Shown one piece after another: positions 1-64,000 of a stretch of 64,000 nucleotides of DNA (position 1 is the first letter of the stretch; each line of letters starts with the position of its first letter). The position numbers and the translations under genes were made by a program. Under the pieces are notes generated by a model. That model was not told the DNA's origin. It saw only the letters and a list, made by a program, of their open reading frames with translations, and ran no database searches. Source of the stretch: Candidatus Doudnabacteria bacterium RIFCSPHIGHO2_12_FULL_48_16 (GTDB taxonomy: Bacteria > Patescibacteriota > Doudnabacteria > UBA920 > O2-02-FULL-48-8); NCBI GenBank assembly GCA_001780035.1, contig MFEY01000004.1, forward strand, positions 10,399 through 74,398, read 5' to 3'.

Positions 1-121
1 CAAAGGCAGCAATAATCAAAACCAAGGTCGAGAGGCCAAAAAAAAGCGGAAAGCGGCTCGTGCCAAATAAAAGCAAAAACAGCAAAACCGCCAAAGTTAT
101 GGAAAAAATTCTAGTAAACAT
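1..121 (-). CDS. Partial CDS. N-terminus of a hydrophobic membrane protein; start at 121, continues off the window
   Basis: Reverse complement of 1-121 reads MFTRIFSITLAVLLFLLLFG... with no stop before the window edge. Confidence 0.3.
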   Translation of the reverse strand, partial: MFTRIFSITLAVLLFLLLFGTSRFPLFFGLSTLVLIIAAF

Positions 122-154
122 ACTTTATAACCATACCATTTTTCGGCCGAAAAA

Positions 155-961
155 TCAATCTTTTTTTAACCTCAAAAGCATGATTGCCGAAATGATCAGA
201 ACGCTGACGGCCGTAACCTGATCAACCCGAATGCCGTGTATCCAAAAACTATCGTTGCGAATCGCTTCCACCCCAAACCGGGCCAGCGAATATAACCCCA
301 AATAAGTCCAGCCTATTGCGCCGGGCCGGGTCCGGCCAATAAATTTTAACAGGATCAAAAAGATTATTATATCCGCAGCCGCCTCATACAAAAACGCCGG
401 GTGGACAAACTGGCCGTTAACCAGCATTTTCCAGGGCAAAGCGGTTGGAGTGCCAAAGGCTTCCTGGTTAAAAAAATTGCCGAACCGGCCCACGGCCTGG
501 GCCAGCGGCACCGACAGGGCGACCAGATCAAACAGTTGGTAAAAACTGTAGGCTTTTTTTCGGCTATAGATGACGGTAAAAATTAGTCCCGCGATCAGGC
601 CGCCGTAGATGGAGATGCCGCCGTGCCAAATTCTGTAAATTTCGGATAAATTCTGGCCGAAATAACTCCAATTAAACCCCACATAATAGATGCGGGCGCC
701 CAAAAAACCAACAATGACCGCCCAAAAAGTATAATCATCCACTGCCTGCTTACTGATGCCAAAACGCCAGGATAGGTGTCGGGCACAAAAATAGGCGCTG
801 GCAATTGCCAAGCCCATGGTCAAGCCATACAAGCGCAAATGAAAAAACCCAGCATCAATGACAGGGTTAATCACGAGATTGCCACTAAATGCTGGAATAA
901 AAACAAAATAAATTAGCAGAAGCGCTGCTAGTGTTGAAAGCGGCCAAATAAATTTTCTCAT
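155..961 (-). CDS. lgt: Prolipoprotein diacylglyceryl transferase
   Basis: GRFGNFFNQEAFG signature and multi-TM. The likely start is the internal Met MRKFIWPL at about 961, which avoids overlap with the next gene. Confidence 0.85.
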   Translation of the reverse strand: MRKFIWPLSTLAALLLIYFVFIPAFSGNLVINPVIDAGFFHLRLYGLTMGLAIASAYFCARHLSWRFGISKQAVDDYTFWAVIVGFLGARIYYVGFNWSYFGQNLSEIYRIWHGGISIYGGLIAGLIFTVIYSRKKAYSFYQLFDLVALSVPLAQAVGRFGNFFNQEAFGTPTALPWKMLVNGQFVHPAFLYEAAADIIIFLILLKFIGRTRPGAIGWTYLGLYSLARFGVEAIRNDSFWIHGIRVDQVTAVSVLIISAIMLLRLKKD

Positions 962-974
962 AGGTTCCTTCCAA

Positions 975-1553
975 TTAAAACAGGCTCGCCTGTTTGGCCG
1001 CCGGCTTTCGGGCGGCTGGTTCGACAAACTTGACCTGAATTTCCCGGGTTTCAAAATAATCTTTATAGATCAGCTTATTGTATTTAAGCACATAGTCGTA
1101 GATTTCTTTGGTGATCTTCACATCATCCAGACAATACTTTTTCAGCTCTTCCAGCTGGCCCAGCTTCCAAAACTTCAAAGCTTGCAGGCCATCGCCGGAC
1201 TTGCCGACGCCCAAAGTCATTTGCGCCAAATTGTCCAATTTAACACGGTGGCCGATTATTTTTTCCACTTCCTCCAGAATATCCAGATAAGGCAGTTCTG
1301 AAAGTTTAAAATTCAAATACGGCTGCAGCACCTGGAAGTCAAAATTCTTAATGTTAAATCCGATGATCTGGTCGGCCTCGGACAGCATTTCGCCTAATTT
1401 ATGCATCTGGTCTTCGGCAAAAGCCAAATATTTATTTTGCGGATAGGAATAAATCCCGCAGACGGAAACTTTCAGCAGATGGTTTTTGCCAAATCCCCCG
1501 ACATCTTCAAAGGACTTCTGTGTCTCCAGATCTAATACAATTTTATTGAGCAT
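975..1553 (-). CDS. DEDDy-type 3'-5' exonuclease domain protein
   Basis: Exo motifs LDLETQ (DxE), GFNIKNFDFQVL and YCLDDVKITKEIYDY (YxxxD). Confidence 0.6.
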   Translation of the reverse strand: MLNKIVLDLETQKSFEDVGGFGKNHLLKVSVCGIYSYPQNKYLAFAEDQMHKLGEMLSEADQIIGFNIKNFDFQVLQPYLNFKLSELPYLDILEEVEKIIGHRVKLDNLAQMTLGVGKSGDGLQALKFWKLGQLEELKKYCLDDVKITKEIYDYVLKYNKLIYKDYFETREIQVKFVEPAARKPAAKQASLF

Positions 1554-1684
1554 TTTGTTATCTGTTATCTAGTCTATGTTGTCTGCCTTACCAATTATAG
1601 CACAATCGATTTTAGATAAAATAAGCTCCGGTTTGGTAAAAAATATCTTTTCTGTTATAATATTGAGGCAATTTTTAAATTTTT

Positions 1685-3091
1685 ATGACACGCACACTCA
1701 TCAAAGACACTGCCAACAAGGTTGGCGAAATGGTTTTGATCAAAGGCTGGGTTAATATCCGCCGCGATCACGGCAAACTGATCTTTTTGGATATCCGCGA
1801 CCGATCCGGGCTCATTCAGGTGGTGATCAATCCAAAAGTTTCCGCTGAAGCCCATCAAGCCGCTTCGGAACTGCGCAACGAATTTGTCGTCGAACTGGAA
1901 GGCATGATCAATCCCCGCTCCGAAAAGCAAATCAACGCGCATTTAGAAACTGGCAAGATTGAAATGGAAGTTACCAGACTTGAGATTTTAAGCCACGCCA
2001 AAAATTTACCTTTCGAAATCAACGAAGACACACGCAAGGTCAACGAGGAAATGCGGATGAAGTTCCGCTACCTCGATTTGAAATCCGAACGCATGGCCAA
2101 GAACATGCGCCTGCGCTTCAAAGCGGCCGGATTAGTCCGCGAATACCTGACCAAAGAAGGATTTGTCGAAATCGAAACTCCAATGCTGACCAAATCCTCG
2201 CCCGAAGGCGCGAGAGACTTTTTGGTTCCCTCCCGCCTGCAACCAGGAAACTTTTACGCCTTGCCCCAAGCCCCCCAGCAATACAAGCAACTGCTCATGA
2301 TTGCGGGGATCGAAAGATATTTCCAAATGGCCCGCGCCATGCGGGATGAAGATTTGCGCGGCGACCGCCAATTGGAACACACCCAGATCGATTTGGAAAT
2401 GTCATTTGTCAAAGAACGCGATGTCTTGGATCTCGTGGAAGGCCTGATGATTCATGTGGCAGAATCGTGCGGCAAAAAGATTTGGAAGAAGCCTTTCCCG
2501 GTTTTTACCCACGAAGAAGCCGTAACGCAATTCGGCGCGGATAAATTCGATTTGCGTGGGCCTGACAAAGATCCTAATGTAATGGCCTTTGCCTGGGTCG
2601 TGGATTTCCCGCTTTTGGAATGGGATGAAGACGAGAAGCGCTACACCTTTGCTCATAATCCTTTTTCCGCGCCTAAAGCTGAACACGTCGAAAAGCTCAT
2701 GAAGGGCGAGGATTTGCCGAACTTGCGGGCCCAACAGTACGACTTGGTTTGCAATGGCTTTGAATTAGCGTCCGGCGGTGTCCGCATCTCGGACCCGACC
2801 GTCCAGCGCAAAGTCTTTGAAATCATGGGGCTCACGCCAGAACAAACCGAAGAGCGCTTTGGTCATTTGATCGCGGCTTACGAATACGGAGCGCCCCCGC
2901 ATGCCGGCATGGCTCCGGGATTTGACCGCCTCGTCATGTTGCTAGCGAATGAAGAAAACATTCGTGAAGTTATTGCCTTCCCAGTCAATTCCTCGGGCCG
3001 CACTTCAGTTATGGATGCACCGTCCCCGGCGACAGACAAACAATTGAAAGATCTTCATATCAAGGTTGATTTACCCAAAGACAAGAAATAA
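1685..3091 (+). CDS. aspS: Aspartate--tRNA ligase, short form lacking the GAD insertion; probably non-discriminating
   Basis: Class II motifs FYALPQAPQQYKQLLM and GMAPGFDRLVMLL. Length 468 aa. gatB is present in the window. Confidence 0.85.
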   Translation: MTRTLIKDTANKVGEMVLIKGWVNIRRDHGKLIFLDIRDRSGLIQVVINPKVSAEAHQAASELRNEFVVELEGMINPRSEKQINAHLETGKIEMEVTRLEILSHAKNLPFEINEDTRKVNEEMRMKFRYLDLKSERMAKNMRLRFKAAGLVREYLTKEGFVEIETPMLTKSSPEGARDFLVPSRLQPGNFYALPQAPQQYKQLLMIAGIERYFQMARAMRDEDLRGDRQLEHTQIDLEMSFVKERDVLDLVEGLMIHVAESCGKKIWKKPFPVFTHEEAVTQFGADKFDLRGPDKDPNVMAFAWVVDFPLLEWDEDEKRYTFAHNPFSAPKAEHVEKLMKGEDLPNLRAQQYDLVCNGFELASGGVRISDPTVQRKVFEIMGLTPEQTEERFGHLIAAYEYGAPPHAGMAPGFDRLVMLLANEENIREVIAFPVNSSGRTSVMDAPSPATDKQLKDLHIKVDLPKDKK

Positions 3092-3274
3092 ATGCGCCCT
3101 TATAGAATTGTCCAAGTATTCATAATTATTTTCACTGCTGTAATAGCACTGGTATTAGCAATAAATTATTTACTGGATGGATACGTAAAAGAAGGCGTGT
3201 TGGCCATAGTGGCTGAATTAATAATTCTGAGCATCTTTGTTTGGAACTATAAATACTACTTTCATCGAAATTAA
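3092..3274 (+). CDS. Small hydrophobic membrane protein (hypothetical)
   Basis: 60-aa ORF with two predicted TM helices, directly after aspS. Confidence 0.3.
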   Translation: MRPYRIVQVFIIIFTAVIALVLAINYLLDGYVKEGVLAIVAELIILSIFVWNYKYYFHRN

Positions 3275-3385
3275 AAAATAGCACCATTGCGAGAAGGCGA
3301 ATACTTAAGTGCTAATTTTGTCGCCGACGAAGCAATCTTATCAAAGATCGCCACGCGCCTGCGGCGCTCGCGATGGTTAAACCTT

Positions 3386-3850
3386 ATGATCTCCAAACCC
3401 CTAGAAAAATTACTGAAACAAAGCAAAGTTAAATATGAAATCGTAGAACATCGCAAAGTCTATACGGCTTTTGATTCGGCGGAAACCCAGGATCTGAAGC
3501 TTGGCGAAGTCGCCAAAGCGGTTTTATTGAAGGGAAAGAAAAATCTTTATCTCGCCGTGCTCCCGGCTGGCAATAACTGTGACTTCAAGGCCTTGGACAA
3601 ACTGGCTGGGGATAAATTATCCATGGCGAAAGAAAGCGATATCAAGAACAAACTAAAAACCAAGATCGGCTTGATCCCGCCATTTGGCTCATTGTTCAAA
3701 CTGCCGGTATTTCTGGATAAGAAACTCTTGAAGAACAAAAAAATCAATCTCCCGGCCGGATCCTACACAGAATCTGTGGTTATGACGATTAAGGATTATA
3801 TAAAACTGGAAAACCCGATCGCCGGTAACTTTAGTGTCAAGAAAGGCTAG
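3386..3850 (+). CDS. YbaK/ProX-type aminoacyl-tRNA deacylase domain protein
   Basis: VEHRKVYTAFDSAE, KAVLLKG, IGLIPPFG motifs. Probable start at internal Met MISKPL. Confidence 0.65.
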   Translation: MISKPLEKLLKQSKVKYEIVEHRKVYTAFDSAETQDLKLGEVAKAVLLKGKKNLYLAVLPAGNNCDFKALDKLAGDKLSMAKESDIKNKLKTKIGLIPPFGSLFKLPVFLDKKLLKNKKINLPAGSYTESVVMTIKDYIKLENPIAGNFSVKKG

Positions 3851-3857
3851 CCTCGCA

Positions 3858-3878
3858 ATCCTGAATTTAATTCAGGAT
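3858..3878. terminator. Palindromic hairpin ATCCTGAATTtaAATTCAGGAT downstream of the deacylase gene
   Basis: Perfect 10-bp inverted repeat. Confidence 0.45.
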
Positions 3879-3928
3879 CTCTCCTAAAATTCCGAATCAA
3901 GTCCAGAATTGCGTATTTTCAAAAGTAA

Positions 3929-4642
3929 ATGCAAATCAAAACCGCACAATTTGAAGGCCCGCTGGATCTGCTGCTGCAGTTGATTCAAGAGCAGCGTATG
4001 GATATTTCGACCGTTGCCTTGGCCGGCGTAACCGAGCAATTCCTCTCTTACGTTAAAAATTTACAGAATAAAAACCCAGTCAACCTGGCGGATTTCCTGA
4101 TCATTGCGGCCAAACTCCTGGTCATTAAATCCAAATCCCTGCTCCCCAACCTGGAATTGGGCATTGAGGACGAAGAGGCGGCCTTTGATCTGACCGCCCA
4201 GCTACTGACATACAAAAAATTCAAAGAAGTCGCCAAATTTCTGCGGCGATTGGATTTTAAACACAAACAGTCTTGGACCCGGGATGTGGATTTTCTCGAT
4301 AAAATCACATTTGTCCCCGATCCCGATGCCGACATTCAAGCATTGGCCAACAGCCTTAGGACCCTGGCGGCCGAACTCAAAGACATCGTGCGGCTGCCGC
4401 AACAGGTCATGAAAGAGATAGTTTCAATATCGGATAAAATCGCCCATATTCAAAAATTGATTTCGGAAAAGATTGAGACCTCCCTCTCCTCTCTCCTGAA
4501 AGAAGCCAGGACCAAAACCGAGGTAATCGTAACTTTCCTGGCGCTGCTCGAACTGACCAAGCAAAAAGTTTTAACAATCGAACAAAGCGAAGCCTTTGCG
4601 GACATTATGATCAAAAAACGCGAACCAAATGAATCGGCTTAA
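3929..4642 (+). CDS. scpA: Segregation and condensation protein A
   Basis: FEGPLDLLLQLI N-terminal signature. Overlaps scpB. Confidence 0.85.
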   Translation: MQIKTAQFEGPLDLLLQLIQEQRMDISTVALAGVTEQFLSYVKNLQNKNPVNLADFLIIAAKLLVIKSKSLLPNLELGIEDEEAAFDLTAQLLTYKKFKEVAKFLRRLDFKHKQSWTRDVDFLDKITFVPDPDADIQALANSLRTLAAELKDIVRLPQQVMKEIVSISDKIAHIQKLISEKIETSLSSLLKEARTKTEVIVTFLALLELTKQKVLTIEQSEAFADIMIKKREPNESA

Positions 4643-5189
4643 ATCCCAAATTTTATCAATTCTGTTCGTCGCCTCGAAGCCCGTTGGCCTAAAAGAGCTG
4701 GCCGACGCCTTGGAAACAGAGGAGGCCCAAATCAAACAGGCGGTGACGGAGATCGTGGCCGGCAATCAAAATTCCGGCATTATCTTGCTGGCCCACAACA
4801 ACAAATTGCAGCTATCTTCCAATCCCGACAACAGTTCGCAAGTCAAAAAATTCTTATCCCTCGAGCTGCGGGAAAAACTCACCGATGCCTCGCTTGAAAC
4901 CCTGGCGATCATTCTTTACAAACAGCCGGTGTCCAAAGCCGAGATAGAAAATATCCGCGGCGTCAATTCCCAATACTCCCTCCGGCATTTGCTGATTCGC
5001 GGCTTAATTGAAAAAATCCCTTCTCCTTCGGACAAGCGGATACAGCTTTACAAAACCACTCTGGAATTCATGCAGCATCTCGGGATAAAGGATATGAAAG
5101 AATTGCCGGATTTTGACGAGTTAACCAAAGGGATTGAGCTTTCGCCAAAAGTCGAAAGCTTTCAGGCATTAGAAAACAATGCTATCTAA
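4629..5189 (+). CDS. scpB: Segregation and condensation protein B
   Basis: Tandem winged-helix ScpB-like sequence (LETLAIILYKQPVSKAEIENIRGV), directly after scpA. Confidence 0.8.
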   Translation: MNRLKSQILSILFVASKPVGLKELADALETEEAQIKQAVTEIVAGNQNSGIILLAHNNKLQLSSNPDNSSQVKKFLSLELREKLTDASLETLAIILYKQPVSKAEIENIRGVNSQYSLRHLLIRGLIEKIPSPSDKRIQLYKTTLEFMQHLGIKDMKELPDFDELTKGIELSPKVESFQALENNAI

Positions 5190-5243
5190 AGATTTCCTGA
5201 CTCTTTTAGGCATTCTAGCTATGATTAGGCGGCATCAAATCAA

Positions 5244-5267
5244 CCCGGCCTCTCGCGAAAGGCGGGG
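5244..5267. terminator. Hairpin CCCGGCCTCTCGCGAAAGGCGGGG, a CGCGAG-loop terminator family
   Basis: Near-identical to the hairpin at 11678 and related to the one at 37846. Confidence 0.5.
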
Positions 5268-5283
5268 TTATCGTTGATAGTGA

Positions 5284-5466
5284 TTAGTAGCTAAAACGTT
5301 CTCTTAGGTTAAAAAGGCAGATCTTGGCCACTTGTTCGACTGCTGCGTCATGGTAAGTCTGCAGCAAATTCTTGACCCAGCGTTCAAATTCGCGAAACGC
5401 CTTTTTACTGTTTACTTGTTGGGCTTTATCTTTAATTTCATAGAGAAGCAGCAGTGGTGTAGACAT
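5284..5466 (-). CDS. Small helical hypothetical protein
   Basis: 60-aa ORF with a plausible amphipathic sequence; no homology recognised. Confidence 0.25.
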   Translation of the reverse strand: MSTPLLLLYEIKDKAQQVNSKKAFREFERWVKNLLQTYHDAAVEQVAKICLFNLRERFSY

Positions 5467-5540
5467 ATATTTTATTTATTTCTTAATGATGAGTCTTTTT
5501 CTAATCGATAGGGACGGCGTATTGTTACACTTGAATTTTA

Positions 5541-6545
5541 TCACTCTATTTTACCCGAAAGCAAGTCCTTGGCCAGGGCCCACATTCCCCAATCATTATG
5601 CTGTTTGGCCAGCCAATACCACCATTCCACTCCCCAAAGATAATTGTCATGAAACCCAGCGGCTTTCGCATATTCGATATTCTCGCGGAAGACCTTGGGA
5701 TTCATAAGAGCCATCTGAGTATTAAGGTCAATTTTGCTGACTGAGTCCGAAAGCCAAGGCTCGGCCTGCAACTCCACGCCGATCAGATTGCGCATGGGCG
5801 TAAAAGTTTGAACGACCCCGGCCTTGATTCGAAAAAATGCCGGCGGCAGAGGGTAGCGAAAATATCCGGTAAAATCATTGCGGACCACCCGATACATAGT
5901 TGTTCCAAACAAGTCCGCCCCGGTGGTTGCGGTTGGGAGCCAACGGCCAAACTCCCCGCTATCGGCCACCATAACGGGCCGGCTATCCAATGATTTCACC
6001 AAAGCTATTTCTTCTTTCAAAAAATCCCGGTTGGCTTTTGGGCACATTTCGCCAAATCCAAACAATGGTTCATTCTGAACTTGCCAAATTTTAACCGCTT
6101 CAAAAGATTTAAAATGATTAATGGCCGCAACGACCATTTCAAGCTCAGCATTCTGCTGCTCAAATTCCGATAAGTCCCTGGCCCACGAAGGGACGTGGCA
6201 CTCGGGCCAACGGGGTTGTTTTTTACCGACGACCAAAATGACTTCGGTATCATATTGTCGGGCTAAATTTAAAAAATCATCAATTTCGGCAAAATCATAG
6301 GTGCCTCGCTGGCGTTCGATCTGGTTCCAATAGGCACTAAGGCGAATTTTGTCCGGTTTTAAATCGGACAAGATATCCAAATACAGCTGCCGAGGATCGA
6401 ATCCCAGTTCCCTAGCCCGGGATTGAGAAAAATTCAGGCCCCAGCTAAACTCAGTAGCCGGTTGAAATTGATGATAGAAAAAAATCCCAGCCGCCAGGAA
6501 AACTAAAACGATAAAACCTGATAATTTTAAATACTTATGCTTCAT
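5541..6545 (-). CDS. Membrane-anchored glycoside hydrolase, clan GH-A (GH5-like) TIM barrel
   Basis: N-terminal TM, QVQNEP catalytic-acid-type motif, W/Y-rich barrel. Confidence 0.55.
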   Translation of the reverse strand: MKHKYLKLSGFIVLVFLAAGIFFYHQFQPATEFSWGLNFSQSRARELGFDPRQLYLDILSDLKPDKIRLSAYWNQIERQRGTYDFAEIDDFLNLARQYDTEVILVVGKKQPRWPECHVPSWARDLSEFEQQNAELEMVVAAINHFKSFEAVKIWQVQNEPLFGFGEMCPKANRDFLKEEIALVKSLDSRPVMVADSGEFGRWLPTATTGADLFGTTMYRVVRNDFTGYFRYPLPPAFFRIKAGVVQTFTPMRNLIGVELQAEPWLSDSVSKIDLNTQMALMNPKVFRENIEYAKAAGFHDNYLWGVEWWYWLAKQHNDWGMWALAKDLLSGKIE

Positions 6546-6651
6546 CCCGTTAGAAATAGTGATTAGTTAATAATTAGAATCTTTATACTGGAACCCGTTC
6601 AGTTCTATTTTGGTCATAAATCAAACTACGTAAAATTTCTAACGGGACTCA
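6546..6651 (-). repeat. Inverted-repeat element copy a (CCCGTTAGAAAT...ATTTCTAACGGG). It fills the gap between the transporter stop and the GH5 ATG
   Basis: The first 26 nt are identical to copy b at 52458. The arm abuts the ATG. Confidence 0.7.
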
Positions 6652-7542
6652 TAGACTAAGAAATACCAAGCCAGTTGTAATTAAAGCGATGGCAATAATT
6701 TTTTGCGCCAGAATACTGCCGGTAATATCTTCTTTCAAAATCTTGGGGTAAAATTCGGAAAACACGATACCCAACAGCAGCACGAACACAAATTGAACCC
6801 CCTGGAGAGCATTAACAATCACAACGCTGCCGAGCGCTATCGCGTAATTTTGAAGCAAACTGCCGGCGGCGCCGGCCATATGGGACGAATAAAACAAAAA
6901 TTTACTTTGTTTTGATGTCTGTCTCGGGGCGGCCATAATATCATGGCGGGTTTTCGGGCTGAGCAACAATAAGGCTGCCCCCAGCGCTAATCCCAACCGA
7001 GTCCAAATCAAACCGGAAATAAAATTAGTTTCATTATATATATATTTGGTCAGAATGAAGGAGACTGCAAATAAAAATGCGGCCAGGACCATATCGCGCC
7101 AGCCCAAGGCGTGCCAGCCGGTCTTGGTCTTTTTGAAATCAATCACAACGGCGCCAATCACAAGTAAAGCAAACGCCAATAGCTGGGTGTGGTTTAGGCT
7201 ATCCAGGCCGGTAAAGTAAGCCAAAATCAGAGTAAAAAACGGAACCAGCCCGCCCTCAATCGGCAAAATTCTCGAAATGCTGGCGCGCTGGATCGACAAA
7301 TAGAAAAAATATAATGCAAAGGTAAACGCGATACCGGCGAGCGCGGCAACCAGATAATTGGCCGGAGTCAAGGCGTGGATGCCGAAGGGCAATAATGCCA
7401 GAACGGCCAGACTGCTGATTCCCACATAAAAAGCATAAACCCCGGGGTTGCCGATTCTTTTGGTCAGCAAAAATTTATCAGCCACGCCATTAACGGCCAA
7501 TAAAATATAAGCGATAACGGCAATCAAAATCCAGGAGACCAT
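6649..7542 (-). CDS. DMT/EamA-like 10-TM transporter
   Basis: Duplicated 5-TM hydrophobic architecture. Confidence 0.5.
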   Translation of the reverse strand: MVSWILIAVIAYILLAVNGVADKFLLTKRIGNPGVYAFYVGISSLAVLALLPFGIHALTPANYLVAALAGIAFTFALYFFYLSIQRASISRILPIEGGLVPFFTLILAYFTGLDSLNHTQLLAFALLVIGAVVIDFKKTKTGWHALGWRDMVLAAFLFAVSFILTKYIYNETNFISGLIWTRLGLALGAALLLLSPKTRHDIMAAPRQTSKQSKFLFYSSHMAGAAGSLLQNYAIALGSVVIVNALQGVQFVFVLLLGIVFSEFYPKILKEDITGSILAQKIIAIALITTGLVFLSL

Positions 7543-8766
7543 TTAGTTAAATTTAATTTCCTTAAATATTTCGGCTGAGGGACGGATTTTGCGCTCTTGA
7601 GTCGCATAATTGACTTCAATCAAGCCGAAGCGCGGCCCAAATCCGTCATGCCATTCATAATTATCGGTCAGCGACCAGTGGAAATAGCCCCGCAGATCAA
7701 CTCCTTGATCCAGGGCTTTGGTCAGCCAAGACAGCGTCTCACTCAAAAATTTTGGCCGGCGGGTATCAGCCGCGTCCGCCAAGCCGTTTTCCGTAATGTA
7801 AATCGGTTTTTTATATGTTTTTAGATCCAAAAGCAAATGATAAATTCCTTCCGGGTGCAGAACCCAGCCCATATCGGAACGGCTCAGCTGATCATCCAGT
7901 TTCATTTGGCCGTAAGTGAAGTTGCGGTTCATTTCATCCATGCCGTGCCGCCAACTGAATTTACACCGGTTATAAAAATAATAATTGAGTCCGATAAAAT
8001 CCTGATACTGTTCGATTTTTTGCAGAAAATAGTGATTGCCGATCCGGTCGGCGATGTAGGCCGTGAGCCGGTCAAGCAAATTATTTTTTCCATAGGCTTC
8101 AAAATAGGCGAAATTTTTGGCAATGCCGATCGGCACCGGACCCAGCGCCTGCTTAATGGCTCTGTAGCCAGCTTTGTGCGCTTCGATTAAGTTGTCCACC
8201 ACCTTGCGGGTCAACAACAGATTTTTCTTAAACGGCGGATGATGGCCCCGCTTATAGGAAGCCATGGCGTAAACTTCCGGTTCATTGAGCGTGACCCAAA
8301 GATCGATTTCCTTGCCCAAATTCTGCGCCACGAACCAAGCATACCGGCCAAACGCCTCAATACCCTCTTTTGTCTCAAACCCCCCTTTATCCGCCAGCCA
8401 TTGGGGCAAAGTCCAATGCCACAGAGTGACCATGCGGGTCAGCCCCTGCTCCTTCATTGACTGCAAAACCTTTTTATAGTGTTCAATGGCCTTGCTGTCC
8501 CAGCGGCCTTCCTTCGGCTCAATCCTGGCCCATTCAATCGAAATTCGCATGGCATTGAGGCCAATGCTCCTGGCCAAGCCAAAATCTTCCGGATACCGGT
8601 TGTAATGATCGCAAGCGGCACCGGATTTGGGTAGTTTGCCCGCCTGCTCCCAATGCCACCAATCCGAATTGATGTTGTTGCCCTCAACCTGGTGCGCGCT
8701 GGCAGCGGCACCCATTAAAAAATCGTTTGGAAATTGAAATTTTGTTTCCTGACTTGGGGTTTCCAT
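7543..8766 (-). CDS. GH1 family beta-glucosidase/beta-galactosidase
   Basis: TLNEP acid/base and ITENG nucleophile motifs; HWSLTDNYEW. Confidence 0.85.
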   Translation of the reverse strand: METPSQETKFQFPNDFLMGAAASAHQVEGNNINSDWWHWEQAGKLPKSGAACDHYNRYPEDFGLARSIGLNAMRISIEWARIEPKEGRWDSKAIEHYKKVLQSMKEQGLTRMVTLWHWTLPQWLADKGGFETKEGIEAFGRYAWFVAQNLGKEIDLWVTLNEPEVYAMASYKRGHHPPFKKNLLLTRKVVDNLIEAHKAGYRAIKQALGPVPIGIAKNFAYFEAYGKNNLLDRLTAYIADRIGNHYFLQKIEQYQDFIGLNYYFYNRCKFSWRHGMDEMNRNFTYGQMKLDDQLSRSDMGWVLHPEGIYHLLLDLKTYKKPIYITENGLADAADTRRPKFLSETLSWLTKALDQGVDLRGYFHWSLTDNYEWHDGFGPRFGLIEVNYATQERKIRPSAEIFKEIKFN

Positions 8767-8852
8767 AGCTCTTTAATTATACCATTTTTACCGAAAAAAC
8801 CGAACCGTCGTGTCAATACAAAAAACCCGATCGTCAAATCGGATTTTTTGTC

Positions 8853-8927
8853 TGGTGACCTCACAGGGAATCGAACCCTGATTCTAGCGTTGAGAACGCT
8901 ATGTCCTAACCGTTAGACGATGAGGCC
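8853..8927 (-). tRNA. tRNA-Glu (anticodon CTC)
   Basis: Cloverleaf reconstructed by hand: acceptor GGCCTCA/TGAGGTC, T-loop GGTTCGATTCC, anticodon loop TTCTCAA, encoded CCA. Confidence 0.8.
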
Positions 8928-8955
8928 TTAATCTACAGCTAATTATACGATTTTA
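8907..8955. repeat. Direct repeat copy A (22 nt of the tRNA-Glu 5' end plus about 27 nt of flank)
   Basis: TAACCGTTAGACGATGAGGCCT is identical at 10668-10689; the flank is about 75% identical. Confidence 0.7.
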
Positions 8956-8981
8956 TACAATTTACATCAATAACCAAAAAA

Positions 8982-9003
8982 CCCTCCGGTGATTACGGGA
9001 GGG
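8982..9003. terminator. Hairpin CCCTCCGgtgattaCGGGAGGG flanking the island ORF
   Basis: Near-duplicate of the hairpin at 10452-10472. Confidence 0.5.
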
Positions 9004-9034
9004 TTTTGTTTTTCGGTCTGGATTAACAGAATTA

Positions 9035-10375
9035 TTAAATTCTATTTACAAGCACTTCGGGTAGCTGGAGTATTTTGTCTCCTTGGCTAAACCCGTTTCT
9101 TATTATCGCCGTGATTACACCATTCGGCAGACTTGATTTTTTAGTAGCAGATCTCCCCACGTGATAACGGGAATCAAAGCCAGTCTTCCCTAATGCAATA
9201 GGTATCACTTTTATGCCCGCTGATCCCAATAACGCATCCATCGGGGCTTTGATATCTTTAAACTGACTTAGCCAGGCATTAGCTTGGTCCAGAGGTCTTA
9301 AGCTTTCGGGATCGCCTGTGGCACTCATATACTTATACCCCTCGTTATTAACCAATTCATTATATAACAGGTCGAAGCCACCTAGATTATCCGTGATATA
9401 TCTTGACTGATCAAAATTTTTAAGTTTTTCACGCTCCCCGCTGGTAAGAACACAAAATTTAAACAACACATCTTTCACGCTCTGAGTGATTTTCTCCTGT
9501 TGCTCAACCGAACCTCCCGCACCTATCTCGCCTTTAACGAACTTTCCAACCACGCCTAAATTTTTTGCCGCATTTGCATACCGCTCCACTGGCTGCAACA
9601 TACCCTTAAAAGTATTTCTAATACCCAGGTCTTGTGGGCGTTCTGAGGAGGCTTTATCGATTTTCGAGTTGAACACAACCAGCTTGACAAAAAAATCTGT
9701 CTGACGCTGCTTCACCTGCTCTATATCTTCTTGATTTCTTGAATAGACATCCAGTACTAAAGCCTGATCCAGAGTCAATCTTTCATCTTCAGCAATTCCA
9801 GCTCGCCATGTTTGTTCTTCCGATGTGGCAGTCTGTAGGTCGCTCTGCATTTGACTGAGGGATTGTTCAAGATCAACCACTTCCTTCTTGTAGCCGGGGA
9901 TAAAAACTTCTTCCCATTTGGTAAGTGCCGCTTGAGCCTCGGCAAGTGCTGCTTTAGCACGTTCTACACCGTCTTTTTCGGACACCAATAGAGAACCAGG
10001 TTTTACCCGAGCTTCCGCTTGTCTTAACTCATCATGCGCTTGTTGTAGAAATTCTTTACGCTTTTCTACGCTTTCTAGGAAATCTCTACTCCCTCGACGG
10101 AGTTGCGATTTGGCATATTCCAGAGGAGTGCGGGCTTCAATCATCTTACGCACAATGGCGGTACGGGCTTCAAAAAAATTGATTGATTTGGATAAATTCG
10201 CCTGTCCTTCCGGTCGTTCCAGAAGAGCTGTTATCTTGCCCTTTAGTGCTTCGGGGGCTATCGCCGCTACTCCTGAAAAGTCTTGTTCTACTGTGTTATT
10301 ACCAGCAATTTCTGGCCTACGCATTCCTGTGCTTGGATCAATATCTTCTCCGAATCTCTGTTCTTCATCATCCAT
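9035..10375 (-). CDS. Hypothetical 446-aa coiled-coil-rich protein, cargo of the tRNA-Glu island
   Basis: No recognisable domain. Codon usage is rich in AGA/AGG/GGA/ATA, unlike neighbouring genes. Confidence 0.5.
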   Translation of the reverse strand: MDDEEQRFGEDIDPSTGMRRPEIAGNNTVEQDFSGVAAIAPEALKGKITALLERPEGQANLSKSINFFEARTAIVRKMIEARTPLEYAKSQLRRGSRDFLESVEKRKEFLQQAHDELRQAEARVKPGSLLVSEKDGVERAKAALAEAQAALTKWEEVFIPGYKKEVVDLEQSLSQMQSDLQTATSEEQTWRAGIAEDERLTLDQALVLDVYSRNQEDIEQVKQRQTDFFVKLVVFNSKIDKASSERPQDLGIRNTFKGMLQPVERYANAAKNLGVVGKFVKGEIGAGGSVEQQEKITQSVKDVLFKFCVLTSGEREKLKNFDQSRYITDNLGGFDLLYNELVNNEGYKYMSATGDPESLRPLDQANAWLSQFKDIKAPMDALLGSAGIKVIPIALGKTGFDSRYHVGRSATKKSSLPNGVITAIIRNGFSQGDKILQLPEVLVNRI

Positions 10376-10451
10376 AGCGATTTGATTAATTCATTATACT
10401 AACAAATATAGTATATTTAACTTAGTCCTTAAGTTCAAGTGATACAAAAAT

Positions 10452-10472
10452 CCTCCCGTGATCAACGGGAGG
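10452..10472. terminator. Hairpin CCTCCCGtgatcaaCGGGAGG
   Basis: Direct-repeat partner of the hairpin at 8982. Confidence 0.5.
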
Positions 10473-10499
10473 ATTTTTGGTTTGCGGCTTTTGATTAAC

Positions 10500-10667
10500 G
10501 GAAGAGTTTAACGACTTTGGCCATGAACTGGCCAGTGACGTTTTTGAACTTGACCCAACTGCCATCCCCCACACTGATGTCGGCTGCAGTTTTAGTTTCC
10601 CCGTCAATCTTAACTTTAGTGTTCACGTCTACAGTTACGGTCTGCGTCTGACCGGTAACGCTGTTGG
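10500..10667 (-). pseudogene. C-terminal fragment of a paralog of the secreted protein at 11709-12338
   Basis: Hand translation ...VNTKVKIDGETKTAADISVGDGSWVKFKNVTGQFMAKVVKLFR* aligns with ...ADTKVMINGESKTIADIQVGDSGWVKFKNEAGTLIAKFFNLFR*. No start codon; it runs into repeat B. Confidence 0.6.
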
Positions 10668-10716
10668 TAACCGTTAGACGATGAGGCCTGAAATTAGCTT
10701 AATTATATCGTTTTGT
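10668..10716. repeat. Direct repeat copy B of the tRNA-Glu 5' segment
   Basis: See copy A. Confidence 0.7.
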
Positions 10717-10754
10717 TCTGGTATAATCAATGCATGATTTGATATAATACATCA

Positions 10755-11663
10755 ATGAAACGATTTTTTTCCGGAATTTTTATTGCGCTCCTCTTAAGCG
10801 GCCTGGGGGTTTGGAGTTATGCCAAATTCCACGTAGTACCCTGCAGCGAACCGGTTAAATATTCTCTCGGCCGGTTTGATGGGCAGTTCGGAATTAATCA
10901 GGAACAATTCCTAGCCGATATTGAAGCGGCCTCCAACATCTGGGCCACCGCCGCAAGCGGCCAGTCTTTATTTGTCTACGATCCGGCCGGATCGCTCAAA
11001 ATCAATCTAGTCTATGACTCCCGGCAAGAAACCACCAACCGGCTGCGGAGCCTGGGAATAAGCATTGAAGACACCAAAGATTCATACGACAAACTAAAAC
11101 TAAGATATCAAACCTCAAAATCCGATTACGAGTTGGCCAAACAGGCTTATGAAAACGAATTAGCCAAATACCAGCAAGACCAGAATGACTATAACCAGCA
11201 GGTCAATTACTGGAATTCCCGCGGCGGCGCGCCCAAAGAAACCTACGACTCGCTGGCGAGCCAAAAAAAACAGCTCGACCAGCGCCGGGCCCAATTAACG
11301 GCCGACCAGGCCGAGCTTAATCAACTGGTCGCCAACCTCAATGCCATAATTGATGCGCTCAATCAACTGGGCAAAAAACTGAATTTGAATATCGCCGATT
11401 ATAACAATGTCGGCGCCTCCCAAGGATCAGAGTTTGAAGAAGGCCTTTATGTTGAAAGTTCGACCGGCAAATATATCGATATTTATGAATTCGACAATCA
11501 AACCCAGTTGGTGCGCCTTCTGGCTCACGAACTGGGCCACTCCCTGGGCCTGCTTCATGTCGATGACTCCGAGGCCATCATGTATCGCCTTAACTCTTCC
11601 ACCAACCAAATCGCGACCGGCGCCGACATCGCGGAACTCAAAGCCATCTGCAAGTTGCCATAG
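10755..11663 (+). CDS. Membrane-anchored metzincin (matrixin-like) zinc metalloprotease with a long coiled-coil segment
   Basis: HELGHSLGLLH (HExxHxxGxxH) plus Met-turn AIMY; N-terminal TM. Confidence 0.65.
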   Translation: MKRFFSGIFIALLLSGLGVWSYAKFHVVPCSEPVKYSLGRFDGQFGINQEQFLADIEAASNIWATAASGQSLFVYDPAGSLKINLVYDSRQETTNRLRSLGISIEDTKDSYDKLKLRYQTSKSDYELAKQAYENELAKYQQDQNDYNQQVNYWNSRGGAPKETYDSLASQKKQLDQRRAQLTADQAELNQLVANLNAIIDALNQLGKKLNLNIADYNNVGASQGSEFEEGLYVESSTGKYIDIYEFDNQTQLVRLLAHELGHSLGLLHVDDSEAIMYRLNSSTNQIATGADIAELKAICKLP

Positions 11664-11677
11664 CTTAGTATAACAAA

Positions 11678-11702
11678 CCCCCGCCTCTCGCGAGAGGCGG
11701 GG
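11678..11702. terminator. Bidirectional terminator CCCCGCCTCTCGCGAGAGGCGGGG between convergent genes
   Basis: Perfect hairpin. Confidence 0.6.
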
Positions 11703-11708
11703 TTAAAC

Positions 11709-12338
11709 TTAGCGGAAAAGATTGAAGAATTTGGCAATCAGAGTGCCCGCCTCGTTCTTAAATTTTACCCAACCGCTGTCCCCAACTTGGATATCGGCGA
11801 TGGTTTTACTCTCACCGTTGATCATGACCTTGGTGTCTGCGTTGGTGGTGACAGTCTGTGATACTCCGGTCAAACCATTGGTAATGGTTATGGAATTGTC
11901 GGTGACGGCCGTAACTTTGCCTGAGGCTCTGGTTACCGGCCGGCTAAGGTCACGGACCTGCGTGGCGGTCAAGACTGTACCGCTAATGCTGCCGGATACA
12001 ATTACCTTATCCCCGGCCTTAAGGTCAGCCCAACTTAAAACCGCTTCGTCGTTGCCCTTGATTTTGGTATCGCTATTGATGACGACGGTTACCTGGCCGT
12101 TACCCATAAGGTCAGACAAATGTTTGCCAGCTTTGGCGTTGAATACCAGACTTGAAGAAGTTGCCGAGTTAACGGTTCCCCAGAATTGGAATTTGTTAAG
12201 TCCCAATCGCAAACCGCCAGCTTGCTCCGCCTTGACCTTGATAAAACCATGGCTCTCGTTTTCATGAGCCGAGGCTATGCTGACGGTAGCGGTAAGCGCC
12301 AGCGCTGCGATCGTAAGAACTGCAAGTAGTTTTTTCAT
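11709..12338 (-). CDS. Secreted beta-rich repeat protein (hypothetical)
   Basis: Signal peptide MKKLLAVLTIAALALTA; repeated K/V/T beta-strand modules. Paralogous fragment at 10500. Confidence 0.5.
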   Translation of the reverse strand: MKKLLAVLTIAALALTATVSIASAHENESHGFIKVKAEQAGGLRLGLNKFQFWGTVNSATSSSLVFNAKAGKHLSDLMGNGQVTVVINSDTKIKGNDEAVLSWADLKAGDKVIVSGSISGTVLTATQVRDLSRPVTRASGKVTAVTDNSITITNGLTGVSQTVTTNADTKVMINGESKTIADIQVGDSGWVKFKNEAGTLIAKFFNLFR

Positions 12339-12468
12339 AAATTTCCTTTCTCCCTCCATTCATTGAATCGAAGCATTGCCAGTGAGGTTACAAACTTTAA
12401 GGGTAAAACAAACAAAAAAATAAGCCCTTTCGGCTCTAACTAATAAAGACGAAAAAAATAATTTTTTG

Positions 12469-13728
12469 TTACAGCCAACTTTCTGACTGGCGCACCAGCA
12501 GCTGTGGTGCCAGGTTGGGCTCTAGCATAATTTCTTTGACAATTTTTTCCATGCGCGCGGCTTGAGAACCTTTGACCAAGATAGTATCGCCGGGAAGCAA
12601 GGCTGATCGGACCGAGATTTTGGCGGAATCAGAAGTGGCGAACCATTGAGCGCGGCCGCTAAATTTTCGCGCCTGCAATCCCTCCCGGATAATTTTGGCT
12701 TCCTCCCCGACCAAATAAACCAGCCCAATGGCGCTTTCCACAATTTTGGCCGCGACATCAATATGGCCGCTGCGAGTTTGGGCTCCGAGCTCAGTCATTG
12801 AGCCCAAAACTGCAATTTTTCGCCCTAATGCCAGATTATTCAAAGTATCAAGAGCCGCAATTGTGGAAGCGGGGGCGGCATTATAAGTGTCGTCGATAAT
12901 TGCCGTCTGCCTGATACCGGCAATTAAGCGCTGCCGGCCTTGCGACGGCTCGTAGGATTTAAGCGCTTCCGAGGCTTCGACTAAATTTATATCAAACTGC
13001 AATCCGACGGCGACGGCGGCCAGAGCTGCATACACCGCGGGCTTGCCCAGCGAGTTCGGCAAAAAAAACGGAAGAACAGTTCCTTCATAGTGAACCTTAA
13101 AATTCGAACCCCAGGTTCCCTCTACTTGCATCAAGCGGAAATCAGAAGCTTTGATTTGGGCTTCTCGAGCAAACCCAAAGCTGACCACTTTTGCTTTGGT
13201 CTGAATCCGGCCTTCCTGCACCTTCGGGCTGTCAAAATTTAGAACGGCCGCGGCCTCGAGTGGAAGTTTTTTGATCAAACTCAGTTTTTCCCGGGCCAGC
13301 TCCGATTGATCGGTAAAAAACTGCAGGTGTGAAATTCCGATATCGGTAACCACGGCCACGTCGACCTTGCCCAAAATCTTCATCAAATACGCGATATTGC
13401 CGGGGCGATCCACGCCCAGCTCCAGAACCAAAACTTGCGGATAATCGGCGTGAGCCAATTTCGCAATGCTCTTGAGAAAAATCCAGGCCCAACGCAACAA
13501 GTTGCGCCCGCCGGTCTGTTCGCCGGCAATCGTCAACGGCAGTCCGATTTCGTTGTTGTAATTCCCCCGGCTTTGGCGCACCGAATATTTGGTCTGCAAG
13601 ACGCGCAAACAGGCTTCCTTGGTGGAAGTTTTGCCGACGCTGCCGGTGATCGCCACGATCTTCGGATGATACCGCCAGAGAAACAGTTTTGCCAGGATGG
13701 CCAGATTTTTTTCCAAAAGTGTGCGCAT
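12469..13728 (-). CDS. murF: UDP-MurNAc-tripeptide--D-Ala-D-Ala ligase
   Basis: ITGSVGKTSTKE P-loop, GNYNNEIGLP. Confidence 0.85.
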   Translation of the reverse strand: MRTLLEKNLAILAKLFLWRYHPKIVAITGSVGKTSTKEACLRVLQTKYSVRQSRGNYNNEIGLPLTIAGEQTGGRNLLRWAWIFLKSIAKLAHADYPQVLVLELGVDRPGNIAYLMKILGKVDVAVVTDIGISHLQFFTDQSELAREKLSLIKKLPLEAAAVLNFDSPKVQEGRIQTKAKVVSFGFAREAQIKASDFRLMQVEGTWGSNFKVHYEGTVLPFFLPNSLGKPAVYAALAAVAVGLQFDINLVEASEALKSYEPSQGRQRLIAGIRQTAIIDDTYNAAPASTIAALDTLNNLALGRKIAVLGSMTELGAQTRSGHIDVAAKIVESAIGLVYLVGEEAKIIREGLQARKFSGRAQWFATSDSAKISVRSALLPGDTILVKGSQAARMEKIVKEIMLEPNLAPQLLVRQSESWL

Positions 13729-13729
13729 A

Positions 13730-15484
13730 TTATTGCCGCGACGGCGGCACTTGAAAGTAATTTAGAATAAATTGAGCAATTTGACCAAAGGCCGGGGCCG
13801 CTGTCGATTCGGCGAATTTCACGTCTTTCGGGTTATCTATCCGCACCAGCATCAAAAATTGTGGATCGTCCACCGGCCCAAAGCCGACAAATGATCCAAT
13901 ATTGCGGTTGGGGTCATAACCGCTTCGATCCGTAAACGCCACCTGTGCTGTCCCGGTTTTGCCGGCAATGTAGTAACCCTTAACCGCCGCTCTTTTGCCA
14001 TGTCCGTTTTCCACTACGTCCACCAGCATTGCCGAAATTGTGGATGCGGTTTTGGCATCAATAACCTGATCGCCCGGGTCATGATCGGTTTTTATTTCAT
14101 CTCCATTGGGCTGGACGATTCTGTCGATAATGTATGGTCTGACCAGTTGACCGCCATTGGCAAAAGGAGAATAGGCCTGAATAATCTGAAGTGGGGTGAC
14201 GCTGATCCCCTGGCCAAACGAGGCCGTGGCAAAAAAAACATCACCTTTCTTATTTAAGTTGTCGAGATTACCGCCATGATTGGGCAGTTCAAAATTAACC
14301 GCCTGGCCAAAGCCCAATTTTTTAACGTATTCCCTGAACTTGTCATTTCCGATCTGCTGTTGGGCAAAAACCGCGCCGGTGTTAAGGGATTCATCCAAAA
14401 CCCGGATCATGCTCTGATCGCCCAAAAAATCAGCCGGGCTGGAATTTTTAATAATTTTATCATCCACCTGGATGGATCCGGTGTTGTTGTAAGTGGAATC
14501 GGGTGTAACCTTGCCCTCGTTGATTGCCGCGGCCAAGGTTACCGCCTTGAATATCGAGCCGGGCTCATAATCACCTGCGGCCACTTGATTGGCAAAAATC
14601 GACAAATCTTTGACCTTGCCGTAGTTATTGGCATCAAAACTCGGGTAATTGGCCAGAGCGAGCACCGCTCCGGTTTTAGGATTGATAACTGTGACCGAAC
14701 CGTTGTCAGCCCCGTGGTCTTTGACTGTCCGGGCCAAAACCTCTTCCGCCTTGTATTGAATGGCTGAATCCAGGGTCAGATAGATATCGTCGCCATTGCG
14801 GGCGGGAACAAAATTGCGCGAAGCGACCGTGATCAACCGGCCCCTGCTGTCAGTTTCGGCGCCCAAAGATCCCTTCCTCCCCGTCAGCTCATCGTTGTAA
14901 TTGCCTTCAATGCCGTATTGCCCAACCCGGTCATTGCCTTTGTAGCCCAAAAATCCGACGACCTGGCTGGCCAAATTTGATTCGGGATAAAATCGCGCTT
15001 CCTGGGCCTGAATATAAATGCCTTTGACTTTTAACGACTCAATTGCCTTGGCCTGTTCGTCGGTCATATCTTTGGTCAGTGGCACATAACTCCCATTGCC
15101 GGAAATCTTGGCCAGTAAATCTTTGGTTGACAGGCCCAGATGCCCCGCCAGCTTGTTGGCGGCCTGTTCTTTGTCGGTGATTTCCTTCGGAATGGCGTAG
15201 ACCATATTTTTGGAAATGGTCGTGGCCACCAACACCGTCGAGCCCGGCGAGCCCGCCAAATATATATCACCGCGCTTGGAATCGATCGTGGTCGAAAACC
15301 CGCGCTGATTGGCGGCCAGAGATTCATAATATTTATGGTTAACAACCTGCACCATAAACAAGCGGGCGCCGAGAATAAATATAAACAAGGCCAGGGCGAG
15401 CAATAATAAAAAAATTCTTAAGTTGTAAGAATTTTTGACCCCGGGTGGGTTAATGGCAATGTTATTTGAGCGCGAAGTTGGCAT
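13730..15484 (-). CDS. ftsI: Penicillin-binding protein transpeptidase (FtsI/PBP2-like)
   Basis: N-terminal TM, SxxK (GSIFKAV) and KTGTAQV motifs. Lies within the dcw cluster. Confidence 0.85.
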   Translation of the reverse strand: MPTSRSNNIAINPPGVKNSYNLRIFLLLLALALFIFILGARLFMVQVVNHKYYESLAANQRGFSTTIDSKRGDIYLAGSPGSTVLVATTISKNMVYAIPKEITDKEQAANKLAGHLGLSTKDLLAKISGNGSYVPLTKDMTDEQAKAIESLKVKGIYIQAQEARFYPESNLASQVVGFLGYKGNDRVGQYGIEGNYNDELTGRKGSLGAETDSRGRLITVASRNFVPARNGDDIYLTLDSAIQYKAEEVLARTVKDHGADNGSVTVINPKTGAVLALANYPSFDANNYGKVKDLSIFANQVAAGDYEPGSIFKAVTLAAAINEGKVTPDSTYNNTGSIQVDDKIIKNSSPADFLGDQSMIRVLDESLNTGAVFAQQQIGNDKFREYVKKLGFGQAVNFELPNHGGNLDNLNKKGDVFFATASFGQGISVTPLQIIQAYSPFANGGQLVRPYIIDRIVQPNGDEIKTDHDPGDQVIDAKTASTISAMLVDVVENGHGKRAAVKGYYIAGKTGTAQVAFTDRSGYDPNRNIGSFVGFGPVDDPQFLMLVRIDNPKDVKFAESTAAPAFGQIAQFILNYFQVPPSRQ

Positions 15485-15815
15485 CTTTGATATAGGTCAC
15501 ATTGGTTACTGGCACGAACCGGCCGGCCGCGGCCTGGCCCTGGATTTGATTGATTGACTGCAAATCCGATGACTGAATTTGCAGGGTTTGCTGTTCATAT
15601 TCCTCTGCCTCCAGCCGCGTTTCCACCCGTTTGATCTCATAGCCCTTGGTGCCCAACGAGCTGATAGTGAACAGATAGCCAAAACCCAAAAGCAGAGTGC
15701 CAGCCATTAAAATCAAATTCAATTTTTGAGCGGAGTTCCAGGTCCCGATCCGGGGTTTGGAAGCCGTTAATGGCAAAGATAAAGTTAAATCACGCATGTG
15801 CCGCCTAACATTCAC
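15462..15815 (-). CDS. ftsL: Cell division protein FtsL-like
   Basis: Single TM plus coiled-coil, positioned between rsmH and ftsI. Confidence 0.55.
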   Translation of the reverse strand: MNVRRHMRDLTLSLPLTASKPRIGTWNSAQKLNLILMAGTLLLGFGYLFTISSLGTKGYEIKRVETRLEAEEYEQQTLQIQSSDLQSINQIQGQAAAGRFVPVTNVTYIKDANFALK

Positions 15816-15899
15816 GTATCATGAATCACGTATCGCGAATCATGTTTTAGTTTGTTTTTGTTTTCATGTTACATGTTACGTGTTCCATGCTACATGATT

Positions 15900-16829
15900 T
15901 CAAATTTTCTGCGCCGCCCTGAGTTTGGCCGGTTTGCTGCGCGAGTTGGTTTTAATCTCTTCTTCGGACGCTGTTGCGGGCTTGCGGGTCAGAATCCTGA
16001 GAGTTGAAATTTTGTCGCAAACGCAGGTCGGAAATTCAGGCGGACAAACGCACTCGCGGGCCTGCTCGTTAAAAAATTCTTTAACAATCCGGTCTTCCAG
16101 AGACTGAAACGAAATGACTACCAGGCGGCCGGCTGGTTTTAAAAGCTTTAGGCATTTAGGCAAAACGGTTTTCAAATTTACCAGCTCCCGGTTGACTTCG
16201 ATTCGGAGCGCTTGAAAAATCCGTCGTTGAGAATCTGCGGCCTTGAATTGAATCGGCTTCGGCAAAGCCTGTTTGATAATTTCAGCCAATTGGCCGGTGC
16301 TTAGAATCGATCCTTTTTGCCGGTGAGCCACTATTTCCCGGGCAATTCTGCCGGCAAACTTCTCTTCCCCAAAGTCCTTAAAAATTTCTGCCAATTCGTG
16401 AACATGGTAATGGTTTACGACCTGTTCTGCCGTTACCTTACTCGAGGAATCGAACCGCATATCCAGCGGGCCTTCGCTTTGGAACGAAAACCCCCGCTTG
16501 GCTTGATCAACCTGGTCGGAGGAAAAACCCAGATCCAGGAGGATCCCGTCAAGTTCGGTTATGGAGTGCTCGGCGCAAATCGAATCCAAGTCCACATAAT
16601 TTCCCTTTACCAAAGTGGCTCTTTGGTTCAGGCTCTCTTGGACAAGCCTCTCTCGCAGCTTGTCCAAAGAAGTCTGATCCAAATCAATCCCCAAAACTTG
16701 GTTAACCGGGTTGGAATTTAAAATTGCGATCGTATGGCCGCCGCTCCCGACCGTGCCGTCGGCAAACCGGCCGCCGGAGGCCGCATTCAAATATTCAAGC
16801 GTTTCCTTCAGCAGGACGGGTACGTGCAT
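15900..16829 (-). CDS. rsmH: 16S rRNA m4C1402 methyltransferase
   Basis: MHVPVLLKETLEYL N-terminus and SAM-binding motifs. Confidence 0.85.
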   Translation of the reverse strand: MHVPVLLKETLEYLNAASGGRFADGTVGSGGHTIAILNSNPVNQVLGIDLDQTSLDKLRERLVQESLNQRATLVKGNYVDLDSICAEHSITELDGILLDLGFSSDQVDQAKRGFSFQSEGPLDMRFDSSSKVTAEQVVNHYHVHELAEIFKDFGEEKFAGRIAREIVAHRQKGSILSTGQLAEIIKQALPKPIQFKAADSQRRIFQALRIEVNRELVNLKTVLPKCLKLLKPAGRLVVISFQSLEDRIVKEFFNEQARECVCPPEFPTCVCDKISTLRILTRKPATASEEEIKTNSRSKPAKLRAAQKI

Positions 16830-16960
16830 ACTTTTTCTCTCTTAAGCAAGGCGCTGGTGCAAAATTAGCCTTCGCAGGCCGACCTTAGTCGGCCGAGAAC
16901 GCAGGCTGTCCCGACGTTAAGTCGGGAACAGCCGGTAATTTTGCACGAACGCCGAGCGAT

Positions 16961-17428
16961 TTACACTCCCAGTTCTCCCAATTTTTCAGCAATCGCCGTG
17001 CTTTCCCGTTCGGTATTCTTCTTGTAATCAAGCCACAACCGCTCATCCCAGATTTCAATGCGGTTATAAAGCCCGGCCACAACCACCCGCTTGGTCAGCG
17101 TTGCGAATTTCCGCAAATAATCCGGAATCATCATCCGACCCTGCTTGTCCAACTCTGCATCAAATGCCCCCGCCAGCATGAGCCGCGAAAAAGCGCGGGA
17201 ATTGGCCTGCGTCAAAGGCAACGCCGCTATCTTGGCCGCAATGACTTCCCATTCCTTGGTCGGATAGAGAAAAAGACTTTGATCCAAGCCGCGGGTCACG
17301 ACAGCCGATGCATTTAAAAGAGCACGAAACTTTGCCGGAATGGCGATTCGACCCTTGGCATCCATGCTAACTGTAAATTCCCCAATAAACATGACTTTCT
17401 TTGTTTCTTGAACAGTGATGTTCTCCAC
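16961..17428 (-). CDS. mraZ: Transcriptional regulator MraZ
   Basis: Duplicated SpoVT/AbrB-type motif DAKGRIAIPAKFR. GTG start. Confidence 0.85.
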   Translation of the reverse strand: MENITVQETKKVMFIGEFTVSMDAKGRIAIPAKFRALLNASAVVTRGLDQSLFLYPTKEWEVIAAKIAALPLTQANSRAFSRLMLAGAFDAELDKQGRMMIPDYLRKFATLTKRVVVAGLYNRIEIWDERLWLDYKKNTERESTAIAEKLGELGV

Positions 17429-17474
17429 TTTTCCCCACGATTATCCACAATTCACCATTTACAATTCATTATAT
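17424..17474 (-). promoter_or_regulatory. Putative mraZ promoter (-10 TATAAT) with three GTGGN direct repeats spaced 5 nt apart (MraZ-box-like operator)
   Basis: Minus strand reads TATAAT ...GTGGA taatc GTGGG gaaaa GTG(start)GAG. Confidence 0.45.
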
Positions 17475-17607
17475 TCCACTCTATGACACACGTCAAAGGT
17501 TCTGTAACAAATAAAAAAGGCCGTAAACCGGCCAAAATACGCTAAAAACCAACGAATCTGTCAAGTTTTAAGCCTACTTGTCCCCACCAAGCTTTTTTCC
17601 TAAAAAA

Positions 17608-17626
17608 CTGCCCCAAATCGGGGCAG
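17608..17626 (-). terminator. Rho-independent terminator CTGCCCCaaatcGGGGCAG followed by a T-run on the minus strand
   Basis: Hairpin plus TTTTTT. Confidence 0.55.
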
Positions 17627-17632
17627 TTTGTG

Positions 17633-17731
17633 TTATTCAGTCTCTTCGGTATTTGTTTCTTCCTTTACTTCCTTTTCATCCGTATCAGCGTCATCATCAG
17701 ATGGATTCGTTTTGTCATCATCCATGATCAT
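17633..17731 (-). CDS. Possible 32-aa highly acidic peptide MIMDDDKTNPSDDDADTDEKEVKEETNTEETE
   Basis: Small ORF immediately followed by the terminator; below the ORF-track cutoff. Confidence 0.25.
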   Translation of the reverse strand: MIMDDDKTNPSDDDADTDEKEVKEETNTEETE

Positions 17732-17780
17732 AAAATTGGATTAATAATTTCCAACAGTATACCCGATTGCCGCGGGTTGG

Positions 17781-18017
17781 TCAATTCTTTGTAAGTAAAA
17801 ACTTAATAATTGTGGATAAACTTTCCCAAATATTCTTAAGAATGGGCACCGAAGCCGGCAAAAGCACAATCAATACGATTATATAAATAAATTCACGCTT
17901 AATGACCTTAAAGATTCCTATGGCCAGACAGACTGCCAGGGCCAAGGATACGATTCCGTGCAAATTTTCCGGAAAATAACTTAAAAATTGATTGTAGATA
18001 GATACAATTTGATCCAT
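17781..18017 (-). CDS. Small 2-TM membrane protein (hypothetical)
   Basis: Two predicted TM helices. Confidence 0.35.
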   Translation of the reverse strand: MDQIVSIYNQFLSYFPENLHGIVSLALAVCLAIGIFKVIKREFIYIIVLIVLLPASVPILKNIWESLSTIIKFLLTKN

Positions 18018-18034
18018 GGGTCAAATATGGTTAA

Positions 18035-18598
18035 TTATTTTTTCTTAATTTTATCAACTGCCAAGACCGGATCGTTCTCGAGGATATTCTTAACAAACCG
18101 GTCATTCATGACCCGACGATAATCAAACTCTTGCGGGGTCAATACGGTAAAGCCAACCTCTTGCTCGGCCAGTTTCGAAGCCAGTTTCAAAAAGTTCTCG
18201 AGCCTGGATGCGCTGATTCTGCCGACGAACAATAGATCGGTTTCCACTCTCGGCTTACCTACAAATACCCCGGTTAAAGCCACCAGCTTGCAGTCCCCGA
18301 CCCGGCCAGCGGCCAGGGCCAATATATCCTTGGGCACATGTTTGGCTTTCCTTAAAAAACCAATCAGTTCCGGATAGAGGGCAAATCTCCTGTTCATCTG
18401 ATAATACCGGATCCGCTTTTTTTCAGACGTCACCAGGAAATTCATCTTGTCCAATTCCCTCAGGGTCGCGCGGAGCAATTTTTGGGGGCAGCGCGAAAGC
18501 AGCCGCAATTCGGTAAACGAAAAGGCACGCTTCGGATGCGCCAAAAGAAGATTAATCAATTGAGTTTTGGGTTTCGACGAGAGCAGTTGCGCAAGCAT
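18035..18598 (-). CDS. Winged-helix DNA-binding domain protein (hypothetical regulator)
   Basis: N-terminal wHTH-like segment. Probable ATG start at MLAQLL preceded by TGCTATAAT. Confidence 0.4.
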   Translation of the reverse strand: MLAQLLSSKPKTQLINLLLAHPKRAFSFTELRLLSRCPQKLLRATLRELDKMNFLVTSEKKRIRYYQMNRRFALYPELIGFLRKAKHVPKDILALAAGRVGDCKLVALTGVFVGKPRVETDLLFVGRISASRLENFLKLASKLAEQEVGFTVLTPQEFDYRRVMNDRFVKNILENDPVLAVDKIKKK

Positions 18599-18699
18599 GG
18601 CCTGATTATAGCACAATCAGCTTATTATTCAATAATTAGGCTTTTGGGCAAATTTGTAAAACGCATTTATATTCGCTAAAATGATAACTACGTTAATAT

Positions 18700-20610
18700 A
18701 TGGCGCGGCTAGAAACACAAATCAACCAAATATACCTAACAGACCCGGCGAACAAAAAGACTTCGCTGATTCTTTACGAAGAGCAAATCTCCCCATCCGC
18801 CCAGCTCTTCATCCTGGCCGAACTTTGGGACATCCGAAAAAAAACAGAAGAAACTGACTTAAAAAAAATTTCAGAAATTATCCTGGAATCGTTCCGGGCC
18901 AACAAGCGCCTAGCCGCCGAGGCGCTGTTTGAATCCTCGCTGGCCCAGATCAACCAAAACCTAGCCGATCTCGCCCACAGCGGCCGCAAGTCCTGGGTCG
19001 GCAAGTTCTCCGCCGTGCTTTGCCTCAAATCCGGTGATAATATTTTCGCGGCCAATGACGGCGCTTGCGCGTGTTTCTTGCATCGCAAAGGTGAACTGGT
19101 TGAAATCCTGCCCGCGGAAAAACGCGGCGACCACCCATTCAAAACATTTATCAACTTCACCCAGGGCCGCTTGGCTCCTTCCGACAACCTGATTATCAAT
19201 ACCTCCAATATTTTTGATTATGTCTCGATCGAACATTTTTCCGAGATATTGAACCGACAAACCCCGGAGCAGGCCTCTGTGGAAATCTCAAAAATTTTAC
19301 AGGATTCATTAAACGAATCCCAGGCCTTCTGCGCCTTTCTCCTCAGTTTCACCAAACCTCAAGCGGCCGGCGCCCCGGCTCAGCCCGAGACAAAGCCGGA
19401 ACCGATTTATGCTCCGTTACCCGAAGATTTGCCCCCGTCAGAGGCCAATGCCAGATTTGGCAAACTGTCTTTTTCCCGGCCCGCCTGGCTCGCAAAGCCA
19501 AAAATTCGGCTGGGCCGGATCGCCGCCTTGCAGAAACTGCAATGGTCATATTTCCAAAACCTGTCCCGCCCCGCTAAATTTTTCTTTATCAGTTTTTCAA
19601 TCTTTCTGATTCTTTTTTTGGCCAACCTGACCAACTACCTGGTCAATCGCCATTACAAAACGGTCCAGATGAGAATTGAAAACCAAATTACCCTGGTTAA
19701 TCAGGATCTGACGGAAGCTCAATCCGCAATTATTTACAAAAACAACGACGAGGCCTTAAACGCCATGAACCGGGCCCAGAAAGATTTTGAAACCTTGCTT
19801 GGCATGGACGAAGTCGCCGCCAAAAAACTCGAGCCCCGGCTGGAAAACGTCAAAACCCAGATCAACAAAATCAGCCGGATCGAAAACGCTCAGGTGATCG
19901 CAACGCTCAAACGCAATCCGGTATCACTCGGCAAAGCCCCGACCGCTTTTCTTTTGGCCGGCGAGGATTCCAATTCCCTGTCGCAGTATAGCGGCAGCGC
20001 GCTGAAAGAATATTTCCTGCTCAACAGCCTCAAAAACAATGTCACCGGAATTGCTTTCATGCCGGGCGTCGGAGTGGTTGTAAGCAGCGGCAATCTCGTA
20101 TCCAAAATCAACCAGGACATGCAGCAATTTGAAACGATTGTCAGCGTTGATCAGGGGCAATTATCGGCTATCCGGGCCGGTGCGGGCGGATTGTATGTGC
20201 TTGACCTGGCCGGCCGGCAAGTGCTTCGGTTGACGCTGAATAAAACCAAAATCCAATCAACAAAAGCTGCTTCGATCGAAAACGGCGATATCCGCGACAT
20301 TGGCGCGGATAAGGATTTATACATACTATCAGCCGACCGTTTAACAAAGATCTCCGGCGGGGCCAGCACCAATATCCCCTTGCCCAATCTCACCGACGGC
20401 ATTTCCAACGCCAATAAACTGTTTGTCGGCGCCAACCTTTACATTCTCGAAGCCAACAAAAAAAGAGTGGTCGTTATTAGCAAAACCGGATCACTCTTAA
20501 ATCAAATTTATTTCCCCAATGCCCGGGATTTGCGCGATCTGTATATTGACGAAGCGGCGAGAAGCATGTATTTGCTCGACGGCGACAAACTGGAAAAAAT
20601 CACTTTTTAG
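18700..20610 (+). CDS. Hypothetical 636-aa membrane protein
   Basis: Central TM (FFFISFSIFLILFL); no recognised domain. Confidence 0.45.
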   Translation: MARLETQINQIYLTDPANKKTSLILYEEQISPSAQLFILAELWDIRKKTEETDLKKISEIILESFRANKRLAAEALFESSLAQINQNLADLAHSGRKSWVGKFSAVLCLKSGDNIFAANDGACACFLHRKGELVEILPAEKRGDHPFKTFINFTQGRLAPSDNLIINTSNIFDYVSIEHFSEILNRQTPEQASVEISKILQDSLNESQAFCAFLLSFTKPQAAGAPAQPETKPEPIYAPLPEDLPPSEANARFGKLSFSRPAWLAKPKIRLGRIAALQKLQWSYFQNLSRPAKFFFISFSIFLILFLANLTNYLVNRHYKTVQMRIENQITLVNQDLTEAQSAIIYKNNDEALNAMNRAQKDFETLLGMDEVAAKKLEPRLENVKTQINKISRIENAQVIATLKRNPVSLGKAPTAFLLAGEDSNSLSQYSGSALKEYFLLNSLKNNVTGIAFMPGVGVVVSSGNLVSKINQDMQQFETIVSVDQGQLSAIRAGAGGLYVLDLAGRQVLRLTLNKTKIQSTKAASIENGDIRDIGADKDLYILSADRLTKISGGASTNIPLPNLTDGISNANKLFVGANLYILEANKKRVVVISKTGSLLNQIYFPNARDLRDLYIDEAARSMYLLDGDKLEKITF

Positions 20611-23530
20611 GTTCCGTAAGCTGCCCAATATTAAACGGGAAGTTGACTAGGTCCGGGTTAATCACCCGCAAGAGCAGATACGAACCGAATAATAAAACCA
20701 TTCCGATGACCGCACCCCAAATATATTCCTTGCCCTTGGTCGCTTGTTCGGCGTTGCCCGCTGAGGTCATGACATAATAGCCACCCAAAATGGTCATCAG
20801 CACGGCCAATAACGATGCAATCCCCAACGACCAGACATAAATTTGATTAATTAATTTCTGTAGAGTCTTGGAATCCACAGAGCTGCTCGCTGCCTGAGAC
20901 TGCGGCGGCGGCGCCAGGGCCAGGAACGGCGCATTAACACTCTGAAAACTGGTCCCGACCACGCTCGTGTAATTTCTGCTAGCCAGAGTTAAGGCTCCGT
21001 TCGGCGTTATCGCGCTAGTGATATTAAAGCTGCCCAAGGCCGCAGCTAATGCGGCTTTGATCGCAAAGAGTTTATTGAGCCAGTTAATGCCTGTGGTATC
21101 GGAAACGGAAATTGCCAATTCGGAATTGTAAACAAAACCGGTATCGGCTATCTCCGTTATCCAAGCATTGCCGTCCCAATCCCCGCTGGCCACAAAGAAT
21201 GAGCCTGTCCATGGGTTGTAATCCACGGTATTGCTGGCAAATCCCTCGGAAACGGGATTGATCCCCAGCGTAATCACCGGATACTCGTCTGAAGCCCTCC
21301 CGTCATCATAGACGGTTCGCCCCCAGGTCCCGGCCACGGCCTCGTCCCGGTCCCGTTCCATCCAGATGATCATGGCTGCGCCGCTCTTTGGCGAATACGC
21401 GATGTGAGCGCCGGAAAATCTATTGCGGCCGGGATAAGTTTTGGTCAATTGTACCGGTTCCCCGACCCTCTGCAGCGTCTGGGCGTTGATCCGGACCAGC
21501 ATAATCCGATCATCCTCATTTGCCGTATCGTTGCCCGACACGACAGCGGCAAAAGCAACCCAATATTCGTTGAGTTTGCTGTTGAAAGCAATGCCGGCTT
21601 GGCCCTGATACGGGTAGGAGTCAATGACCATGATCTGATCCGAGACAGTCCCTTGCTCACTCACTGTCTTTAAACCCAAGAACGCTCCGGATGGCTCGTA
21701 AAGCACCAGAAATTTTTTGCTGGCTGAATCATACGCCAGGCCGTTCAAAAAAGCGGCCCCTTGATTGATCGCAAAATCTGAACCCTGAACGGTGCCATCG
21801 GCTGAGACAAACCGGCCATATTGGCTGCGGCAGCGGTTGCCGCAGGGCCGGGTATCTTCCCAGACGACCAAAAACTTTTCGAAATCCGGACTATAAGCCA
21901 CTTTGGGCGTACCAGCCCCACCCGAGCTGTCAATCCGGAAAGCCGAGCCTTTGGGCGCCATGGTCTTGGGATCCGCCAGAAAACCGACAATCTGGCGATC
22001 GGCATCAGCCACAAATTTGCCGGCTGCAATCAGCACAGAATCAGTCTTCGCGCCGTAGGCCGCGCCGATTCCTCCCTGGCCATCGGCAGGAAAAACCACC
22101 GGCTTTGAGGGATCTGTCCCCGGCTCATGTCCCCGAGTTTGCGGCTTGTTCAGATCATTGGCGTTGCACATCAAAAGCATTGTGGGATCTTCGGGTAATG
22201 GGTCGCAAACGATGCCGTTCGGGATTTGTTCTTCCGTAACGGTGACGGACAAAGGTTTGCCGTTGGAAGTCAGGCCCGCAGAAAAAATCCGAACCGTGTA
22301 ATTGTCAGCCGGCAAGTCTGCCGGAATGACAATGGTCGTCCGCGTGCCATTGGCGCTAACCTGCCCGCCATAGGAATCAATCCGACCATCGCTGGCATAA
22401 AATTCCACGGTTGCCGACAAATTGCTACCCCTGATGACCAGAGATTGGCCAGCCGTGGCCCGCGACAAATTCAGCGAATCAATGTGGGGAGCTCTGGGAA
22501 TCGGCGATTCCGAACAATCAGCACCGCAAAGATCAACCCGCGGAGCGGCATCGGAGACAGTCGTTACGATCAGCTGGCCGCGGGCATCGCTGGCAGCGAT
22601 GACAAACTTGTCCCCGGCGTGAACCACGCTAAAGGAGGCGGCGTGGGCATTAACAACGATAACGCTGCGCTCACCCCACGGCCGAAGCATCATAAACTCA
22701 TCGGTGTCATTCCAAGCCTCGGTCGCCAGCCAAATCCGGCCGTTGACGCTCAGGAGCTGCGGAATACTTTCATTCATTCCCCGAACCGCAGACAGATCAA
22801 CGTCTTTGCCGGAAGGATCGATTCCATGCACCGGCCCGTATCCGCCGTAAGCAATATAGCCGTTCAAAACATCAGCGCCAAAATATGGTGTCTGAGGCGT
22901 ATAAACCTTATTAAGTCCGCTGCCTCTGTAAACACAAATCGCATCGTTGTCGTTGCTGCAGGCGTGAACCAACAAATCCCCGCCAAGGGCCATGGCCCCG
23001 CCGGGTCGGGTTTGATCTAAAATTCTATTGTCTTTCACAATTTGGGTCACCGCCTTATAAGAAGCCCAGTGCCCATCCTTGGCCACAAAGTTATTGCCCA
23101 AAACCAGTTGCGGGTTATCCGCCGTTTTTTTGGGAACCCACTCGCCGACCTTGACTTCATAACGGTAAAATCCCGGCTGGCCATCCTCAATTTCGCAAAC
23201 AAAGGTCAGGGTGTCCGGTTGAATCCACTGGCCGGCAATACAGCGGTGCGCTCGATTGGCAATGTCAGCCGGATCGCGGAAGTCCCAATTCTGGCCGGTC
23301 TGTAAATCGGTAACCCAACTCTCGCCCCAGTTGCCATAGGTGATAAAGCGCCCGTTGGGCGAAAGGTCCGGCCACCAGCCGTTGATGGTCTGAGGCGGCG
23401 ACCAGCTGCTCAGGTTCGGAGCCCGCTCGGGGCTGGCGGCCAGCAGCGGCGAATCCGTTTGAGGCAAACCCAAAGCCAGGACCAAAATGGCGGCCAAACC
23501 CAGATTGATAAATTTTTTAGCGGTAATCAT
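20600..23530 (-). CDS. Large secreted surface protein (976 aa) with C-terminal double-TM anchor; beta-propeller/Ig-like content suspected
   Basis: Signal peptide MITAKKFINLGLAAILVLALG; C-terminus GGYYVMTSAGNAE...IWGAVIGMVLLFGSYLLL. Last gene of the tight operon. Confidence 0.6.
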   Translation of the reverse strand: MITAKKFINLGLAAILVLALGLPQTDSPLLAASPERAPNLSSWSPPQTINGWWPDLSPNGRFITYGNWGESWVTDLQTGQNWDFRDPADIANRAHRCIAGQWIQPDTLTFVCEIEDGQPGFYRYEVKVGEWVPKKTADNPQLVLGNNFVAKDGHWASYKAVTQIVKDNRILDQTRPGGAMALGGDLLVHACSNDNDAICVYRGSGLNKVYTPQTPYFGADVLNGYIAYGGYGPVHGIDPSGKDVDLSAVRGMNESIPQLLSVNGRIWLATEAWNDTDEFMMLRPWGERSVIVVNAHAASFSVVHAGDKFVIAASDARGQLIVTTVSDAAPRVDLCGADCSESPIPRAPHIDSLNLSRATAGQSLVIRGSNLSATVEFYASDGRIDSYGGQVSANGTRTTIVIPADLPADNYTVRIFSAGLTSNGKPLSVTVTEEQIPNGIVCDPLPEDPTMLLMCNANDLNKPQTRGHEPGTDPSKPVVFPADGQGGIGAAYGAKTDSVLIAAGKFVADADRQIVGFLADPKTMAPKGSAFRIDSSGGAGTPKVAYSPDFEKFLVVWEDTRPCGNRCRSQYGRFVSADGTVQGSDFAINQGAAFLNGLAYDSASKKFLVLYEPSGAFLGLKTVSEQGTVSDQIMVIDSYPYQGQAGIAFNSKLNEYWVAFAAVVSGNDTANEDDRIMLVRINAQTLQRVGEPVQLTKTYPGRNRFSGAHIAYSPKSGAAMIIWMERDRDEAVAGTWGRTVYDDGRASDEYPVITLGINPVSEGFASNTVDYNPWTGSFFVASGDWDGNAWITEIADTGFVYNSELAISVSDTTGINWLNKLFAIKAALAAALGSFNITSAITPNGALTLASRNYTSVVGTSFQSVNAPFLALAPPPQSQAASSSVDSKTLQKLINQIYVWSLGIASLLAVLMTILGGYYVMTSAGNAEQATKGKEYIWGAVIGMVLLFGSYLLLRVINPDLVNFPFNIGQLTEPKK

Positions 23531-24092
23531 ATTTGCATGGTCCCAGATACTTATTCACTTCGCTGTTATAAATGGCAATGCAATAGAGCTGTCCGGTCAG
23601 GTTGTCGCGCATCGTGACCCACGGCAAATCGCCATTGACCGGTTCAACCAGGGCGCCGGCCACAGCGCCGGAGTTGGCGGCGACCGGGACGATGTTATAA
23701 ATCGGCGGTTCGCTCATAAATTCGATACCCGATGGAATTGCGGCCAAGATCTGACCAGAGTCGGCAAGGTGGCTCAACGAAAAAGCCAGTTCGTGATAAA
23801 AATTGCGCCCGATGACGGCCAGGTCGCGGTCGCCCACTCCGTGTTCGAGCAGCGCCAAGCTGGCATTGCCCGCCTGCCCATAAAATTCATTAATGGAGTC
23901 AAAAACCAAGATCAAATTATCAAAATAAGGCCCGTCCCCCATGGTCTGCTGCCAGGCCACGGACAATCGGCCGGTCATTTCGTCCTGCAGGGCAGCCAGT
24001 TCGGTTCGGTTGGTTGGTTGCAGCACGAAAAGGGCCGTCAGTAAGATAAATCCGGCCAGACCGTAGAATAATTTTTCGGCTGCTTGCGTCAT
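23517..24092 (-). CDS. Small N-terminally anchored membrane protein, paralog 3 of 3
   Basis: N-terminal TM; shares the NEFYGQAG-type motif with the two upstream genes. Confidence 0.5.
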   Translation of the reverse strand: MTQAAEKLFYGLAGFILLTALFVLQPTNRTELAALQDEMTGRLSVAWQQTMGDGPYFDNLILVFDSINEFYGQAGNASLALLEHGVGDRDLAVIGRNFYHELAFSLSHLADSGQILAAIPSGIEFMSEPPIYNIVPVAANSGAVAGALVEPVNGDLPWVTMRDNLTGQLYCIAIYNSEVNKYLGPCKYDYR

Positions 24093-24115
24093 CAGACTCA
24101 GTTTTGATTTAAATT

Positions 24116-24571
24116 TTAATATTCCATTTCTATGCTAATCCCCGCCACGCTCCCTTGCCCGATGGTTGCCGACAAATCCAACAGTGAGGCCATTTGGATA
24201 CTCGACTGGCTGTAAAATTCTGTCACGCCGGACACGACCTGGGCCAGATCGTTGTCCGATCCGCTCAGATCAAATAACGGCATGGCCGCGTCGGTCGCCT
24301 GCTTGTAGAAATCGTTCACTCCCTCGACCACGCCGATCATCGGCGCGAACACGGTCGAAAGTTGAACTTGGGTCTGTTTTAAATTTTCGGTGAAGTCGAA
24401 AATCGTCAGCGCCTCCTGCCAGTCAGCTTTCGTCGTTAAGCCAAACAGGGCTCCTTCCAAAACCAAGAGGCCGGTCATAGCCAACGCCAGATAATAAACC
24501 TGGTAATGTTTGGATTTGAAAATTTTTCGGATTGTATTGGACTTTGCTTTTGCTTTTGTTTTAGTTTTCAT
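24116..24571 (-). CDS. Small N-terminally anchored membrane protein, paralog 2 of 3
   Basis: Basic N-terminus plus TM; NDFYKQAT motif. Confidence 0.5.
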   Translation of the reverse strand: MKTKTKAKAKSNTIRKIFKSKHYQVYYLALAMTGLLVLEGALFGLTTKADWQEALTIFDFTENLKQTQVQLSTVFAPMIGVVEGVNDFYKQATDAAMPLFDLSGSDNDLAQVVSGVTEFYSQSSIQMASLLDLSATIGQGSVAGISIEMEY

Positions 24572-24572
24572 T

Positions 24573-25097
24573 TTAGTGATTGATATTGATTAAAAATTTC
24601 TCCGCTTGCCGCCAATCGACCTTGGGCGGCTGGTAAAATAAATGTTCTGGCTCTGGCGCAACCGGCGCCGCTCTTTCAATTGCGACTCCGGCAACCTGCC
24701 CACCGCTCGATACCGGGGCGGGTTGATTGGCCAAATAATAATCGAACGTCACCTGATCGGAGTAATAAAGAAAGTCCGAATACAGAAATGCTGTCTGCCG
24801 GCTTAAGTTTTCAAAATATTCAATGTGACCGGCCGGCATAACTGCGACCTCGCCAAATGCCTTATAGAATTCCTGAAAAAATTGGTGCGGCATCGCCCAT
24901 ACCACTTGAAAATCCCCGGCGGAATGCGCCACCTGTTGATGCAGATCAAACATGTTTAAAGCGGAAACGAAATTGTCTTGCTGCTTCGGGTTTAAATTCA
25001 TAAACAGAATTGCTCCGATCAGCAGAATGCCCAGCGCAATGAAAATCACCAGACCGGCCTCAAACCAATTTAAATTTTTATAATCGGTTGAGTGCAT
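24573..25097 (-). CDS. Small N-terminally anchored membrane protein, paralog 1 of 3
   Basis: N-terminal TM; QEFYKAFG motif. Confidence 0.5.
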   Translation of the reverse strand: MHSTDYKNLNWFEAGLVIFIALGILLIGAILFMNLNPKQQDNFVSALNMFDLHQQVAHSAGDFQVVWAMPHQFFQEFYKAFGEVAVMPAGHIEYFENLSRQTAFLYSDFLYYSDQVTFDYYLANQPAPVSSGGQVAGVAIERAAPVAPEPEHLFYQPPKVDWRQAEKFLININH

Positions 25098-25099
25098 GC

Positions 25100-25333
25100 T
25101 TATGGTAAAAAATTTAAATACCGCCCCAACTGAGTCAGGCGCGATTGCGACTCTAAGTGCTGTTTTTTCAGATACTCAAACAAGTCTTCGCGGGTGACCA
25201 GCCAGTCGCGGCCAATCTTGCGGGCTTTAAGCTTGCCTTTGCGCGCCAAGAGATTTAGATAATCAGCGCTATATGGAGAGTATTCGGCCGCGGCTTTTAA
25301 AGACAAGAGTTCTTTTGTGTCTGTTTTATTCAT
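25100..25333 (-). CDS. Excisionase-family (HTH_17-like) DNA-binding protein
   Basis: LLSLKAAAEYSPYSADYLNLLARKGKLKARKIGRDWLVTREDL matches the HTH_17 pattern. Start at MNKTD. Confidence 0.6.
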   Translation of the reverse strand: MNKTDTKELLSLKAAAEYSPYSADYLNLLARKGKLKARKIGRDWLVTREDLFEYLKKQHLESQSRLTQLGRYLNFLP

Positions 25334-25334
25334 T

Positions 25335-25483
25335 TTATTTTGGCAAATTCCCACGCCACCGAAATTTAAGTATTGTATAAAGACGGCGGGGTCCGCCAGA
25401 GGCGGGAAAATAATCCGCGCTGTATGGAGACAGCTCGGCCGCTTCTTTCAAACTTAAAAGATCCACCCCAACCCTTTGATTCA
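25335..25483 (-). pseudogene. Decayed tandem copy of the HTH gene 5' end
   Basis: Reads MNQRVGVDLLSLKEAAELSPYSADYFPAS...; LLSLKEAAELSPYSADY matches LLSLKAAAEYSPYSADY, then the sequence diverges. Confidence 0.5.
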
Positions 25484-25589
25484 TTTTTGTTTTTGTTTCC
25501 GCTGTTTTTGGGCTAAACCCAGAATTTTACCTGCCCGCCTATTTTGGGCTTGGTGACAGGGTCGGCTAACCCATACTATATCTGTAATA

Positions 25590-25598
25590 ATTATAGCA
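25590..25598 (-). promoter_or_regulatory. Extended -10 TGCTATAAT on the minus strand
   Basis: One of at least six copies of this motif in the window. Confidence 0.45.
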
Positions 25599-25599
25599 T

Positions 25600-25630
25600 A
25601 AAAACAGCCTCTTGTCCAGAGGCTGTTTTT
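25600..25630. terminator. Bidirectional terminator AAAAACAGCCTCTtgtccAGAGGCTGTTTTT downstream of rplL
   Basis: Perfect hairpin with A/T runs. Confidence 0.7.
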
Positions 25631-25706
25631 AAATTGATCTAATTAGTCTAATCGATCTGATTTCTAAACGACAACTTAGGTCAATTAAAAATTAGTAATT
25701 AGAAAT

Positions 25707-26078
25707 TTACTTCAGCGTTACCTTGGCGCCAGCTTCTTCCAGCTTCTTCTTTAATTCTTCCGCTTCGGCCTTGGCAATGTTTTCTTTGATTGCTTTAGGC
25801 GCTGCGTCGACCAAGTCCTTGGCTTCTTTCAGGCCCTTGCCGGTCGCTTCGCGCACAACCTTGATGACGTTGATCTTGTTGGCGCCGCTATCGGTAAGCT
25901 CAACTGTAAATTCGGTCTTCTCTTCTCCGACGCTCGGCGCAGCCGAGGTCGGAGCTCCGACTGCAAACGTCGGAGCGGCACTAACGCCGAACTTTTCTTC
26001 CAGGGTTTTCACCAATTCGGAAAGTTCCAGCGCGGTCAGCTTTTCAATCTCAGAAACGATGTTATCAAAATTTGCCAT
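25707..26078 (-). CDS. rplL: Ribosomal protein L7/L12
   Basis: [32 protein letters not shown]. Confidence 0.9.
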
Positions 26079-26125
26079 ATTATTTAAATTAATCAATTAA
26101 TTCTTTAATTGCTAAGAATCGACCT

Positions 26126-26647
26126 TTAGCCTTTCTTATCCTTAATTGCGTTAAGCACGTTCAACAGATTTCTGGTATTGCCGGAAAGCACGGTGACCAA
26201 TCCCCTGGCAGGTCCCTGCAGGACCGACAGCAGCTGAGCGATCAATTGCGGTTTGGTTGGCAGCGTTGCTAAACGCATCACGACATCAGAGCCGATCATT
26301 TCATTGTTAAAAATTCCGCCGCCTAAAATCAGCAGTGGCTGATCTTTGGTCATGCCCTTCAAAATTCGGGCCGGGGCGGTTTCTTCCTCGTTCGATACGG
26401 CCATGGCCACCGGACCATTGTATTTGAACTTGTCGGCGTTGATGCCGATTGCCGCCAGGGCTTTCTTAAGCAGAGTGACTTTCACAACCTGATACTTCAC
26501 ATTTTCTTTGCGCAAATTCTTGCGAACCTGATCCAACTGTTTGACGGAAAGGCCGCGGTATTCGGTAAACACCACGCCCTTGGCGCCCTTAAGATCTTCG
26601 GTCAGCGAAGCGAGTGCGGCTTCCTTTTCTTTTCTTGTTACTGCCAT
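26126..26647 (-). CDS. rplJ: Ribosomal protein L10
   Basis: L10 family sequence, upstream of rplL. Confidence 0.9.
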   Translation of the reverse strand: MAVTRKEKEAALASLTEDLKGAKGVVFTEYRGLSVKQLDQVRKNLRKENVKYQVVKVTLLKKALAAIGINADKFKYNGPVAMAVSNEEETAPARILKGMTKDQPLLILGGGIFNNEMIGSDVVMRLATLPTKPQLIAQLLSVLQGPARGLVTVLSGNTRNLLNVLNAIKDKKG

Positions 26648-26925
26648 ATAGATTTAGGATTAAGGATTTAAGATTAAAGTGTAGAACCTAAATCCTACAA
26701 CCTTAATCCGTATTAATAAAAAACCCGCTATCCAAAGACGGGGTTCATGTCATCCTGAACTTGTTTCAGGATCTCTTCCTACCCGGCGGATTAAGGCCTA
26801 GCGGCCAGCAGGGGTCTTTGGCTATTGAATTCCTCAATATTTTATACTGTTTTCCGGCATCCGTCAAGAGATAAAAAACCGAGCCGAGATGTCTCCTAAA
26901 GAGAGGGACATCTCGGCGCATACAT
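26648..26925 (-). promoter_or_regulatory. rplJ leader. Contains an upstream terminator hairpin (26893-26925), a candidate promoter (-35 TTGACG, -10 TAAAAT) and a leader attenuator hairpin CCCGTCtttggataGCGGG plus U-run
   Basis: Read on the minus strand. Confidence 0.45.
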
Positions 26926-27172
26926 CGGCTGAATCTGACGCTTAGGGGGCTGGCGAGTCCCCAAAACGAGCCCTTTCCAGCGTAGCCCGCGGAACGGTCA
27001 AGATCCAGTCGCGGTTGCACGTGCCATCGCCGCCTTTATACACTTCGTGCCCACCCTTAGCGGAGTAGATACGGACGGTGGCGTCGTTCTCGCCCTTCCA
27101 GGCCTTGATCCTGACGACGGTCTTGGCCGGCAATGTGCACGACTGGCCAACTGTGACCCATATCTTATATGA

Positions 27173-27198
27173 AAAACCCGCGCTGTTCAAACGCGGGT
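27173..27198. terminator. Hairpin AACCCGCGctgttcaaaCGCGGGTT downstream of mltG
   Basis: Perfect 8-bp stem with T-run. Confidence 0.55.
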
Positions 27199-27229
27199 TT
27201 TCTATTTACTACTTGCTGGTTACTATTTA

Positions 27230-28279
27230 CTATTTTAAATATTTCACCTTGTTGGCGTTATGCTCAGCCAAAGTTTTGGCAAAATAAGCCGTGCCCTCCG
27301 GCGCATTGAGAAAATAGAAATAATCCGACTCGGCCGGAAAAATCGCGGCCCGGATCGAACCAATCCCGGGGTTAGAAATGGGCGTCGGTGGCAAGCCTTT
27401 GACCTGATAAGTATTGTAAGGCGACTTAATTTTAGTGTCTGCAATGGTCACTGAACGGTCGGCTTTGCCCGTAATGTAATTAACTGTGGCATCGGATTCC
27501 AGGCCCATACCGATGCGGAGGCGGTTATAAAACACCGAGGCCACGAGTTCGCGTTCCTTCTGCATGAGGACCAGATCATTCTGGCTAATCACTTCCTTGT
27601 TGCGGCCGACTTCCTTCTCAATGATGGAAGCGACAATTAACTGATCCCCAGAGAGCGCTTGATTGCCCAACTTAACTTCGAAATTCCTAAGCATCTTCTC
27701 AATCAAATCCTGGGGCAAATCAGTTTTACCTATCTTATAAGTGTCCGGATACAAAAAACCTTGGTAATTGAACTTGAGCCCAAGTTGAGAAAACTTGGTA
27801 TTAAAATCGTCGCGGGTCAACGCATGCTGAAAATCCACTTCCGCAAAGACATTTTTCTGCGCCAGGTTGCGGGCAATTTGGTCATTGGTCCAGCCTTCAA
27901 TAATCGTCACGCTCCGATCCGACGGAATGACGCGGCCGTGCGTGATTACGTCCACGATTTCGGCAATGCTCATATTGCGATCCAGCTGATACTGACCGGC
28001 CTGAATTTTGGCCGCCGCATGATTGATGTAAGTGTAAGCCCAAAAGATCACTGGGCTGCCGATTAATTTTTGCGCGGTTAAGTCCCTACCGATCCTCTGG
28101 GCGGTCGCGCCCGGTTTGATCTCAAACGCCACCGGATAACTGTCCGAGCTTTGGGCATGATGGACCTTGGTTAAATAAATGGCGACCAAGACCAAAACAG
28201 CCGCCAAGCCCAAGCCGGCGGCCAGGCTGGCGATTTTGATTCGGCTTTTATTTGGCTTTTGGACGGAATAATCTTCCAT
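27230..28279 (-). CDS. mltG: Endolytic murein transglycosylase (YceG family)
   Basis: N-terminal TM, YceG-like core with YNTYQVKGLPPTPISNPG. Confidence 0.8.
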   Translation of the reverse strand: MEDYSVQKPNKSRIKIASLAAGLGLAAVLVLVAIYLTKVHHAQSSDSYPVAFEIKPGATAQRIGRDLTAQKLIGSPVIFWAYTYINHAAAKIQAGQYQLDRNMSIAEIVDVITHGRVIPSDRSVTIIEGWTNDQIARNLAQKNVFAEVDFQHALTRDDFNTKFSQLGLKFNYQGFLYPDTYKIGKTDLPQDLIEKMLRNFEVKLGNQALSGDQLIVASIIEKEVGRNKEVISQNDLVLMQKERELVASVFYNRLRIGMGLESDATVNYITGKADRSVTIADTKIKSPYNTYQVKGLPPTPISNPGIGSIRAAIFPAESDYFYFLNAPEGTAYFAKTLAEHNANKVKYLK

Positions 28280-28346
28280 ATGGCTATTATGGCAAATTAA
28301 AATCCCGGCTTCAACCGGGTTCTTGATTCTAGATTCTTGATTCTGT

Positions 28347-28826
28347 TTATTGGCGTAGACTGACGCGCTCCTCCCGGCTGCCGAACAGCTGCACCACCAC
28401 GGTCGTGCCGTTGGAGTTGACGGTCGCTAAGCCGACCTCGGAATAAAAAGGCGACAGGATATTGGCCCGATGCGAGCTTGAGGCCATGAGCGATGATTCG
28501 AGTTCCAAAGGATCAGTAAACCCTAGGGCTAAATTTTCCCCGGCATACGCGTAATCGTAGCCGAGGGCCTTGAACCAATGCCAGGGCTCAATGCCTTGCG
28601 GCGAAGTGTGCGCAAAATATTTATTGGCGGCCATATCCTGGGCCTTGGCCAGAGCAGCCAGATTCAGAGTCGGGTTAATTTCAAGAGCCGCCAAACCGCG
28701 GCTTTGGCGGTCGTGGTTGAGGGTATTCAAAATATCGCCAATGGCCAAAGTTTGGGGCGACAAACTCGAGCCGGAAAGCGCGAATAAACCCAAAATTAGC
28801 AAGCCTAAACGCAATTTAAAAGCCAT
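28347..28826 (-). CDS. Secreted CAP/SCP/PR1-like domain protein
   Basis: Signal peptide, HDRQSRGL, GENLA, SSSHRANIL motifs. Confidence 0.65.
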   Translation of the reverse strand: MAFKLRLGLLILGLFALSGSSLSPQTLAIGDILNTLNHDRQSRGLAALEINPTLNLAALAKAQDMAANKYFAHTSPQGIEPWHWFKALGYDYAYAGENLALGFTDPLELESSLMASSSHRANILSPFYSEVGLATVNSNGTTVVVQLFGSREERVSLRQ

Positions 28827-28837
28827 TTGTATTTTTA

Positions 28838-28934
28838 CCCCGTTAGAGATAACCAGTTTAGTATCTACACCGGGTGTTTATTTATCACTAAGTCATTGAT
28901 TAAATGCCGCTTTTGCAGATAATCTCTAACGGGG
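28838..28934 (-). repeat. Inverted-repeat element copy c (CCCCGTTAGAGAT...ATCTCTAACGGGG), 11 nt upstream of the CAP gene ATG
   Basis: Same arm family with a G variant; TGCTATAAT promoter about 60 nt upstream. Confidence 0.6.
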
Positions 28935-29139
28935 TGAATTTTTGTTTTGTTTTTGTTTCGACAGTTGTCTTTTGTGACAGAGAGATTCTCTGTAAACTTT
29001 CTACTTATATTATAGCATATATTACTCCGACGCGCAAGACCTTTCAAGAATCTTTCTTAAGTCTTGTAGTCGGAGCCCCGATTTCATTAAAAATATTAAT
29101 AGCAGACGTCGGGGTAGCAAATTTTTCGGCATCCGTCAA

Positions 29140-29159
29140 CCTGCCTGCCGGCAGGCAGG
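29140..29159. repeat. Perfect palindrome CCTGCCTGCCGGCAGGCAGG, copy 1
   Basis: Identical 20-mer at 29935 and 59653. Confidence 0.8.
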
Positions 29160-29228
29160 TTAAAAAAACAGCCGCTGGTGTGCGGCTGCTTGATTTTTGA
29201 TGAAAACTGGAAAGAACTATAAAAAGTT

Positions 29229-29927
29229 TTAGGATTTGATGTCTTTTTCAATCATATCCAAAACCTTGGATGCGTGCTCCTTACCACCGAGGCCAAATGC
29301 GAGTCCGCCGGCAATTGCCAGCATGGCAATAATGCCGGTAAACAACGTTTGGACGAACGGCTGAGCAACTCCGAGCTGGTCTAAGGTCGCAAGAACCGTA
29401 AAGACCATAACTGCCCATTGGGTAATTGAACCCAAAAGATCAGCGGAGTGAAGACCGGCAGCTTTGACGCTGTGGCGGACCAGGCGGGCCAAGAATTGAG
29501 CCACCATGGTGCCGATCAGCATAATACCAGCTGCGGCAATCACCATCGGAATATAAGCCAGCACGCTGTTTAAGAACGCGGAAATTTGGGTGAGGCCGAG
29601 TATGTCTGCCGCAGCCAAGAAGATAGCTACGAGCAGGAACCATTTAACCAGCCAGGCCACCGTGCCGGAGACACTCATTCTGACCCCAGTGCGGGCGGAC
29701 AATTCGTCCAGACCCAGCTTGTCGCCGACTTCATCGAGTTTGAGCGAGTTGAGAACTTGTTTGACAAGTTTGGCCACAAACACGGCCACAACCCAGCCCA
29801 CGATCAGGATGATAACTGCGACCAGGAATTCCGGCAGAAATCCGATCAGGCGACTATAAAGAGCCTGAAGTGACGTGGTCACTGCCGAAGAATAAGCGTT
29901 ACCATAATAAGTTGACATTGAATTCAC
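29229..29927 (-). CDS. Membrane protein with two conserved-TM-helix-type repeats (hypothetical)
   Basis: Multi-TM; internal repeat architecture. Flanked on both sides by the 20-nt palindrome. Confidence 0.5.
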   Translation of the reverse strand: MNSMSTYYGNAYSSAVTTSLQALYSRLIGFLPEFLVAVIILIVGWVVAVFVAKLVKQVLNSLKLDEVGDKLGLDELSARTGVRMSVSGTVAWLVKWFLLVAIFLAAADILGLTQISAFLNSVLAYIPMVIAAAGIMLIGTMVAQFLARLVRHSVKAAGLHSADLLGSITQWAVMVFTVLATLDQLGVAQPFVQTLFTGIIAMLAIAGGLAFGLGGKEHASKVLDMIEKDIKS

Positions 29928-29934
29928 CCCCTTC

Positions 29935-29954
29935 CCTGCCTGCCGGCAGGCAGG
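29935..29954. repeat. Perfect palindrome CCTGCCTGCCGGCAGGCAGG, copy 2; 8 nt upstream of the RBS GGGAAGGGGG of gene 29229-29927
   Basis: Identical to the other two copies. Confidence 0.8.
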
Positions 29955-30505
29955 CGCTTCCCTCAGCGCCTTATGCGACAGGATATCCGATCAAATGATC
30001 GAACTCGACCTAGTTAATTTTCCAATTCACCCCCCACACCAGAAAACAGTGCGATGGATGCCCCAGACTTCACCAGTCTAGAAAAATATCTTAAAACGAA
30101 AACATTTTTCACGACTTGTGGTGTGGGGGTTAACTTGGAATCAAAGTTAATTAGACGCGATCCGAATGGTCCGAATTTTCATCCGAATTACCCGAATAAC
30201 TGCTGTTTAAAACTCTTTTCGGCTTCAGATAAGCTGCTCTGAAATTTATTATTAAGCCAAGTTCCGCATTAGCCGCCCGGAGATATCTTTGCATGCATAC
30301 CTGGAAACAAATGCCGGTTATTTGATAAGACTCTTTGGGAAATATTATTCGTGGCATTCGGATGCATTCGTGGATTAGGATCGCGTTTATATCCAGGAAT
30401 CACGATAAGCAAGACAAAAAGACCAAGGCCCGAAATATCGGTTTTACTTGGCAAATCGACAATTGAGCTTGTCTTTTGTTTCCATCAAATTTTATCGTTA
30501 TATAT

Positions 30506-30514
30506 ATTATAGCA
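30506..30514 (-). promoter_or_regulatory. Extended -10 TGCTATAAT (minus strand) at the start of a roughly 550-nt leader
   Basis: Motif match. Confidence 0.4.
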
Positions 30515-30592
30515 CATTTTGGAATCGCCGTCAATGAGCCAATAAAAAACGGGTCAACGGTAAGCTTTGTCATGCTTTCCGTTGACCCCACG

Positions 30593-32092
30593 TCAGATGG
30601 CGAACAGGCGTTCGGCGATCCCGAAGTGGATGCCGACGTCGTCCCTCACCGTCAGCCGGTTACCCTGAGGATCTTCGCCGGTGCCGCACGGAATCGTGCG
30701 GACCTTACCATCGGCGAACATGCGGTAGAGCTTGTCGCGCAGCGCGTCAGCGACCTGGCCCCGGTTCTCTCCCGGCTTGACGGTCGCGTTGCCGATCAGA
30801 TACGCGACACGCGTGCCATCCGAGATGAAGGTCCCATCCTTGTAGCCCATCCCCGCCGGCAGCAGGGTCACGTTGTTCTTCTTGAGCCCCTTGAGATCAA
30901 GCATCATCGGCTCGCCCGGCTTGTGGCGCCAAGGGTAGCCTTTGTATTCCCCGCCCGGGCCGGGACCGGTGACGAGCGCGATAGTCATCGCGATCTGGTC
31001 ATCCCTCACATCCGGCTTGACCTCGTCGAGGTGCCCTTCGAACATCGCCATGATCAGCTGGCCGAAGTTGCGCACGAGGCGCAGCATGACCTGGAACTCC
31101 GGTTCGGGCGGCCGAATGTTGATCTCGCAGACGCGAATCGACGCCGGCTTGCCGAACTCGTTGAAGAACACCATGCATCCCGGATACAGGATGCAGGGCC
31201 GCAGGATGCCGCGGCGCCTCATCTCCTCGATCAACGGCCGGAAAACTTGCTTTACCGCCATCTCGAGCAGTTCCTGAGAATGCACGGGGTGCGGCCCCAG
31301 GCTCGCCATGCCACCGGTCACCGGATTGTTCCGGCTGATCTGACCGGCGAACCGGCCCTGGTAGTCCATGGCCGTGGGCAGGATCTGGAAGTTGCCGTGC
31401 ACGTCGACGAGGGCAGTGAAGCTGACCTCGATTCCCGCCATGTAGGACTCCATGAGCAGGGGCCAGGGAAGACCCGGCCCAAGCAACTTCCTGTAGGACT
31501 CGGCGTAATCTGCCATCAGCGTCTCGTAGACTTCGCGGATCTCCCACGGGCTGCCGATGAACCGCGCGCCTTTGCCCGCCGCCTGGAACGGATACTTCGC
31601 ATAGGCGCCGCCGTGCTGTTCCAGGTATCGCAGACACGCTCTGAGAAACGGCTGGTAATGCCTGGCTTCGATCGCAACCCAGTCGGGAGCCACCGGCACC
31701 CGCGCCGAAGCGCAGAGTTGTTTGCATGTTACCTTGTCGCCCTCGATGAATGAAGCCGCCGCGGTCAGGCCGGCGACCCGGTCCCCGAACCCCGCTTCGG
31801 TCATCCGATCCACGAAGCCGTCGATCTGCAGGGCTTCCGGCATCGGCACCACGTAGTCGATTTCGTCGTCTGACAGCGCGCGCAGCACACGCGCGGCGTA
31901 ATCCTGCACCGAGGAACCTCCCGGCACCTCGAGGAAATCAACTGGCCAGCCAGCCAGTTCGGCATAGGGCTTCATTGCGGGCATGCCACGAATCACCACT
32001 CCCTGGAACTCGCCTTTCTCGCCGCTACGGCTGACAGTCAGTGCCGAAAGAAACGTGCGGGCGTCAGAGCCTGCAAATCCGATTCGCTTCAT
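30593..32092 (-). CDS. ATP-grasp ligase of the PurD (phosphoribosylamine--glycine ligase) family, with a long N-terminal extension
   Basis: CEINIRPPEPEFQVMLRL aligns with PurD EFNCRFGDPETQPIMLRM; AAGKGARF aligns with AAGKGVIV. High GC. Confidence 0.6.
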   Translation of the reverse strand: MKRIGFAGSDARTFLSALTVSRSGEKGEFQGVVIRGMPAMKPYAELAGWPVDFLEVPGGSSVQDYAARVLRALSDDEIDYVVPMPEALQIDGFVDRMTEAGFGDRVAGLTAAASFIEGDKVTCKQLCASARVPVAPDWVAIEARHYQPFLRACLRYLEQHGGAYAKYPFQAAGKGARFIGSPWEIREVYETLMADYAESYRKLLGPGLPWPLLMESYMAGIEVSFTALVDVHGNFQILPTAMDYQGRFAGQISRNNPVTGGMASLGPHPVHSQELLEMAVKQVFRPLIEEMRRRGILRPCILYPGCMVFFNEFGKPASIRVCEINIRPPEPEFQVMLRLVRNFGQLIMAMFEGHLDEVKPDVRDDQIAMTIALVTGPGPGGEYKGYPWRHKPGEPMMLDLKGLKKNNVTLLPAGMGYKDGTFISDGTRVAYLIGNATVKPGENRGQVADALRDKLYRMFADGKVRTIPCGTGEDPQGNRLTVRDDVGIHFGIAERLFAI

Positions 32093-32136
32093 GGGTCCAC
32101 TCTCCTTCTAAAAATCCCCCTGCAACTTGATTTCAT

Positions 32137-32173
32137 AGCTTATCACTTTGTCCGCGCTTGGGCAAATAAAAAA
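32137..32173 (-). promoter_or_regulatory. Duplicated promoter-like module TAGCTTATCACTTTGTCCGCGCTTGGGCAAATAAAAA, copy 1, upstream of the purD-like gene
   Basis: Identical 37-mer at 33000-33036. The minus strand gives TTGCCC-N17-TAAGCT. Confidence 0.5.
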
Positions 32174-32228
32174 CGTCAACGGAAGCCTCCCAACTTCCGC
32201 TGACGTATCGTGAGAAAACAGGCCTCGT

Positions 32229-32963
32229 CTACCCCTTCGGGAAGATATGCCGGGCGCAGCGCTTGATCTGGTCGAGTAGCGCCGCTTCGTGGGGGAGAAC
32301 CAGATCGTCGTCGAACTTGATCTCCTGCACGCGGTTCTCCGAGAATGCCCGAAGGGTTCTGATCTGCACCTCGTGCTCGAACGGCAGGAGGCGCGCGGCC
32401 AGAGTCTCGGGATCATCGGTCTTGATCTCGATCGAGGATCGGGCGTAGTCGAGCACCGCGCCCTCGTCGAATTCCACCGTGACCCGCTGAGCCACGGCTT
32501 CGGTCCAGAAGTTGCGCTGCATCTCGCGCACGAATGCCAAGCGCGCGCAATGGGTCTGCCGGCCGTGCAGCTTGCCGAAGTCAGGCCGGCCGGGACGGAT
32601 CGGGCCGGCGTGCTGATTGACTGCCATGCCCGCAAACGCTTCGATGAGATTGGCTGGCGTCCTGGGGATCCAGCCATACTGGCCCCAAAAATCAGCGCCA
32701 CACCGCCGCGTGATCCGCAACAGTTCTTCGCCGTAGGCTTCGGGCGAGGAGAATTCCGACTTCTTGACCACGAAGATGTCCCTGCCCATCTCGAGCCCAT
32801 GCGCCTCGGCCTTCATGATCGCGCCGATCCCGTCCGTGCTCGCGATCACGCACGCCGGTTCAACGTAAGGCAGACGGCTATCCTTAGTTGCCTGCAGGAT
32901 CTGGTTCATGGTCGTGCCGCCGCCGGATACCGCGAGCGCCACCCGTAACTTATTTCCTCTCAC
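32229..32963 (-). CDS. Formyltransferase of the PurN/Fmt family (PurN-like)
   Basis: VALAVSGGGTT N-terminus, NQHAGPI (N-x-H-x-x-LP-type) and downstream H and D. Probable GTG start after AAGGGGGA. Confidence 0.55.
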   Translation of the reverse strand: MRGNKLRVALAVSGGGTTMNQILQATKDSRLPYVEPACVIASTDGIGAIMKAEAHGLEMGRDIFVVKKSEFSSPEAYGEELLRITRRCGADFWGQYGWIPRTPANLIEAFAGMAVNQHAGPIRPGRPDFGKLHGRQTHCARLAFVREMQRNFWTEAVAQRVTVEFDEGAVLDYARSSIEIKTDDPETLAARLLPFEHEVQIRTLRAFSENRVQEIKFDDDLVLPHEAALLDQIKRCARHIFPKG

Positions 32964-32999
32964 ACGTCCCCCTTTGAGAATAATAAAAAGGACTTCCAG

Positions 33000-33036
33000 A
33001 TAGCTTATCACTTTGTCCGCGCTTGGGCAAATAAAA
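33000..33036 (-). promoter_or_regulatory. Duplicated promoter-like module, copy 2, upstream of the purN-like gene
   Basis: See copy 1. Confidence 0.5.
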
Positions 33037-33098
33037 ACACCGCTTGATGAGGGCGGAGTTTTTAGGTTTGAATTCTGGTTTAACCCGTCTGACGGGTT

Positions 33099-33383
33099 TT
33101 AGAGAATCGCGTCTTTGGCAGCTTTGGCTACCCGGAACTTCACGACCGTCTTAGCGGCAATCTTGATCGATTCGCCGGTGGCGGGGTTGCGGCCCATGCG
33201 GGCATCGCGGTGCTTTTTGAGCAGCTTGCCCAAACCCGGGATGGTGAACTCACCATTGTTCTTAGCTTCGCTGTAAGCCAGATTGGCAATAGCTTCCAGC
33301 ATTTCGCCGACCTCTTTGCGGGTCTTGCCGGTCTTTTCGGCAAGCGCGTTGAGGGTTTCGGACTTGGTCATACCTTTGGCCAT
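33099..33383 (-). CDS. hup: DNA-binding protein HU/IHF family
   Basis: Typical HU sequence GEFTIPGLGKL...RNPATGESIKI. Confidence 0.85.
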   Translation of the reverse strand: MAKGMTKSETLNALAEKTGKTRKEVGEMLEAIANLAYSEAKNNGEFTIPGLGKLLKKHRDARMGRNPATGESIKIAAKTVVKFRVAKAAKDAIL

Positions 33384-33513
33384 AAGGATACCCTTTCTTA
33401 AATTTTACCCCTACACCACGGCTTGGCGTGAGGGCTTATTAACAATACGTAAACCAGTATAGCAAATCCCCAATGTTTCGGCTAGTCTTTGTCAAGATTC
33501 TCAGCAAGGGGGG

Positions 33514-35295
33514 CTATTTGCTAAACCCGCCGGCTTGAATCTGCCAGAGTTTTTGGTAAACGCCCTGGCGGGCCTTCAGAAGCTCCGCGTGCTTGCCTTC
33601 TTCCACGATTTGGCCTTTTTTGATGACCACGATCCGATCCATCTGCATGATCGTGCTTAAGCGGTGCGCGATTGAGATAGTGGTCTTGCCTTCGATCAAA
33701 TGCTTGAGCGCGTCCTGAATCAGCAATTCGGATTCCGAATCCAGGCTCGAGGTGGCTTCATCCAGAACCAGGATCGGCGCATCCTTAAGAATTGCCCGCG
33801 CGATCGCCACGCGCTGGCGTTCCCCGCCGGAAAGCTTCACACCACGCTCGCCAACAAAGGTATTGTAGCCGTCCGGGAAAGAAGTAATGAACTCGTGAGC
33901 GTGGGCGAGCCGGGCGGCTTCGTATATTTCTTCTTCGGACGCATTCGGCCGCGCGTAAGCGATGTTGTCATAGAGCGACCGATGAAACAGGATCGGATCC
34001 TGCGGCACGAGCGCGATCTGGTCGCGCAAGCTGTCCTGCGTAACTTTCGAAATATCCTGACCGTCGATCAGGATCGCGCCTTCCTGAATGTCGAAAAATC
34101 GCAGCAGCAATTTGACGATCGTGGTTTTGCCGCCGCCCGACGGGCCAATCAGGGCCACCCGCTCCCCCGGCGCAATCGTCAGATTGAAATCGCCAAAGAC
34201 TTTGCGCTTGCCGCTGTAATTGAAGCTGATGTGGTTGAAATTAATCTGGCCTTTGGCCACGCGTAGGGGCTGGGCCTGCGGCGCATCCTGAATTTCATGC
34301 GGCGCGGTCAGAATCTCGGTCATCTCTTCCGCATCGCCCAAGCGCGAATAGATATTTTTTATCTGCCGGCCCAGATCCCACAACCGCTGGAACATTTGGA
34401 TCATATAACCTTGCAACAGGGCAAAATCGCCCAAAGTCAAACCACCCTGTTTCCAGCTTTTGACCGCCAAAGTCAGAATGGTAAATTCCAAAATGGCAAA
34501 CAAAGCCCCTTGGATAGCCTCGTTGATCGAACCCAAATCCCAAGTCCACTTCCTGACCAGATATTGCTTCAGGGTCAGGCGGCTAAACGATTTCGATTCC
34601 CTGCTCAAGCCCCCGAACAATTTCACATTGATGTTGTTGGTCACCGTATCCGCCAGGCGGCCGCCGACTTCCGTATCCAGTTCCGCGCTGGTCACGTCAT
34701 ATTTCAATTTGTATAGAGCGAACCAAACCGTGAACGCCACAAACACCGCCGACCAGATCAAAACGACCAGGGCAAAAATCGGCTTCAGGAAATATAAAAC
34801 CGCGGCGATGATGATGATCTTGATTGCCGTTGGCATCAGGCTCCAGTAGATCTGGTCCGTGATGTCCTCGAAGGCCCGCTCGTATCGGCCGATTTTTTTG
34901 ACCAGGCTGCCGGCAAAGTTATTGCTGAAGAAATTGAATGAGTGCCGGTGCAGATAATTGAAACAGGTATTGAGCAGATCCCGCATGATGCTGGGCTGAA
35001 AAACGTTGTTGACGAATGTCGCCAACCGCCAAAACAGCCAGGCCACCGCGGCAGCGGCCAGGATCTTGGTCACCACCATCAGAATCGGCGCCACCGGAGC
35101 GTTAGCCGCCAACAGGTTGAACAATTGCTTATAAAAATACGGGCCAAAGGATTCGGCCGCCGTTGCCCCGAGCAGGCCGATGGTCAATAGCAAAATCAGC
35201 CCAGGATAGCGCCGGGCATGCTGCCAAAATATTCGAAATGTCTGTTTACTCTTGAAATCCATAAATATAAGCAAGCCAAATAAAGCCTGCTCCAC
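33514..35295 (-). CDS. ABC exporter, fused permease and ATPase (MsbA-like)
   Basis: 6-TM N-terminal half, Walker A GPSGGGKTT, LSGGERQRVAIARAIL. Confidence 0.85.
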   Translation of the reverse strand: MEQALFGLLIFMDFKSKQTFRIFWQHARRYPGLILLLTIGLLGATAAESFGPYFYKQLFNLLAANAPVAPILMVVTKILAAAAVAWLFWRLATFVNNVFQPSIMRDLLNTCFNYLHRHSFNFFSNNFAGSLVKKIGRYERAFEDITDQIYWSLMPTAIKIIIIAAVLYFLKPIFALVVLIWSAVFVAFTVWFALYKLKYDVTSAELDTEVGGRLADTVTNNINVKLFGGLSRESKSFSRLTLKQYLVRKWTWDLGSINEAIQGALFAILEFTILTLAVKSWKQGGLTLGDFALLQGYMIQMFQRLWDLGRQIKNIYSRLGDAEEMTEILTAPHEIQDAPQAQPLRVAKGQINFNHISFNYSGKRKVFGDFNLTIAPGERVALIGPSGGGKTTIVKLLLRFFDIQEGAILIDGQDISKVTQDSLRDQIALVPQDPILFHRSLYDNIAYARPNASEEEIYEAARLAHAHEFITSFPDGYNTFVGERGVKLSGGERQRVAIARAILKDAPILVLDEATSSLDSESELLIQDALKHLIEGKTTISIAHRLSTIMQMDRIVVIKKGQIVEEGKHAELLKARQGVYQKLWQIQAGGFSK

Positions 35296-35384
35296 TTAAT
35301 AAGACGTGTTTGCTTGCGCTTTGTTTCAAAATGGAACAATATTGAAACTTTTGCCGATTTTTGTTATAGTATCCAAGCAGTTTG

Positions 35385-35459
35385 GCCCAGATAGCTCAGC
35401 TGGTAGAGCAGCTCCATGGTAAGGAGCAGGTCAGCGGTTCAAATCCGCTTCTGGGCTCC
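35385..35459 (+). tRNA. tRNA-Thr (anticodon GGT)
   Basis: Hand-folded cloverleaf; anticodon loop ATGGTAA, T-loop GGTTCAAATCC, encoded CCA. Confidence 0.75.
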
Positions 35460-35503
35460 AGAAACGCCTGACGTTTCCAGAGAATTAATTCTAGCAATAA
35501 TAT

Positions 35504-35659
35504 ATGTCTCAGGACAGCCGAATCTCGATGGAGTGCACTATTTGCCACCATGTCAATTATGATTCCCGCAAGAACAAAAAATTGACCCCGAACCGCTTGG
35601 TAATCGAAAAATTCTGCAAGTGGTGCAAGAAACACACTCAACACAAAGAAACTAAGTGA
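35504..35659 (+). CDS. rpmG: Ribosomal protein L33
   Basis: Hand translation MSQDSRISMECTICHHVNYDSRKNKKLTPNRLVIEKFCKWCKKHTQHKETK shows the C-x-x-C...C-x-x-C zinc ribbon and a KKHTQHKE tail. Missed by the ORF track because it is under 60 aa. Confidence 0.7.
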   Translation: MSQDSRISMECTICHHVNYDSRKNKKLTPNRLVIEKFCKWCKKHTQHKETK

Positions 35660-35678
35660 TTAGTTTCTTTTCGGATAC

Positions 35679-35752
35679 GGGGGCGTGGTGAAGTGGTATC
35701 ACAAGGGTCTCCAAAACCTTTGTCGGGGGTTCGATTCCCTCCGCCCCTGCCA
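35679..35752 (+). tRNA. tRNA-Trp (anticodon CCA)
   Basis: Anticodon loop CTCCAAA, T-loop GGTTCGATTCC, encoded CCA. Confidence 0.75.
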
Positions 35753-36073
35753 ATAAAAATTCTATCGAGTTACCGAGAAGGCTTAGATAATATTCGAGAC
35801 CAAAAACACAGCTTATGCGACTCGTGTTTTTTGTTTGTACTATTTACGCAATCAGTCTGACGGCTTTTTCCTTGAAAGCCAGTCTTGATTTTAGACAACT
35901 GAGGATGTTGCATTTCTCGACGCTACTGCCATGTTGGAGCACGTACTTGGTGTAGTTTTTCAGTTCAACATCCTTGACCTGGATTTTGTCTTTATTGTTC
36001 GAGCTTCGCAGAAAATCATTAAAATGCTAAAATATTAGTAAATGATTAACTTTTGGAAATAGAATAATAAAAT

Positions 36074-37468
36074 ATGTGGCACTTCACGAAAATGCTACGT
36101 GCGTCGTCGTTTACCTTTGGCACATACACAGTTGATGCCGCTCGCTCAACAATCACCTTTACATACCGTGTGGAATTTCAAAGCGGGAGAATAAGGACGT
36201 ATACTGATCGTCTCTTTTTTGAAGGCGTATCACCAGAATTGTGGGAGAAGGTACCCAAAGCCGTGTTAGAGGCGACACTCCAGGCACTGCTCCTTATGAT
36301 CGGCATCAACTACTGGTGTGTCCTCCCGACTAACAATATTCGTATTGAAGGGTTTACGCTTACGCGTGAGCAGGCCCGCTTCTGGGACTCGCTCTATTTA
36401 AATGGACTTGGCGAATTTTTCTATTTCAATAAGATCGATTTCCATAATCTTATTTCTTTTCCGTACGACGATTCCGCTACCGTGCCTAGGGCCGCCCGAT
36501 TCGAACCACCCAAGCGAGCGCTTCTCTTGAACGGAGCGGGTAAAGATTCCATCCTTTCGGCCGAAATGTTGAAAGCGTCAGGTACGCCATTTGATTTTTT
36601 CGCTTTTGCCCCGACACCTGCGCACAAACGTATTGCTGCGCTCGTCGGTGCTAAAACTATAACTGTCAAGCGTCGTCGCGACTCACAACTCGGATGGATC
36701 ACTCTATTCCTTGGAATATCGAGTGCATACCCGTCGGTCTCCACGTTTACGTTCATAGCCACACTGCTCGCTGAACTTCTCGGCTACAACTCGATCATCT
36801 TTTCCAACGAACGCAGCGCTGATTTCGGCAATCTCACCTACCTCGGCTTGCCGGTGAATCATCAATGGTGCAAATCATCCGAGGCAGAAAAGTTGACCAA
36901 CGATTACATACAATCCTTTATAACACCCGACATTTCGATGCGCTCGCTCTTGCGGCAATATAGCGAACTGGAGATTGTGCGGCGTTTCGTGCGCTATCCG
37001 CAGTATCTCTACAACTTTACGAGTTGTAACACCTATTTTTGGCTTCCTCGTATCCAGCAACTCCTGTTACGCACAAATTACTGGTGCAATTCATGTCCGA
37101 AATGCGTATTCCTCTTTGCCTGCTTCTCGGCATTTCTGCCAAAAAAAGAAATGATTAATATCTTCGGTGCCGATCTCTATGCTAAAAAGCACCTCCTGCC
37201 TCTGTTCAGGCGCATCCTTGGCATTGAAGGATTTAAGCCGTTTGATTGTGTTGGTGAACCTGAAGAAATGATTCTCGCTATGCATTATGCGGCACAATGC
37301 AAGGAATATTCCGGTGAACCGGCGATGCGGCTTTTTGAAGAATATTTTCCGCCAGACTACAATTTTGATGAGCTCGCGCGGAGGGTCTTCGCCGATGACC
37401 ATGATGAGATAATGGAGACACGACCTGATCTGTACCCCGAAGTAGTGTCTCATTTGTCCCATTTGTAA
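36074..37468 (+). CDS. PP-loop ATP pyrophosphatase superfamily protein with a QueC-like core and unique N- and C-terminal extensions
   Basis: LLLNGAGKDS (SGGxDS-like) at about residue 155; SCNTY...CNSCPKC Zn motif resembling QueC SCY...CGKCDSC. Codon usage differs from neighbouring genes. Confidence 0.5.
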   Translation: MWHFTKMLRASSFTFGTYTVDAARSTITFTYRVEFQSGRIRTYTDRLFFEGVSPELWEKVPKAVLEATLQALLLMIGINYWCVLPTNNIRIEGFTLTREQARFWDSLYLNGLGEFFYFNKIDFHNLISFPYDDSATVPRAARFEPPKRALLLNGAGKDSILSAEMLKASGTPFDFFAFAPTPAHKRIAALVGAKTITVKRRRDSQLGWITLFLGISSAYPSVSTFTFIATLLAELLGYNSIIFSNERSADFGNLTYLGLPVNHQWCKSSEAEKLTNDYIQSFITPDISMRSLLRQYSELEIVRRFVRYPQYLYNFTSCNTYFWLPRIQQLLLRTNYWCNSCPKCVFLFACFSAFLPKKEMINIFGADLYAKKHLLPLFRRILGIEGFKPFDCVGEPEEMILAMHYAAQCKEYSGEPAMRLFEEYFPPDYNFDELARRVFADDHDEIMETRPDLYPEVVSHLSHL

Positions 37469-37873
37469 AATTCTCGCCTTAACCATGAGAGCCAAAAAAT
37501 CAAAATAAGACAGCGGTTTGTTACTGTCTCACAGCCAAATGCAACATATCCTAAACCCCGGTTTTAACGTTGCATTTGAACAGCCTGATGAAGTATCTAA
37601 TAATGCCTATTTTGGAACACGGCACGCGGGCTTAAGGCGTGTTCCAAATGTTCCAAAATCCATCTTGGAGTGCAAATCACCAATACTATAGACTGTCCCA
37701 AACTGTCCCATTTTGCTAAAACCAACGCCTACCGAGAGCCATTAATCAACAAGGGAAGGGTTATACCAAAACCTCTTTGAAAATGTTATCATGGGTAAGT
37801 AAGATCGACTTGTTCTGCCAAATGCTTTGAATAAAGTGTCTCCCCCCCGCCGTTCGCGAGCGGCGGGGTCTAA

Positions 37874-37901
37874 AACCGTTCGCGTAGGTCCGATTCCTAC
37901 A
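37874..37901 (+). repeat. tRNA 3'-half-like remnant GTAGGtccgattCCTACatcccccgCCA, a degenerate copy of the tRNA-Trp T-arm and acceptor end
   Basis: About 70% identical to the tRNA-Trp 3' 32 nt, with compensatory stem changes. Confidence 0.4.
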
Positions 37902-37907
37902 TCCCCC

Positions 37908-37932
37908 GCCAAAAAATCACCTGTTCAAGCAG
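37908..37932. terminator. Bidirectional terminator CACCTGttcaagCAGGTG with T-runs on both strands
   Basis: Hairpin plus TTTTTT. Confidence 0.6.
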
Positions 37933-37973
37933 GTGGTTTTTTGATTATAGCCGGCTCAGACGTATGGTTTTGG

Positions 37974-38696
37974 TCATTTGGCCACGGGCAGCGTGAAATA
38001 AAATGTTGTGCCTTTGTTTTCTTCGGACTTAAACCAGATCCGGCCGCCGGAGGCTTCGATAAAAATCTTGGAGATAAACAACCCGAGGCCCGTGCCGGTC
38101 GTTTCAAGAGTCAGCACATTGGTCCCCCGAAAAAAGCGGTTGAATATCTGGCTTTGCTGCTCTTTCGGAATCCCGACTCCGGTATCGGCAATCGAAACCA
38201 GGGCAAACTCCCCGTCCCGGCCGAGGTTAACCGCGATCCGGCCGCCGTCCGGGGTAAAGGCAATGGCATTGGAAATCAGGTTGTTGACCGCTTGCTTGAT
38301 CTTATTCGGTTCGGTGCGCACTAGCGGGAACGGTTCCTGCTCGATCGTAAAACTGACCTGAAGTTTTTTCTTTTTAATTTCTTTTTCTTTTTCCTTAACC
38401 ATGCTCTGGACAATGTCGGTTAAATCCGTCGCTTGCAGATAAAGCTTAGTTTGGCCCTGCTCAATCCGAGAAACTTCCAGCAAATCATTGACCAGGGCGA
38501 TCATGCGCTCGTTAGAGCTGTTAATCTTCTCGATAAAATCTTTTTGCTTTTTGTTGAGATTGCCAGTATCGGATTTTTGCAGTAATTCCAATAACCACTT
38601 AATTCCCGACAACGGCGTGCGCAACTGGTGGGAAGTTAAATTTACGAAATCCGATTGAACCTTGCTTAGCGAATTCTTTTTCTTTTTTTCGGCCAT
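37974..38696 (-). CDS. Soluble histidine kinase (HisKA plus HATPase_c)
   Basis: H-box LTSHQLRTPLSGI; N, G1 and G2 boxes. Confidence 0.8.
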   Translation of the reverse strand: MAEKKKKNSLSKVQSDFVNLTSHQLRTPLSGIKWLLELLQKSDTGNLNKKQKDFIEKINSSNERMIALVNDLLEVSRIEQGQTKLYLQATDLTDIVQSMVKEKEKEIKKKKLQVSFTIEQEPFPLVRTEPNKIKQAVNNLISNAIAFTPDGGRIAVNLGRDGEFALVSIADTGVGIPKEQQSQIFNRFFRGTNVLTLETTGTGLGLFISKIFIEASGGRIWFKSEENKGTTFYFTLPVAK

Positions 38697-38701
38697 AAAA
38701 A

Positions 38702-40474
38702 TTATTTAATTGCCGCCGGAGCCGCGACCACCGGGGCCGATTCAGGGCTTATCGGTAAGGCGCAAAAGAAGGTCGAGCCGCGGTCGACTTCCGAAAACAC
38801 CCCGACCGTGCCGCCATGAGCTTCCACGATGCCTTTGCAGATAACCAACCCCAGGCCTGTGCCTTTTTTTTCGGACGCCGCCGATTGCTCAAGCTGGGTG
38901 AACTTATTGAACAGTTTTGACAACTGGTCATCGGGAATTCCCAAACCGGTATCGGTTACGGCCAAAACCAGCTCGTCCGCACCAAAACTTGGATCTTTGA
39001 GTCCCGGCCAAACCAGGCCCTGGGAGGCGACCTTCTCCGACAATTTTTGGCCTTTTTTTAAAATGAATGCCGAGACCATGATTTTACCCTGCTTGGTAAA
39101 TTTGATCGAGTTGGAAATAAAATTGTTAAGAACCTGGCCGATTTTATTGTCATCCACGGATACGGGCCCGATCCCCTCCTCAATCCGGCTTTCGAGGGCC
39201 AGATGATTGTCCTGAGCCAGGGAGCTGAACGACTGGATGCGCATTTTGACCACGTCGCCGATATTGGTTGCGCGCCGCATGATCTGGAACTTGCCGGCTT
39301 CCAGTTTGGCCACATCGAGCAGATCATTGACCAAATCCAGCATCGAAGCGGAGTTGGAAACGATCAATTCAATAAAATCCTGATATTTTTTCTGCTCATT
39401 CTTTATCTTGTCCTCTTTGAGCAGGTTGGCAATCGAGCGGATGCCGGTCAACGGGCTGCGTAATTCATGGACCATCATGGAAGTGAAATCGTCCCGCATT
39501 TTTTCGATGGCTTTTTCCTTGGTGATATCATGAAATAAAACCACCGCGCCCAGAGCCTCGTTGGCCGAATCTTTCACCGGGCTGATCAGAATTCGCAAGA
39601 CTTTGTCGTTGATTTGAACCTGCTCCTCCACCAAGAGCTTGTCGTTGCGGATACTTTCTTCGATTTTGGTCCGCAGGTCCATTTTCGAAGCCAACTGATC
39701 CAAGACATCAAAAATCGTGGCCGAAGATTTGGCAATGCCGAGCATTAGCCGGGCCTGCGGGTTGATTACCAGCAGCCGATTTTTTGTATCCACCATCAAC
39801 ACTCCGTCGGCCATGGATTCGACCATGGAGTTTAGCTTGCCTTTTTCCTGGGTCAGAATGTTTTCGAGTTTCGACACCGCGGTGGAAGCCTGGTTCATAA
39901 TCGTATAAAGAATTGTCATTTCTTCTTCTTTATACAGACCGTCTTTGGTGGAAGAAATGTTGAGCAAGCCAACCGGCTGGTCGTTGATCACAACCGGGAT
40001 GTTGAAGAACGATTTGGCCGAGTTCTTGTTTGTCTCGTCGGTAATGGTGCCGGAAATGCTTTCATCGATCTCATCGAGTTTAATTTCATGGCCGGCGAGA
40101 GCTGATAGTGCCGCTACCATGCCATTTTTAACTTCCGTAATGAAATTTTTATTGACTGATTCTTCTAGAACGCAATGGAAAATGACCTTACCTTCTTCGC
40201 CCAGCAACAAATAACCGACGGTCGAGTAATCCAAAAGGTTGCGCAAGGAGCCGATGATAACATCCACAATTTTTTGCACATTTAACGAATAACCGATGCG
40301 GTCGCCCAGTTCCTTCAAAATGGAAACTTCATACATGCGCCGCTGCATTTCCGTTTCTTTTGTATGCAGGCTATTGCGCATCCGCTTATTCTCGATCCAA
40401 ATAAAAACAAGGACAATCGCCGTATAGATTGCCAGAAGTGAAAAGATTTGAGTATATTGAAGCCCAAACATCAA
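38702..40474 (-). CDS. Membrane-anchored sensor histidine kinase with GAF/PAS-like sensor domains
   Basis: N-terminal TM; H-box HELRSPLTGI; HATPase motifs. Confidence 0.8.
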   Translation of the reverse strand: MMFGLQYTQIFSLLAIYTAIVLVFIWIENKRMRNSLHTKETEMQRRMYEVSILKELGDRIGYSLNVQKIVDVIIGSLRNLLDYSTVGYLLLGEEGKVIFHCVLEESVNKNFITEVKNGMVAALSALAGHEIKLDEIDESISGTITDETNKNSAKSFFNIPVVINDQPVGLLNISSTKDGLYKEEEMTILYTIMNQASTAVSKLENILTQEKGKLNSMVESMADGVLMVDTKNRLLVINPQARLMLGIAKSSATIFDVLDQLASKMDLRTKIEESIRNDKLLVEEQVQINDKVLRILISPVKDSANEALGAVVLFHDITKEKAIEKMRDDFTSMMVHELRSPLTGIRSIANLLKEDKIKNEQKKYQDFIELIVSNSASMLDLVNDLLDVAKLEAGKFQIMRRATNIGDVVKMRIQSFSSLAQDNHLALESRIEEGIGPVSVDDNKIGQVLNNFISNSIKFTKQGKIMVSAFILKKGQKLSEKVASQGLVWPGLKDPSFGADELVLAVTDTGLGIPDDQLSKLFNKFTQLEQSAASEKKGTGLGLVICKGIVEAHGGTVGVFSEVDRGSTFFCALPISPESAPVVAAPAAIK

Positions 40475-40483
40475 AAGAATTGA

Positions 40484-40789
40484 TTAAGCTTTGGTGGCAG
40501 CAGCCAGTTGGGAAAAGCCGACTCCCAGCATTATCAGGCCCAGTAAACTTAAGCTATCCTGAGCCAGTGACAAACTGGGGCTGTTGGCAATTATGGAAAA
40601 ATTGATCAAGACCCGCTCCAGCACGGCCACGGCCACAAACAACATGCCCAAGCCCAAAAAACGGACGGCCCGCCCGATGATCCCGCCGTAAACCCTGGTC
40701 GTGACCCAGAGGTTATAAAACACACCGATGATTATGATGGCAATGAAGGCCTGGATGAACAAATTGGCCTGGGACGAAAAATCGTACAT
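40484..40789 (-). CDS. Small 3-TM membrane protein (hypothetical)
   Basis: Hydrophobic 101-aa ORF within the two-component operon. Confidence 0.35.
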   Translation of the reverse strand: MYDFSSQANLFIQAFIAIIIIGVFYNLWVTTRVYGGIIGRAVRFLGLGMLFVAVAVLERVLINFSIIANSPSLSLAQDSLSLLGLIMLGVGFSQLAAATKA

Positions 40790-40792
40790 ATT

Positions 40793-41062
40793 TTAAATAT
40801 TTAATTTTATTCCCGGGTATTTGGCAAACACGGGATTGAGAATATTTTTGACAATCTGTCCGGACAAGGCGATATATTCGTTGATCAGATTTTGCAAAAT
40901 TTGCTGCGGATCCCCGTCCAGGCTTTCCACTTTGCCGGAACTGTCAAAATTCAAGCCGGTCACATTTTTCGCCTTGATCAAAACGATCGACGGCCCCAAA
41001 ATCAGCGTCTGCTTGGCAATAATGTCGTTGATAAGATTTTTGTAATCTTCGGGTTCAGCCAT
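40793..41062 (-). CDS. Hypothetical 89-aa protein
   Basis: ORF within the operon; no domain recognised. Confidence 0.35.
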   Translation of the reverse strand: MAEPEDYKNLINDIIAKQTLILGPSIVLIKAKNVTGLNFDSSGKVESLDGDPQQILQNLINEYIALSGQIVKNILNPVFAKYPGIKLNI

Positions 41063-41093
41063 TTGATTTGAGTTTCTACAGACGGGGGTTTAA

Positions 41094-41519
41094 TTAAGCT
41101 TGCGGCGGCACCGTTGGCGTCGCGAGTGTCCCAAATTGTTTGCGTTCAAGCACGGTTTTAATCTTGCTGACCAGTTCTTCCAGGCGGTAATTGGCCTTGA
41201 CCAGATAGTCCATGGCGCCAAGCGATAATGCGTCCGAAACTTTGTCATAGTCGGAAAGGTTAGTCAAAATTACGACCGGGATATCTTTGCTAGCCGGACT
41301 GTCTTTGATTTGCTTGAGAGCCCCGATGCCATCTAGGCGCGGCATAACCAAATCCAAAAGAATCAAATCTGGTTTTTCTGAAGCCGCTTTTTCGACCCCC
41401 TCGACTCCGTCTTTGGCGCCGACTACTTCAAAGCCCTCTTGTTTAAGTTCCTCGGACAGAGCGGTTAGAAGAATTTCCTCGTCTTCAACGACCAAAATCC
41501 TAGTTTTTTTGTCTTCCAT
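41094..41519 (-). CDS. Stand-alone response regulator receiver domain (CheY-like)
   Basis: VVEDEE, LILLDLVMP (phospho-acceptor Asp), conserved K. Confidence 0.8.
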   Translation of the reverse strand: MEDKKTRILVVEDEEILLTALSEELKQEGFEVVGAKDGVEGVEKAASEKPDLILLDLVMPRLDGIGALKQIKDSPASKDIPVVILTNLSDYDKVSDALSLGAMDYLVKANYRLEELVSKIKTVLERKQFGTLATPTVPPQA

Positions 41520-41568
41520 GCTATTTTTGTTAATAATTTGTTTCTTTGAGCTAATTTAAAGCTTTAAT

Positions 41569-41577
41569 ATTATAGCA
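41569..41577 (-). promoter_or_regulatory. Extended -10 TGCTATAAT for the two-component operon
   Basis: Motif match about 50 nt upstream of the start. Confidence 0.45.
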
Positions 41578-41645
41578 TAAACATCTGTCAAAAGTAAAAT
41601 AATATTCCCGTAAAGAAAAAATACCTCTTTTCGAGGTATTTTTTC

Positions 41646-41732
41646 TGGTGGGCAGGATAGGATTCGAACCTATGAAGGCGCAAGGCCAGCTGATTTACAG
41701 TCAGCCGCGTTTGACCACTTCGCTACCTGCCC
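41646..41732 (-). tRNA. tRNA-Tyr (anticodon GTA), long variable arm
   Basis: Hand-folded: acceptor GGGCAGG, anticodon loop CTGTAAA, T-loop GGTTCGAATCC, CCA. Confidence 0.75.
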
Positions 41733-41775
41733 CTTCGGGGTCCCCAAAAAATGTTTTAGCATTTTTGGGGTTTTC

Positions 41776-41851
41776 TGGAGCCGGCTGTCGGATTTGAACC
41801 GACGACCTGCTGTTTACAAAACAGCTGCTCTGCCAACTGAGCTAAGCCGGC
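41776..41851 (-). tRNA. tRNA-Thr (anticodon TGT)
   Basis: Acceptor GCCGGCT, anticodon loop TTTGTAA, T-loop GGTTCAAATCC, CCA. Confidence 0.75.
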
Positions 41852-41873
41852 ATGTCCGACAAGCTATTTTAGC

Positions 41874-42725
41874 CTATATTTTTAATTTCATCAATTTCTC
41901 CCGGGCGAATTTGTTGGTCGGTTCAACCGCCAAAATTTGCTCCAGAACTTCTTCGGCGCGGACTTGGTTTCCAATTTTTATGTAAGCATCAGCCAGCAGC
42001 GTCAAATAATTGGTATTCAGTTTATCGAGCGTGATCGCCTGACTGAGCGCCTTAATGGCCCGGACGGTTTCGTCCAGGGCTAGGAAACAGAGCGCCAAAT
42101 TAATCCAGCGAGTCGGGATTTTACTGTTAATGGCCAGGGCTTTTTCGTAGCACTGCACGGCCTTGGGAAATTCTCCCAGAGAATAATAAGACAATCCCAG
42201 ATTGCTAAAATAAATATCGCGGGCGGGATCAAGCTTGATCAGATACTCATAAGTCTGGGCTGCTTCCGTAAAGTTTTTAACCTGAAGATAATGCCGACCA
42301 AGGGATTCGTAAGCCTGTTTGTCGGTGGGATTTTTTTTGATCGCTTCTAGGTAAGTCTCTTCCGGATTCAAGCGCTCCCCGGTTTTCACAGTCAACTCCT
42401 GGGCCTCCGGCAGCCAGAGCGGCTCTTGTTCGGACGAGCGGATCCGGATCCGGAAGACGCTCTTGACTTTCTGATACTGAGTTTGAATGGTTTTGGCAGT
42501 AGCGGGTTTTAAATCCTTAGCCTCCAGGACAAAATGCCACAGGCTCTGGCCCATAACCTTCAGCTTGGACCTAAAATAAGTCCGGAGCCGGGTCGGTTGC
42601 TCGACCGCGCTGGTTAATCGAACTTTAACTAGCGGGCGTTGAAGGACCTGGGAAAACCGAAACAAAAACAAACCCATGATTGTGAGCAGTGAGACAATGA
42701 AAACAATGGCGGCAAAAATTACCAT
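41874..42725 (-). CDS. TPR-repeat protein with N-terminal membrane anchor
   Basis: Multiple 34-aa TPR-like repeats. Confidence 0.6.
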   Translation of the reverse strand: MVIFAAIVFIVSLLTIMGLFLFRFSQVLQRPLVKVRLTSAVEQPTRLRTYFRSKLKVMGQSLWHFVLEAKDLKPATAKTIQTQYQKVKSVFRIRIRSSEQEPLWLPEAQELTVKTGERLNPEETYLEAIKKNPTDKQAYESLGRHYLQVKNFTEAAQTYEYLIKLDPARDIYFSNLGLSYYSLGEFPKAVQCYEKALAINSKIPTRWINLALCFLALDETVRAIKALSQAITLDKLNTNYLTLLADAYIKIGNQVRAEEVLEQILAVEPTNKFAREKLMKLKI

Positions 42726-42733
42726 AGGTATTG

Positions 42734-43318
42734 TTAGACACCCAAAACAAATCTGACAAACCGGCGCACTTGGATATTTTCGCCGAGCTTACCGACTTTT
42801 TCGGCGACCAGATCTTTAACTTTTTTGTCTGGCTCACGCACGTATGGCTGATCCAGCAGGCAAACCTGTTCGTAATATTTTTCCAGCTTGCCGGCCATAA
42901 TTTGCTCCTGCATATTCGCCGGCTTGTCCTTGATTTGTTCCGCGTAAATCTGCTTTTCATTATCAATCGCGTTGGCTGGCACTTCTTCGCGCGAAACATA
43001 CAGTGGCGAAGCTGCCGCAATATGGAGGGCAATTTCATTGCCCAATTCTTTAAATTCCTGATTGCGGGCCACGAAGTCCGTTTCGCAGTTAAGCTCCAGC
43101 AGCACCCCGACCTTATCGCCGGCGTGGATATACGAGGTTATAATTCCTTCTTTCGCCGAGCGTTCAGCTTTTTTGGCCAGGGACGCGTGGCCTTTCTTAC
43201 GCAAATAAACCACGGCGTCCTGAAAACTGGCTGATTCCTGGAGGGCTTTTTTGGCGTCCATCATTCCGGCGCCGGTCTGGTCCCGCAATTTTTTGATTTC
43301 ATCTGGTGTAATATTCAT
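42734..43318 (-). CDS. tsf: Elongation factor Ts
   Basis: N-terminal UBA-like IKKLRDQTGAGMMDAKKAL. Confidence 0.9.
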   Translation of the reverse strand: MNITPDEIKKLRDQTGAGMMDAKKALQESASFQDAVVYLRKKGHASLAKKAERSAKEGIITSYIHAGDKVGVLLELNCETDFVARNQEFKELGNEIALHIAAASPLYVSREEVPANAIDNEKQIYAEQIKDKPANMQEQIMAGKLEKYYEQVCLLDQPYVREPDKKVKDLVAEKVGKLGENIQVRRFVRFVLGV

Positions 43319-43365
43319 ACGTTTATTTTTTTAATCTTATAGCTATCAACTTTCAATTATTGTGG

Positions 43366-44097
43366 CTATTTCGCGACCGCTGCGGCTTCGGTCTGCGTGA
43401 TCATGTTCTGAGACAGCTGAACCCGACCTTCATTGATCGCCTCAGCCATAATGTGCGCCATAAAGCTGATAACCTTAATTGCATCATCGTTGGACGGGAT
43501 CATGTAATCGATTTTGGTCGGGTCGGAATTGGTATCCACGATTCCGATCACTTTGACTTTGCTCTGGCGCGATTCTTCCACCGGAATATGGTCATATTTG
43601 GCGTCAAGAACGAAAATTGCGTCCGGCAGCTTTTTCATGTCTTTGATCCCGGAAAAAAATGTTTTCATTTTTTCCACTTCTCGGGCAATCATCAGCTGTT
43701 CTTTCTTTGTGTATTTTTTGATCTCGCCGTCTGCGATCATTTTTTCATATCGGTCCATTTTTTTGATCGTTCGCTGGATCGTCCGGAAGTTGGTAAATGT
43801 CCCGCCTAGCCAGCGTGTGACCACGTAGGGCATGCCGCAGGATTCGGCGGCTTTGCGAACGTCTTCTTTGGCTTGCCGCTTGGTACCCACGAATAAGATT
43901 GTTCCACCGGCACTGGCTGTGACCTTGGCAAAATTCAAAGCTTCCAACAATTTTTGCTTGGTTTTTTCCAAATCAAAAATATGGATGCTGTTGCGGGTGG
44001 TAAAGATAAAGGGAGCCATTTTGGGATTCCACAACGATTTCTTGTGTCCAAAATGCACGCCCGCCTTTAACATCTCCATCAAGGTGATGTTGCGCAT
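43366..44097 (-). CDS. rpsB: Ribosomal protein S2
   Basis: LKAGVHFGHKKSLWNPKM. Confidence 0.9.
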   Translation of the reverse strand: MRNITLMEMLKAGVHFGHKKSLWNPKMAPFIFTTRNSIHIFDLEKTKQKLLEALNFAKVTASAGGTILFVGTKRQAKEDVRKAAESCGMPYVVTRWLGGTFTNFRTIQRTIKKMDRYEKMIADGEIKKYTKKEQLMIAREVEKMKTFFSGIKDMKKLPDAIFVLDAKYDHIPVEESRQSKVKVIGIVDTNSDPTKIDYMIPSNDDAIKVISFMAHIMAEAINEGRVQLSQNMITQTEAAAVAK

Positions 44098-44099
44098 AA

Positions 44100-44890
44100 A
44101 CTATAAGTTCCTTTCTTCGGCTACTTTCGTCATCTGATTGTCGGATTTCCACGGTTCATTGTCTTGATCCGTAAAAACAGGCCCGAAACCATCAGCCACC
44201 GCCTTAGCGGGGTCCCGCCTACTATTTAGACCAATAGCAGTGGCGGGAAAAGTATGAATGATTAATAGCCAAACGAGTTTAACATAAAACCGTCCGGAAA
44301 GCAAGACAGGCAAGAAAAAAGAGGCGCCAAACGGGGAGCCTCGAACGCTAAGGGGGGTGACCAGGCTCGCAGAATCGCTACGAACCAAGGCGGAGTCGGT
44401 GGCAGCGCCCGGTGAGTCAAAACGCGTTGACCCAGTCACTCCCCCTCGTTTCCGTTGTTTCCGGCCCTGAATGTGTTCGTGTAAGTTTTGTCTTCACCTG
44501 TTATGAAGCCTTACAAGAACAGTCAGCCAGTCAGTGTGTCACATCACCGCCGGTTTTTTGACCTTCCGCAACGGAAATTTAATTCCCTCTTTATAATTCG
44601 GGTAAGCCGGACCAAAGTTAGCTAGGCGCTCCCAAAGCGCCCCGGCCCACTCCGGTCCGGCTCCTCACTTGCCGATCCTTCCCCTCCAATGGTGCGTCAA
44701 AACAGCATCAAGCTCTCCGGCTGCAAAAAATTGCCGGGGCATCAGATAACTGCTCTGAAACAGCTGTGTCGAAGCTGAGAACCCTAACAGCTGTTTTTTC
44801 CTCGCCGAGGACCGAACAAGATCGTAAGTAAGCACACCCTAACAATTTTTGGCCGGACTGTCAATCCCGCTTGACCGGATCGGGTTTTTG
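44100..44890. other. Roughly 0.8 kb GC-rich noncoding region with many stable nested hairpins; candidate structured RNA of unknown class
   Basis: No credible ORF in any frame. GC visibly above the local background. Plus-strand intrinsic terminator at 44758-44810. Confidence 0.35.
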
Positions 44891-44914
44891 TGCTAGAATT
44901 TTTGAGCTATGAAT

Positions 44915-45020
44915 CCCATTAGAAATTCGAATGCATTCAAACTACTGCATAAGAATTATAACCAGCGGGGAATAATACAAGCTAAGCCAATTTACTAACT
45001 AATCAAAATTTCTAAACGGG
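44915..45020 (+). repeat. Inverted-repeat element copy d (CCCATTAGAAAT...AAATTTCTAAACGGG) forming the rpmE 5' UTR and abutting the ATG
   Basis: -10 TGCTAGAAT at 44891. Shares the TAACTAATCA subterminal segment with copies a and b. Confidence 0.6.
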
Positions 45021-45269
45021 ATGAAAAAAGACTTACACCCCCAATATTTTACCAACGCGAAGATTGTTTGCGCCTGCGGCAATACCTTTGTTACCGGCTC
45101 TACCAAGCAAGAGCTGCATGTTGAAATTTGCGCCAACTGCCATCCGTTCTACACCGGCAAACAAAACCTGATCGACGCTGCGGGGACGATTGATAAATTC
45201 AAGAAAAAAGCGGCCAAGAGCACGGAACTGAAAGCCAAGAAAATTTCTAAAAAACTCCAAGCCGCTTAA
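45021..45269 (+). CDS. rpmE: Ribosomal protein L31
   Basis: MKKDLHPQY...CxCG...CxxCHPFYTG. Confidence 0.9.
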
Positions 45270-45409
45270 TATACAAAAAATACGCCAAAAGAGCTATACT
45301 TCAGCTAGGCGTATTTTTTGTTAATTTTCAATTAACAAGCATCAATGATCAAATAATAATCAATAAATCAATTGTCAATTAAATACTTGAAAATTGATAA
45401 TTAACCCAT

Positions 45410-46465
45410 ATGGAAATCAACTACCTACCGCTTAAAAAAGAATCCGAAGAGATCCTGGAGAAGCTCTCCAATACTACGGATTCGCAAGAACTCGCGAAAC
45501 TCGGCCGGCGCCAAGCCGAGCTTTTGCCATTGGTCAATAAAATCGACCGGATCGAAAAGATTAAAATCGAAATCGCCGAACATGAAAAGCTCGTGGCCGA
45601 AAAATCAGAGCTGGCTGAGATGGCTCTCGCTGAACTCCCGGCCCTGCAATCCGAACTGGATGAGCTGTTGGAATATTTACGGATCGCCATGCTGCCGAGG
45701 GATCCGTATGACGACAAAAATATTGTTATGGAAATCCGGGCCGGGGCCGGGGGTGACGAAGCGGGATTGTTTGCCAGCGAGCTGTTCCGCATGTATTCCA
45801 AATATGCCGAAAGGCTCAAATACAAAACCGTCATCGTGGCCGCCAGCCGCACCTCCATCGGCGGCTACAAAGAAGTGATTTTTGAAATTCTGGGCCAAGG
45901 CGCTTATTCCAAATTTAAATATGAATCCGGAGTCCACCGGGTCCAGCGGGTGCCGGAAACCGAAAAAGCCGGCCGCGTTCACACGTCGACAATCACAGTG
46001 GCGGTCATGCCGGTGATTGAGGAAGTCGACTTCAAAATTGATCCCAAAGATATAAAAATGGAGGCCACGACGGCTTCCGGGCATGGCGGGCAATCGGTCA
46101 ACACCACTTATTCCGCCGTCCGCATGACCCATTTGCCGACCGGAATTATGGTCGTCATGCAGGATGAGCGCAGCCAAGCCCAAAACCGGGAAAAAGCCAT
46201 GATGGTTTTGCGCGCACGTGTCATGGCTCTGGAAGAAGAGCGCAAACGCAAGGAGCTGAGCGACAAACGCAAATCCCAGATCGGCACCGGCGACCGGTCA
46301 GAAAAAATCCGAACTTACAACTTTCCCCAGGACCGCATCACCGACCATCGGATCAACCAAAACTGGAGCCAGATCCAAACTATTCTCGATGGCGGCATGG
46401 GTCCAATCACCGAAGCCATGATTGCGGAGGATCAGCGCCGGCAACTCGAAAATCTGAACAAATGA
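45410..46465 (+). CDS. prfA: Peptide chain release factor 1
   Basis: GGQ motif [11 protein letters not shown]; PET tripeptide in the PxT position. Confidence 0.85.
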
Positions 46466-47352
46466 CCATTCGACAAGCATTAAACTCCGCCACTAGGATC
46501 CTTAAACGCAAAAGCACTTCCCCATCTTTGGATGCCGAGGTGCTTTTGGCATACGTGCTTAAAAAACCCAAAACAGACATTTTTGTCCGTATGGACAATT
46601 TTGTCTACAAGCGAGATCGACAAAAATTTTTAGCACTAATCAAGAAACGTTCGCAAGGCTGGCCGGTCGCTTATTTAACCCATGAAAAAGAATTTTTCGG
46701 CTTGAAATTCTACGTCGATAAAAACGTGCTGATCCCCCGCCCGGAAACCGAAGGGCTGGTTGATCTGGTTCTCGAAAAATTAAAAATTGTAAATTATAAA
46801 TTAAAAATCTTGGACATTGGGACTGGCTCGGGATGCATTATTGTTAGTTTAGCCAAGTCTTTGCGCAATGCTGAACTTGTTTCAGCATCCCAACCAAGAG
46901 ATCCTGAAATAAATTCAGAATTTCGATACTTTGCTTCTGACATCTCCTCTGCCGCTCTTAAAATTGCTCGCAAAAATGCCCGCCGGCACAAGGTTAAAGT
47001 TAACTTTAAAAAATCAAATCTTTTATCCGCATGGAAAAATCAACGATTTGACGTCATCGTCGCCAATCTTCCCTATCTGGCCAAAGAAACTGACCCCAGC
47101 ACCAAATTTGAACCTAAAAAAGCTCTAATCGCAAAAAACCACGGATTGGGCTTAATTGCAAAACTGCTCCAACAAATCTCAACGCTCAGCGCTCCTCCCT
47201 CAGCGCTCTTTCTAGAAATTGGCCACGACCAGGGGGCCAAAATAAAAAAATTGGCAGCCAAATGGCTGCCAAGCTTTGATACAAAAATATTCAGAGATAT
47301 GTCGGGAAAAAATCGCTATGCGATCCTGAACGCCCCAGACCTTATTCTTTAG
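46462..47352 (+). CDS. prmC: Release factor glutamine methyltransferase (HemK)
   Basis: GTGSGCI SAM motif and NLPY (NPPY-type) motif. 4-nt overlap with prfA. Confidence 0.8.
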
Positions 47353-48055
47353 ACTTTTTTTCTTCTTTCTTTTCCGGCTTATTGTCTGGCTTCTCCGCTC
47401 CCTCAACAACTGCCTCGGCGGCCACTTCCGGTTTGACAACGCCCTCCACCTTGGTCACGTCTTCGGTCACCACTTCATCCAAAGCTTTCATTTCTTCTTC
47501 TGAACGAGGAGGCGCAACGTTGACGATCAATTCGTCAGGATTACCCAAAACAACAACCCGGCTGCCGACTTTCAAATCAGACAAGCGGACCATGTCTTCA
47601 AAGCCGCCCAGTATCGAAATATCAACTTCAATTGCGTGGGGCAAATCAGCCGGCAGACATTCGACTTCGACTTCCGTTAAGTTCTTAACGAGTGTGCCAC
47701 CCAAAGTTTTAACCGCCGCGGATTCGCCCACAAGATGGATCGGAACCTTAACTTTGAGCTTTTGGCTCATGTCCACGGCATAAAAATCCACGTGAATGGG
47801 CTGATCATACAAATAATGCCGCTGGACCTCCTGAATCAGGACCGGTTGGGGCTTGCCGTCCACAATCAAACTAACAATAGTGCTCTCGCCGGCGCTCTTA
47901 AACGCCTTGGCAAATTCCTTTTCGTTGAGTTCAATCTGCTGAGTATCGACTTTATGGCCATACAAAACCGCCGGCAGCTTGCCTGCGGCGCGGAGTTTGG
48001 CGACCTGTCGTCCGGTCACGGTTCGTTTGGTAGCTTGAATGGCTATCTGTTCCAT
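47342..48055 (-). CDS. rplY: Ribosomal protein L25 (Ctc form)
   Basis: MEQIAIQATKRTVTGRQVAKLRAAGKLPAVLYG. Start at the internal Met. Confidence 0.8.
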   Translation of the reverse strand: MEQIAIQATKRTVTGRQVAKLRAAGKLPAVLYGHKVDTQQIELNEKEFAKAFKSAGESTIVSLIVDGKPQPVLIQEVQRHYLYDQPIHVDFYAVDMSQKLKVKVPIHLVGESAAVKTLGGTLVKNLTEVEVECLPADLPHAIEVDISILGGFEDMVRLSDLKVGSRVVVLGNPDELIVNVAPPRSEEEMKALDEVVTEDVTKVEGVVKPEVAAEAVVEGAEKPDNKPEKKEEKKSKE

Positions 48056-48121
48056 AAGTAAAATATCTGCCTCAGGATAACACTTTTTGAAGAATTGGTC
48101 AAACCTGTATAAATAAAGCAT

Positions 48122-48160
48122 CCGTCGGCCGAAGAGGATCTTCTCCCTTCAGCCGACGGA
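48122..48160. terminator. Hairpin CCGTCGGC...GCCGACGG downstream of thrC
   Basis: 8-bp stem. Confidence 0.45.
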
Positions 48161-48191
48161 TTAGAATCCAATACTCGACGCCGCGGACTGC

Positions 48192-49361
48192 CTAGCCCAG
48201 AACGTCGATGTATTTATACATGCCGCCGGTGTTGAAGACGACCACCGTGTCGTCCTGTTTGATCGAACCGGCTTCACGGAGCACGTGCACCGCGTGCATC
48301 GCCGCACCACCCTCAGGTGCCGCATTGATGCCTTCAAAGCGACCGAGGTCGCGCATGCCCTGAACCATGTCCGTGTCCGCGACGGCGACCGCTGCGCCCT
48401 GGCTCTCACGCACGGCGCGCAGAACCAGAAAATCGCCAATGGCCCGAGGCACCCGCAAGCCGTCCGCGATTGTGGTCGCGTTCTCCCACGGCCGGGCCTT
48501 CTCCGTACCTTCATCGAATGCACGCACGATCGGCGCGCAGTTGGCGGCCTGAACCGTGACCATATGCGGCCGCTTGACTGGATCGATCCACCCCATGGCG
48601 CTCATTTCCTCGAACGCCTTCCACATGCCAACCATGCCGGTTCCGCCACCGGTCGGGTAGATGATCCAATCGGGCAAGCGCCAACCGAACTGTTCGGCGA
48701 GTTCGTAGCCCATGATCTTCTTGCCCTCGATGCGATACGGCTCCTTGAGCGTAGAGACGTCATACCAGCCGAGCGGTCCGCCCGTTTCGGCGGCAATCCG
48801 ACCGGCGTCAGTAATGAGTCCATCCACGAGTGTGACCTTGGCGCCGTACAACTCGCATTCGCGGATGAACGGCGTCTTCACGTCGCGCGGCATAAACACC
48901 TGAGCCTCAAGTCCCGCCTTGGCCGCATACGCTGCCATGGCACAGCCGGCGTTGCCGGCCGTGGGGATGGACAGGACCTGGGCGCCGAGATACATGGCCC
49001 GTGTCACAGCCGCGGACAGCCCGCGCGCCTTGAACGAATTGGTCGGGTTCAGTGATTCATCCTTGACGAAAAGTTTCGTGAGACCGAGCTCGCGCCCCAG
49101 CCGTTCGGCGTGAACCAGCGGTGTCCAACCCTCGCCGAGCGACACCGGCGCCTCACCAGGCAGCAGTGGCATCACTTCGCTATACCGCCACATCGATCGC
49201 TCGTCCATGATCATGGCGCTGCGACCCTTTTTGCAGGCGGCATCGAGGTTGTAGCGCACCAGCAACGGCATCCCGCACTCGCAGAGATGGTGCGGTTGTC
49301 GAGGATCGAATGGACCGGCGCCACAAGGCACTGAACATTCCAAATAAAATGACAGTCGCAT
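48192..49361 (-). CDS. thrC: Threonine synthase with N-terminal Zn-ribbon (high-GC gene)
   Basis: FVKDESLNPTNSFKARG PLP-lysine signature; CSVPCG...CECG ribbon. Confidence 0.75.
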   Translation of the reverse strand: MRLSFYLECSVPCGAGPFDPRQPHHLCECGMPLLVRYNLDAACKKGRSAMIMDERSMWRYSEVMPLLPGEAPVSLGEGWTPLVHAERLGRELGLTKLFVKDESLNPTNSFKARGLSAAVTRAMYLGAQVLSIPTAGNAGCAMAAYAAKAGLEAQVFMPRDVKTPFIRECELYGAKVTLVDGLITDAGRIAAETGGPLGWYDVSTLKEPYRIEGKKIMGYELAEQFGWRLPDWIIYPTGGGTGMVGMWKAFEEMSAMGWIDPVKRPHMVTVQAANCAPIVRAFDEGTEKARPWENATTIADGLRVPRAIGDFLVLRAVRESQGAAVAVADTDMVQGMRDLGRFEGINAAPEGGAAMHAVHVLREAGSIKQDDTVVVFNTGGMYKYIDVLG

Positions 49362-49501
49362 GTCAGTCTCCTCACAAAACGGTTTTGCCCGGAAATGAGC
49401 AGAACCAAAGATCCTCTTTCGAATTGATAGAGTATCTTATCAATCGAGAGCAAAGAAGTCAAACAAAAAAATCCCGCCAACAGCAAAATTAAATTTAAAA
49501 A

Positions 49502-49858
49502 TTATTTCAGGATGGATCTAAAATCCCCGTCGAATTCTCTCAAGAACTCATGAGTCGCCAGGACTTCATCGGAGGAAATCGGCTGGCTGTTTTTGAACTT
49601 GCTGGTATCTTGCGATGTCAGATCAGTCACCATGCCGATGGAGAAAATCTCCGGCCCGTCAATGGCAATCGAAAATACCACCGAACTTTTACATTTGTCG
49701 CAGTCGGTATGGACCAAGATGCTGCGGCCCATCATCGGCTTGTCGTCAGCCGCGTCAATGATTTTGGTCTGCGACGCTTCGTATTTATGCCCGCAGACAG
49801 GACAGCGCAGAATATGCGCCAGCCATTGCAAAATTCGATTTAAATCAAACTTTTTCAT
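49502..49858 (-). CDS. Zn-ribbon protein (hypothetical)
   Basis: CPVCGH...CDKCK. Confidence 0.4.
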   Translation of the reverse strand: MKKFDLNRILQWLAHILRCPVCGHKYEASQTKIIDAADDKPMMGRSILVHTDCDKCKSSVVFSIAIDGPEIFSIGMVTDLTSQDTSKFKNSQPISSDEVLATHEFLREFDGDFRSILK

Positions 49859-49924
49859 TCGTAATTGTTACTCGATACCCCAAAATCTGTATGCCTTAAG
49901 TTTATTACACTTTTTGACCCCCCG

Positions 49925-51352
49925 TCAATCAGCTGACGTTTCCGGAAGCAACCGAGGGCGGCAATCGTAAATGCCGATATAATTGTCGGTTTCGTTGGAA
50001 GTGCTGGGGAACAATTTAAGTGGCTGGCAGAACTCGACAAACACCGCGCGCGAAAAATATCCTTCAAATCCCGTTTGGTTAATTCCATACTCCGGATAGT
50101 CGCTGATTCTGGCCAGCAAGTAAATCCCCTCCGTAGCGGCCTGCCGACTGACAGTTTCCAAATCCAGGGTGCCAGCGGAAAAAACCTGGGCATTGGTATC
50201 GATATAATTGCCAAAAAGTTTTTTGCCCGATAGCAAAGCGACGGCCGGCGCCAGCTCATGCGAACCATAAATTTGGCTGTGAGCGGTTTGCGCCTGCAGA
50301 AAACTTCCGATTTCTTGAACGTTCAAAAACCGGCCGCTAAGCAATACCGTGGTTTGATATTGATAAAAGCCAAACAGCAAATTAACCACCAAAGCCAGCA
50401 GCGCCACTAGTGCCAGCGGTCTGACTTCCGGGCTTTGGACCGCTCTAGCGGCAAAGCCGACGGAGAGCAGGACCAAATAAGGGAATAAAAATGACAAATA
50501 CAGATAATAGAGATCCCGAAAAAACAGAAAAAAAATAACCGAGAAAGCCAGCGGCCAGAAATATTCCCGCCCGGATTTATAAAACACGCCAGCCAGGCCG
50601 GCCAGCCAGAATGCCCATTCGTGGCTTAAGAAGAACCGCCAGACCGCCCACGAGTTGAGGCCGGACGTGCGATGCAATTGATGTAAGATAATCGAATCAA
50701 TCAGGCCCCGGGGTGACATAAGCAAAAACGGCAGCATCACAATTGTCCCGCTCGCCGCCAGCCCCCAGATAAAATGCCAGGAAAATTTTTTGGCCAAAAT
50801 CAAATACAGCAGCCAACCGAGCAATGCCGGCAGCGCATAAAGCTTGGTCAGCGCGGCCAAAGACCAAAAAACCCCGGACCAAAACGGATGTCGGGCCTGG
50901 TATAAAAAATCCCCGAGCAATGCGAACAGAACAACCAATTGCACTCCGGTGGAAAAATCCGAAGTGGCCAGAACGGTAAACGAAAATAAATAAAGGACCG
51001 GCGCCAAGAAAGCTAGGTGGTTCGTCGGCTTAAGCAAGCGCCAGAGCAAAACGGCGTTGATAATCTGCAAAATTACCGGTATTGTCTGATACCATAGCCA
51101 GTGGGTGCCAAAAATTGTCCGAACCAGGCTTAAAAACAGCACGAAGAACGGCGGATCAGCCAAAAAGAAATCCCGATAAGGCCAATGGCCATGCAAAAAC
51201 TGATCCACCATATACAAATACGCGTTGCCGTCGCCAAACCGCCAGGCCAGGTTTGAAAGTTTGTAAATTAAAAAAGCCAAGCAGGCTGAAATCACAATCA
51301 GGTTCTGTCTGGTAAATATATATTTAAATATGTATTTTAATCTATCCGGCAT
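49925..51352 (-). CDS. Multi-pass membrane protein, GT-C-fold glycosyltransferase-like (ArnT/PMT-like)
   Basis: About 11 TM helices with an aromatic-rich large loop. Confidence 0.4.
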   Translation of the reverse strand: MPDRLKYIFKYIFTRQNLIVISACLAFLIYKLSNLAWRFGDGNAYLYMVDQFLHGHWPYRDFFLADPPFFVLFLSLVRTIFGTHWLWYQTIPVILQIINAVLLWRLLKPTNHLAFLAPVLYLFSFTVLATSDFSTGVQLVVLFALLGDFLYQARHPFWSGVFWSLAALTKLYALPALLGWLLYLILAKKFSWHFIWGLAASGTIVMLPFLLMSPRGLIDSIILHQLHRTSGLNSWAVWRFFLSHEWAFWLAGLAGVFYKSGREYFWPLAFSVIFFLFFRDLYYLYLSFLFPYLVLLSVGFAARAVQSPEVRPLALVALLALVVNLLFGFYQYQTTVLLSGRFLNVQEIGSFLQAQTAHSQIYGSHELAPAVALLSGKKLFGNYIDTNAQVFSAGTLDLETVSRQAATEGIYLLARISDYPEYGINQTGFEGYFSRAVFVEFCQPLKLFPSTSNETDNYIGIYDCRPRLLPETSAD

Positions 51353-51356
51353 TGTT

Positions 51357-52457
51357 TCAGTCAAACCTGACCGCCCGTTGCCGCGCAATCACGCTTTGCA
51401 CCAGGCCCAAAGCGAGCATAGTGGTAATGAGCGAGCTGCCGCCATAACTGAGCAGCGGCAATGGAATGCCGGTCACTGGCATCAAACCGACATTCATCCC
51501 AATGTTGATTAAAAACTGGATCAAGAGCATAAAAAATATCCCCAGGGTCAGATACATCCCAAAGTTATCGCGGGCCAGCTTGCAGGCTTTAATGATTCGG
51601 GCAAACATGACGCCAAACATCGTTAAAATAAACAAGCTGCCGACCAGGCCCAATTCTTCAGCCGTGGAAGCAAAAATGAAGTCAGTTTGCCGCTCCGGCA
51701 AAAACTTAAGCTGGGATTGCAGGCCGCGGCCGACTCCCCGGCCGGTCATGGAGCCTGACCCGACCGCGATGATTGATTGAATGACATTGTAGCCCCGGCC
51801 GCGGGGATCGGCTTGCGGGTCCAAAAACGTATAGATCCGGTTTTTCTGGTAATCATGCAGCACAAAAAACCAGCCGAACACGCCCAAGACCACGGCGATC
51901 AAAGCCAATATGGCCAGATGTTTTTTGTTCATTCTGGAAAACAGCAACATGCAAAGCCAGGTCAAAAATAGGACCAATGAGGTCCCCAAGTCCGGCTCAA
52001 TTAAAATCAGGCCGGCCGGGACAGCGACGTATACGGCGGAGAGCAGGACATACCAGAGACTCTTAATCTTTTCGCCTGATTGATCCAGGAATTTGGCCAT
52101 AATGATGACCATAAACAGCTTGGCAAATTCCGCCGGCTGCAAACGGAAAATCCAGAGGTCAATCCAGCGAGTCGAGCCCTGAATGTTTCGGCCGAATAGC
52201 CAGACCGCGATCAGCAGCAAAACCGTAATTATATACAAAACTCCCGTGGTTTTTTTTAGCTTGCGATAATCAAAAAACGCCACGGCAAACAAAGCCACAA
52301 AACCCAGGACGGCGTAAACCGACTGGCGACCGAGCAAATTGGTTGGGCTATTGAGTGTTGTGGAATAAATCATCAACAAACCCAAAACGAGCAGCAGAGA
52401 ACTGCTGCTGAAAATATAAAGATCAAAGTATTTGAATCCCGAGAGCCAATTTCTCAT
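51357..52457 (-). CDS. ftsW: SEDS family peptidoglycan polymerase FtsW/RodA
   Basis: 10 TM; SIIAVGSGSMTGRGVGRG and FIFASTAEELG motifs. Confidence 0.85.
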   Translation of the reverse strand: MRNWLSGFKYFDLYIFSSSSLLLVLGLLMIYSTTLNSPTNLLGRQSVYAVLGFVALFAVAFFDYRKLKKTTGVLYIITVLLLIAVWLFGRNIQGSTRWIDLWIFRLQPAEFAKLFMVIIMAKFLDQSGEKIKSLWYVLLSAVYVAVPAGLILIEPDLGTSLVLFLTWLCMLLFSRMNKKHLAILALIAVVLGVFGWFFVLHDYQKNRIYTFLDPQADPRGRGYNVIQSIIAVGSGSMTGRGVGRGLQSQLKFLPERQTDFIFASTAEELGLVGSLFILTMFGVMFARIIKACKLARDNFGMYLTLGIFFMLLIQFLINIGMNVGLMPVTGIPLPLLSYGGSSLITTMLALGLVQSVIARQRAVRFD

Positions 52458-52524
52458 CCCGTTAGAAATAGTGATTAGTTAATTTATATTATTTTTACAA
52501 TCAACGCAGAATTTCTAACGGGAC
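52458..52524 (-). repeat. Inverted-repeat element copy b; fills the gap between the stop of gene 52525-53343 and the ftsW ATG
   Basis: TGA-GTCCCGTTAGAAAT...TAACTAATCACTATTTCTAACGGG-ATG. Confidence 0.7.
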
Positions 52525-53343
52525 TCATTGCTGGTCAAAAGGCGATATGCCCGCATCGGTTGATAAAATATTACGGTCAAAAATATTTATTTCCGGGACA
52601 ATCTCAGCCCGCACTGCGCCGGTAACCGGGCTGGCCCAAACATACTGGAAGGTCCGCGTTTCGCCGGACCGGACCTGATTTAGATAAGTGAAATTCACTC
52701 CCACCACTTCATTTTTGGCATTATAAAGCGCCACTGGCAGATTGATTTGATTGATGGTAAACGCGCTCAGGTTCCGGATTCCCGCTGAAACCAAGGTCGC
52801 ATCATTGCCGGTTTTAAAACTGACGCGCTCCAATTCAACGGTCAGACTCAGTGCCGGCTTGCGCAAGAACTCCGTGGCCTCCAAAGTTACCTGTATGGTC
52901 TCCGGTTTCTGTTGGGAGGTGAAACGAGAAAACACGACCAGTTTTTCCGAAGCCGGGAGAATAAAAACTGCACCGGCAATCCGGTTGATCAAAGTGCCCC
53001 CCAAGGTTTTGAATTCCACGGTGTAACGCTGGGCGGGAGTGCCCCATTCCAAATTGACGTTTTTGATCCTAATATATCCGGAGTAAGCGTTCTGGCCGAG
53101 GCTGAAAATTTTCTGATCCATAACCGAGAGCGGCACGGTGACGGCTTCGGTGTAAATCACCTGTGGCGGATGATAACTGCTCACGATTGCCCGCGTCAAC
53201 AAAAATTTGGCCGTATAAAACATCGGAATGATAGCAACAATCGTGATGATCAGGGCATACCACCATCCCCGGCCGGTTTCGGTCAAAAGATCGCCGGCAA
53301 TCAACCCCCATTCTTGCAACCGTTCATTTTTATTTAAAGCCAT
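52525..53343 (-). CDS. N-terminally anchored hypothetical protein (beta-rich periplasmic domain)
   Basis: Single TM, no recognised domain. Confidence 0.45.
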   Translation of the reverse strand: MALNKNERLQEWGLIAGDLLTETGRGWWYALIITIVAIIPMFYTAKFLLTRAIVSSYHPPQVIYTEAVTVPLSVMDQKIFSLGQNAYSGYIRIKNVNLEWGTPAQRYTVEFKTLGGTLINRIAGAVFILPASEKLVVFSRFTSQQKPETIQVTLEATEFLRKPALSLTVELERVSFKTGNDATLVSAGIRNLSAFTINQINLPVALYNAKNEVVGVNFTYLNQVRSGETRTFQYVWASPVTGAVRAEIVPEINIFDRNILSTDAGISPFDQQ

Positions 53344-53471
53344 TGTGTTTCTCAGGTTTAAAAAGGCAAATAAATTATACCACTTCTTGTACCAAAATCA
53401 AAACAATCTAGGTCACTTTTCATGCAACTCCTTTCATACAACTCTACAACTCCTTGCCTCTTTCCTACCCA

Positions 53472-53509
53472 CATAGTACACTTTAAGCGATCGTGTAATC
53501 CGTACTATG
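53472..53509 (+). repeat. 38-bp direct repeat 1 (CATAGTAC-N22-GTACTATG), ending on the ATG of gene 53507
   Basis: Partner at 54073-54110 is about 80% identical; each copy has 8-bp palindromic ends. Confidence 0.65.
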
Positions 53510-54061
53510 AAACCAAAAAACGAATTATCATATAAAATCTTAAAAATACTTAGCGTAGGAGCCCTGATTACGGCAGTCTCGATACTCTCCCCGACCCTAC
53601 CTTATGTCTTGCTGCGTGCATATTTGAGGCGGAAACTCAGGACTAAGTATACTCCTTATCAAATTAATAATAGCTTGGCCTATTTGAAGCGTAAAAAATT
53701 TATTGCTTTTAAGTTCAAAGAACGCAAACTTAAAATTATGATTAGTAAACTTGGTCGGCGGCATTTTGCTAAACAAAGCATGAATGAAATCGAGATCAAA
53801 CCCACAACATGGGATAGACGATGGCGATTGTTGACTTTTGATATTCCGGAAAATCACAAAGGCGCTAGACAAACATTTCGCCGTAAACTAAAGGATCTGG
53901 GATTTTTTCACTTTCAACGTAGCGTCTTTATTTTCCCTTACGCCTGTGAGCTTGAGCTCGGAGAACTGGCGAATATTTTGGATATCAGGGAATATGTGCA
54001 TATACTAATTTGTGACCGGTTCCCAGGCGACCAACCCTTAGTCAAAAAATTCAAACTATAA
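53507..54061 (+). CDS. PaaX-family-like transcriptional regulator (winged helix plus C-terminal domain)
   Basis: WDRRWRLLTFDIPENHKGARQTFRRKLKDLGFFHFQRSVFIFPY resembles the PaaX C-terminal pattern. Confidence 0.4.
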   Translation: MKPKNELSYKILKILSVGALITAVSILSPTLPYVLLRAYLRRKLRTKYTPYQINNSLAYLKRKKFIAFKFKERKLKIMISKLGRRHFAKQSMNEIEIKPTTWDRRWRLLTFDIPENHKGARQTFRRKLKDLGFFHFQRSVFIFPYACELELGELANILDIREYVHILICDRFPGDQPLVKKFKL

Positions 54062-54072
54062 CAATTCCGGAC

Positions 54073-54110
54073 CATAGTACATTTTAAGCGATCGCGCATT
54101 TTGTACTATT
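54073..54110 (+). repeat. 38-bp direct repeat 2
   Basis: See repeat 1. Confidence 0.65.
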
Positions 54111-54159
54111 GAATATTATTAAACATTAAACGAATAAAGATAAAAAAATAAAAGAAAAA

Positions 54160-54195
54160 CGGGTCTCGCGTGCACTTGCGTGCACGCGAGACCCC
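54160..54195 (-). terminator. Terminator GGGTCTCGCGTGCActtgcgTGCACGCGAGACCC plus T-run, downstream of the asparaginase operon
   Basis: 14-bp perfect stem. Confidence 0.65.
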
Positions 54196-54215
54196 GGAAT
54201 CGTGTTTGACCACTG

Positions 54216-54563
54216 TCACGACTGGACCGGTCGGTCGGACTGAGGAGCGATGGCGGCAATGGTAGCGCGGGTATATGCGATACCTCTGCGGTGCATCTCC
54301 GCCAAAACCCGATTTGCGTTCATCGGGTTCTCGATCACGTTGTAGCCAACGGCGGCTGTGACCGAACACTCGCCATTGGGCTTGTCGATGACCACGGCCG
54401 ACATGACCTTGAAATCGACAGCCTGACAAATTGTGCTCAAGCTGCCCAGAAACTGCTGCGTCGCGTGGTTGATCAGCTCTGTGGCCATCGCTTCGCGCTT
54501 TGCCTGATCCTTTTCAGCGCGAATCCGATCGAGGCTTGCCGACGGGCTATTCCACATTATCAC
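54216..54563 (-). CDS. Small protein, possibly GlcG/DUF336-like
   Basis: High-GC ORF overlapping the asparaginase gene by 17 nt; weak resemblance only. Confidence 0.3.
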   Translation of the reverse strand: MIMWNSPSASLDRIRAEKDQAKREAMATELINHATQQFLGSLSTICQAVDFKVMSAVVIDKPNGECSVTAAVGYNVIENPMNANRVLAEMHRRGIAYTRATIAAIAPQSDRPVQS

Positions 54564-55689
54564 TCCTCCTCCTCCTCGCTGTCGGCTTCGGGTTGAACCA
54601 CATCGTTACATCCTCATCGATTCCCGGAAGCAGTTCGCCCACAATGTTGGTTGAGATGAACTCCTGAATTCGCGCCGGATCGTTGGGGTACATCGCGATA
54701 GCCTGGCGGAATTTGAAATCCGCCATGTCTGGGGTCAGACTCTCGAGACTCAAAGCCCCAGCGTCCTTGGCCTTCTTGCCCAGTTCGTAACGGTCAAGAA
54801 TGACTCGGCCATCTTCAAACGGAGACAAAATTCCCACGTGGATGCCCGCTTCCGTTGCGGCCTTGATGGCATCGATCCAAGAGTACTCCTCGCCGGATTC
54901 ATCATCCCGCCAGTTCTTGTCAGGGATGTTGCCGGCGCCCTTGGCCTCGAGAATCACACCCTTGAGCCGGCGTTTGGTCACCATGTCCATCAAAACCCAC
55001 GGCGGTGTGTCGGCTGAAACCTTAAAGGTCGCGACCCAACGCTCGAAGTTCACGTCGAGACGTAATCCCTGAACAGCCAGGACGCGATCCTTGCGCTGCA
55101 GCCCTTCCTCGAGCCGGATGTGTGGCCATGAATGCGCCACGGGATGACGGCCAGGGGTATGAAACGCATTCGGATCGGACTCTGCGCGCTTGCGCACGCG
55201 ACTGCCGTCCAAAACGTCTCCGATACAGACGCTGTAGACGCCCACCACGCCATGGTTATGGAATGCCTTGGCGACTCGCAACGTATTGCCGATCTGCATG
55301 GCGACGTCTGAGCCAATTTCGCTCTTGCTCATCTGTGCACCGATCACGAAGACCGGTTTCTGCAACGAGAGCTTGAAAATCATGCTCAAGGCGCCACAGG
55401 TTTCAGCGAGACTGTCCGTGCCGTGAAGAACGACGAACGCGTCGTGGTCGTCGTAGCTCTTACGAATCTCTCCAGCCATGGCCACGCGCTCGATGTGCTG
55501 GATGTTCGTTGAATCCTGGCGACTCACGAAGTCAGCCAAGGTCAACTCAACGTCCAGTGGGATGTTGATTCCTCTCAGCAACTCCTCGGCCGACTGCGCC
55601 GGCCGCAGAGGTTCACCGATCATCCCCAAAGTGCCACCGGTGTTTAGAACGTAAACCTTCATCTCGTCACTCCTACTATTTTTGCACAC
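54547..55689 (-). CDS. L-asparaginase family protein (high-GC gene)
   Basis: VLNTGGTLGM (TGGTIA-type) and HGTDSLAETCGAL (HGTDT-type) motifs. Confidence 0.7.
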   Translation of the reverse strand: MCKNSRSDEMKVYVLNTGGTLGMIGEPLRPAQSAEELLRGINIPLDVELTLADFVSRQDSTNIQHIERVAMAGEIRKSYDDHDAFVVLHGTDSLAETCGALSMIFKLSLQKPVFVIGAQMSKSEIGSDVAMQIGNTLRVAKAFHNHGVVGVYSVCIGDVLDGSRVRKRAESDPNAFHTPGRHPVAHSWPHIRLEEGLQRKDRVLAVQGLRLDVNFERWVATFKVSADTPPWVLMDMVTKRRLKGVILEAKGAGNIPDKNWRDDESGEEYSWIDAIKAATEAGIHVGILSPFEDGRVILDRYELGKKAKDAGALSLESLTPDMADFKFRQAIAMYPNDPARIQEFISTNIVGELLPGIDEDVTMWFNPKPTARRRRSDNVE

Positions 55690-55821
55690 CTGTTAAGGGT
55701 GGCTGCCTGGAACCTCCAAACGCATATAGCGCCTGGCACAGGACCTGTGAATATAGCGTTTTTAAAGCGTTTTGTCAATAGTTTTGCATTGTTTCTGATT
55801 TTTGCCATAATACCACTACTT

Positions 55822-58800
55822 ATGAGCAAGTTCACGCATTTACATGTCCACAGCCATTATTCCTTGCTTGATGGCTTGTCCAAAATCGACGAGCTGGTTT
55901 CCGCCGCCAAAAAATTAAACATGGAGGCGCTGGCACTGACCGACCATGGTGTGATGTATGGCACGATTCCTTTTTACAATGCGTGTCTGGAAGCCGGGAT
56001 CAAACCAATCATTGGTGTGGAAGCCTATATCGCCCCGCGCAGTCTCACGGATAAATCCGGCAAGATTGACTCTGACTACTATCACCTGACGCTTCTGGCG
56101 GCTAATGACGCGGGCTACAAAAATTTACTTAAACTTACGACCATCGCACATCTCGAAGGATTTTATTACAAACCGCGCATCGATCTAGAAACGCTCAAAA
56201 AACATTCGGAAGGACTGATTTGTCTGTCCGGTTGTCAGCGAGGTGAATTGTCCCGCGCTTTGGTTAATCATACTGATGTGGAAGTCAGGCAAGTTTTGCA
56301 AAAATATCTTGACATCTTCGGTCCAGAAAATTTTTATGTCGAGATCCAGCGCAACAGCCGGGAACCGAATCCCGGCGAGGAAACTTTAACTCAAAAGCTA
56401 ATCACCTTAGCCAAAAAAGAAAGCCTCAAACTTGTGGCCACTGCGGATTGCCATTACATCAACTCCGATGATGCCGAAGCTCAAGACGTCATGGTTTGTA
56501 TCGGCACAGGCCGCACAGTTAATGACCAGGATCGGCTCGATATGCGCTCGCACGATTTGTCACTCAAAAGCGCCGGCCGCATGCTGGAATTATTCGCGGA
56601 TGTGCCAGAGGCGGTAGCGAACACCATGGAAGTGGCGGACAAGTGTAATTTAAAAATTCTGATTAACCAGCGCTACTTCCCCAATGTCGACGTCCCAGCA
56701 GGACAAACTACGGCCGAATATTTACGCGCAGTCACCCAGCAACGCGGCTTGGCGCTATATGGCAAAAATGGCCAGATCCCCGAAGAAATTCAAAAACGGA
56801 TTGATTATGAGCTCAATATTATTATCAAAAAGGGCTTTGATACTTATTTCCTCATGGTCGCGGATGTCGTCGAGGGCGCGCACCAACACGGCGCGGTCAC
56901 GAATACCAGGGGCTCGGCGGCTGGCTCCATCGTCGCTCGGATCCTGGGGATCACCAGTGTCGATCCAATTTATTATCAATTGCCGTTTGAGCGATTTCTC
57001 ACCGAACACCGACCGACCCCGCCGGATATTGATTTGGATATCGCGGATACGCATCGGGAAGAAACCATTGCCTACATTACCGCCAAATATGGGCACGATA
57101 AAGTTGCCCAAATCATTACCTTTGGAACCATGATGGCACGCGCCGCGATCCGGGATGTGGGTCGCGCGCTTGGTATAGCCTATGGTAAATGCGACCAAAT
57201 TGCGAAAATGATCCCCATCGGCAAACAAGGCTTCCACATGACTCTGGACAAGGCGCTCGATCTCAATCCAGATCTCAAAGCCGCGTATGAGCGCGACCCG
57301 GAAACCAAACAAATCCTCGACATTGCCAGAAAACTCGAGGGGTGCGCTCGCCACGCTTCCGTGCATGCCGCGGGCGTGGTGATCACACCGAAAGCGCTGA
57401 CTGAATACATGCCCCTACAGCACGAACCAGACGGTGAAAAAATCATCACGCAATACGACATGTATGCCCTCGACATCAACACGAGCGGGCCCAAAGCCCT
57501 CGGCGTGGTCAAACTCGACTTACTGGGTATCCGCAACCTGTCCATCCTTGAATCCGCCGTCAAAATTGCCGAAAAACGACATGACGTTAAAATCGACATT
57601 TACAATCTCCCTCAACCGGATGCCAAAACTTTTAAATTACTCGCCGACGGCCATACTTTCGGCGTCTTCCAAATGGGCTCCTCAGGCATGACACGGTATC
57701 TCATGGATCTGCGGCCAAAAAGCATTTTCGACATCATGGCCATGATCGCCCTATACCGCCCGGGTCCAATGGGCATTATTCCGGAATACATCTCGCGCCA
57801 GCACAGCCGCAAAAAAATCGAATACTTTGACCCGCGCATGAAGGATTACCTCGAGCGCAGTCTCGGATTATTAGTTTACCAAGAAGACGTCTTGCTCACC
57901 GCTATCCACATCGCCGGCTACTCCTGGGAAGAAGCGGACAAACTGCGCAAAGCCATGGGCAAGAAAATCCCGGCGGAAATGGCCAAACAAAAAGAAAAAT
58001 TCACCAAAGGCTCTGTGGCCAATGGCATGTCGGCACAAAAATCGGAAGAACTATTTGCTCTGATTGAACCATTCGCGGCCTATGGTTTTGGTAAGGCACA
58101 TGCCGCCTCTTATGGAATCGTGAGTTACCAGACCGCGTATATGAAAGCGAACTACACCGTGGAGTTTATGGCCGCGCTTATGACCGCGGAATCCGGAGAT
58201 ATGCCAACCATTACCGAAGCCGTGGATGAATGCCGCAAATTAAGCATCAAGGTATTGCCTCCCGATGTCAATGAAAGTTTGGCCAACTTTACCGTGATTG
58301 ATCAGCAAAACATCCGTTTTGGTCTAAACGCGATTAAAAATTTAGGATCAGATGTGATTGATCTGATTATTGAGCAACGAAAAACCGGCGGCCAATTTCT
58401 CTCTCTGGAAGATTTTATCAAACGAATGCAAACTCGCAATTTTAACAAAAAATCGTGGGAAGCCCTGGTCAAATCCGGCGCTATGGATATTTTAGGCGAA
58501 CGCAACCAGCTTTTGGCCAACACCGAAACAATCTTAGACTTTGCCCGCGGCCAGAACAAACAAACCAACCAGGCGAGTTTGTTCGGCAGCGGCATGATTG
58601 AGCCAGCCAAATTAAAACTTCGGCCAGCTAAACCCGCCACCAAAAAAGAAAAACTGGGCTGGGAAAAAGAATTGCTGGGCATGTATATCAGCGCCCATCC
58701 TTTGGACGAGCATTCCGAACTGCTTAAAAGAACCGCAATGCCGATCCGGCAAATGATTGAAAACAACACCCAGCAGGCCGCGGTCGGCGGCATCATCAGC

Positions 58801-59229
58801 CGGGTGCAAAAAATTCTGACCAAAAAAGGCGACCCGATGGCTTTTATCGACGTGGAAGATTTATCCGGGACCATTGAAGTGATCATATTTCCCAACCTCT
58901 ATGCTCAAATAAAAAACTTGATCAATGAATCCACGCTGGTCCTGGTCAAAGGCAAACTGTCGGACAAGGACGGCGAACCCAAATTCCTGGCGGATGAGAT
59001 TAAGCCGCTGGGACAACAGTCATTGCCGGTGCAGCCGACCGCTGTCAGCGTTAAAATTCCCGCCGCCGCCACCGACGAGCTGTTTGAGCAGCTCAAGGAA
59101 GCCTTTGAATCCTCCCCGGGCGATTTGGCGGTCAATTTGATCATCAATGAACAAAAAGTGAAAACGCCATTTCGGATTGCGCTCAATGCCGAATTAAAAA
59201 CCAAAATCCGGGAAATTCTGGGCTCCTAG
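55822..59229 (+). CDS. dnaE: DNA polymerase III alpha subunit
   Basis: PHP domain HLHVHSHYSLLDG; start at internal Met MSKFTHL; 1135 aa. Confidence 0.9.
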   Translation: MSKFTHLHVHSHYSLLDGLSKIDELVSAAKKLNMEALALTDHGVMYGTIPFYNACLEAGIKPIIGVEAYIAPRSLTDKSGKIDSDYYHLTLLAANDAGYKNLLKLTTIAHLEGFYYKPRIDLETLKKHSEGLICLSGCQRGELSRALVNHTDVEVRQVLQKYLDIFGPENFYVEIQRNSREPNPGEETLTQKLITLAKKESLKLVATADCHYINSDDAEAQDVMVCIGTGRTVNDQDRLDMRSHDLSLKSAGRMLELFADVPEAVANTMEVADKCNLKILINQRYFPNVDVPAGQTTAEYLRAVTQQRGLALYGKNGQIPEEIQKRIDYELNIIIKKGFDTYFLMVADVVEGAHQHGAVTNTRGSAAGSIVARILGITSVDPIYYQLPFERFLTEHRPTPPDIDLDIADTHREETIAYITAKYGHDKVAQIITFGTMMARAAIRDVGRALGIAYGKCDQIAKMIPIGKQGFHMTLDKALDLNPDLKAAYERDPETKQILDIARKLEGCARHASVHAAGVVITPKALTEYMPLQHEPDGEKIITQYDMYALDINTSGPKALGVVKLDLLGIRNLSILESAVKIAEKRHDVKIDIYNLPQPDAKTFKLLADGHTFGVFQMGSSGMTRYLMDLRPKSIFDIMAMIALYRPGPMGIIPEYISRQHSRKKIEYFDPRMKDYLERSLGLLVYQEDVLLTAIHIAGYSWEEADKLRKAMGKKIPAEMAKQKEKFTKGSVANGMSAQKSEELFALIEPFAAYGFGKAHAASYGIVSYQTAYMKANYTVEFMAALMTAESGDMPTITEAVDECRKLSIKVLPPDVNESLANFTVIDQQNIRFGLNAIKNLGSDVIDLIIEQRKTGGQFLSLEDFIKRMQTRNFNKKSWEALVKSGAMDILGERNQLLANTETILDFARGQNKQTNQASLFGSGMIEPAKLKLRPAKPATKKEKLGWEKELLGMYISAHPLDEHSELLKRTAMPIRQMIENNTQQAAVGGIISRVQKILTKKGDPMAFIDVEDLSGTIEVIIFPNLYAQIKNLINESTLVLVKGKLSDKDGEPKFLADEIKPLGQQSLPVQPTAVSVKIPAAATDELFEQLKEAFESSPGDLAVNLIINEQKVKTPFRIALNAELKTKIREILGS

Positions 59230-59265
59230 TTGCACAAAAAATACCGAATGGCTATAATAAAAGCA

Positions 59266-59470
59266 GAGGTTTTTGAGAGCGAGGAAGTGGCTACCAACCA
59301 TTGAGTTCTCACGCTGAACACTTGCGTTAAAGAGTAAATTAAGAGCGTAGAGCGTGCAGCGCCGAGCGTGTAGTTTCTACACCCTCAACCCTGTCCCCTA
59401 TACCCTAACTTTGGGTGGAACCATCCGTGAGGATCCCAAGCAGAATTATCTGTTTGGGTATTTTTATTTC
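59266..59470 (+). promoter_or_regulatory. Candidate T-box riboswitch leader for thrS
   Basis: -10 TATAAT at 59253. Specifier-like loop CUACCAA (ACC plus A), GCUGA motif, GGGTGGAACC T-box-like sequence, terminator CCCAAGCAG...CTGTTTGGG plus U-run. Confidence 0.45.
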
Positions 59471-59500
59471 TTAAATCTTTAATCTCCAATCTTAAATCTT

Positions 59501-61270
59501 ATGAAAGAACACAATCAGTTAGACAACCTTCGCCATTCCGCTGCCCATCTTTTGGCTGCGGCTGTCATGAAAATGTGGCCGAACACCAAGCGTGCGATCG
59601 GTCCCTCGATCGAAGATGGTTTTTACTTTGACTTTGAATTCGACCAGGCCGACCTGCCTGCCGGCAGGCAGGTCTCGGAAAAAGATTTTCCGAAGATCGA
59701 AAAGACCATGAAACAGATAGTCAAAACCTGGGACGGTTTTGAACGCCATGAATTATCCGCCGACGATGCCAAAAAAGAATATCCAGGCAATCCTTACAAA
59801 CACGAGCTTGTAGATGAATTCAGTGGCAAGGGCGAAAAGCTCACTTTCTACAAATCCGGCGATTACTGGGATCTCTGCCGCGGCGGCCACGTGGACAATC
59901 CAAAAAAAGAATTACAGCACTTCAAATTGCTCTCCATCGCCGGCGCTTATTGGCGCGGTTCGGAAAAGAATAAAATGCTAACCCGCATCTACGCGACAGC
60001 TTTTCCAACTAAAGAAGAACTGGATCAGCATTTGTTCATGCTGGAAGAAGCCAAAAAAAGAGACCACAAAAAACTCGGCAAAGAATTAGACCTCTTTGTG
60101 TTCTCGGAATTGGTTGGCCCGGGCTTGCCGCTTTATACCCCCAAAGGCACAGAGACGCTTTATGAAATCAAAAACTTTTCCCGCGCGCTCAGAAAAGACA
60201 TGGGCTATCTGGAAGTCCAAACCCCACAAATCAATAAAGGACAATTGTTTAAAATTTCCGGGCATTACGACAAATTCCACGATGGTATGTTCCGAGTTGT
60301 TTCTCACTATTCGGAAGAAGAATATTTCATGAAACCCATGAATTGTCCGCAGCATACGCAAATCTATGCTTCTCGTCCGCGTAGCTATAAAGATCTTCCC
60401 ATAAAACTGGCTGACTTGGCTATGTTATACCGTGACGAAAAACCCGGACAGCTTTCGGGTCTAACCAGGTTACGCTCTTTTTCTCAGGACGATGCCCATT
60501 GTTTTTGCCGCGAAGACCAAATCGAACAAGAGTTTGATCTCCTGCTGCAAGCTATAGAAAAAGCCATGAAAACTTATGGTCTGAACTACTACATCAGATT
60601 CTCCTTGCGCGACGAAAATAACAAAGACGCTTATTTGGGCAGTGATGAGGTCTGGCAGAAATCCCAGAAACTTCTGGAAGAGCTACTGCAAAAAAGAAAA
60701 CTTGATTATAAAAAAGCCGAAGGCGAGGCTGCCTTCTACGGTCCCAAGATGGACTTAATCGTCAAAGACTCACTGGGTCGCGAATGGCAATTATCAACCA
60801 TTCAGCTGGATTTTAATATGCCGGAGCGGTTTGGACTGGAATATACTGACGTACACGGCCAAAAAGCCATTCCAATAATGATTCACAGCGCCTTGGTAGG
60901 TTCCCCTGAAAGATTCTTTGGCGTCGCTATCGAACACTTCGCTGGCGCCTTCCCGGTCTGGCTCGCCCCGGTCCAGGTCAAAATATTGCCCATCACGGAC
61001 AAGCAGAATGAGTATGCTCATGAGCTTGCTACTGAGCTTGCTACTGAGCAGATCCGAGTCGAACTCGATGACCGCTCCGAGTCCGTCGGCAAAAAAATCC
61101 GCGGGGCGGAAATGGAAAAAGTGCCTTACATGCTGATTGTGGGTGAAAAAGAAGTGGAAGCCAAATCCGTGGCGGTCCGAGCACGCAATCAGAAAGACTT
61201 GGGCGTCATGAAACTCAATCAATTTATCGACAAAATCCGTGAGGAAATCAAAACCCGAAGGCTATCTTAA
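59501..61270 (+). CDS. thrS: Threonine--tRNA ligase
   Basis: HSAAHLLAAA, class II core, anticodon-binding domain. Contains the in-frame palindrome (DLPAGRQV). Confidence 0.9.
   Translation: MKEHNQLDNLRHSAAHLLAAAVMKMWPNTKRAIGPSIEDGFYFDFEFDQADLPAGRQVSEKDFPKIEKTMKQIVKTWDGFERHELSADDAKKEYPGNPYKHELVDEFSGKGEKLTFYKSGDYWDLCRGGHVDNPKKELQHFKLLSIAGAYWRGSEKNKMLTRIYATAFPTKEELDQHLFMLEEAKKRDHKKLGKELDLFVFSELVGPGLPLYTPKGTETLYEIKNFSRALRKDMGYLEVQTPQINKGQLFKISGHYDKFHDGMFRVVSHYSEEEYFMKPMNCPQHTQIYASRPRSYKDLPIKLADLAMLYRDEKPGQLSGLTRLRSFSQDDAHCFCREDQIEQEFDLLLQAIEKAMKTYGLNYYIRFSLRDENNKDAYLGSDEVWQKSQKLLEELLQKRKLDYKKAEGEAAFYGPKMDLIVKDSLGREWQLSTIQLDFNMPERFGLEYTDVHGQKAIPIMIHSALVGSPERFFGVAIEHFAGAFPVWLAPVQVKILPITDKQNEYAHELATELATEQIRVELDDRSESVGKKIRGAEMEKVPYMLIVGEKEVEAKSVAVRARNQKDLGVMKLNQFIDKIREEIKTRRLS
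59653..59672. repeat. Perfect palindrome CCTGCCTGCCGGCAGGCAGG, copy 3, inside thrS
   Basis: Extends to the 24-nt GACCTGCCTGCCGGCAGGCAGGTC, encoding DLPAGRQV. Confidence 0.8.
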
Positions 61271-61379
61271 GGCGGAAAAACGCGAGCTCAAAAAACGCCC
61301 GCGCATGAAAGTCCACGGCGCGTCTTTAAAGCGACCTTCAAAATTCGCCGGTTTAAAACTTGCCAAAAAGAAAAAATAA

Positions 61380-61508
61380 CTGTCTTTGCGAGGAGGCGCT
61401 TTATCGCCTTGCTTTATCTTAGGCGCCGACGAAGCAATCTCATTCTTGAACAGAGATTGCTTCGCTCGCGCGATAGTTAATACTCATTGGCGCTCGCTCG
61501 CAAAGACA
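61380..61508 (+). other. Nested hairpin structure between thrS and miaA
   Basis: Outer IR CTGTCTTTGCGAG / CTCGCAAAGACA; inner perfect hairpin GAAGCAATCTC...GAGATTGCTTC. Confidence 0.4.
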
Positions 61509-61516
61509 ATCTGCTT

Positions 61517-62413
61517 ATGCTTAAATCCAATAAACTCATAGTCATTCTTGGCCCTACTTCCTCCGGTAAATCATCCCTCGCCATCAAACTCGCCCGAAAG
61601 TTCAAGGGCGAGATTATTTCCGCTGACTCGCGACAAGTTTATAAAGGCATGGACCTGGGGACGGGTAAGGTCACCAAAAAAGAACAACAACTAATCCCCC
61701 ATCATTTGCTCAACGTTGCCTCGCCCAAAAAACAATTTACCGTGGCGGAATTTAAACCGCTCGCCCAAAAAGCGATTCAAAAAATCCAAGCCAAAAAGAA
61801 ATTGCCGTTTTTGGTCGGCGGCACGCCGTTTTACATTTACGCCACGATTGACGACCTTCAAATCCCGGGGGTTGCGCCAAATTTCAAATTACGCAATCAA
61901 TTACGTAATAAAACCACGACCCAGCTTTTCGCTATGCTGAAAAAACTGGATCCAAGAAGAGCCAAAAACATTGACCCGCACAACCCTCGGCGCTTAATCC
62001 GAGCGATTGAAATCATCAAATCCACCGGTAAACCTGTACCCGCTCTCTCATCCCGCAGAGCTCACCCTGAGGCGCTCATTCTTGGGATCAAAAAAGACTT
62101 GGCTAAGCTTTATAAACTTATCGACGCGCGATTGGAACTACGGCTCAAAGCGGGCCTAATCGGCGAAGTAAAAAAACTCCGCAAGCTAGGAGTTTCGTGG
62201 AAGCGCTTGCAAGAGTTTGGTTTGGAATATCACTTTGTTTCGCTTTATCTGCAAAATAAACTGACTTATGACGAAATGATGCTCCAACTCAAAAACGGGA
62301 TTCATAAATTCGCCAAACGCCAAATGACCTGGTTCAAAACCGACTCGCGAATCAAGTGGATTAAAAATCAAAAACAAGCCGAACGGCTCATTAAGAAATA
62401 CTCGCAATCCTGA
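61517..62413 (+). CDS. miaA: tRNA dimethylallyltransferase
   Basis: GPTSSGKS P-loop, ISADSRQVYKGMDLGTGK. Confidence 0.85.
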   Translation: MLKSNKLIVILGPTSSGKSSLAIKLARKFKGEIISADSRQVYKGMDLGTGKVTKKEQQLIPHHLLNVASPKKQFTVAEFKPLAQKAIQKIQAKKKLPFLVGGTPFYIYATIDDLQIPGVAPNFKLRNQLRNKTTTQLFAMLKKLDPRRAKNIDPHNPRRLIRAIEIIKSTGKPVPALSSRRAHPEALILGIKKDLAKLYKLIDARLELRLKAGLIGEVKKLRKLGVSWKRLQEFGLEYHFVSLYLQNKLTYDEMMLQLKNGIHKFAKRQMTWFKTDSRIKWIKNQKQAERLIKKYSQS

Positions 62414-62490
62414 CGCAGGTCAGGATCTCTGATTTAAGACTGAGACCCTGAATCCCGCCAAAGGGACGGGCAGGCAAGTTCAGGGTTGCG

Positions 62491-63966
62491 TTAACTCTGT
62501 AATTCTTTTTTCAGAATTTCGTTGATCACTTGCGGGTTGCCTTTGCCTTTCAGTTCTTTCATGGTCTGGCCGACCAGAAAACCGAACGCCTTTTCGCCTT
62601 TGGTTTTGGCGTCCTCGACACCCTTGGGGTTTTCCGCAATCACTTTTCGGACCACGTCCAAAATCAAGCCTTCATCCGAGACTTGAGCCAGACCCAGCTC
62701 ATCCAAAATATTGGACGGGTCTTCACCTGTTGCAAACATTTTGGCGAAGACATCTTTGGCGGCGAGGTTGGAAACCTTGCCCTGACGGATCAATTTGATC
62801 AACTCGGCAAAATTTTCTGGGGTCACTTTCGAATCTTGCGGCAGCATTTTGCACTCGTTGAGCGCGGCCAAAAAATTGCCCAAAATCCAGTTGGCAGCGG
62901 CAAATCCGTATTTGCCATCATCGGCCTGCTTTTCAACCTGCAGCCACTCATCTAATTCTGATATCACGTGCTCAAAATAATTAGCGAGTTCTTTGTAAGC
63001 CACCAACGTGTATGCGTCCTTATCAGACAACGAATAATCACTCATAAACCGCTCCTTGCGGGCCTTTGGCAGTTCCGGCAAGTCGCGGCGCAACTCCTCC
63101 AGATAGGCCTTGGTAAACTGCATGATGGGCAAATCCGGCTCCGGGAAATAGCGGTAGTCCTGGGATTCTTCTTTCGACCGTTGCGAAACCGTAATCGCCT
63201 TGTCATCGACCCAGCCGCGGGTTTCCCGCGCCGGCGTTTGGCCCTGGTCCAAAAGTTCAGCCTGCCGTTTGATCTCATATTCAATGGCATTGGCCACGGC
63301 TTTAAAAGAATTCATATTTTTGACTTCCACTTTGTAGGGCGGAAACCCGCTCTCGCCAATTTTGCGCAAGCTGACGTTGGCATCACAGCGCAAATGGCCC
63401 TTCTCCATATCGGCATCGGAGACGCCCAGGTAGCGCATGATGTTTTGCAGTTCCTGCAAATAAACCTTGGCTTCTTCGGCCGACCGGATATCCGGCTCCG
63501 AAACGATTTCCAACAGCGGCGTGCCAGCGCGGTTGTAATCCACCAAACTGTAGTCGGCCCCGGCGGGGTGCATTAATTTACCGGCATCTTCTTCCAGATG
63601 CGCGCGGGTGATTCCAATCGTTCGGGTGTCCCCATTGGTCATTGTAATTGTCATTTGTCCGCGGCCATTGATCGGCATATCGAATTGCGAAATCTGATAG
63701 CCCTTCGGTAAATCGGGATAAAAATAATTCTTGCGGTCAAATTTGGAATACTCGGCAATTTCGCAATTCAAAGCCAACCCGACCTTCAGGGATTTTTCAA
63801 CCGCTTCGCGGTTGATGACCGGCAAAGTCCCCGGTTGGCCGGTGCAGAGCTCACAGATATGAACATTCGGCTCGGCCGCTTCAGCGTTCGGGGAGCCGCA
63901 AAACATCTTAGATTTAGTTTTTAGTTGAACATGGACTTCAAGTCCGATGACTGGTTCGTATTTCAT
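62491..63966 (-). CDS. gatB: Asp-tRNA(Asn)/Glu-tRNA(Gln) amidotransferase subunit B
   Basis: MKYEPVIGLEVHVQL N-terminus, C-terminal YqeY-like tail. Confidence 0.9.
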   Translation of the reverse strand: MKYEPVIGLEVHVQLKTKSKMFCGSPNAEAAEPNVHICELCTGQPGTLPVINREAVEKSLKVGLALNCEIAEYSKFDRKNYFYPDLPKGYQISQFDMPINGRGQMTITMTNGDTRTIGITRAHLEEDAGKLMHPAGADYSLVDYNRAGTPLLEIVSEPDIRSAEEAKVYLQELQNIMRYLGVSDADMEKGHLRCDANVSLRKIGESGFPPYKVEVKNMNSFKAVANAIEYEIKRQAELLDQGQTPARETRGWVDDKAITVSQRSKEESQDYRYFPEPDLPIMQFTKAYLEELRRDLPELPKARKERFMSDYSLSDKDAYTLVAYKELANYFEHVISELDEWLQVEKQADDGKYGFAAANWILGNFLAALNECKMLPQDSKVTPENFAELIKLIRQGKVSNLAAKDVFAKMFATGEDPSNILDELGLAQVSDEGLILDVVRKVIAENPKGVEDAKTKGEKAFGFLVGQTMKELKGKGNPQVINEILKKELQS

Positions 63967-64000
63967 TTTATTGAGAGTTTGGATTGGTCACTGGCGGCTC

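Follow-up and report, generated by a model that had tools for sequence, protein, structure and literature searches.

Within the 64,000-nt stretch of Doudnabacteria DNA analysed here (the window), the same perfect 20-nt palindrome, CCTGCCTGCCGGCAGGCAGG, occurs in three exact copies, and one of these lies in frame inside thrS. How did one short sequence, which we call PAL, come to occupy these places, and how can an essential gene carry it? A sequence-only reading had located the palindrome at 29140, 29935 and 59653, and an exact copy was found at all three positions. The features concerned are as follows.

29140-29159, PAL copy 1, within a 24-nt palindrome (AACCTG...CAGGTT) at 29138-29161
29169-29188, terminator hairpin of the PF05552 gene, pre-existing and distinct from PAL, adjoining copy 1
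29229-29927, minus strand, PF05552 membrane-protein gene (conserved TM helix / MscS-like first domain), with copies 1 and 2 on either side
29935-29954, PAL copy 2, where the palindrome stays at 20 nt
59501-61270, plus strand, thrS, threonine-tRNA ligase (589 aa), host of copy 3
59647-59648, plus strand, extra G in thrS (CAGGCCGA, compared with GAGCCGA in relatives), 5 nt upstream of PAL
59653-59672, PAL copy 3, inside thrS, within a 24-nt palindrome (GACCTG...CAGGTC) at 59651-59674

PAL consists of two 10-nt arms that abut directly, with a spacer of zero and nothing internal. The three copies are identical, with no degenerate copy among them. A search of the window allowing up to 3 mismatches gave no further copies, and searches with the 12-nt core and with an arms-with-spacer pattern returned the same three sites and no others. 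The count expected by chance is 0.01, and none of 100 shuffles reached 3. The density for this genome is 3 copies in about 72 kb, one of them intragenic. All three copies are reproduced by independent assemblies from Logan (L217, a contig seen in 5 samples), NCBI (L218) and ENA (L219-L221), and copies 1 and 2 are both present in L217. Two other perfect palindromes, at 11679 and 54161, were set aside; they lie between convergent genes and resemble ordinary bidirectional terminators.

The ThrS protein is 100% identical to P0001 and has the domains tRNA_SAD, tRNA-synt_2b and HGTP_anticodon. Copy 3 is read as D-LPAGRQ-V, confirming that the 24-nt palindrome encodes DLPAGRQV. The two closest ThrS orthologs with DNA (L121 and L122, 89% aa identity) have no PAL at the orthologous position. 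Their DNA there reads GA(T/A) GA(A/G) CC(A/G) A|TC TCG, and in the window the 20-mer stands between GA and TC. The DNA alignment with these relatives gives a net gain of 21 nt, made up of the 20-nt PAL and one G, so that the reading frame is kept. From the aligned sequences, the extra G at 59647-59648 would be a compensating base; the alternative is a 21-nt insert together with a Pro-to-Ala substitution. At the protein level, the relatives' consensus at the insert point is F-[DE]-x-P-[IV]-S-E-K, the spacing at this position is 12-15 aa in 115 of 118 homologs, and the solved structures from S. aureus and E. coli (1NYQ and 1QF6) do not have the 7 residues. The local segment of ThrS is longer, as the sequence-only reading had noticed, although by 7 aa (21 nt) when compared with relatives and not by 8. 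Its proposal of an in-frame insertion holds, since the orthologs at 89% identity lack the 21 nt and 7 aa, and the relatives do not encode the additional residues by any sequence.

In a structure model of ThrS (pLDDT 93.6 overall, 87 for residues 51-60), the inserted residues, about 50-57, are predicted to form a coil between a strand (40-46) and a helix (60-74) of the editing (SAD) domain. The insertion would thus have lengthened this strand-to-helix coil by 7 residues, with the one extra base restoring the frame. A lone 20-nt insertion in essential thrS would be lethal until compensated, which rules out a simple 20-nt insertion with later repair. When metagenomes were scanned for a thrS allele whose flanks are identical, neither an empty nor the filled allele was returned. 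In other CPR lineages this ThrS loop hosts two other widespread short GC-rich elements.

The other two copies flank the PF05552 gene, whose start is likely the ATG at 29918. Because this gene is on the minus strand, it is copy 2 that adjoins its Shine-Dalgarno sequence. Copy 2 is in the 5' leader, 1 nt upstream of the Shine-Dalgarno AAGGGGGTG (29925-29933). Copy 1 lies 2 nt past the T-run of the terminator and immediately precedes a -35-like TTGACG of the downstream CAP-domain gene. The sequence-only reading had likewise noted that two copies bracket the gene and that one adjoins its terminator. Copy 1 is missing in the orthologous loci L213-L216 and copy 2 in the orthologous leaders of L213, L215 and L216, with loose intergenic alignments in both cases. 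The relatives keep the gene order HU, PF05552 gene, CAP, YceG without PAL, and their PF05552 orthologs retain the same Shine-Dalgarno and terminator though both copies are absent. We considered whether the PF05552 gene is a mobile cassette between two PAL copies and rejected this, as the gene keeps its neighbours in relatives where PAL is absent. Nor is copy 2 the edge of a GC-rich two-gene island (30.6-33.0 kb), since homology to the relatives' spacer between HU and the membrane-protein gene runs about 300 nt past PAL.

All three sites are therefore empty in relatives, in thrS and on both flanks of the membrane-protein gene, and this sequence comparison shows that the Doudnabacteria lineage studied here has gained PAL at three places. 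The nearest relatives with empty sites share 83-89% aa identity; no within-species polymorphism for presence or absence was seen.

At least 120 genome blocks, spread over many phyla, contain the exact 20-mer. The carriers include Patescibacteria, Bacteroidota, Omnitrophota, Planctomycetota, Gammaproteobacteria, Bdellovibrionales, Nitrospirota, Chloroflexi, Verrucomicrobia and Elusimicrobia, and the identical sequence spans more than ten phyla plus phages. Most carriers are metagenome-assembled genomes; 7 Bacteroidota isolates are cultured, and PAL is also present in a single-cell genome and in long-read assemblies. Among the cultured carriers are Winogradskyella echinorum KCTC 22026, Flagellimonas yonaguniensis 334s03, Longitalea luteola, Aquiflexum lacus, Aestuariivivens sediminis and Agriterribacter humi. 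Exact PAL occurs in 35 viral stretches, and one terminase-encoding phage contig has 6 copies, whereas three composition-matched control palindromes had 0 viral matches each. Variants with a spacer are about 10 times rarer than the zero-spacer form. In about 15 contigs longer than 400 kb there is one exact PAL each among the matches listed, so that PAL looks sparse in most genomes; such sparse exact copies, among the matches listed, are unusual for a proliferating repeat. In other genomes, degenerate copies occur close to exact ones. PAL is not a common low-complexity repeat. The exact 20-mer was not found in the searchable literature, both half-arms together appear there only in unrelated primer lists or repeat-expansion papers, and keyword searches returned general work on REP, MITE and SDR only.

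Where does PAL insert elsewhere? Most copies are intergenic. In-frame copies are found in FtsK, GatB, ribosomal protein S6, RfbB-like and GT39-like genes, and the reading is LPAGRQ every time. A phage tRNA-Met gene (L147) is intact after excision of PAL in silico, showing a precise 20-nt insertion, and the related L124 likewise has a cleanly intact tRNA-Met once PAL is removed. Five copies are in tRNA D-loop DNA. Candidate tRNA insertions at L015, L037, L099, L106 and L154 were discarded as tRNA fragments or pseudogenes. PAL is nested inside PAL at L018 and L042, it lies in heptamer contexts at L045, L080, L082, L101, L123, L125, L131, L141 and L146, and it is enriched in host hairpin loops (11.6% vs 3.3%). 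For the heptamer arrays as for the hairpin loops, enrichment may result from the survival of copies there and not from targeting. No target-site duplication was found at PAL; flanking direct repeats occur at the random expectation, except for 4 copies within heptamer arrays, where repeats are automatic. The flanks have a weak A...T preference, and in the flank logo only a preference for A and a depletion of T at -1 are seen. These comparisons show that PAL arrives as an exact 20-nt block, without target-site duplication or a gene of its own, and that it has entered many unrelated sites across many phyla and tailed phages. The mobility proposed for the palindrome is supported indirectly, by the empty sites in relatives, the unrelated contexts across phyla and phages, the self-nesting and the other in-frame genes. 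We suggest that PAL is probably a non-autonomous miniature palindromic insertion element with a fixed 20-nt unit.

Other explanations would not need a mobile element. PAL could be a selected cis-element, either a binding site for a dimeric protein or a cleavage or methylation site (for a restriction-modification system or orphan methylase at GCCGGC/CCGG, or an operator), with the copies regulating the membrane-protein gene. A perfect zero-spacer palindrome with rare spacer variants is what a dimer site would show, one gene is bracketed by two copies beside its Shine-Dalgarno and terminator, and the sequence is conserved across phyla. However, the relatives' orthologs keep their signals and synteny without either copy, and the occurrence of PAL in coding regions, tRNA genes, phages, heptamer arrays and other PAL copies fits an operator poorly. 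No regulator or methylase gene linked to PAL was seen at the PAL loci examined, and we know of no host protein with a common 20-bp site over more than ten phyla. We consider a cis-element unlikely. About as unlikely is an RNA-level hairpin, that is, a terminator, mRNA stabiliser or processing site recruited repeatedly, with the thrS copy as a by-product. In its favour, PAL folds into a stable hairpin (-13.9 kcal/mol for the 20-nt and -18.5 kcal/mol for the 24-nt form), copy 1 abuts a terminator and copy 2 is in a 5' leader, but a T-run follows 14% of PAL copies and 17% of random positions, and the loop is fixed instead of variable. An Rfam scan of the window gave only tRNAs above the gathering score, with no credible match at the PAL sites at E<=1. 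Furthermore, an RNA function leaves the identity across unrelated genomes, and the copies in tRNA genes and coding regions, without explanation.

Local and independent origin of the palindromes, by template switching, snap-back synthesis or hairpin repair, would account for the lack of target-site duplication and for the copies at host palindrome centres and in repeat arrays. Such a local process would copy local sequence, whereas the same 20-mer is found at more than 160 unrelated sites, and the three control palindromes of equal composition have no viral matches; this origin is very improbable. That the carriers are mostly metagenome-assembled genomes might point to an artefact of assembly or library preparation. 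Yet assemblies of different samples, from NCBI, ENA and Logan, agree on the window's copies, and the carriers of PAL extend to cultured isolates, one single-cell genome and assemblies of long reads. The flanks are contiguous, and in thrS, an essential gene, the insert keeps the frame together with a compensating base. We give an artefact hardly any credence.

If PAL is an insertion element, which known system does it resemble? The closest are the cyanobacterial small dispersed repeats (SDR) and REP/RPE, from which PAL is set apart by its cross-phylum identity. The SDR of Nostocales are reportedly about 21-27 nt long, some palindromic, with no encoded protein; they are said to be proven insertions by comparison of orthologous sites, to be nested and to be tied to heptamer tandem repeats, and reportedly occur at high copy number within one cyanobacterial order. 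PAL is similar in its unit of about 20 nt, its insertion as judged from orthologous sites, its nesting, its heptamer contexts and the absence of a protein. It differs, as far as the description of SDR allows comparison, in being one identical, apparently sparse 20-mer in more than ten phyla and phages, which is also found in frame in essential genes. The GC clusters and palindromic repeats of yeast and green-algal organelles are likewise short, GC-rich palindromes, and they have spread in genomes richer in AT, genes included; unlike PAL they are organellar, belong to families specific to a lineage and tend to be longer and more variable. MITEs have a fixed-length target-site duplication around terminal inverted repeats and measure roughly 50-500 bp derived from a parent IS, whereas PAL has no such duplication and is 20 nt without internal sequence. 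PAL also differs from intrinsic terminators, as it shows no T-run enrichment and copy 1 stands beside a separate terminator.

Rickettsia palindromic elements (RPE) are about 100-150 bp long, lengthen a protein by about 30-50 aa and are not known outside Rickettsia. RPE are described as selfish palindromic repeats that insert in frame into protein-coding genes, housekeeping genes among them, where the additional surface segment is tolerated (Ogata et al. 2000, via PMC3184786). PAL shares the in-frame location in conserved genes (thrS, FtsK, GatB, S6, RfbB-like and GT39-like) but is 20 nt long, adds 7 aa, crosses phyla and has its host here in Doudnabacteria. REP/REPIN sequences, which are moved by RAYT transposases, are short, non-autonomous GC-rich hairpin repeats found mostly between genes and often close to terminators; they are imperfect, species-specific palindromes with a GTAG or CGTC tag, in hundreds of copies and often as inverted doublets flanking the RAYT gene (PMC3116915, PMC3733652). 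By contrast, PAL is a tagless, perfect zero-spacer palindrome that also lies inside genes. The tags occur in 6/334 (GTAG) and 8/334 (CGTC) half-site flanks of PAL, about the chance level. No RAYT (Y1 HUH transposase) was present among 10 ORFs of the window or 20 ORFs of PAL-rich phage contigs.

The same 30 ORFs gave no transposase by Pfam, the matches being a terminase, an adaptor and one HNH domain. When the 3,194 ORFs of 155 PAL loci were compared all against all by BLAST, no gene family proved common across taxa; ORF families near PAL are shared only as phage structural genes among related phages. Conservation of the exact 20-mer predicts a specific enzyme, and we suggest that PAL is moved or copied in trans by an enzyme that recognises its sequence, which would be why PAL is identical across phyla, including its zero-spacer centre. 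As guesses, candidates would be a hairpin-recognising HUH/RAYT-like nuclease or a phage-borne enzyme. The entry points of PAL may be exposed or single-stranded DNA, for instance the loops of hairpins and of tRNA genes, heptamer arrays or the centre of PAL itself. Selection would then decide which copies survive: within genes, only those that add a net length divisible by three, are read in the Cys-free and stop-free LPAGRQ frame and fall in surface loops. Intergenic copies 1 and 2 lie between existing signals, one between terminator and promoter and the other just upstream of the Shine-Dalgarno. Their hairpins could incidentally affect mRNA stability or translation, but no function is needed to explain these copies.

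A broader proposal, which we regard as possible but rather doubtful, is that PAL is the smallest mobile DNA unit so far seen to cross phyla, a 'two-ends-only' element moved in trans by a widespread, possibly phage-carried enzyme specific for hairpins or palindromes. It would then belong to a guild of GC-rich mini-hairpins, together with TCCGCC-loop-GGCGGA and CCTTCGACAAGCTCAGGGCAA, that, in the small-genome bacteria of the CPR, repeatedly remodels tRNA genes and the surface loops of proteins that are essential. In metagenome-assembled genomes, inserts of the PAL type can mislead gene calling, the alignment of orthologs and the detection of frameshifts. If PAL moves, the lower size limit for mobile DNA would be 20 nt, consisting of ends only, and a single unit would be able to spread over bacterial phyla and phages. 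PAL would provide a route to the disruption or extension of tRNA genes, and a concrete route to new surface-loop residues in conserved essential proteins such as ThrS, FtsK, GatB and S6.

An exact scan of the window placed the 20-nt perfect palindrome CCTGCCTGCCGGCAGGCAGG (PAL) at exactly three sites, 29140, 29935 and 59653, confirming the three occurrences in the sequence-only reading. The expected count is 0.01, and three copies were reached in 0 of 100 shuffles. No further site within 3 mismatches was found in the 64-kb window, and searches with the 12-nt core, or with the arms around a spacer, gave the same three sites and none besides. With their flanks, copies 1 and 3 are 24-nt palindromes. 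Copies 1 and 2 are present at 100% identity in a Logan contig that occurs in five samples, and copy 3 recurs in assemblies of other samples at NCBI and ENA; this reproduction in independent assemblies rules out assembly accidents. The features concerned are as follows.

PAL copies in the window and the genes beside them
29140-29159, PAL copy 1
29229-29927, minus strand, membrane gene (PF05552 protein)
29935-29954, PAL copy 2
59501-61270, plus strand, thrS, 589 aa
59653-59672, PAL copy 3, within thrS

The window ThrS is 100% identical to the database protein P0001, and its DNA was compared with that of the two closest orthologs for which DNA was available (89% aa identity, common dnaE-thrS-miaA-gatB neighbourhood). 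Both orthologs read GA(T/A) GA(A/G) CC(A/G) A|TC TCG at the site and lack PAL, while the window reads GAC CAG GCC GA-PAL-TC TCG. Two readings of the aligned sequences are about equally economical. A precise 20-nt insert between GA and TC, together with one extra G five bases upstream (CAGGCCGA vs GAGCCGA), would convert an ancestral D-Q-P-I-S to D-Q-A-D-LPAGRQ-V-S; alternatively, a 21-nt insert would be combined with a Pro-to-Ala substitution. Under either reading, the gene gains a net 21 nt and the protein 7 residues. Because a bare 20-nt insert in this essential gene would be lethal, the frame had to be restored together with the insertion or in a step closely linked to it. The sequence-only reading had proposed that a mobile palindrome was inserted in frame and is tolerated by the protein, and the orthologs without the insert support this; in the ortholog alignment it suggested, the extra residues are absent from both. 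Its estimate of a segment 7-8 residues longer holds for 7 but not for 8.

From the GFYFDF strand to the IEKxM helix, 115 of 118 ThrS homologs have a spacing of 12-15 residues, and the seven inserted residues are absent from the solved S. aureus (1NYQ) and E. coli (1QF6) enzymes. In the AlphaFold model (mean pLDDT 93.6), residues 47-59 form a coil between strand 40-46 and helix 60-74, with slightly lower confidence at the insert coil (87). This loop (window 59640-59680) tolerates insertion, and further short GC-rich elements have entered it too. At the same loop, the thrS of homolog P0043 (locus L222, CPR) carries tandem TCCGCC-CAA-GGCGGA and TCCGCC-TCT-GGCGGA hairpins (30 nt), and that of P0114 (L223, CPR) carries the 21-nt CCTTCGACAAGCTCAGGGCAA, which is present in 16 viral stretches. 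TCCGCC-(3-4 nt)-GGCGGA is a second widespread mini-hairpin family, found alongside PAL (L011, L015, L016, L032, L040, L108, L110 and others); its member TCCGCCAGCTGGCGGA occurs in 55 viral stretches and, among the matches listed, in 7 of 120 PAL loci. A third mini-hairpin, CCGATAGCTATCGG, occurs in 3 PAL loci among the matches listed. Near thrS, strains also differ in gene content, independently of PAL. Between dnaE and thrS, L218 (9002-9783; GCA_001777705.1, same organism, flanks 99.9% identical) has a gene for a 237-aa protein without a Pfam match, and this gene is missing from the window (59244-59283). GatB is called as 471 aa in the ENA assemblies L219 and L220 and as 491 aa in L218 and L221, all with identical ThrS; the calls differ either in the choice of start site or through a small polymorphism close to the 5' end.

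The gene order HU-membrane gene-CAP-YceG is kept at four orthologous loci (83-86% aa identity), and PAL is absent from all four. On the copy 1 side, the terminator T-run of the relatives leads almost directly into a TTTACA...TATAAT promoter, while in the window AA-PAL lies between the T-run and TTGACG. On the copy 2 side, the Shine-Dalgarno sequence GGAAGGGGGTGAAT is common to the window and the relatives, which lack PAL; their spacer is too diverged for exact empty-site reconstruction. Judged by these alignments, all three window copies are insertions relative to the closest available relatives. Copies 1 and 2 form stable hairpins (-13.9 to -18.5 kcal/mol), one beside the terminator and one next to the Shine-Dalgarno sequence, where a regulatory effect is possible. 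Upstream of the membrane gene, the minus-strand leader at 29955-30250 shares the hairpin CTAGACTGGTnAAGTCTAG and other blocks with relatives (L213/L215) and, since it has no Rfam match, may represent a leader RNA not yet described. Two minus-strand genes at 30593-33011 separate HU (33099-33383) from the membrane gene, one of the GARS_A-type ATP-grasp kind (499 aa) and the other formyltransferase-like (260 aa), with GC of 56-57% vs ~47% elsewhere; in the syntenic relatives L213, L215 and L216, HU is followed directly by the membrane gene, without this pair. This looks like an acquired island of roughly 3 kb. Elsewhere, a perfect 24-nt palindrome (CCCCGCCTCTCGCGAGAGGCGGGG, 11679-11702) and a near-perfect 34-nt one (54161-54194), each between convergent genes, are probably bidirectional terminators, unrelated to PAL in sequence. 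A 184-aa protein with a PaaX_M/Cas2-like domain is encoded at 53507-54061.

In a scan of one genome per species, the exact 20-mer was found in at least 120 eight-kb blocks. Among the matches listed, carriers include many Patescibacteria lineages, Bacteroidota (seven cultured isolates among them), a single-cell Omnitrophota genome, Planctomycetota, Gammaproteobacteria, Bdellovibrionales, Thermodesulfovibrionales, Chloroflexi, Verrucomicrobia, Elusimicrobia and Ignavibacteria. PAL thus spreads over phyla and occurs in phages; one terminase-encoding phage contig has six copies in 29.5 kb. The IMG/VR counts were as follows.

Viral stretches in IMG/VR containing PAL or a control
Exact PAL, 35
PAL arms swapped, 0
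Arm-permuted control CCGTCCGTCCGGACGGACGG, 0
Arm-permuted control CTGCCCTGCCGGCAGGGCAG, 0
PAL arms 1-8 nt apart, 3

Therefore, PAL is one specific, fixed, zero-spacer 20-mer and not a generic GC-rich hairpin. Several loci have copies with 1-2 mismatches close to exact ones, as expected of a decaying repeat family. In viral contig L156, a 21-nt unit that is a variant of PAL, CAGGCCATGCCTACCGGCAGG, is repeated perfectly in tandem 11 times at 3911-4142, up to the contig end. About 15 contigs longer than 400 kb have only one PAL block each among the matches listed, suggesting tentatively that exact copies are sparse in most genomes; by comparison, the window is rich in PAL, having 3 copies in 64 kb.

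Insertion-site statistics were obtained for 167 copies. Removing PAL from the variable loop of a phage tRNA-Met gene (L147) leaves a canonical 72-nt tRNA, showing that PAL enters as a precise 20-nt block; the related phage contigs L124 and L147 are also distinguished by a 13-nt deletion that directly follows PAL. No target-site duplication was detected, flanking direct repeats being distributed as at random positions. The exceptions are a handful of copies with 7-nt repeats; these sit in tandem arrays of heptamers, which automatically give any insert flanking repeats. Next to the arm, A is preferred (42%) and T avoided (9%) in pooled half-site flanks, and A...T is the commonest flank pair. PAL is mostly intergenic, with 28% of copies in open frames of 150 codons or more vs 83% of random positions. 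It shows about 3.5-fold enrichment in host hairpins, at their loops or centres, and in L018 and L042 it is nested within its own centre. It occurs five times in tRNA D-loop DNA, several of those tRNAs being fragments, and directly follows the D-loop in tRNA-like 5' halves (...GGTAGA|PAL) in L015, L037, L085, L099 and L154 (and L030), several of them truncated or degenerate downstream and sometimes beside an intact tRNA gene. These preferences for loops and arrays could result from targeting of unpaired DNA, or may equally mark only the sites where insertions survive.

Coding insertion is a recurring outcome, and copies within genes have passed a selective filter.

In-frame PAL in other genes
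FtsK, L013
GatB, L104, same 24-nt GACCTG...CAGGTC as in thrS
RfbB-like dehydratase, L021, nested
Ribosomal protein S6, L047
GT39-like membrane proteins, L043 and L071

PAL is stop-free in all frames, and every credible PAL-bearing gene reads x-LPAGRQ-x, a flexible, Cys-free loop sequence; the remaining two frames give Cys (PACRQA, CLPAGR).

Among known systems, PAL differs from terminators in having no T-run, a T-run after it being no commoner than chance, and from MITEs in having neither target-site duplication nor internal sequence. It differs from REP/REPIN elements in that it has no tag (GTAG and CGTC are at chance level); it is also not strictly extragenic, one of the three window copies being intragenic, and no RAYT was seen among the 10 window ORFs and 20 ORFs of PAL-rich phage contigs scanned. 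PAL matches no Rfam family, and the 20-mer has no match in the searchable literature. Its coding insertions resemble Rickettsia palindromic elements. Cyanobacterial small dispersed repeats are very short, nested and associated with heptamer arrays, and their mobility was shown by orthologous-site comparison; PAL is closest to these in behaviour, sharing size, nesting, heptamer arrays and empty orthologous sites. PAL is a defined 20-nt unit that inserts precisely, without duplication, and its orthologous sites in relatives are empty; a candidate role as R-M or regulator target, suggested by the sequence-only reading, is less likely. For this mobile unit, we suggest that a trans-acting, sequence-specific enzyme would keep the exact sequence, with entry perhaps into single-stranded or extruded DNA. 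Comparison of gene families near PAL loci linked no gene to PAL, and no mobilising enzyme was found among these families, the scanned window ORFs or the PAL-rich phage contigs. What is unusual in PAL is that one sequence is exactly kept over many phyla and phages, yet its copy number per genome is apparently low.
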